From an uncultured Bacilli bacterium (GTDB taxonomy: Bacteria; Bacillota_I; Bacilli_A; RF39; UBA660), in the NCBI GenBank assembly GCA_947626095.1, contig CANQQV010000022.1, forward strand, positions 1-19,616: 19,616 bases of DNA, given 5' to 3'. This document shows positions 1-19,616 of the stretch, one piece after another (the stretch's first letter is position 1; each line of letters starts with the position of its first letter). Under the pieces are notes generated by a model that made no database searches, was not told where the DNA came from, and worked only from the letters and a program-made list of their open reading frames with translations. The translations under genes and the position numbers were made by a program.

Positions 1-10
1 CTTGGTAAAT

Positions 11-59
11 AATTTAACATAAAAAAATAAGATATAAATATTAAATTATTTACATCTTA
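11..59 (-). terminator. Intrinsic terminator fused to extended -10-like box (junction motif copy)
   Basis: Minus strand reads TAAGATGTAAATA-loop-TATTTATATCTTA, then T6, then TATGTTAAATT; lies downstream of the 88..813 gene. Confidence 0.6.
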
Positions 60-87
60 AAGTATACTTGTAATTTGCATCTAAAAC

Positions 88-813
88 TTAATTTATACGT
101 CCTAAAAATAAAAGTATATCAAAAAATATTACTAAAGCTAAACTGAAATAGAACATTATATATTTTAATTTACTATTTAAATTAAAATCTGTAAAAAATA
201 AATTTCTAATCTTATCAATTAATTTAAATCTAGTTATTAAAAATGTAAAAATTAACGTTCCCAAATAATTTAAAATAATATCATCAATATCAAAAGTACC
301 AGTATGTGTAAATGCTTGTATAACTTCAATACATATAATAATAGGTATTGTAATAAGTGATTGTTTAAAAATGTTTTTATATTTTAAATTTTTTAACATT
401 AGTAAAAATGAAAGAGGTATTATCATAACACTATTACCTATTATATTTTTTAAAATAGAATTGGTACTACCATATTTAAATTGATTAATTATTGTAGCAA
501 AAGGAGTAGACTGACCAGAATACCACCAATTATAAAATTTAATACTATCTCTACCTATATAAAAAGTAACGCTAATCAATAATAATAAATATAAGATTAT
601 ATATATAACGATGTTTATTTTATATTCTTTTTCTTTTTTTAATAAAAGACCAGATGTATAAACAAATGCACTAATTAGTAACATAAATAAAATACATTTA
701 AAATAAGAAACATGATAAATAAAACGATTTACACCAATAAAAAGTAAATAAATATAAATTAAAATATTAATTATTAAAATACTATATTTAATTAATGTTA
801 TTCTTTTATTCAT
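88..813 (-). CDS. VanZ-like family membrane protein
   Basis: 241 aa, multiple TM segments; NIIGNSVMIIP and IEVIQAFTHTGTFDIDDIILNYLG match the VanZ-like consensus; GGAG RBS. Confidence 0.8.
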   Translation of the reverse strand: MNKRITLIKYSILIINILIYIYLLFIGVNRFIYHVSYFKCILFMLLISAFVYTSGLLLKKEKEYKINIVIYIILYLLLLISVTFYIGRDSIKFYNWWYSGQSTPFATIINQFKYGSTNSILKNIIGNSVMIIPLSFLLMLKNLKYKNIFKQSLITIPIIICIEVIQAFTHTGTFDIDDIILNYLGTLIFTFLITRFKLIDKIRNLFFTDFNLNSKLKYIMFYFSLALVIFFDILLFLGRIN

Positions 814-864
814 AATTTCTCCACTCCTACAAAATACTATTTATCTTATTAACACAAATTCGAA

Positions 865-1164
865 TTATTTTTTATTTGGTAAATTCTTGCAAGTATCAAT
901 AACTATTTCTTTTAAAGATTCTTGATTATCTATATCATCTACTAAATACATAGGTTTAGCACCATCATAAGGAATAGATTCTTGCATATTGTATTTTTTA
1001 TTACTATCTACTATCTTAACAAGTAATCTATCATCATATATTCCACCGAATAATATTCCATTATAATAAAGTAAATATTCTCCCATCATTGGTTTACAAG
1101 TAATGTTATCTAATAAATTTAACTGTTCCAATACAAAATCTTTATATTCTTTTGTTGTAGCCAT
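865..1164 (-). CDS. TfoX N-terminal domain protein
   Basis: 99 aa; ITCKPMMGEYLLYYNGILFGGIYDDRLLVK and PYDGAKPM are typical of small TfoX_N proteins. Confidence 0.85.
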   Translation of the reverse strand: MATTKEYKDFVLEQLNLLDNITCKPMMGEYLLYYNGILFGGIYDDRLLVKIVDSNKKYNMQESIPYDGAKPMYLVDDIDNQESLKEIVIDTCKNLPNKK

Positions 1165-1211
1165 TATATCAACTCACTTTCAAATTATTATTTTTATTGA
1201 AATAATTTTCT

Positions 1212-1841
1212 TTATCTAATAAAATTTGTAAATGTTATTGTTTCTAGTTCTGGTGGATTGATACCTTTTTCTTTGCCTGCTTCTATGCATTTTAAATAAT
1301 AAGCCATATTTTTACCAAGGATTCTCATTATTTGCATACCTTCTTCATCTTTTCTTACTTCATCAGGTGTAGAACCATGTACCATATTCCAATATCTAGA
1401 AGAAATTACGGGCATTTGATTCATTGTATAATATTTATTTAATTGGTCAAAAGTAGCAGTTGTTCCTGCTCTTCTTGCTGAAACTATTGTTGCAGCTGGT
1501 TTTAATCTAAATATATCTTGATTTGAAAAAGTTGAATAAAAAAGGCGATCCATAAAAGAAGTTATGGCTCCGGATGCTGAGGCATAATGAACTGGTGTAC
1601 CAAAAACAAAACCATCAGCTTTTTTAGCTTTTTCCGCAAACTCATTTACAACATCATTAAATACACATTTGCCAAGTTCAGAACATTTATGGCAAGCAAT
1701 ACATCCAGATATCGGTTTAATACCTATCCAAAATATTTCAGTTTCTATTCCTTCATTATTTAATTCTTTAGCTACTTCACTAAGAGCAGTATAAACACAC
1801 CCTTCTTTATGTGGGCTTCCATTTACTAGTAATACTTTCAT
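1212..1841 (-). CDS. Flavodoxin family / NADPH-dependent FMN reductase (iron-sulfur flavoprotein-like)
   Basis: MKVLLVNGSPHKEG, CIACHKC...C cluster, GTPVHYA; start moved to ATG at 1841 because GGAG lies at 1851-1854. Confidence 0.9.
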   Translation of the reverse strand: MKVLLVNGSPHKEGCVYTALSEVAKELNNEGIETEIFWIGIKPISGCIACHKCSELGKCVFNDVVNEFAEKAKKADGFVFGTPVHYASASGAITSFMDRLFYSTFSNQDIFRLKPAATIVSARRAGTTATFDQLNKYYTMNQMPVISSRYWNMVHGSTPDEVRKDEEGMQIMRILGKNMAYYLKCIEAGKEKGINPPELETITFTNFIR

Positions 1842-1883
1842 AACAATTATCTCCATTCTTAAATTAATCTTTTCTTAATGAAA

Positions 1884-1930
1884 ATTATATCATGAAAAAT
1901 AGCAAACTTTGTATATATCGTTTGCTATTT
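1884..1930 (-). promoter_or_regulatory. Terminator hairpin fused to extended -10 promoter (junction motif copy)
   Basis: Minus strand AAATAGCAAAC-12nt-GTTTGCTATTT TT CATGATATAAT. Confidence 0.7.
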
Positions 1931-1937
1931 ATTTTAT

Positions 1938-2825
1938 CTAATTACTTACTTTGATATCGCCACAATCATTTTCGATTTTTAGAGTAATATCAGATTTATT
2001 ATAATTGTTATTTATTTTTACTTTACCTAAATCAGTTGCAGCATAAATAAATAATTCATTGGTCTTTCCTATTTCGATGTCACCATAGTCATCTTTAATA
2101 TAAGAATCTTTTTGTAAATTAATATTCTTAACTTTGATATTACCACAATCGTTTTCAAGATTAAGATAATTATTAACTGCATTAATTTTAATATCACCAT
2201 AATTATTTATGACTGTTACATCATTGACATTAGAAATAGAAACATCACCACAGTCTTCATTTATGTTTATTATATTAGATTCTCCTATTTCAACATCGCC
2301 ATAATTATTATCTACTTTGATATTATTACCACCAAGGATTTTTACATCACCGCAATCTTCTTCAATGTCAATATTAGCATTTAATAATTCATCGATATAA
2401 ATATCGCCATAATTATTCTTAATATTAATATCGCCATTAAAATCTTCTGGTAGATAAATTTCTACTTTAGATGATTTTTGATTAAAACAAAAACCAACAC
2501 ATTTTTCTTCACTAATTTTTATGTTTAAAGTATCATTATTAGTTGCAACATCTGTATGATCTTTTTCACCATATATTATGGCTTTAATATTATCGTCATT
2601 TGATTTTTTTATATTTATTTCACTAATCGAAGAATCAATTATAATTTTATTAAATTTTTCTTCATAAGTTTGATCAAGAATTAATTCATTACTACTTTGT
2701 AAACCAAATTTAAAACCACTAAATTTAAAATCGCTTTGTAAAAGTTTTACAAAAAATATAGAAAGACCTACCATTAAAATTGTTAAGATAACAATTAAAG
2801 TTATAATCAAATATTTATTTTTCAT
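1938..2825 (-). CDS. DUF4097-like beta-strand repeat protein with N-terminal membrane anchor
   Basis: N-terminal TM helix; about 9 repeats of IxIxNNYGDI / IxIxEDCGDV; overlaps the end of the upstream XRE gene, suggesting translational coupling. Confidence 0.8.
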   Translation of the reverse strand: MKNKYLIITLIVILTILMVGLSIFFVKLLQSDFKFSGFKFGLQSSNELILDQTYEEKFNKIIIDSSISEINIKKSNDDNIKAIIYGEKDHTDVATNNDTLNIKISEEKCVGFCFNQKSSKVEIYLPEDFNGDINIKNNYGDIYIDELLNANIDIEEDCGDVKILGGNNIKVDNNYGDVEIGESNIININEDCGDVSISNVNDVTVINNYGDIKINAVNNYLNLENDCGNIKVKNINLQKDSYIKDDYGDIEIGKTNELFIYAATDLGKVKINNNYNKSDITLKIENDCGDIKVSN

Positions 2826-3462
2826 CTTTAAGACTCCATAACATAAATATTAGTTTTAAGATTTCTTCAAATAAACCAAAGATAACCCATATTATCCAGG
2901 TTAAATTCCAAGCCATAGTTTTAAAACTTATAATAAGATAGATAATAGTTACAATGATTGCTACAACATTAGATATTTGATTTTTTATTTTATCTAGTTC
3001 AGTTTCTTCTTTCTTTTTTTCTTTTTTATACACAATACAAACATAAACAATCATACCTGTTGCTATTCCACAAATTAGTAAGAAGATTGCAGACGCTACT
3101 ATAGGATTCAAATTCATAACTGGGATAGAAATCATTACCCATATAACCGATAGAAAATATAAGATAACACTAACGGCTATTCCTTTAACTTTTTTATTTA
3201 ATTTGATTTTTTCTTCTTCAGGATTAATTAAATTTTCATTATTATTTGAATTTTCTTTTCTTTCTAATTTAATAAATAATTCATTTGGACTTATACCATA
3301 TAACTCACATAAAGGAACAATTTTATCAAAATCAGGCATACTTTGATCTGTCTCCCATTTTGAGATTGTTTGTCTAGTAACATTTAGTTTATCTGCTACT
3401 TCTTCTTGGGATAATTTTTTGTCTTTTCTTAATTCATATAATCTTTCACCTAGATTATTCAT
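2815..3462 (-). CDS. XRE-family HTH regulator with C-terminal membrane domain
   Basis: LGERLYELRKDKKLSQEEVADKLNVTRQTISKWETDQSMPD, then about 4 TM helices; start moved to ATG at 3462 (GAGGTGAGG RBS). Confidence 0.9.
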   Translation of the reverse strand: MNNLGERLYELRKDKKLSQEEVADKLNVTRQTISKWETDQSMPDFDKIVPLCELYGISPNELFIKLERKENSNNNENLINPEEEKIKLNKKVKGIAVSVILYFLSVIWVMISIPVMNLNPIVASAIFLLICGIATGMIVYVCIVYKKEKKKEETELDKIKNQISNVVAIIVTIIYLIISFKTMAWNLTWIIWVIFGLFEEILKLIFMLWSLKDEK

Positions 3463-3557
3463 TTTCCTCACCTCACAAGCAAAATTATACATTTCATTTT
3501 TGTTGCAATCTACCAATTTGAGTTGGAAATTTGTCAACTGATATTAACATTGTAATA

Positions 3558-3594
3558 AATATAACATGAAAAAAGCAAACTATTTTAGCTTGCT
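3558..3594 (-). promoter_or_regulatory. Terminator hairpin fused to extended -10-like box (junction motif copy)
   Basis: Minus strand AGCAAGCTA-AAA-TAGTTTGCT TTTTT CATGTTATATT. Confidence 0.65.
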
Positions 3595-3609
3595 AATATT
3601 GTTTATAAT

Positions 3610-4500
3610 TTATATTATATCAGAAATATTATTTATAAGTAGTTTACTGACTTCTTTATCACTCATTAAAGTTATAGAAAAAGTTTTATAACCTATCCTA
3701 TTAATACTAGCTCCACAATGGTATACTTTTTTGTTATCTATGATAAAATAACGATCGTGAAAAGTATCATCATATTTAATAACCAAATTATTATATTGCT
3801 TATTATATTTTAAAATATCCTGATCAGTAATTAAGTTATTTTTTTTAGTAATAATAGTTACATTAATACTTAATCTTTTTATAATATCTAACAATGTATT
3901 ATCAGCATAAGCATCAACTATTATTAAACTAGATTTAGCTTTTTTAAATATTTCTAAAATTTTAGAGTATGCATCCCATATTTGACCATTAAAATATATT
4001 TCTGTGTTTTTTCTATTTTTATCAAACTTCTTAAATGATTCTTGAAGTAACTTTATATTTTCAGTATTTTGCATAACTTGATTATTGATATATCTCTGTT
4101 CTAATAAATTAGTTGAAATATATTTACGCATCATAACAAAAGCATCCATTATTTTTATACTTACTTCAGTCGCAACTTTTGATTTTAAAATAGTTGCTAA
4201 CATAGCTACTCCTTGCTCTGTAAAAACACGAGGCATATATTTTCTATGAGCACCTCTACCTGATGTTTTAATTTTTAAGGTCGAAATTTTCGACCTTAAA
4301 AAAGTCCAATCATCATTTGATAGTACCCAAGAAAATCTTTCAGGAAATTTTTCAAAATTATTTTTAACGGCTTCATTTATTCTTTTTGTTTCCACCTGAT
4401 ATAGTTCAGCTAAATCAGAATCTAACATTACTTGTTTTCCTCTTACTTCATAAATCATATTCTCAACTACAATTTTACTTTCTGTAATTAATTCTTCCAT
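3610..4500 (-). CDS. ORF6N-domain DNA-binding protein with C-terminal PLD-like (HDR) domain
   Basis: N-terminus IYEVRGKQVMLDSDLAELYQVETKRINEAVKNN..KFPERF and PRVFTEQGVAMLATIL are ORF6N-type; C-terminus FHDRYFIIDNKKVYHCGASIN resembles a PLD-like motif; AGGAGG RBS. Confidence 0.88.
   Translation of the reverse strand: MEELITESKIVVENMIYEVRGKQVMLDSDLAELYQVETKRINEAVKNNFEKFPERFSWVLSNDDWTFLRSKISTLKIKTSGRGAHRKYMPRVFTEQGVAMLATILKSKVATEVSIKIMDAFVMMRKYISTNLLEQRYINNQVMQNTENIKLLQESFKKFDKNRKNTEIYFNGQIWDAYSKILEIFKKAKSSLIIVDAYADNTLLDIIKRLSINVTIITKKNNLITDQDILKYNKQYNNLVIKYDDTFHDRYFIIDNKKVYHCGASINRIGYKTFSITLMSDKEVSKLLINNISDII
4272..4302. repeat. 31-bp palindrome inside the ORF6N coding sequence
   Basis: TTTTTAAGGTCGAAA-T-TTTCGACCTTAAAAA: perfect 15-bp arms with a 1-nt centre; encodes FLRSKISTLK. 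Confidence 0.97.
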
Positions 4501-4520
4501 TTTAATACTCCTCCTACTAT

Positions 4521-4598
4521 TGTTTTATTTTTTGTGGTCGAAATTTTCGACCTCAAGTTTTCATATTCATTATTTGTTAATATCCAAGAAAACCTTTT
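4521..4598 (-). repeat. Silent variant copy of ORF6N segment 4264-4341, including palindrome core 4536-4552
   Basis: Ungapped alignment, 59/78 nt identical by hand count; translates KRFSWILTNNEYENLRSKISTTKNKT versus gene ERFSWVLSNDDWTFLRSKISTLKIKT. Confidence 0.92.
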
Positions 4599-4610
4599 TA
4601 ATCACTCTAT

Positions 4611-4654
4611 TGTTGTTTTAATTTTTTTGGTCGCAATTTTCGACCAAAAAAATT
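4611..4654 (-). repeat. Second variant copy of the ORF6N palindromic segment
   Basis: TGTTGTTTTAATTTTTTTGGTCGCAATTTTCGACCAAAAAAATT aligns ungapped to the gene from 4261 onward; translates FFWSKIATKKIKTT; palindrome 4620-4654 has one mismatch. Confidence 0.92.
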
Positions 4655-4692
4655 TACTTCCTTTAATTAATTCTTCCGTTTTACCATCCCCT
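4653..4692 (-). pseudogene. Degenerate copy of ORF6N RBS and first 9 codons (ATG changed to ACG)
   Basis: 4653-4679 matches 4474-4500 at 24/27 nt (TEELIKGSK versus MEELITESK); preceded by a purine-rich GGGGATGG. Confidence 0.85.
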
Positions 4693-4697
4693 AAAAT

Positions 4698-4727
4698 AAA
4701 AAAGACACACTCATAAATGAGTATGTC
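4698..4727 (-). terminator. Intrinsic terminator
   Basis: Minus strand GACATACTCA-TTTA-TGAGTGTGTC followed by TTTTTT. Confidence 0.85.
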
Positions 4728-4810
4728 CGCATCTTGTTAATTATTTCTTGCCTAAATAAATAACGCTATCGTTTAAATTGTCATATTAACACTTGGCAAG
4801 TAATTAATAT
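4698..4810 (-). ncRNA. Putative ~110-nt structured small RNA or leader upstream of the ORF6N locus
   Basis: Lies between TGATATAAT (4817-4825) and a terminator; outer stem TTAATTACTTGCC / GGCAAG(AAA)TAATTAA encloses two small hairpins. No family recognised. Confidence 0.45.
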
Positions 4811-4816
4811 GTTTAT

Positions 4817-4825
4817 ATTATATCA
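4817..4825 (-). promoter_or_regulatory. Extended -10 promoter
   Basis: TGATATAAT on the minus strand. Confidence 0.65.
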
Positions 4826-4855
4826 TTTTTGATACTATAAATAAAGTTTATTTTA

Positions 4856-5848
4856 TTAGAAGAAACCTCTTCCTTCAATATACCAATTATTATTTTTATC
4901 TTTAACTAATAACCATTTATAATGTTCTAATGAATTAGCACTAAAGCCAGAATCTTTAGGAATATAAAGTTCTTTATATGTTTCAAAATGAGTAGATAAA
5001 ATTAATACTTTATCGACATTATATTCTTTTAAATAACTTTGGTATTCATCTTCACTTAGTTCTACATATGTTAAATCAGTTGTTGTAGCTGGATATTCTT
5101 TTAATTTATTTAAGACAAGCAATACAGCTTCTACCATTTCTTCATTAGTATATCTATCATTATCAGAAATATTAATTTCAACATTAGATATATCACCATC
5201 TTTATGAATATGATTAGGAATAAGTCCTAGAAAAGAGGTTACATATAATACTAAACATAAAATAGAAATATATATTAAAGGCTTTTTTAATTTATCTGAT
5301 ACTGAACAAATTATATTACCAACAATAAAACCAATAAAGATAAAGACTAAATAAACACCAATTAAAGACAAAGTATCTATTTGTTTATAGAAAAATAAAC
5401 TAGTAATTAAAAATGATATTATAGAAATAATTGGATAGATAAATTTATTCTTATTAACAATAGTAAAGAAGGTAGAAAAGATTAAAGTAATTAAATAAAT
5501 AATCCATATTACACTACTATCTTCCTTGATAAATAATGGCAAAACAAATAAAAGTAAGATATTTAAAGCTAGTAAAGCTGGTACAATATATTCACTAAAA
5601 CGACTTTCCTTCTTTTCTTTTAAAGTAGTTACCTCTTTATTCATATCATCACCTAATAACTCATCGCAAGAAATATCCAAAGTCTTAGCAAGTTTTGGAA
5701 CTAATTTAGTATCAGGTAAACGATCATTATGTTCCCATGCTAAAATTGTTTCTTTACTAACTCCCATTATTTCACTAAGTTCTTTTTGACTTAATTTCAT
5801 CTTCTTACGATTTTCTGTAATTATTTTACCTACATCATTTTTATTCAT
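4856..5848 (-). CDS. XRE-family HTH regulator with multi-TM region and extracellular (DUF4829-like) C-terminal domain
   Basis: HTH LSQKELSEIMGVSKETILAWEHNDRLPD; about 5 TM helices; soluble C-terminal domain ending WYIEGRGFF; ATG at 5848 preferred given the GAGGAG RBS. The DUF assignment is tentative. Confidence 0.8.
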   Translation of the reverse strand: MNKNDVGKIITENRKKMKLSQKELSEIMGVSKETILAWEHNDRLPDTKLVPKLAKTLDISCDELLGDDMNKEVTTLKEKKESRFSEYIVPALLALNILLLFVLPLFIKEDSSVIWIIYLITLIFSTFFTIVNKNKFIYPIISIISFLITSLFFYKQIDTLSLIGVYLVFIFIGFIVGNIICSVSDKLKKPLIYISILCLVLYVTSFLGLIPNHIHKDGDISNVEINISDNDRYTNEEMVEAVLLVLNKLKEYPATTTDLTYVELSEDEYQSYLKEYNVDKVLILSTHFETYKELYIPKDSGFSANSLEHYKWLLVKDKNNNWYIEGRGFF

Positions 5849-5895
5849 ATTCAAATATCTCCTCTGTTAATTAGTTATTATACATCAAAATATAA

Positions 5896-6693
5896 CTAAT
5901 TCATCAAAAACATTGGCATAAATTCTTCAATCGTATAAGTTTTATTATCACCAGGTAGAGTTACATATGAATAAGCATTATTCTTTTCAGCTACTTGGAA
6001 TACATCATCTGTCCAACTAACTGTTCCCCTACCAGTTACTTTTGTATTCCATTCATCACTACCATAAGATTTAGTAGTCTTGGTAACATTAATATAACTA
6101 AAGCCATAATTAGCTCGATTATTATCTATTTTATAAATATAAGTTTCATAAACTATTTCACCTGCTCCACCATGGAAGACAGCCATATAATTATCAGGTA
6201 TTTCATTCTTATCAATTGCTTCTTTATGATAAACAATTTCATAATCATCTAAGTCCTTAATAGTAATTCTTTTATTCTTTAAGGCTTCCTCAACAGTTTC
6301 TTCATAACCATGAGTATATCTAACTAAAATATATTTACTTTTTATACAACCATAATAATAGACATAATCATCATCACGATAGAATTCTTCTAAAGCTTCA
6401 GCACAAACAAAATCCTTTATATCTTTAGTTGTATCAACTATTTCTTTTACTTCATATTCTGCTGGACAAGCATATTTAACAGTCTTAAATAAAGTTTTTT
6501 CTTCTTTATTATTACAATAATAATGATTTACTAATAATCCTTTATCAATATAAGATGTTTCACCACCATTATAATGTTCACGTATTTTTAGTAATGGACT
6601 ATTATTTAGTAATTTAGCTTGTAATGTATCCACTACAATAAGAGCAAATAAAACTACTATAACAATTAAAAATATCTTTAAAGCCTTTTTCAT
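5896..6693 (-). CDS. Hypothetical membrane-anchored or secreted protein
   Basis: 265 aa; N-terminal basic plus hydrophobic segment; AAAGGAGGTG RBS; own -10 box at 6717-6725. Confidence 0.8.
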   Translation of the reverse strand: MKKALKIFLIVIVVLFALIVVDTLQAKLLNNSPLLKIREHYNGGETSYIDKGLLVNHYYCNNKEEKTLFKTVKYACPAEYEVKEIVDTTKDIKDFVCAEALEEFYRDDDYVYYYGCIKSKYILVRYTHGYEETVEEALKNKRITIKDLDDYEIVYHKEAIDKNEIPDNYMAVFHGGAGEIVYETYIYKIDNNRANYGFSYINVTKTTKSYGSDEWNTKVTGRGTVSWTDDVFQVAEKNNAYSYVTLPGDNKTYTIEEFMPMFLMN

Positions 6694-6716
6694 ATAAACA
6701 CCTCCTTTATAGATTT

Positions 6717-6780
6717 ATTATATCATGAATTATTTTATCTATTAAAAAAAAACAAATCATTTAATTTTGATTTGTTTTTT
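6717..6780 (-). promoter_or_regulatory. Terminator (6744-6780) followed by CATGATATAAT extended -10
   Basis: AAAAAACAAATCA / TGATTTGTTTTTT hairpin after the MATE stop; TTCATGATATAAT further downstream on the minus strand. Confidence 0.7.
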
Positions 6781-6785
6781 AATTA

Positions 6786-8792
6786 TTACTTATCAAGTTC
6801 TTTAATATATTTACAAATTATTTCGGCTGTTTTATCAACACCTAATTTATCAACATTTAAAGCTAAATCATAGTTATCATAAGAATTCCAATTTCGATTA
6901 GTAAAATAATTATAATGTTTAGCGCGTTGTTTATTTATTTTGTTAATTTCTTTTTCTGCTGTTTCTTTAGATAAACCATAATATTTTACTACTCTATTTA
7001 TTTTAGATGGCATATCAGAATATAAGAATATACTTATGACATTTTTATTATTTCTTAATATATAATCAGCACATCTACCTACAATAACACATGATTCTTT
7101 TTTAGCAAGAGCTGTAATTACTTTAGCTTCATTAGTAAATAAATTATCATCATTAGTATAAAACATACTTGATTTAATATTTTGTTCTTCATTATCTTGA
7201 ATATATTTTTTAGTATAGCCATATTTTTCAGCTGTTAAGTTAATTATTTCTTTATCATAAAAATTAATACCTAAAGATGAAGCAACTAACTGACCAACAA
7301 AATGACCACCAGAACCATATTCACGAGAGATAGTTAAAACAACTTTGTTCTTTAAGATAGTTGGATCAATAGCTATCTTTTCATCTTGAAGATTTAGTTC
7401 TTCTTTAGAACTTTCTAATTTTTTAAATTCATTTAAAAGAAGTAGTATTCCTAAAATAAAAGCTAAAATATCGGCAATGATAGCACTCCATAACATCGTT
7501 ACAATACTATGACTTAAAGTCGCAATAATTATAATAGCTGGAACAAAGAAGATAACATCTCTAGCTAAAGCTAAAATAGTTGATTTAACACTAGAACCCA
7601 TTGATTGTAATAAAATAGAAATTGATTTAATTAAACAAGTAAAGATAATTCCACCTAAGAAGATTCTTAAACAATATTTAGCATATTCTAAGTATTCAAT
7701 TCCATTACCTTTACCAAAAATATTAATGATAAAAGTTGGAAAAAATTCAAAGATAACAAATGCTAAACAACCAATAATTAAATTAATTACTAAGATATAT
7801 TTAATTGTTTCTTTAACCCTTTTAGTCTTATCAGCACCCATATTATAACCAATAATTGGCATACCACCTAAAGAAACACCAATCACGATGGAAACAACAA
7901 TACCGAAGACTTTCATACAGATACCAATAACAGCTAATGGTGTAACAACCCCATATGTTAAACCAGTCGATGCCATTGTCATATAACCATATTTACCTAC
8001 AACATTGTTAGCAACTGCGATAATAATAACAATTGCTAATTGAGTTATTAAAGAAGCTAAACCTAAAGAAAGAGTTTTAGTCCAAATGCCTTTATCTAGT
8101 TTTAACGATTCTTTATTAATTTTAAATGATTTCGCTTTGGCTAAATAAACTATACTAACAATAAAAGTTAATACTTGACCTATTACAGTAGCTATAGCAG
8201 CACCTTTAACACTTAGCTTAAAAACAAAGATAAAGATAGGATCTAAAATAATATTAGAAATCGCCCCAATCAAAGTAGCAAACATCGCAAAATTAGGACT
8301 ACCATCATTTCTAATTGATGCATTAAGACCTTGACCAATAATATAAAATGGTAAACCACAACAAATTATTTTTAAATAATCTTTAGCATATTGGTAACAC
8401 TCTACTTCATTGGGATTAGCCCCAAATATTCTTAAAATTTGTTTACTAAAAATAAAACCAATAATAGTTAAAATAATAGCTATAAATACTAAAAGAATTA
8501 AACCATTACCTATTGATTTATTTGCTTTTTCTTTATCTTTAGCCCCTAACGATAAACTAAATAAAGCCGCCATCCCATCACCTACTAATAAAGCAAAAGC
8601 TAAAGAGATGACTGTAAAAGGATAAACGATATTGGTAGCAGCATTACCAAATGCCCCAGCACTACTCCAACCAATAAATATTTGATCAACAATATTGTAT
8701 AAAGCAGCTACTATCATACTAATAACACAGGGAATGGCAAACTTTTTTATTAACTTAGGAATGCTATCTTTTCCTAAATCTAATTCTTTCAT
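6786..8792 (-). CDS. MATE-family efflux transporter (MepA-like) fused to a cytidylate-kinase-like domain
   Basis: KFAIPCVISMIVAALYNIVDQIFIG and NIILDPIFIF are MATE motifs; C-terminal TISREYGSGG...FYDKEI...IVGRCADYIL is cytidylate-kinase-like; start ATG 8792 with AAGGAGG. Confidence 0.9.
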   Translation of the reverse strand: MKELDLGKDSIPKLIKKFAIPCVISMIVAALYNIVDQIFIGWSSAGAFGNAATNIVYPFTVISLAFALLVGDGMAALFSLSLGAKDKEKANKSIGNGLILLVFIAIILTIIGFIFSKQILRIFGANPNEVECYQYAKDYLKIICCGLPFYIIGQGLNASIRNDGSPNFAMFATLIGAISNIILDPIFIFVFKLSVKGAAIATVIGQVLTFIVSIVYLAKAKSFKINKESLKLDKGIWTKTLSLGLASLITQLAIVIIIAVANNVVGKYGYMTMASTGLTYGVVTPLAVIGICMKVFGIVVSIVIGVSLGGMPIIGYNMGADKTKRVKETIKYILVINLIIGCLAFVIFEFFPTFIINIFGKGNGIEYLEYAKYCLRIFLGGIIFTCLIKSISILLQSMGSSVKSTILALARDVIFFVPAIIIIATLSHSIVTMLWSAIIADILAFILGILLLLNEFKKLESSKEELNLQDEKIAIDPTILKNKVVLTISREYGSGGHFVGQLVASSLGINFYDKEIINLTAEKYGYTKKYIQDNEEQNIKSSMFYTNDDNLFTNEAKVITALAKKESCVIVGRCADYILRNNKNVISIFLYSDMPSKINRVVKYYGLSKETAEKEINKINKQRAKHYNYFTNRNWNSYDNYDLALNVDKLGVDKTAEIICKYIKELDK

Positions 8793-8818
8793 AAAATTCC
8801 TCCTTATATTTTCGAGCA

Positions 8819-8924
8819 TAAAAAATACGTAAGCCATTGTACAATTGGACTTACGCATTTGAGCTACTCATTGAATATAAATGAACTTAATAAATTTTTT
8901 CTCGACCTGAAAAATCATATCACA
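8819..8924 (-). promoter_or_regulatory. Promoter plus 5' leader containing an intrinsic terminator (candidate attenuator of the MATE gene)
   Basis: TGTGATATGAT at 8914-8924; hairpin ATGCGTAAGTC...GGCTTACGTAT (8825-8858) plus a T-run, placed before the RBS. Confidence 0.55.
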
Positions 8925-8958
8925 TTTTTAAATTTTATGTAAGTTTTTCTTAAATTAT

Positions 8959-9333
8959 TTATTTTTTTTTGACGTTATTTTTTTTCTTTTTAGGAAATGC
9001 TAATCTCATAAAAGGGATAATGGCGATAGTAAAGATAGCAACGACAATAAATAGTGAATATGTTTTATTAACAATCGCATAGTAAACAGTATATACTAAA
9101 AAACCAATCGCATAGATAAAGAAAGTAATACGAAATAGATATTTAAAGATATTAGATAACTTTTCTTTATTTAAAAGATAAAATAGTCTTTCAAAAAAGA
9201 TAGCAAAAGAACATATTAGAAAAGGACTAATAATTATTCTAGCAAATAATTTATTTTGAAAGAAAGCCCATAATAAAAAGATAAAAGCAAAGACAGCAGT
9301 TATCATTTGACGAATATAATAAATATTTTTCAT
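8959..9333 (-). CDS. Hypothetical 4-TM membrane protein
   Basis: 124 aa, hydrophobic; GGGAGG RBS; own -10 box. Confidence 0.8.
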   Translation of the reverse strand: MKNIYYIRQMITAVFAFIFLLWAFFQNKLFARIIISPFLICSFAIFFERLFYLLNKEKLSNIFKYLFRITFFIYAIGFLVYTVYYAIVNKTYSLFIVVAIFTIAIIPFMRLAFPKKKKNNVKKK

Positions 9334-9357
9334 AACGTCCTCCCTAAATTACTCAAT

Positions 9358-9395
9358 ATTATAACATAAAAAAAGTAAAGCTAATACACTTTACT
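9358..9395 (-). promoter_or_regulatory. Terminator hairpin fused to extended -10 promoter (junction motif copy)
   Basis: Minus strand AGTAAAG-8nt-CTTTACT TTTTT TATGTTATAAT; the left arm overlaps the stop codon of 9391..10104. Confidence 0.65.
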
Positions 9396-10104
9396 CTTTA
9401 CAATAATTCATTAATTCAGTATCAGTTTTCTTACTATTCTTTTCTACTACCCAATATTCATTATCTTGATCAAAATTACAACGATAGACATCATAGAATA
9501 AAGTATCATAATAAAGTACATTACCAATATATTTAGTATTTGTTCTAAACATCGGCGCTTCTTCGTTATATTTAACGTTTATATAATCTGTAACTAGTAA
9601 GATACTCATTGATAAAGTAAAGATAAGAATCATAAGTAATAATCTTATATGCCATTTTATAAAATTTAAAATTCTTGTAATACCTATCATAAAGATAATA
9701 ATACCAAAGACTGAATAAATAGAACCCCAACTACTCTCACTTGGAAATATCGTAATAGCTGAAATAGCAATAAATAAACCAAAGATAATGATAATTATTG
9801 AAATAACTTGATTATATTTAGTTATTCTTTTTGTTGAATAATCAATAGTATTAACAATGTTTTCTTCAAACTTATCTTGGTATTCATCTTTATTTAATTT
9901 TTCACCACTTAATAATTCATTAATCGTAATATCTAATTTAGCACATAGTGGTTTAAATAAAGATAAGTCTGGCATGTTTTTGCCATTCTCCCAATTACTT
10001 ACTGAACGATCAGTTACACCTAGACTTTCAGCTAATTCACTTTGAGTTAATTTTTTCTTCTTACGACATTCCGCAATGAATTTACCTATTTTTTCTTGAT
10101 TCAT
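9391..10104 (-). CDS. XRE-family HTH regulator with C-terminal membrane/extracellular domain
   Basis: MNQEKIGKFIAECRKKKKLTQSELAESLGVTDRSVSNWENGKNMPD; 3 TM helices; AAAGGAG RBS. Confidence 0.9.
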   Translation of the reverse strand: MNQEKIGKFIAECRKKKKLTQSELAESLGVTDRSVSNWENGKNMPDLSLFKPLCAKLDITINELLSGEKLNKDEYQDKFEENIVNTIDYSTKRITKYNQVISIIIIIFGLFIAISAITIFPSESSWGSIYSVFGIIIFMIGITRILNFIKWHIRLLLMILIFTLSMSILLVTDYINVKYNEEAPMFRTNTKYIGNVLYYDTLFYDVYRCNFDQDNEYWVVEKNSKKTDTELMNYCKE

Positions 10105-10189
10105 ATTTTTTCTCCTTTCACATTAAATATAAAATGTAAAAGTCTTTTTGAACACGAAGTAAAACTTGAGTTTCATATTAATTGTAACA

Positions 10190-11038
10190 CTATTTTAATT
10201 TTTTATTAGCTCTAACTATCATATATATCGACATAATTGTATTTATTAAGCAAACTACAAATCCCATAATACTAGTCATTATCATTTTAAATTCACTATC
10301 ATTTGTTCCAAACTCACTAACCATAGCGACTTCTAAAGAAATCATTGAAATCATTGCCACAGTTAAGTTAATACATTTACTGGATGCTAAAAGCGGACTA
10401 TGATCTTTACGATATTTAATAACATTTATAATTGCACTTATGATTAAATAAAAATCATACATAGCTACAATATAAATAATAAAGCCAGCATAAGTTATTC
10501 TTTGATCTTGTTTAATAATTAAAATAATCATACCAGTTAAAACTAAATTAAGAAATAAAAGAATAATACCTGTTAATCTTAACTTTTTATATTCTTCTTT
10601 TAATTTAATTCCAACTTCATTTTTAATATCTTTAACTATCGATAACTTCATTACGCATAATATTAAATAATAAATGGCAAAAGTGATAAACCACCAAGAC
10701 ATATAATATATACCAGTTCCTAATTTAAAAATACCATAAATAAAATTTATAATTAAGGAAATAGCGAGAAATATTTTAGTTACTTTTAATTCGTACCTTT
10801 TATATAAATGATATATTTTAGATTCTTTTACGATATTGTTACTAAATTTGCATACTTTACAAAACCAAATAATGAAAATAATTAAAGCATAGGTAGATAA
10901 AAGATAACTTATATAAGCAATAGGTGTATCTTCTAAATGACAACTAAAGACATAGATAAGTAAAATGAAAGCTAAATTAAAAAGAATAAATCCAATTATC
11001 TTATTTGGGAGAAATATATTCTTTAATATTTTTTTCAT
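10190..11038 (-). CDS. Hypothetical multi-pass membrane protein
   Basis: 282 aa with about 8 hydrophobic segments; GAGGTG RBS; -10 box at 11060-11068. Confidence 0.8.
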   Translation of the reverse strand: MKKILKNIFLPNKIIGFILFNLAFILLIYVFSCHLEDTPIAYISYLLSTYALIIFIIWFCKVCKFSNNIVKESKIYHLYKRYELKVTKIFLAISLIINFIYGIFKLGTGIYYMSWWFITFAIYYLILCVMKLSIVKDIKNEVGIKLKEEYKKLRLTGIILLFLNLVLTGMIILIIKQDQRITYAGFIIYIVAMYDFYLIISAIINVIKYRKDHSPLLASSKCINLTVAMISMISLEVAMVSEFGTNDSEFKMIMTSIMGFVVCLINTIMSIYMIVRANKKLK

Positions 11039-11059
11039 AGTACACCTCTAACTTATATA

Positions 11060-11097
11060 ATTATATCATTAAAAGAAAAAAGGAAGAATATTCTTCC
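11060..11097 (-). promoter_or_regulatory. Terminator palindrome followed by extended -10
   Basis: GGAAGAATATTCTTCC then a T-run then AATGATATAAT on the minus strand. Confidence 0.6.
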
Positions 11098-11107
11098 AAG
11101 TAAATAA

Positions 11108-11503
11108 CTAATCTTTGTTACTTTTTATATATGAATATATTGGGTAGTTGAATACACAAATTAGTAAACCAACAATCCCTGTTACAATACCAATTAGTAA
11201 ATCAGTTTTAGATGGATCTCCAACCATAACTTTACTCATACCAAAGCCCATTACTAAAGCCCCAACTATACCAATAACCCAAGTAATAACTATTCCCCAA
11301 TTTATTGGAGCATGTTCTTTTTTAGGATGGCTTTTACGATACACAGGAATAATGCAAAGTAGAATAATAAAACCTAAAATTGCTACAACAACACCTACTT
11401 TAAATAAGTCCCATTCAGGTATTAAACACATACACATACCTATGGCAAATACTAAACCACCAATAGTTCCTAAAATAATTTCTAATAAAGTTTCTTTTTT
11501 CAT
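11108..11503 (-). CDS. Hypothetical 4-TM membrane protein
   Basis: 131 aa with two internally similar halves (GLVFAIGMC / ALVMGFGMS); GGAGG RBS. Confidence 0.85.
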   Translation of the reverse strand: MKKETLLEIILGTIGGLVFAIGMCMCLIPEWDLFKVGVVVAILGFIILLCIIPVYRKSHPKKEHAPINWGIVITWVIGIVGALVMGFGMSKVMVGDPSKTDLLIGIVTGIVGLLICVFNYPIYSYIKSNKD

Positions 11504-11523
11504 AATCTTTCCTCCATATGACT

Positions 11524-11790
11524 TTATTTACTTAATTTTTCTTTAATTTCAGCTTGTATTTCTTCAGTTGTTTTAGAATATTTATGTTGCTCTTGTTGTC
11601 TTTTTTCTTGTTCTTTTTTTAATCTTGCTTTAGCTTCTTCTACTGTTTCACTATCTTGTTTTAAGAAAGTATCGACAAATTTATCTTCAACCTTCTTATA
11701 TCCACCTACAACTGTGTTTTCAACTTTCTTGTAACCACCAACAACAGCATTTTCAATTTTCTTATTAGCATCTACTATTTTTGACATCAT
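11524..11790 (-). CDS. Small hypothetical protein with 11-aa tandem repeats (VVGGYKKVEN)
   Basis: Start moved to ATG 11790 or 11787 (GGAAGAGAG RBS); sequence KIENAVVGGYKKVENTVVGGYKKVED; divergent from TetR. Confidence 0.8.
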   Translation of the reverse strand: MMSKIVDANKKIENAVVGGYKKVENTVVGGYKKVEDKFVDTFLKQDSETVEEAKARLKKEQEKRQQEQHKYSKTTEEIQAEIKEKLSK

Positions 11791-11810
11791 TATCACTCTC
11801 TTCCAATAAT

Positions 11811-11891
11811 TAGACACTTGTCTTTTTATTACATTTTTAATATAATCTAAATATCGAAGGAATACAATCAACAATTTATAGACATTTGTCC
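11811..11891. promoter_or_regulatory. Pair of candidate TetR operators in the divergent promoter region
   Basis: TAGACACTTGTCT (11811-11823) and TAGACATTTGTCC (11879-11891), each an inverted repeat GACA-nn-TGTC near one start codon. Confidence 0.7.
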
Positions 11892-11910
11892 AATTAAAGG
11901 AAGTGAAGAT

Positions 11911-12447
11911 ATGAATACTCCAAATAACAAAAGAAGAAAAGAAACTAAAGATAAAATAAATAAAGTATTTATAACTTTATTACAAACAAAAGAAATATCT
12001 GAAATATCTGTTACTGATATATGTAAACTTGCTAAAATAAATCGTTCTACTTTTTATATTAATTATCTTGATATTTATGATTTAGCAGACAAAATCGGAC
12101 AAGATTTAGAGCAAGATGTTTTTTCTTTATATCAAGAAGAAAGAGATACTAATCATAATTCCAACAACTTTTTAAAACTATTTAAACATATAAAAGATAA
12201 CCAACTATTTTATAAAACTTATTTTAAATTAAAGATGGATCAAAACTTTATCACTCAAGAATACGATTATCATTTATCAAAAGAATTATATGATGATAAA
12301 TACATAGATTATCACATGGAATTTTTTAAAGCTGGTCTTAATGCCATTATCAAAAAATGGCTTGAAAATGGTTGCAAAGAATCTCCAGAAGAAATAGAAA
12401 GTATCTTAAAAAGCGAATATGCAAATAAAAATAATACCAAGAACTAA
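11911..12447 (+). CDS. TetR/AcrR-family transcriptional regulator
   Basis: ISVTDICKLAKINRSTFYINYLDIYDL HTH; C-terminal IKKWLENGCKESPEEI. Confidence 0.92.
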   Translation: MNTPNNKRRKETKDKINKVFITLLQTKEISEISVTDICKLAKINRSTFYINYLDIYDLADKIGQDLEQDVFSLYQEERDTNHNSNNFLKLFKHIKDNQLFYKTYFKLKMDQNFITQEYDYHLSKELYDDKYIDYHMEFFKAGLNAIIKKWLENGCKESPEEIESILKSEYANKNNTKN

Positions 12448-12463
12448 ACTTGATATTATTTTT
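12427..12463. terminator. Bidirectional terminator between convergent TetR and XRE genes
   Basis: AAAAATAATAcCAAG-loop-CTTGaTATTATTTTT. Confidence 0.6.
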
Positions 12464-12465
12464 TG

Positions 12466-12972
12466 TTACATTAATATAAAAGCAATAGTATTAAAAATAA
12501 CAGCAATAAAAAATAATACTCCAGTAATTAAATCTGTTTTATCTTTGCCTATTTTATAACGACTTAAAAAAGTAACACAGTTATAAGCACATAGTAAACT
12601 AACAATAGAAGACATATGTTTATCTTTAAAAAAGGAAATTAACATTAAAATAACGGAAAATAAAGACATACCGATAATACCATATTTCATCGATTTTAAA
12701 TTTACTAATTCTGTCAATTTAATGATATTCTCTTCACTCTTTTTTTCAATATCTTTTTCTTCAATCTTTTCACCAGCTAGTATTTCATTTATACTTACAA
12801 CTAATATTTCACTAAGAGGTTTTAATAAGGACATATCCATTAAACATAAACCTCTTTCCCATTTACTGACTGCATTTTTCGTAATACCTAACTTTTCAGC
12901 TAATTCCTCTTGTGTTAAATTTTTTTCTTTTCTAGCATTAGCAATGAATTTGCCAATTTTTTCTTGATTCAT
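12466..12972 (-). CDS. XRE-family HTH regulator with C-terminal 3-TM domain
   Basis: MNQEKIGKFIANARKEKNLTQEELAEKLGITKNAVSKWERG; start ATG 12972 with AAAGGAG. Confidence 0.9.
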   Translation of the reverse strand: MNQEKIGKFIANARKEKNLTQEELAEKLGITKNAVSKWERGLCLMDMSLLKPLSEILVVSINEILAGEKIEEKDIEKKSEENIIKLTELVNLKSMKYGIIGMSLFSVILMLISFFKDKHMSSIVSLLCAYNCVTFLSRYKIGKDKTDLITGVLFFIAVIFNTIAFILM

Positions 12973-13028
12973 ATATTTTTCTCCTTTCAAGAAGAAATAT
13001 AATATTTTTTAATTACTTTTTAAACATA

Positions 13029-13532
13029 CTAGAGGTTTACTTTATCTACATTTATTATATTTACTTGATTACCATGATCTTTAATAATATTAATTAGATC
13101 TCGAGCTTTTAACCAAATAGTTGCAGTATTATCATTTGGATGAACACCGATTATCCCATTATCTTCTAAGAACGTTTCATCCAAATAGAAAATTACTTTT
13201 AAATCTTTATCATTTAATAAACCTAATGGTGTTACAGAACCTGGTTTTAAATTTAATATATTCATTAAATCATTTTCACTGGCAAAACTTAAACGACGAG
13301 TATGAAATTCATCACTAAAAGATTTTAAGTCTAACTTTTTATCTCCTTTAAGTGTAATTAAATAATAATTTCTTTTTTTATCATCTCTAACGAAAAGATT
13401 TTTACCATCAGCTTCTTTATATGGTAAATCAACATCATTTAATTCTTGCATATTATAAACTGCTTTATGTTCTGTAATTTCATACCATATATTTTTACTT
13501 TTTATAAAGTCATATATTTCTTCTTTATTCAT
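13029..13532 (-). CDS. YbaK/ProX (PrdX-like) aminoacyl-tRNA editing protein
   Basis: KNLFVRDDKK, LSFAS, PGSVTPLGLLND and VHPNDNTAT motifs. Confidence 0.9.
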   Translation of the reverse strand: MNKEEIYDFIKSKNIWYEITEHKAVYNMQELNDVDLPYKEADGKNLFVRDDKKRNYYLITLKGDKKLDLKSFSDEFHTRRLSFASENDLMNILNLKPGSVTPLGLLNDKDLKVIFYLDETFLEDNGIIGVHPNDNTATIWLKARDLINIIKDHGNQVNIINVDKVNL

Positions 13533-13569
13533 AGTACATGCCTTCTAATTATAATTTTTCTTACTAATT

Positions 13570-13610
13570 ATTATACCATGAAAAAAGCAAACTTTTTTAT
13601 ATAGTCTGCT
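13570..13610 (-). promoter_or_regulatory. Terminator hairpin fused to extended -10 promoter (junction motif copy)
   Basis: Minus strand AGCAGACT-9nt-AGTTTGCT TTTTT CATGGTATAAT; the left arm lies inside the 3' end of 13597..13914. Confidence 0.7.
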
Positions 13611-13914
13611 CCTCTATCGGTTCGTGATATATTATTTCTTTATTATTCTTTTTAGCATATTCTATTTCCTTTTTAGTACTACTACCAATATAGCCATCAA
13701 TATTAACAACATATATGGCATCACTAATATCAATCTTCTTACGATGAATTCTATCTAAAGTACTAGCATCAAGCCCTTCATATTTTTTACCATCAACATT
13801 ATAAACACATTGAATAACCGCATAACCTTTTTCTAATTCTAATTCTTCAGCTATTTTCATCATTTCTTTAGCATATCTCATACTACCACAAATAGTTATT
13901 ACTTTAATATCCAT
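13597..13914 (-). CDS. Nucleoside 2-deoxyribosyltransferase-like fold small protein
   Basis: ITICGSMRY...HRKKIDISDAIYVVNIDGYIGSSTKKEIEYA. Confidence 0.7.
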   Translation of the reverse strand: MDIKVITICGSMRYAKEMMKIAEELELEKGYAVIQCVYNVDGKKYEGLDASTLDRIHRKKIDISDAIYVVNIDGYIGSSTKKEIEYAKKNNKEIIYHEPIEEQTI

Positions 13915-13916
13915 AA

Positions 13917-14174
13917 TTATTTATCCTTCTTTTTCTCTTTATCATCTTCAATACTAACACTATATAAAGAGATTCCTTTTTTCGTAAATAGATTGATTCC
14001 ATAAAAAGCCGTTTGTATAAAAGCAATTAGTGTCCATAATAAGAAAAATATAAAAATCATATTATTTCTAAAACCTATCAGTAACCCAATTCCTATAACA
14101 CTAAATACTAAGCTACCTATAAATCCTATTGTTGATTGAAACTTAGATGGTCTTACTCTCATTCTTCTTCCCAT
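13917..14174 (-). CDS. Small 2-TM hypothetical membrane protein
   Basis: Start moved to ATG 14174 (AGAGGAG RBS); two hydrophobic helices. Confidence 0.75.
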   Translation of the reverse strand: MGRRMRVRPSKFQSTIGFIGSLVFSVIGIGLLIGFRNNMIFIFFLLWTLIAFIQTAFYGINLFTKKGISLYSVSIEDDKEKKKDK

Positions 14175-14193
14175 ATTTTTTTCTCCTCTATAC

Positions 14194-14736
14194 TTATTTA
14201 ATCCATTCATCTTTCAATAAACCTGTAATATATTCATCTTCTAGTTTACCAGTCGCTTTAGATAAGAATCTTTGTCTTCTAATACCTTCATCTTTATAAC
14301 CAAATCTTAATTGCATCTTATGCGATTTTTCATTATCTTTAAAATAACCATTTTCTAATCTTCTAAGACCTAATACTTCAAAAGCATATTTAATTCTAGC
14401 TCCAAAAGCTTCTGTTCCATAACCTAAACCTTGATACTTTTCATTCAGCCATATTCCCCCACCAGCAGTACCATTATTCATATCAATATTTGTTAACTGA
14501 GTACCACCAATAACTTTATTTTCCCTTTTTAAAACAATTGCCATATTATATAAATTATTATCTATCGTATTTCGAATAAAATTAATGGCATCTTGTTCAG
14601 TATACGGAAATGGTGCTCCTGCTAACCATTTAGTAACATTAATGTTATTTAAACCTTCAACCATATCTAAAACATCATTCATTTGCCATTGTCTTAATAT
14701 TAATCTTTCTGTTTCAATTATTACATCTTTATTCAT
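14194..14736 (-). CDS. GNAT N-acetyltransferase, RimJ/RimL family
   Basis: IETERLILRQW, YQGLGYGTEA and NEKSHKMQLRFGYKDEG. Confidence 0.9.
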   Translation of the reverse strand: MNKDVIIETERLILRQWQMNDVLDMVEGLNNINVTKWLAGAPFPYTEQDAINFIRNTIDNNLYNMAIVLKRENKVIGGTQLTNIDMNNGTAGGGIWLNEKYQGLGYGTEAFGARIKYAFEVLGLRRLENGYFKDNEKSHKMQLRFGYKDEGIRRQRFLSKATGKLEDEYITGLLKDEWIK

Positions 14737-14739
14737 CTT

Positions 14740-14937
14740 TTATTTTCTTTTACCCTTCTTCTTACCACTCTTTTTCTTAGATGGACATAAACAAGAAAAT
14801 ATAATACAAAATAAACATGGTACTACCGCATAACCAGCATTTACTTGTCCTTTATTAATAAGAACATAACCAGCTCCTATAAAAGTCAAAATTGCAAAAA
14901 CTAAAGTTAAAAATTTAAATAATCTCTCTTTACTCAT
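14740..14937 (-). CDS. Small 2-TM hypothetical membrane protein
   Basis: MSKERLFK...GAGYVLINKGQVNAGYAVVP; start moved to ATG 14937 (GGTGAG RBS, downstream of the -10 at 14963). Confidence 0.75.
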   Translation of the reverse strand: MSKERLFKFLTLVFAILTFIGAGYVLINKGQVNAGYAVVPCLFCIIFSCLCPSKKKSGKKKGKRK

Positions 14938-14962
14938 TTTACTCACCATTTCTTTCAAGAAT

Positions 14963-15000
14963 ATTATACCACGAAAAAAGCAATCTTTATATGATTGCTT
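14963..15000 (-). promoter_or_regulatory. Terminator hairpin fused to extended -10 promoter (junction motif copy)
   Basis: Minus strand AAGCAATC-7nt-GATTGCTT TTTT CGTGGTATAAT. Confidence 0.7.
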
Positions 15001-15001
15001 A

Positions 15002-15745
15002 CTAATTACATTCATCATCAACTGGACATGTTGAATCTGAAGGATATACTTTACTAAAAGTATTATAGAATTCTTCGTATAAAGTATTATATTGTTTATC
15101 AGTCATTTCTGAATACTTATCCTGTCCTTCTTCTAATGTTCTACTTATTCCTTTAGCTTCAACAATCCCACCATTTTTAATTGTAATAAAGAATGGAATA
15201 TATATTCTTTTTTCACCTGTACTATAAGTTTTACCTTCATCATCAGTTAATTCATAATCTCTTAAATAATCTTTTAATTCATCTAATAACTTATAATAAC
15301 TATCAGATCCATTATTAACCTTTTTTAATTCTCCATCTTTAACTTCATAATTAGATTTATCATCATCTAATTCTAGATAATAAATAGTATCTATTTCCAA
15401 TTCTTTAGCTACATCAAACATTGGAGCAAGCATATTACGGCACCATGGGCACCAGTTAGCTCCTACATAAATAATTGTTTTCTTACTATCAAGTAAATCA
15501 ATAGCTTCATCAACAGAAATATATTTAATTGGATTATCTTCTGGAACACTAACATTATTATAATTAGCACCATCAGATTGTCTAACTGTATTATTTAATT
15601 TTTCATATTCTTCTTTAAATCTTAAAGCATCTTCATTTTTATTTTCTGGTTTATCTGGTTTGTTAAAAAATATAAAATAACCTCCTACTATTAAAACTAA
15701 TAATAAAATGACAACTGAAACAATTATTAAAACTTTCTTTTTCAT
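15002..15745 (-). CDS. Membrane-anchored thioredoxin-fold protein
   Basis: N-terminal TM helix; IIYVGANWCPWCR (CxxC); C-terminal CPVDDEC; AAAGGAG RBS. Confidence 0.8.
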   Translation of the reverse strand: MKKKVLIIVSVVILLLVLIVGGYFIFFNKPDKPENKNEDALRFKEEYEKLNNTVRQSDGANYNNVSVPEDNPIKYISVDEAIDLLDSKKTIIYVGANWCPWCRNMLAPMFDVAKELEIDTIYYLELDDDKSNYEVKDGELKKVNNGSDSYYKLLDELKDYLRDYELTDDEGKTYSTGEKRIYIPFFITIKNGGIVEAKGISRTLEEGQDKYSEMTDKQYNTLYEEFYNTFSKVYPSDSTCPVDDECN

Positions 15746-15806
15746 CTAATTTACTCCTTTCAAAACTAATTATAATATATTTTAAAAAAATAAAAATAAA
15801 TAAAAG

Positions 15807-15837
15807 GTTGAATTTACTCAACTAAAAGTTGAATTTA
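15807..15837. promoter_or_regulatory. Nested direct and inverted repeats (candidate XRE operator and/or terminator)
   Basis: GTTGAATTTA at 15807 and 15828 (21-bp period) with palindrome TCAACT-AAA-AGTTGA at 15818-15832. Confidence 0.45.
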
Positions 15838-16545
15838 TTATTTACATTCACTTTTAAGTGATAATGGTATTTTATAAGTTGTTATTGCATCATTTTCTTC
15901 TTTTGCTTCTATTTCTAAATATAAACTATCTTTCGTATAACTCTTACATACTTTTTGATAATTGTCTATCGTAAATGATACCTCTTGTAAGAAGTCTTCC
16001 AAAGTTATTTTTGTATCTTCATCATAATTATAAGTATCAATAACTTTATTAGAATCATTATTATTTTCATATAAAGTACATTTTATTTCTTTATATTCCT
16101 TATTATCATCGCCACCACAATAGCTAACATTACTTATATAAATCGAAGATTTTGAATCATTATAAGCAATACTACCACTTATATTAAAATTAGAACAATT
16201 AGCTGATAAAGTTTTAAATACAAAACTATCATTATCGTTGTGATGAATAACTAATAATACAGCAACTAAAATAATTACAATAATAATGATTATTAAAGAA
16301 ATAAGATAAATATTTTTCTTCTTAATATTTTTCTTACTATATTCTCCCTCAAACAAATCATCTATACTAATATTAAAATCTTTACTCATTTGTTTTATCA
16401 AAGATTTATCCGGTAAGTTTTTACCATTCTCCCACTTACTCACTGCTTGATAAGTTACGTTGTATTTATCTGCTAATTCTTTTTGCGTAAGATTATTCTT
16501 TTTTCTTAGTTCTTTAATAAATTTACCAATACGCTCTTGATCCAT
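15838..16545 (-). CDS. XRE-family HTH regulator with single TM and extracellular domain
   Basis: MDQERIGKFIKELRKKNNLTQKELADKYNVTYQAVSKWENGKNLPD; one TM helix; Cys-containing C-terminal domain. Confidence 0.9.
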   Translation of the reverse strand: MDQERIGKFIKELRKKNNLTQKELADKYNVTYQAVSKWENGKNLPDKSLIKQMSKDFNISIDDLFEGEYSKKNIKKKNIYLISLIIIIIVIILVAVLLVIHHNDNDSFVFKTLSANCSNFNISGSIAYNDSKSSIYISNVSYCGGDDNKEYKEIKCTLYENNNDSNKVIDTYNYDEDTKITLEDFLQEVSFTIDNYQKVCKSYTKDSLYLEIEAKEENDAITTYKIPLSLKSECK

Positions 16546-16584
16546 AATTCACTTCCTAACTTACTAAGCAACATTTATGCCTTT

Positions 16585-16596
16585 ATTATACCATGA
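16585..16596 (-). promoter_or_regulatory. Extended -10 promoter
   Basis: TCATGGTATAAT on the minus strand, upstream of the XRE gene. Confidence 0.6.
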
Positions 16597-16665
16597 ATAC
16601 CTTAAGTTAATTGTGAAAATTTGAAAAAAATACTACCCCATGCTACTATACTATTGGTGATTCGT

Positions 16666-17256
16666 ATGTATTATCATGGTGTAATAAATGGTTTAGTAAC
16701 CAAAAAGGTCTTAGAAATAATAAGAGATGGTGAAATTAAATCAGCTACTAAACGAAATGTTATTAATAATACTGGTTTTAATGAAAATGATTATATAAGT
16801 ATTTGTGAATATTTAGGTGAAGACATTTATGAAAAATATCCTAATAACGCCTTTCATAAATATATTTTAAATAATTTTTGCTTTGTAATATCTCCTAATA
16901 TAGAAGTTGAAACACCTATCTTTATACATTCTACTGAAACTCAAGATCGTTTTAATTTAATAAGATTAAGACGTGAAAATAAAGATAAAAGATATAGTGA
17001 TATTATTGATGAACGTCAAGTAAAAGATTCAATTCCTTTTAGTCAAATTGAAGCTATAGGAATTCCTTATGACTTAAAAGAAGTAGATGGTTTTATTAAG
17101 TTATCTACTTTTACCTTTTTAACAAGGGAAGAATTTCAAGAATTTATCGCCACAATTGAAAGTTATGCTACAATACTTGGTATCAAAATAGTTAACAGTT
17201 CTGATCCTAACTTTCCTTTAACTTTTAAAAAAGATGAACCAAAAAAAATAAAGTGA
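16666..17256 (+). CDS. Hypothetical protein, possibly ADP-ribosyltransferase-like fold
   Basis: Start moved to ATG 16666 (GGTGA RBS); YYHG...IIRDGEIKS...DYISIC...DERQVKDSIP pattern. The fold assignment is inference. Confidence 0.65.
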   Translation: MYYHGVINGLVTKKVLEIIRDGEIKSATKRNVINNTGFNENDYISICEYLGEDIYEKYPNNAFHKYILNNFCFVISPNIEVETPIFIHSTETQDRFNLIRLRRENKDKRYSDIIDERQVKDSIPFSQIEAIGIPYDLKEVDGFIKLSTFTFLTREEFQEFIATIESYATILGIKIVNSSDPNFPLTFKKDEPKKIK

Positions 17257-17271
17257 AAAACTTTATTTTTT
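17243..17271. terminator. Bidirectional terminator between convergent genes
   Basis: AAAAAATAAAG-loop-CTTTATTTTTT. Confidence 0.65.
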
Positions 17272-17276
17272 ATATG

Positions 17277-17837
17277 CTATAAAATAACTATGTTTGTCTT
17301 ATTTTCTTCCTCTATATTTTGTGGAACAAAACTAATAATTCGATTATTATTTTTATTTACTTCCTCTTTATAAAACTTTATAAATCTTTTAGGAATCGTC
17401 CAAATTATTTTGGTTCTTTTCTTAAAGACTTCATCATAATCACTAATACCTAAAACAACTAATTCTTCATCTTTTGGAATACTATGATGTCGTTGCCCAT
17501 AACATCCCCCGAAATTACGTCGATCATAATAAAACTCATGAAGCATTACGCCTTTCATTTCATTATCATCGCTTAAAGTTCTTAAATAAGGTAAATTGCA
17601 AATTAAACATCTTATTTCAAAAGGTGTACCATTACCAGAACTATATCCTTGATAATGATCTGGACCATAATCTTCTAATTCACGATAAATATCTCTTTCC
17701 GTTACAACACTCATTAATTTCGTTAAATGAATAGATGTTTTACTAAAAGGTTCTTCTTGCCATCTTTCTGTATTAGTTCGATGCGCAAAATAAGTCCATC
17801 CTTCAGGTATTACTACAGCTTGATTATTATCCATCAT
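17277..17837 (-). CDS. Hypothetical cytoplasmic protein
   Basis: About 186 aa; start moved to ATG 17837 or 17834 (GGAG at 17844-17847); no family recognised. Confidence 0.75.
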   Translation of the reverse strand: MMDNNQAVVIPEGWTYFAHRTNTERWQEEPFSKTSIHLTKLMSVVTERDIYRELEDYGPDHYQGYSSGNGTPFEIRCLICNLPYLRTLSDDNEMKGVMLHEFYYDRRNFGGCYGQRHHSIPKDEELVVLGISDYDEVFKKRTKIIWTIPKRFIKFYKEEVNKNNNRIISFVPQNIEEENKTNIVIL

Positions 17838-17849
17838 AAAATACTCCAA

Positions 17850-18416
17850 TTATTTTTTTAATTCAAAACCATCTTTAAAAGCATTACCAACTCTTTTAGT
17901 TACTTCATAATAACCATGTGTATATGGATCAAATGCTATTGCTTCAACTTTAGTAATATCAACATTATCCCCGTTCATTACTTCTTCATTAGCTGAAACA
18001 TTTACTACTTTACCTACTACACCAATACCATATGTATTATTTTGATATTCAATAAATTCACATTCCATACATATTGGAAATTCATTAATAATTGGGGCAT
18101 CTACCTTACTTGATTTAGTTGCTGTTAAACCACTATTTTCTAATTTATTAGGTGTATTATTCCCTGATACTACACCAAAGTAATCAGCTTCTTTAACATG
18201 TTTAGCATCAGCAATACTAACAGTAAAGGCCTTTCTTGCTTTAATATTTTGTACAGTTTTATGTGATTCAGTTAGATTTAAACCAACTACATCACGATCA
18301 ATCATTGTTCCCCAAGCCGCATTCATCACATTAACACTACCATCTTCATTATATGTTGCAATCATTAGGACGGGCATAGGAAATATTGCTTCTGTAACTT
18401 TTATATTCTTTTTCAA
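17850..18416 (-). CDS. Flavin reductase family protein (flavoredoxin-like)
   Basis: IFPMPVLMIATY, NVMNAAWG, ADYFGVVSG and APIINEFPICMEC; probable TTG start at 18416. Confidence 0.88.
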   Translation of the reverse strand: MKKNIKVTEAIFPMPVLMIATYNEDGSVNVMNAAWGTMIDRDVVGLNLTESHKTVQNIKARKAFTVSIADAKHVKEADYFGVVSGNNTPNKLENSGLTATKSSKVDAPIINEFPICMECEFIEYQNNTYGIGVVGKVVNVSANEEVMNGDNVDITKVEAIAFDPYTHGYYEVTKRVGNAFKDGFELKK

Positions 18417-18444
18417 TTTTATCACTCTTTCTATTAATATTATA

Positions 18445-19521
18445 TCAAAGATTTTTCTTAACAAAAGACACTAATTCATCAGCTGCCTTTTTATTAATTA
18501 TCTTTTTTTGATTATCAACTAATTCTTTTTGTAACTTCTTATTATTTAATAATAAATTAGTATTAGCAATTATTTCATCTATCGTCATAGATACCAAACT
18601 TAAATGATTGTTTTTAAAAAAGTTAGCATTATAGTTTTCTACTCCAGGTATCGGCATGATATGAATCATTGGTTTATTTAAAACCGCTACCTCAGTACTT
18701 GTAAGTCCCCCAGGTTTAGTTAAAACTATATCACACTCTTTAATATAAGCATTCATATTATTAACATAACCATTAACTATTAATTTATCATTTTTTATCT
18801 TTAATAATTGTTGATATAACTTTTCATTATTACCACATATTACTATTATATAAGCATCAATATTTTCTAATAACTTTTTAACAATATCTTTTAGTTTACC
18901 AAAGCCCATACTACCAGAGGTAACTAAAATATTAGGTTTATCTTTTTTTAACTTTAAATTACTATTTACCTTTTGAAAAGTAGAAGAAACAGGAATACCT
19001 AATGGCAATAAAACTTTTTCATCTATTCCCTTACTCGTAAATTCATTTATTAAAGATTTAGCAGGTATAATAAAGTAATCTGGTTTAGTTTCATTCCAAA
19101 AAGGAATATTAGTATAATCTGTTGCTACATTAATAAGTTTAATATCATAACCATTTTTCTTTAAAGCCGTAACTGCCATAGATGGAAATAAATGAGGACA
19201 AATAACTAAGTCATACCCACCATCTTCAAGATATTCTTGTAATTTGTGTTTAGCCAATTTATTTAATTCATAAACCGGACTAGGTAAACCCGTTTTATTA
19301 TAATTTTCACCTAGTTTATACACATTTTTAAATATACGCCCTTCTCCTTTAGTCGATTTCAAATATAACTTTTCTACTTCTTTTGACAACTTATTACCTA
19401 AAATACTAAAATAATCTATAAAATCACATTCAATATTATTTAATTGAAACTCACTTTGAATATAGCGACCACATGAATTATGGCCGCCACCTGTATTACA
19501 CGATAAAATTAATATTTTCAT
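18445..19521 (-). CDS. MGDG-synthase/UgtP-like diacylglycerol glycosyltransferase (GT28)
   Basis: ILSCNTGGGHNS, NVATDY, LGIPV, TKPGGLTSTE and PIPGVENYNA. Confidence 0.9.
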   Translation of the reverse strand: MKILILSCNTGGGHNSCGRYIQSEFQLNNIECDFIDYFSILGNKLSKEVEKLYLKSTKGEGRIFKNVYKLGENYNKTGLPSPVYELNKLAKHKLQEYLEDGGYDLVICPHLFPSMAVTALKKNGYDIKLINVATDYTNIPFWNETKPDYFIIPAKSLINEFTSKGIDEKVLLPLGIPVSSTFQKVNSNLKLKKDKPNILVTSGSMGFGKLKDIVKKLLENIDAYIIVICGNNEKLYQQLLKIKNDKLIVNGYVNNMNAYIKECDIVLTKPGGLTSTEVAVLNKPMIHIMPIPGVENYNANFFKNNHLSLVSMTIDEIIANTNLLLNNKKLQKELVDNQKKIINKKAADELVSFVKKNL

Positions 19522-19616
19522 TTAATCACTCCAATTGTTGTTAAACATATTATATAGATAATCTCGATTAAAAGTTTTATCTAAGAATCTTTCATAAGCA
19601 TTATGTGGTGGAATAC
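19522..19616 (-). CDS. 3' end of an upstream gene (partial, runs off the window)
   Basis: Open frame ...IPPHNAYERFLDKTFNRDYLYNMFNNNWSD* ending in a TAA that abuts the ATG of the glycosyltransferase. Confidence 0.6.
   Translation of the reverse strand, partial: IPPHNAYERFLDKTFNRDYLYNMFNNNWSD

Follow-up and report, generated by a model that had tools for sequence, protein, structure and literature searches.

A protein's binding site can lie inside the gene for that protein, as do parS within parB/spo0J and the iterons of the lambda origin within gene O. Silent-cassette gene conversion is known from Neisseria pilE/pilS, in which pilS cassettes are copied into pilE, and from Borrelia vlsE; quasipalindrome template-switch mutation and hairpin-loop inversions are, for their part, mutational mechanisms. 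Another related system is the abortive-infection protein BstA with its aba element (Owen et al. 2021, PMC8585504). The N-terminal DNA-binding domain of this defence protein is KilA-N-like, and its locus holds a short DNA element that extends into the BstA coding sequence, features that recall the locus described here; each BstA homologue has a cognate element, and copy number matters in trans. In addition, a representative of the candidate anti-phage family PDC-S05 cut T7, T5, and T4 plating in E. coli B (bioRxiv 10.1101/2024.09.26.614923); the preprint describes this tested representative with a Virulence_RhuM domain, and it is different from the protein analyzed here, which is a candidate by HMM match. 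Among the papers listed by literature searches, none was, by title or abstract, on palindromic sites or orphan arrays of ORF6N or KilA-N genes, and one paper mentions an ORF6N gene only as a neighbor. This agrees with the initial annotation of the locus, which knew of no described system with such a layout.

Results

A gene-derived mosaic upstream of an ORF6N gene

We analyzed a stretch of 19,616 nt from an uncultured Bacilli bacterium (hereafter, the window), in which a gene at 3610–4500 (minus strand) encodes a 296-aa protein with an N-terminal ORF6N DNA-binding domain, a long helix, and a C-terminal PLD-like domain. It is the only ORF6N gene of the genome. Directly upstream, the minus strand of 4501–4692 carries a start-codon fragment and two fragments of this same gene, both centered on the gene's own coding palindrome. 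Read from 4679 to 4503, the region translates in one frame as TEELIKGSKFFWSKIATKKIKTTIE, a single TGA stop, and LKRFSWILTNNEYENLRSKISTTKNKTIVGGVL. A repeat search grouped 4257–4318 (within the coding sequence), 4514–4575, and 4607–4668 into one 62-nt family with spacings of 257 and 93 nt, and matched 4650–4683 to 4471–4504 (88% identity over 34 nt) and 4567–4597 to 4310–4340 (84% over 31 nt). When each piece was aligned locally to the coding sequence and compared with 500 dinucleotide-preserving shuffles of itself, scores were 22 for the start fragment (shuffles: mean 11.1, maximum 16), 31 for copy 1 (mean 12.9, maximum 20), and 41 for copy 2 (mean 13.9, maximum 21). Repeats, shuffle scores, and translation together confirm what had been read from the sequence by eye, i.e., a mosaic of the gene's own pieces in one frame, and the repeat search likewise bears out that the palindrome-bearing segment is stored twice, 93 bp apart.

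The start fragment (4650–4683, minus strand) comprises an RBS-like stretch and codons 1–9. It had been described as carrying ACG for ATG, and both the fragment and the ACG (4679–4677) are real, but the frame shared by the mosaic pieces is not that of the true ATG, which lies 179 nt away in a frame rich in stops. In G010, the nearest relative, the start fragment retains its ATG and forms an 11-codon mini-ORF. Copy 1 (4605–4665, minus strand) matches coding nucleotides 199–247 (FFWSKIATKKIKTT) and contains a palindrome at 4620–4654 (17-nt arms, 94%; core 4629–4645) with one unpaired position (left GTCGAAA, right GTCGCAA), the outer arms of which, a T-run and an A-run, are those of another allele class; it reached an nhmmer E value of only 0.18 and is missing from G010. 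Copy 2 (4512–4590, minus strand) matches coding nucleotides 161–237, about codons 54–79 (KRFSWILTNNEYENLRSKISTTKNKT), with a tblastn E value of 8.5e-6 and an nhmmer E value of 7e-8 (profile positions 161–229), and an orthologous cassette is present in G010. Its palindrome (4532–4556; 12-nt arms, 92%; core 4536–4552) is centered 44 nt before the ATG. Between the two copies, 4593–4610 (minus strand) resembles the real pre-ATG junction by eye and may be a remnant of a gene-end/RBS/start junction. No obvious helical phasing is apparent in the distances of 93 and 257 nt that separate the three sites.

Across the genome of 1,615,532 bases, the pattern of the 17-nt palindrome core matched the three window sites only (reversed control pattern, 0 matches), and the GT..AA layout occurred in 4 of 88 long palindromes, three of them the window sites and the fourth (C17) unrelated. 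A dispersed repeat or MITE was ruled out because this palindrome type is confined to the ORF6N locus.

The coding palindrome is a DNA-level element

The gene's own palindrome (4272–4302; core 4279–4295) is perfect, with 15-nt arms around one central base, and covers about codons 67–76 (FLRSKISTLK), a conserved site of the family. Perfect symmetry over 25–35 nt is more than an operator usually needs. Of 99 related gene copies, 94 pair at least 12 of 14 palindrome positions over the corresponding codons. Synonymous codon redraws gave a mean best score of 9.2 versus 13.1 observed, and the observed score was reached by any of 100 redraws in only 15 of the 99 copies. Codons for K/R (AAG/AGG) covary with the third, silent position of a Thr codon (ACT/ACC), and in alleles such as L020 and L034 the palindrome is translated in a different frame (FLVEIFDQK versus FWSQFATKK) through a +1 shift in the T run and a −1 shift in the A run. 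The symmetry thus exceeds what the protein sequence requires, and the palindrome is a DNA-level element. Because the frame in which this DNA is translated differs among alleles, the encoded peptide is, as judged from them, dispensable.

A candidate anti-phage protein predicted to dimerize

The N-terminal domain (residues 15–104) scored 104.4 bits with Pfam ORF6N (PF10543; E = 4e-30, gathering score 27.8), and the PADLOC candidate PDC-S05 (PDLC04869) gave a full-length HMM match (E = 2e-90, residues 8–292 of 296); by these scores the gene matches PDC-S05 as a putative member. NCBIfam returned a sub-threshold partial match only (VPA1262_N, 31 bits against a cut-off of 80). The AF2 model had a pLDDT of 76.5 overall and of 81–91 across most of residues 181–296, with a dip to 74 at 271–280. 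With Foldseek, TrmBL2 was matched at 4e-7 and Zucchini, NucT, and Nuc in the range of 4e-5 to 1e-3, and the C-terminal domain showed the PLD fold (4ggk, 3.7e-5; 6ehi, 4.7e-5; 1byr, 1.4e-3; ~126–145 columns, rmsd 3.7–4.4). The catalytic motif of the PLD superfamily is HxK(x)4D; here, a putative motif H248-D249-R250...D255, together with G263 and S265, was invariant in 30 of 30 sequences, with Arg where Lys is expected. The protein was predicted to form a homodimer with a symmetric interface, scoring 0.51 versus 0.00 for the best of three controls at pLDDT ≥ 74; the runs, made on an alignment of our own, shared at least 64% of contacts, and one of three scored 0.01. Of solved homodimers, 20 of 30 attain the mark, compared with 1 of 23 single chains. 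A Pfam scan of 27 window ORFs found no phage-structural, integrase, or recombinase domain. In a phage collection, only three records, all unannotated, held an ORF6N domain, and the palindrome was present in 4 of 4 domain copies, which is uninformative on function.

Helix residue 43 and the type of site

Residue 43, in the predicted recognition helix (38–47), predicts the variable dinucleotide after GT in 96 of 99 copies (E with CG, 32; K with TC, 10; L with TT, 23; Q with CA/CC, 29; R with GC, 2), although these are not 96 independent events: helix and site lie only about 75–90 nt apart in the gene, so the association may reflect joint inheritance of one module. A tree built from the last 170 residues (72 rows) calls for at least 27 changes of site type, and sister genes with near-identical C-termini therefore differ in type. 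All three window sites are E-type, the same as the gene's helix. The palindrome is most likely the docking site of a symmetric ORF6N-PLD dimer, with both the binding and the geometry of the dimer on the palindrome being what we infer from these patterns.

Starting from the gene-derived origin of the upstream copies, their recurrence in relatives (see below), the DNA-level conservation of the palindrome, and the helix–site association, we propose, with roughly even confidence, that these copies are relics of former ORF6N copies, retained as additional docking or operator sites for a palindrome-binding dimer, binding and regulatory effect being presumed. Specifically, what remains of one or two former upstream copies, either tandem paralogues since lost or one partial tandem duplicate, would be a start-codon stub and a short piece bearing the palindromic site. 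A symmetric dimer would dock on the palindrome, helix 38–47 reading the site and residue 43 going with the variable dinucleotide, and the relics would restrain either expression of the gene or activity of the protein, much as an autoregulatory operator or the BstA/aba self-immunity element does. We favor retention as docking or operator sites because all three sites match the gene's helix type and both copies lie in the leader, and the relics look like spare docking sites rather than coding parts because they are retained only around the symmetrical motif. Among the three options offered initially (donor cassettes, operators derived from the gene's own sequence, and scars of repeated allele replacement), the operators are accordingly the best supported, by the DNA-level palindrome, the E-type sites, and the leader position, with binding itself putative.

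Orphan palindromes in related loci

The initial annotation had suggested searching homologous loci for upstream copies, and these do recur: among 79 related loci, 17–19 contain orphan palindrome fragments, as many as 8 in one locus and mostly beside single genes. Other loci hold two to three head-to-tail full-length paralogues (L032/L033, L041, L045, L035, L043, L088, and L094), and truncated copies occur too; all 13 loci with at least two orphans had a single full-length gene within the flanks examined. These tandem and truncated copies, and the position of orphans mostly beside single genes, uphold the scar option as far as origin is concerned; allele replacement at the palindrome, so far as it can be demonstrated, does not share in that support. 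A whole-gene DNA profile run against gene-masked flanks gave 55 matches at E ≤ 1, all but 6 of which span the palindrome (profile about 198–230). In the well-conserved C-terminal half, there were no matches besides the tails of the frameshifted genes of L052, L079, and L082, and small fragments of other gene parts were essentially missing from the flanks.

Tandem copies might also collapse without any function for what is left, through deletions clustered at fragile, hairpin-prone palindromes whose arms are then kept by intra-strand template switching. The tandem and truncated copies in relatives fit such functionless by-products, and hairpin-templated correction could maintain palindrome symmetry without selection. 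Between close strains, flanks are near-identical over long stretches, cores vary by paired substitutions, and centers flip (A<->T, AAA<->TTT); paired core changes and center flips are the signature expected of hairpin-templated conversion. Whole orphan units are gained or lost between such strains and orphan cores are replaced wholesale, and decaying orphans exist, e.g., the final unit in L034 and some imperfect units in L037 and L059. However, up to 8 orphans per locus keep the 25–35-nt site while about 800 nt of each gene are gone, and they do so at fixed positions of the family layout (GT .. AA-W-TT .. AC) in the absence of coding constraint, the GT anchor being present in both arms in 60 of 62 orphans; the list was filtered by eye for family-like palindromes, so this conservation is partly circular. 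Furthermore, in a close pair of loci, the genes of L078 (..INQAV) and L087 (..INLAV) have both lost the coding palindrome, yet 5–8 upstream orphans are retained, and two orthologous orphan positions follow each gene's helix type, reading GTCACA in L078 and GTTTCA in L087 within otherwise similar flanks. Overall, we consider functionless by-products somewhat unlikely.

Across all loci, only 32 of 62 orphans share their type with a gene of their own locus, i.e., half are non-cognate, again as by-products would be. The nearest upstream orphan (within about 135 nt of the start codon) was of non-matching type in 8 of 9 loci, with the window as the exception, which fits the relic of a different neighbor better than a general rule of autoregulation. 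Several loci have their arrays upstream of a promoter or after a stop codon, and there is therefore no single operator position.

Both copies lie in a probable transcribed leader

An extended −10 promoter-like motif at 4817–4825 (minus strand) probably serves as promoter for both the leader and the ORF6N gene. This motif had 7 matches in the window versus 1.5 expected, all on the minus strand and most just upstream of a gene start; no −35/−10 type site was found on the minus strand from 4700 to 4500. A terminator-like hairpin at about 4693–4728 (minus strand; 11 pairs, loop of 4, T-rich tail) stands directly upstream of the mosaic, in agreement with the predicted fold, and is conserved in G010. 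Both upstream copies thus sit between promoter or terminator and RBS, with sites centered at 4637 and 4544 and the ATG at 4500.

This placement would also suit RNA elements, i.e., 5′ leader hairpins acting in stability, processing, or attenuation, which might pair in trans with the coding-region palindrome. Both palindromes do form hairpins in the fold of the leader (4495–4700; z = −3.2), and several relatives have one orphan between promoter and RBS. Yet symmetry runs up to the center, leaving a 1-nt "loop", which is needless for an RNA hairpin and typical of a dimer's duplex site; the link to an HTH residue speaks for duplex DNA; transcription is doubtful for the many arrays located upstream of promoters; and Rfam at E ≤ 5 gave only chance-level miRNA and snoRNA matches on the palindromes (3400–5000) and no family match. 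We therefore regard the RNA reading as very unlikely.

Donor cassettes

The option of donor cassettes takes the palindrome as a programmed break or recombination point, with the silent fragments copied into the gene and varying its middle segment. The region around the palindrome is indeed the hypervariable part of the protein, and the L031 and L034 paralogues of one MAG are near-identical except for patches at codons 34–43, around the palindrome, and in the coil. The wholesale replacement of orphan cores between close strains and the single frame shared by the pieces, in both the window and G010, would suit this option as well. Alleles in which the coding sequence carries the upstream variant had been proposed as a check, and the outcome was mixed: coding alleles reading NLRSKISTTK, like copy 2, were found in 8 metagenome loci, whereas a back-translated search of metagenome contigs for the EYENLRSKISTT allele found none. 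The former loci show that such alleles exist and give no indication of origin from, or transfer to, a cassette. Logan contigs from 4 runs of 4 studies kept the array, with no swap between coding sequence and cassette among the differences listed (45 further differences lie beyond those, and rare variants are invisible in contigs). One contig, from another study, covers 3600–4900 with 36 differences and retains the array.

ORF6N palindromes break short-read assemblies. Odd joints (4224/4653 on opposite strands; 4655 back to 4408; 4561 to 4622 with 14 other letters) were seen in one contig each at 85% likeness; they may come from ORF6N genes of other organisms and are uninformative.

The cassettes do not include the codon-43 helix that accompanies each site type, so a swap would mismatch helix and site. 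Neither expressed-locus variation by cassette copying nor an open frame with two-sided homology was found: the coding sites of L074 and L076 differ only at the center base while 4 orphans changed, the window frame holds a TGA and is out of the gene's frame, the orthologous G010 cassette is interrupted by an in-frame TAA and has lost its left flank, and homology is mostly 15–50 nt on each side. The palindrome-encoded peptide, moreover, tolerates a complete frame change, and no reverse transcriptase or site-specific recombinase occurs among window ORFs of at least 90 aa; a diversity-generating retroelement, shufflon, or invertible switch was rejected on the same ground. Taken together, donor cassettes are not supported, and we give this option scarcely any weight.

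Discussion

If the palindrome is the protein's own site, the family would offer a readable protein–DNA recognition code, with one helix residue corresponding to two bases written inside the gene, and would supply specificity types in a natural series. One would then see, in the orphan arrays, defence-gene arrays decaying into regulatory or self-immunity DNA, which bears on how abortive or nuclease-type defence proteins stay harmless to their host. For annotation, the locus is a warning that "intergenic" DNA adjoining ORF6N genes can be gene-derived. A bolder extension of the docking-site reading, unlikely in our own estimate, is that each ORF6N-PLD defence gene carries its own "address" within its coding sequence and the orphans form an aba-like bank of docking or immunity sites: cognate sites would restrain the resident nuclease-like dimer on the chromosome, non-cognate ones, left by lost paralogues, would neutralize or recruit sister or incoming ORF6N proteins, and collapsed arrays would be recycled as a DNA-encoded register of specificities.

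Several differences set the locus apart from BstA/aba. The aba element is a 63-bp sequence at the start codon with terminal direct repeats, whereas the ORF6N site is a mid-gene palindrome; BstA is prophage-borne, whereas the window shows no phage genes in 27 ORFs compared with Pfam. The ORF6N protein further differs in its PLD-like C-terminal domain and in extra site copies that are gene-derived relics in arrays. With pilE/pilS and vlsE, the locus shares promoterless partial copies of the expressed gene's variable segment, stored alongside it; unlike those systems, its cassettes are 35–100 nt long, stop-bearing, and out of the gene's frame, with no exchange into the coding sequence seen in contigs. 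Quasipalindrome template switching resembles what we observed in the paired arm changes and in the flips of asymmetric centers between close strains, and would explain the kept symmetry but not the same-codon position in about 100 genes.

The parS sites, the lambda origin, and autoregulatory operators are alike in having a site in or beside the binder's own gene, symmetric for a dimer, and placed between promoter and start codon. For an autoregulatory operator, the position fits (motif 4817–4825, sites 4637 and 4544, ATG 4500) and the type matches, with binding putative, but the nearest upstream orphan is of another type in the 8 of 9 loci noted above. Unlike all of these, the ORF6N site keeps to the same codons of the DNA-binding domain throughout a large family, shapes the peptide, and changes type with a helix residue, and its spare sites arise from collapsed copies of the gene itself.

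Pieces of the ORF6N gene upstream of its start codon

The 190 nt 5' of the start codon of the ORF6N gene (3610–4500, minus strand; the only one in this 1.6-Mb, 34-contig genome) consist of pieces of the gene itself. On the minus strand, a start fragment (4650–4683; 34 nt, 88% identity to 4471–4504) is followed by copy 1 (about 4605–4665, corresponding to CDS nt 199–247), copy 2 (about 4512–4590, CDS nt 161–237) and then the real RBS and ATG, with local scores against the CDS of 22, 31 and 41, respectively, compared to maxima of 16, 20 and 21 across 500 dinucleotide-preserving shuffles. Palindrome cores in the CDS (4279–4295), copy 2 (4536–4552) and copy 1 (4629–4645) are spaced 257 and 93 nt apart; the 17-nt core occurs at these three sites only in the whole genome, and a genome-wide palindrome scan yielded no further palindromes of the ORF6N type. 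As the initial annotation stated, the mosaic reads as gene pieces in one frame with a single TGA, and translation from the ACG at 4679–4677, the start fragment's counterpart of the gene's ATG, gave the identical product. The mosaic frame is, however, not that of the real ATG: 179 nt separate the two codons, and reading in the ATG frame meets many stops.

Other genes of the window include five with an N-terminal XRE-type HTH_3 domain and a longer C-terminal part (2815–3537, 4856–5854, 9391–10104, 12466–12990 and 15838–16545), two of which flank the ORF6N gene; the C-terminal parts of 2815–3537 and 4856–5854 look hydrophobic and membrane-like in translation, with weak membrane-protein matches. 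A 690-aa ORF (6786–8858) combines a MatE/MurJ-like transporter with a cytidylate-kinase-like domain. Neither a recombinase nor a reverse transcriptase was found among the window's genes, and none of them is a phage gene.

A palindrome conserved across ORF6N genes

A palindrome of ~25 nt lies at the same codons in 12 homologues from related genomes, with differences between them that are paired (TCG/CGA, TCC/GGA, TTT/AAA, TCA/TGA, GCAA/TTGC), and the silent third base of its Thr codon varies with the opposite K/R codon. Across 99 ORF6N domain copies, from 79 public loci and the window, at least 12 of 14 positions were paired in 94. The mean best pairing score was 13.1 versus 9.2 when synonymous codons were redrawn for the same proteins, and only in 15 of the 99 copies did any of 100 redraws equal the observed score. 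The palindrome was also present in 9/10 ORF6N genes from other families of the class and in all four ORF6N domain copies on three unannotated phage-collection records. Several alleles (L020/L034, L050, L072, L075, L083; FLVEIFDQK-like) read it in another frame: relative to L014, L020 has gained a T before the palindrome and lost an A after it, changing FWSQFATKK to FLVEIFDQK between identical flanks, i.e., a compensated frameshift confined to the palindrome through T- and A-run lengths. Since frame-shifted alleles keep the palindrome, the encoded peptide is dispensable while the DNA symmetry is not, and it is highly likely that selection acts on the palindrome as DNA.

Tandem in-CDS palindromes, as in-frame site duplications (e.g., ..LRSKISSLE..NLRSKISTTK..), were seen in L095 (1085–1156), L100 (about 2731), L129, L131 and L133. 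Beyond the ORF6N type, two more palindromes recur 3' of ORF6N genes at conserved distances (downstream at L036 3956, L038 1856 and L053 3793; about 190–230 nt past the last gene in L048, L051, L069 and L070).

The ORF6N protein and its helix-site pairing

The 296-aa product matches Pfam ORF6N at residues 15–104 (E 4e-30) and, over its full length, the PADLOC candidate defence family PDC-S05 (E 2e-90), with further matches of the N-terminal part to PHROG "anti-repressor" families. In an AlphaFold model (alignment of 30 homologues, pLDDT 76.5), helices 27–34 and 38–47 can be read as a helix-turn-helix, followed by a helix at 62–72, a low-confidence loop (73–85), a long helix (108–161) and a C-terminal alpha/beta domain. 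Foldseek matched the whole architecture to TrmBL2 (E 4e-7) and the C-terminal domain to the PLD-type nucleases Zucchini, NucT and Nuc (E 4e-5 to 1e-3). An H-D-R...D...G-x-S motif was invariant in 30/30 sequences, with Arg at the position where the PLD motif has Lys. Modelling with our own alignment as input supported a symmetric homodimer through residues 94–145, with a prediction score of 0.51 (best of three controls, 0.00; one of three runs, only 0.01), at least 64% of contacts in agreement among runs and pLDDT of at least 74, judged by a mark that 20/30 solved homodimers and 1/23 single chains reached.

Residue 43, the E of TKRINEAV in helix 38–47, was compared with the dinucleotide after the fixed GT of each half-site. 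E was paired with CG (32 copies), K with TC (10), L with TT (23), Q with CA or CC (29) and R with GC (2). This rule was kept in 96/99 copies (exceptions: L031, the decayed L078 and one truncated copy), which are not 96 independent events since the helix-site distance of about 75–90 nt is compatible with linkage. When mapped onto a 72-row tree built from the C-terminal 170 residues, the type changed at least 27 times, and it differs between tandem neighbours and between paralogues with near-identical C-termini. Helix and site therefore move as one module on changing backgrounds. The palindrome is probably the ORF6N protein's own binding site.

Orphan palindromes and the origin of the fragments

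The initial annotation had proposed to check whether upstream copies recur among homologues, and they do: family-type palindromes outside any long gene match ("orphans", selected by eye) occur in 17–19 of 79 loci, two of the 19 having them inside short truncated genes. Numbers reach eight in L078, six each in L031 and L080 and five each in L074, L076 and L087, with four upstream in L112, from another genus; orphans are upstream in some loci and directly 3' of the stop codon in others. In the nearest relative, G010 (L006/L030, 89% protein identity), a start fragment that retains its ATG (11-codon mini-ORF) and two palindrome fragments likewise lie upstream of the gene. One is the orthologue of copy 2, with a flipped centre base, an in-frame TAA and a deleted left flank; the other is of a different type and absent from the window, and copy 1 has no counterpart.

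Orphan homology to coding sequence mostly spans just 15–50 nt either side of the centre. A whole-gene DNA profile gave 55 matches at E ≤ 1 in gene-masked flanks, all but six covering the palindrome, and the well-conserved C-terminal half gave none there except the tails of three frameshifted genes. Random decay would not produce such a set of retained fragments.

In many relatives, full-length paralogues of differing types stand in twos or threes, head to tail and ~20 nt apart (E-L-K in L041, E-K-Q in L032, E-E-L in L045), and others carry truncated copies. All 13 loci with at least two orphans have a single full-length gene within the fetched flanks, and loci with several full-length genes have no orphan or one. 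Arrays also grew by duplication of site-bearing units (L078 vs L087, L031 vs L034). Taken together, the window's upstream pieces are very probably gene-derived relics of former ORF6N copies. Separately, L102–L107 have a short ORF6N-only gene (query residues about 12–121) directly 5' of the full-length gene, with an unlike site type, which may be a two-gene arrangement.

Between close strains, flanks are near-identical over long stretches, whereas cores show paired substitutions and centres are inverted (A to T, AAA to TTT, and the reverse). Hairpin-templated template switching produces paired arm changes and centre flips, and the core changes would be as expected from it.

Relics as possible working sites or donor cassettes

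Whether the two relics work as operator or docking sites is close to an even call, leaning slightly against. All three sites of the window are E-type, like the gene's helix, and both relics lie in the leader, 3' of a promoter-like extended -10 (4817–4825, minus strand) and a terminator-like hairpin (4703–4728, minus strand) and 5' of the RBS. In L078 and L087 (gene at 2501), the coding palindrome is lost (9–10 of 14 pairs left) and orphans are mostly or wholly upstream (7 of 8 and all 5). Their helix types differ (Q vs L) despite C-termini that group as sisters in the tree, and two orthologous orphan positions track the helix type, reading GTCACA where it is Q and GTTTCA where it is L. Against site function, the type agrees with a gene in the same locus for only 32/62 orphans, in 8/9 loci the orphan closest to the start codon differs in type from the gene (the window being the exception), as would be expected of relics left by a different upstream neighbour, and orphan positions relative to promoters vary.

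The extended -10 motif TGATATAAT occurs seven times in the window against an expectation of 1.5, with every match on the minus strand (1163–1171, 1884–1892, 3614–3622, 4817–4825, 6717–6725, 11060–11068, 18439–18447) and mostly just 5' of a gene start by ORF coordinates; it looks like the organism's standard extended -10 promoter. Between promoter-like motif and mosaic, about 120 nt of leader (4693–4812, minus strand) form a long-range stem plus the terminator hairpin (MFE -26.8 kcal/mol, z -3.6), are near-identical in G010 and match no Rfam family; a role as an attenuator/riboswitch-like leader or as a small RNA is conceivable.

That the copies serve as donor cassettes, one of the options raised in the initial annotation, is unlikely given stops in both the window and G010, a mosaic out of frame with the gene, short flanks, cassettes without a matching helix and a dispensable peptide. 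Logan contigs from four runs of four studies, in which rare variants are not visible, had no CDS/cassette swap among the differences listed over 3600–4900. One contig covers the entire region with 36 differences and the array intact, and two runs have in common deletions of 8 nt at 4517 and of 1 nt at 4620, neither of them within a core. Contigs from three runs start or end at palindromes (about 4276–4302, 4536 and 4623–4667), indicating that these sites fragment short-read assemblies. The companion suggestion that copy 2 descends from a once-functional allele may hold, as NLRSKISTTK is coding sequence in eight metagenome loci, with an E-type helix visible in the five whose sequence reaches it.

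Comparison with known systems

A literature search, supplements excluded, found no paper that describes orphan arrays or a palindrome within ORF6N genes. Protection of E. coli B was seen with one representative of PDC-S05, for which a RhuM domain was described (bioRxiv 10.1101/2024.09.26.614923). The finding is classed as cis sites in or near a binding protein's gene, or as self-immunity DNA of a defence gene. Functionally, the nearest published counterpart is BstA/aba (PMC8585504), in which the gene of a KilA-N-like defence protein is overlapped by that protein's cognate DNA element. BstA/aba is set apart by the shape and location of the element, by its carriage on a prophage and by the protein's C-terminal domain.
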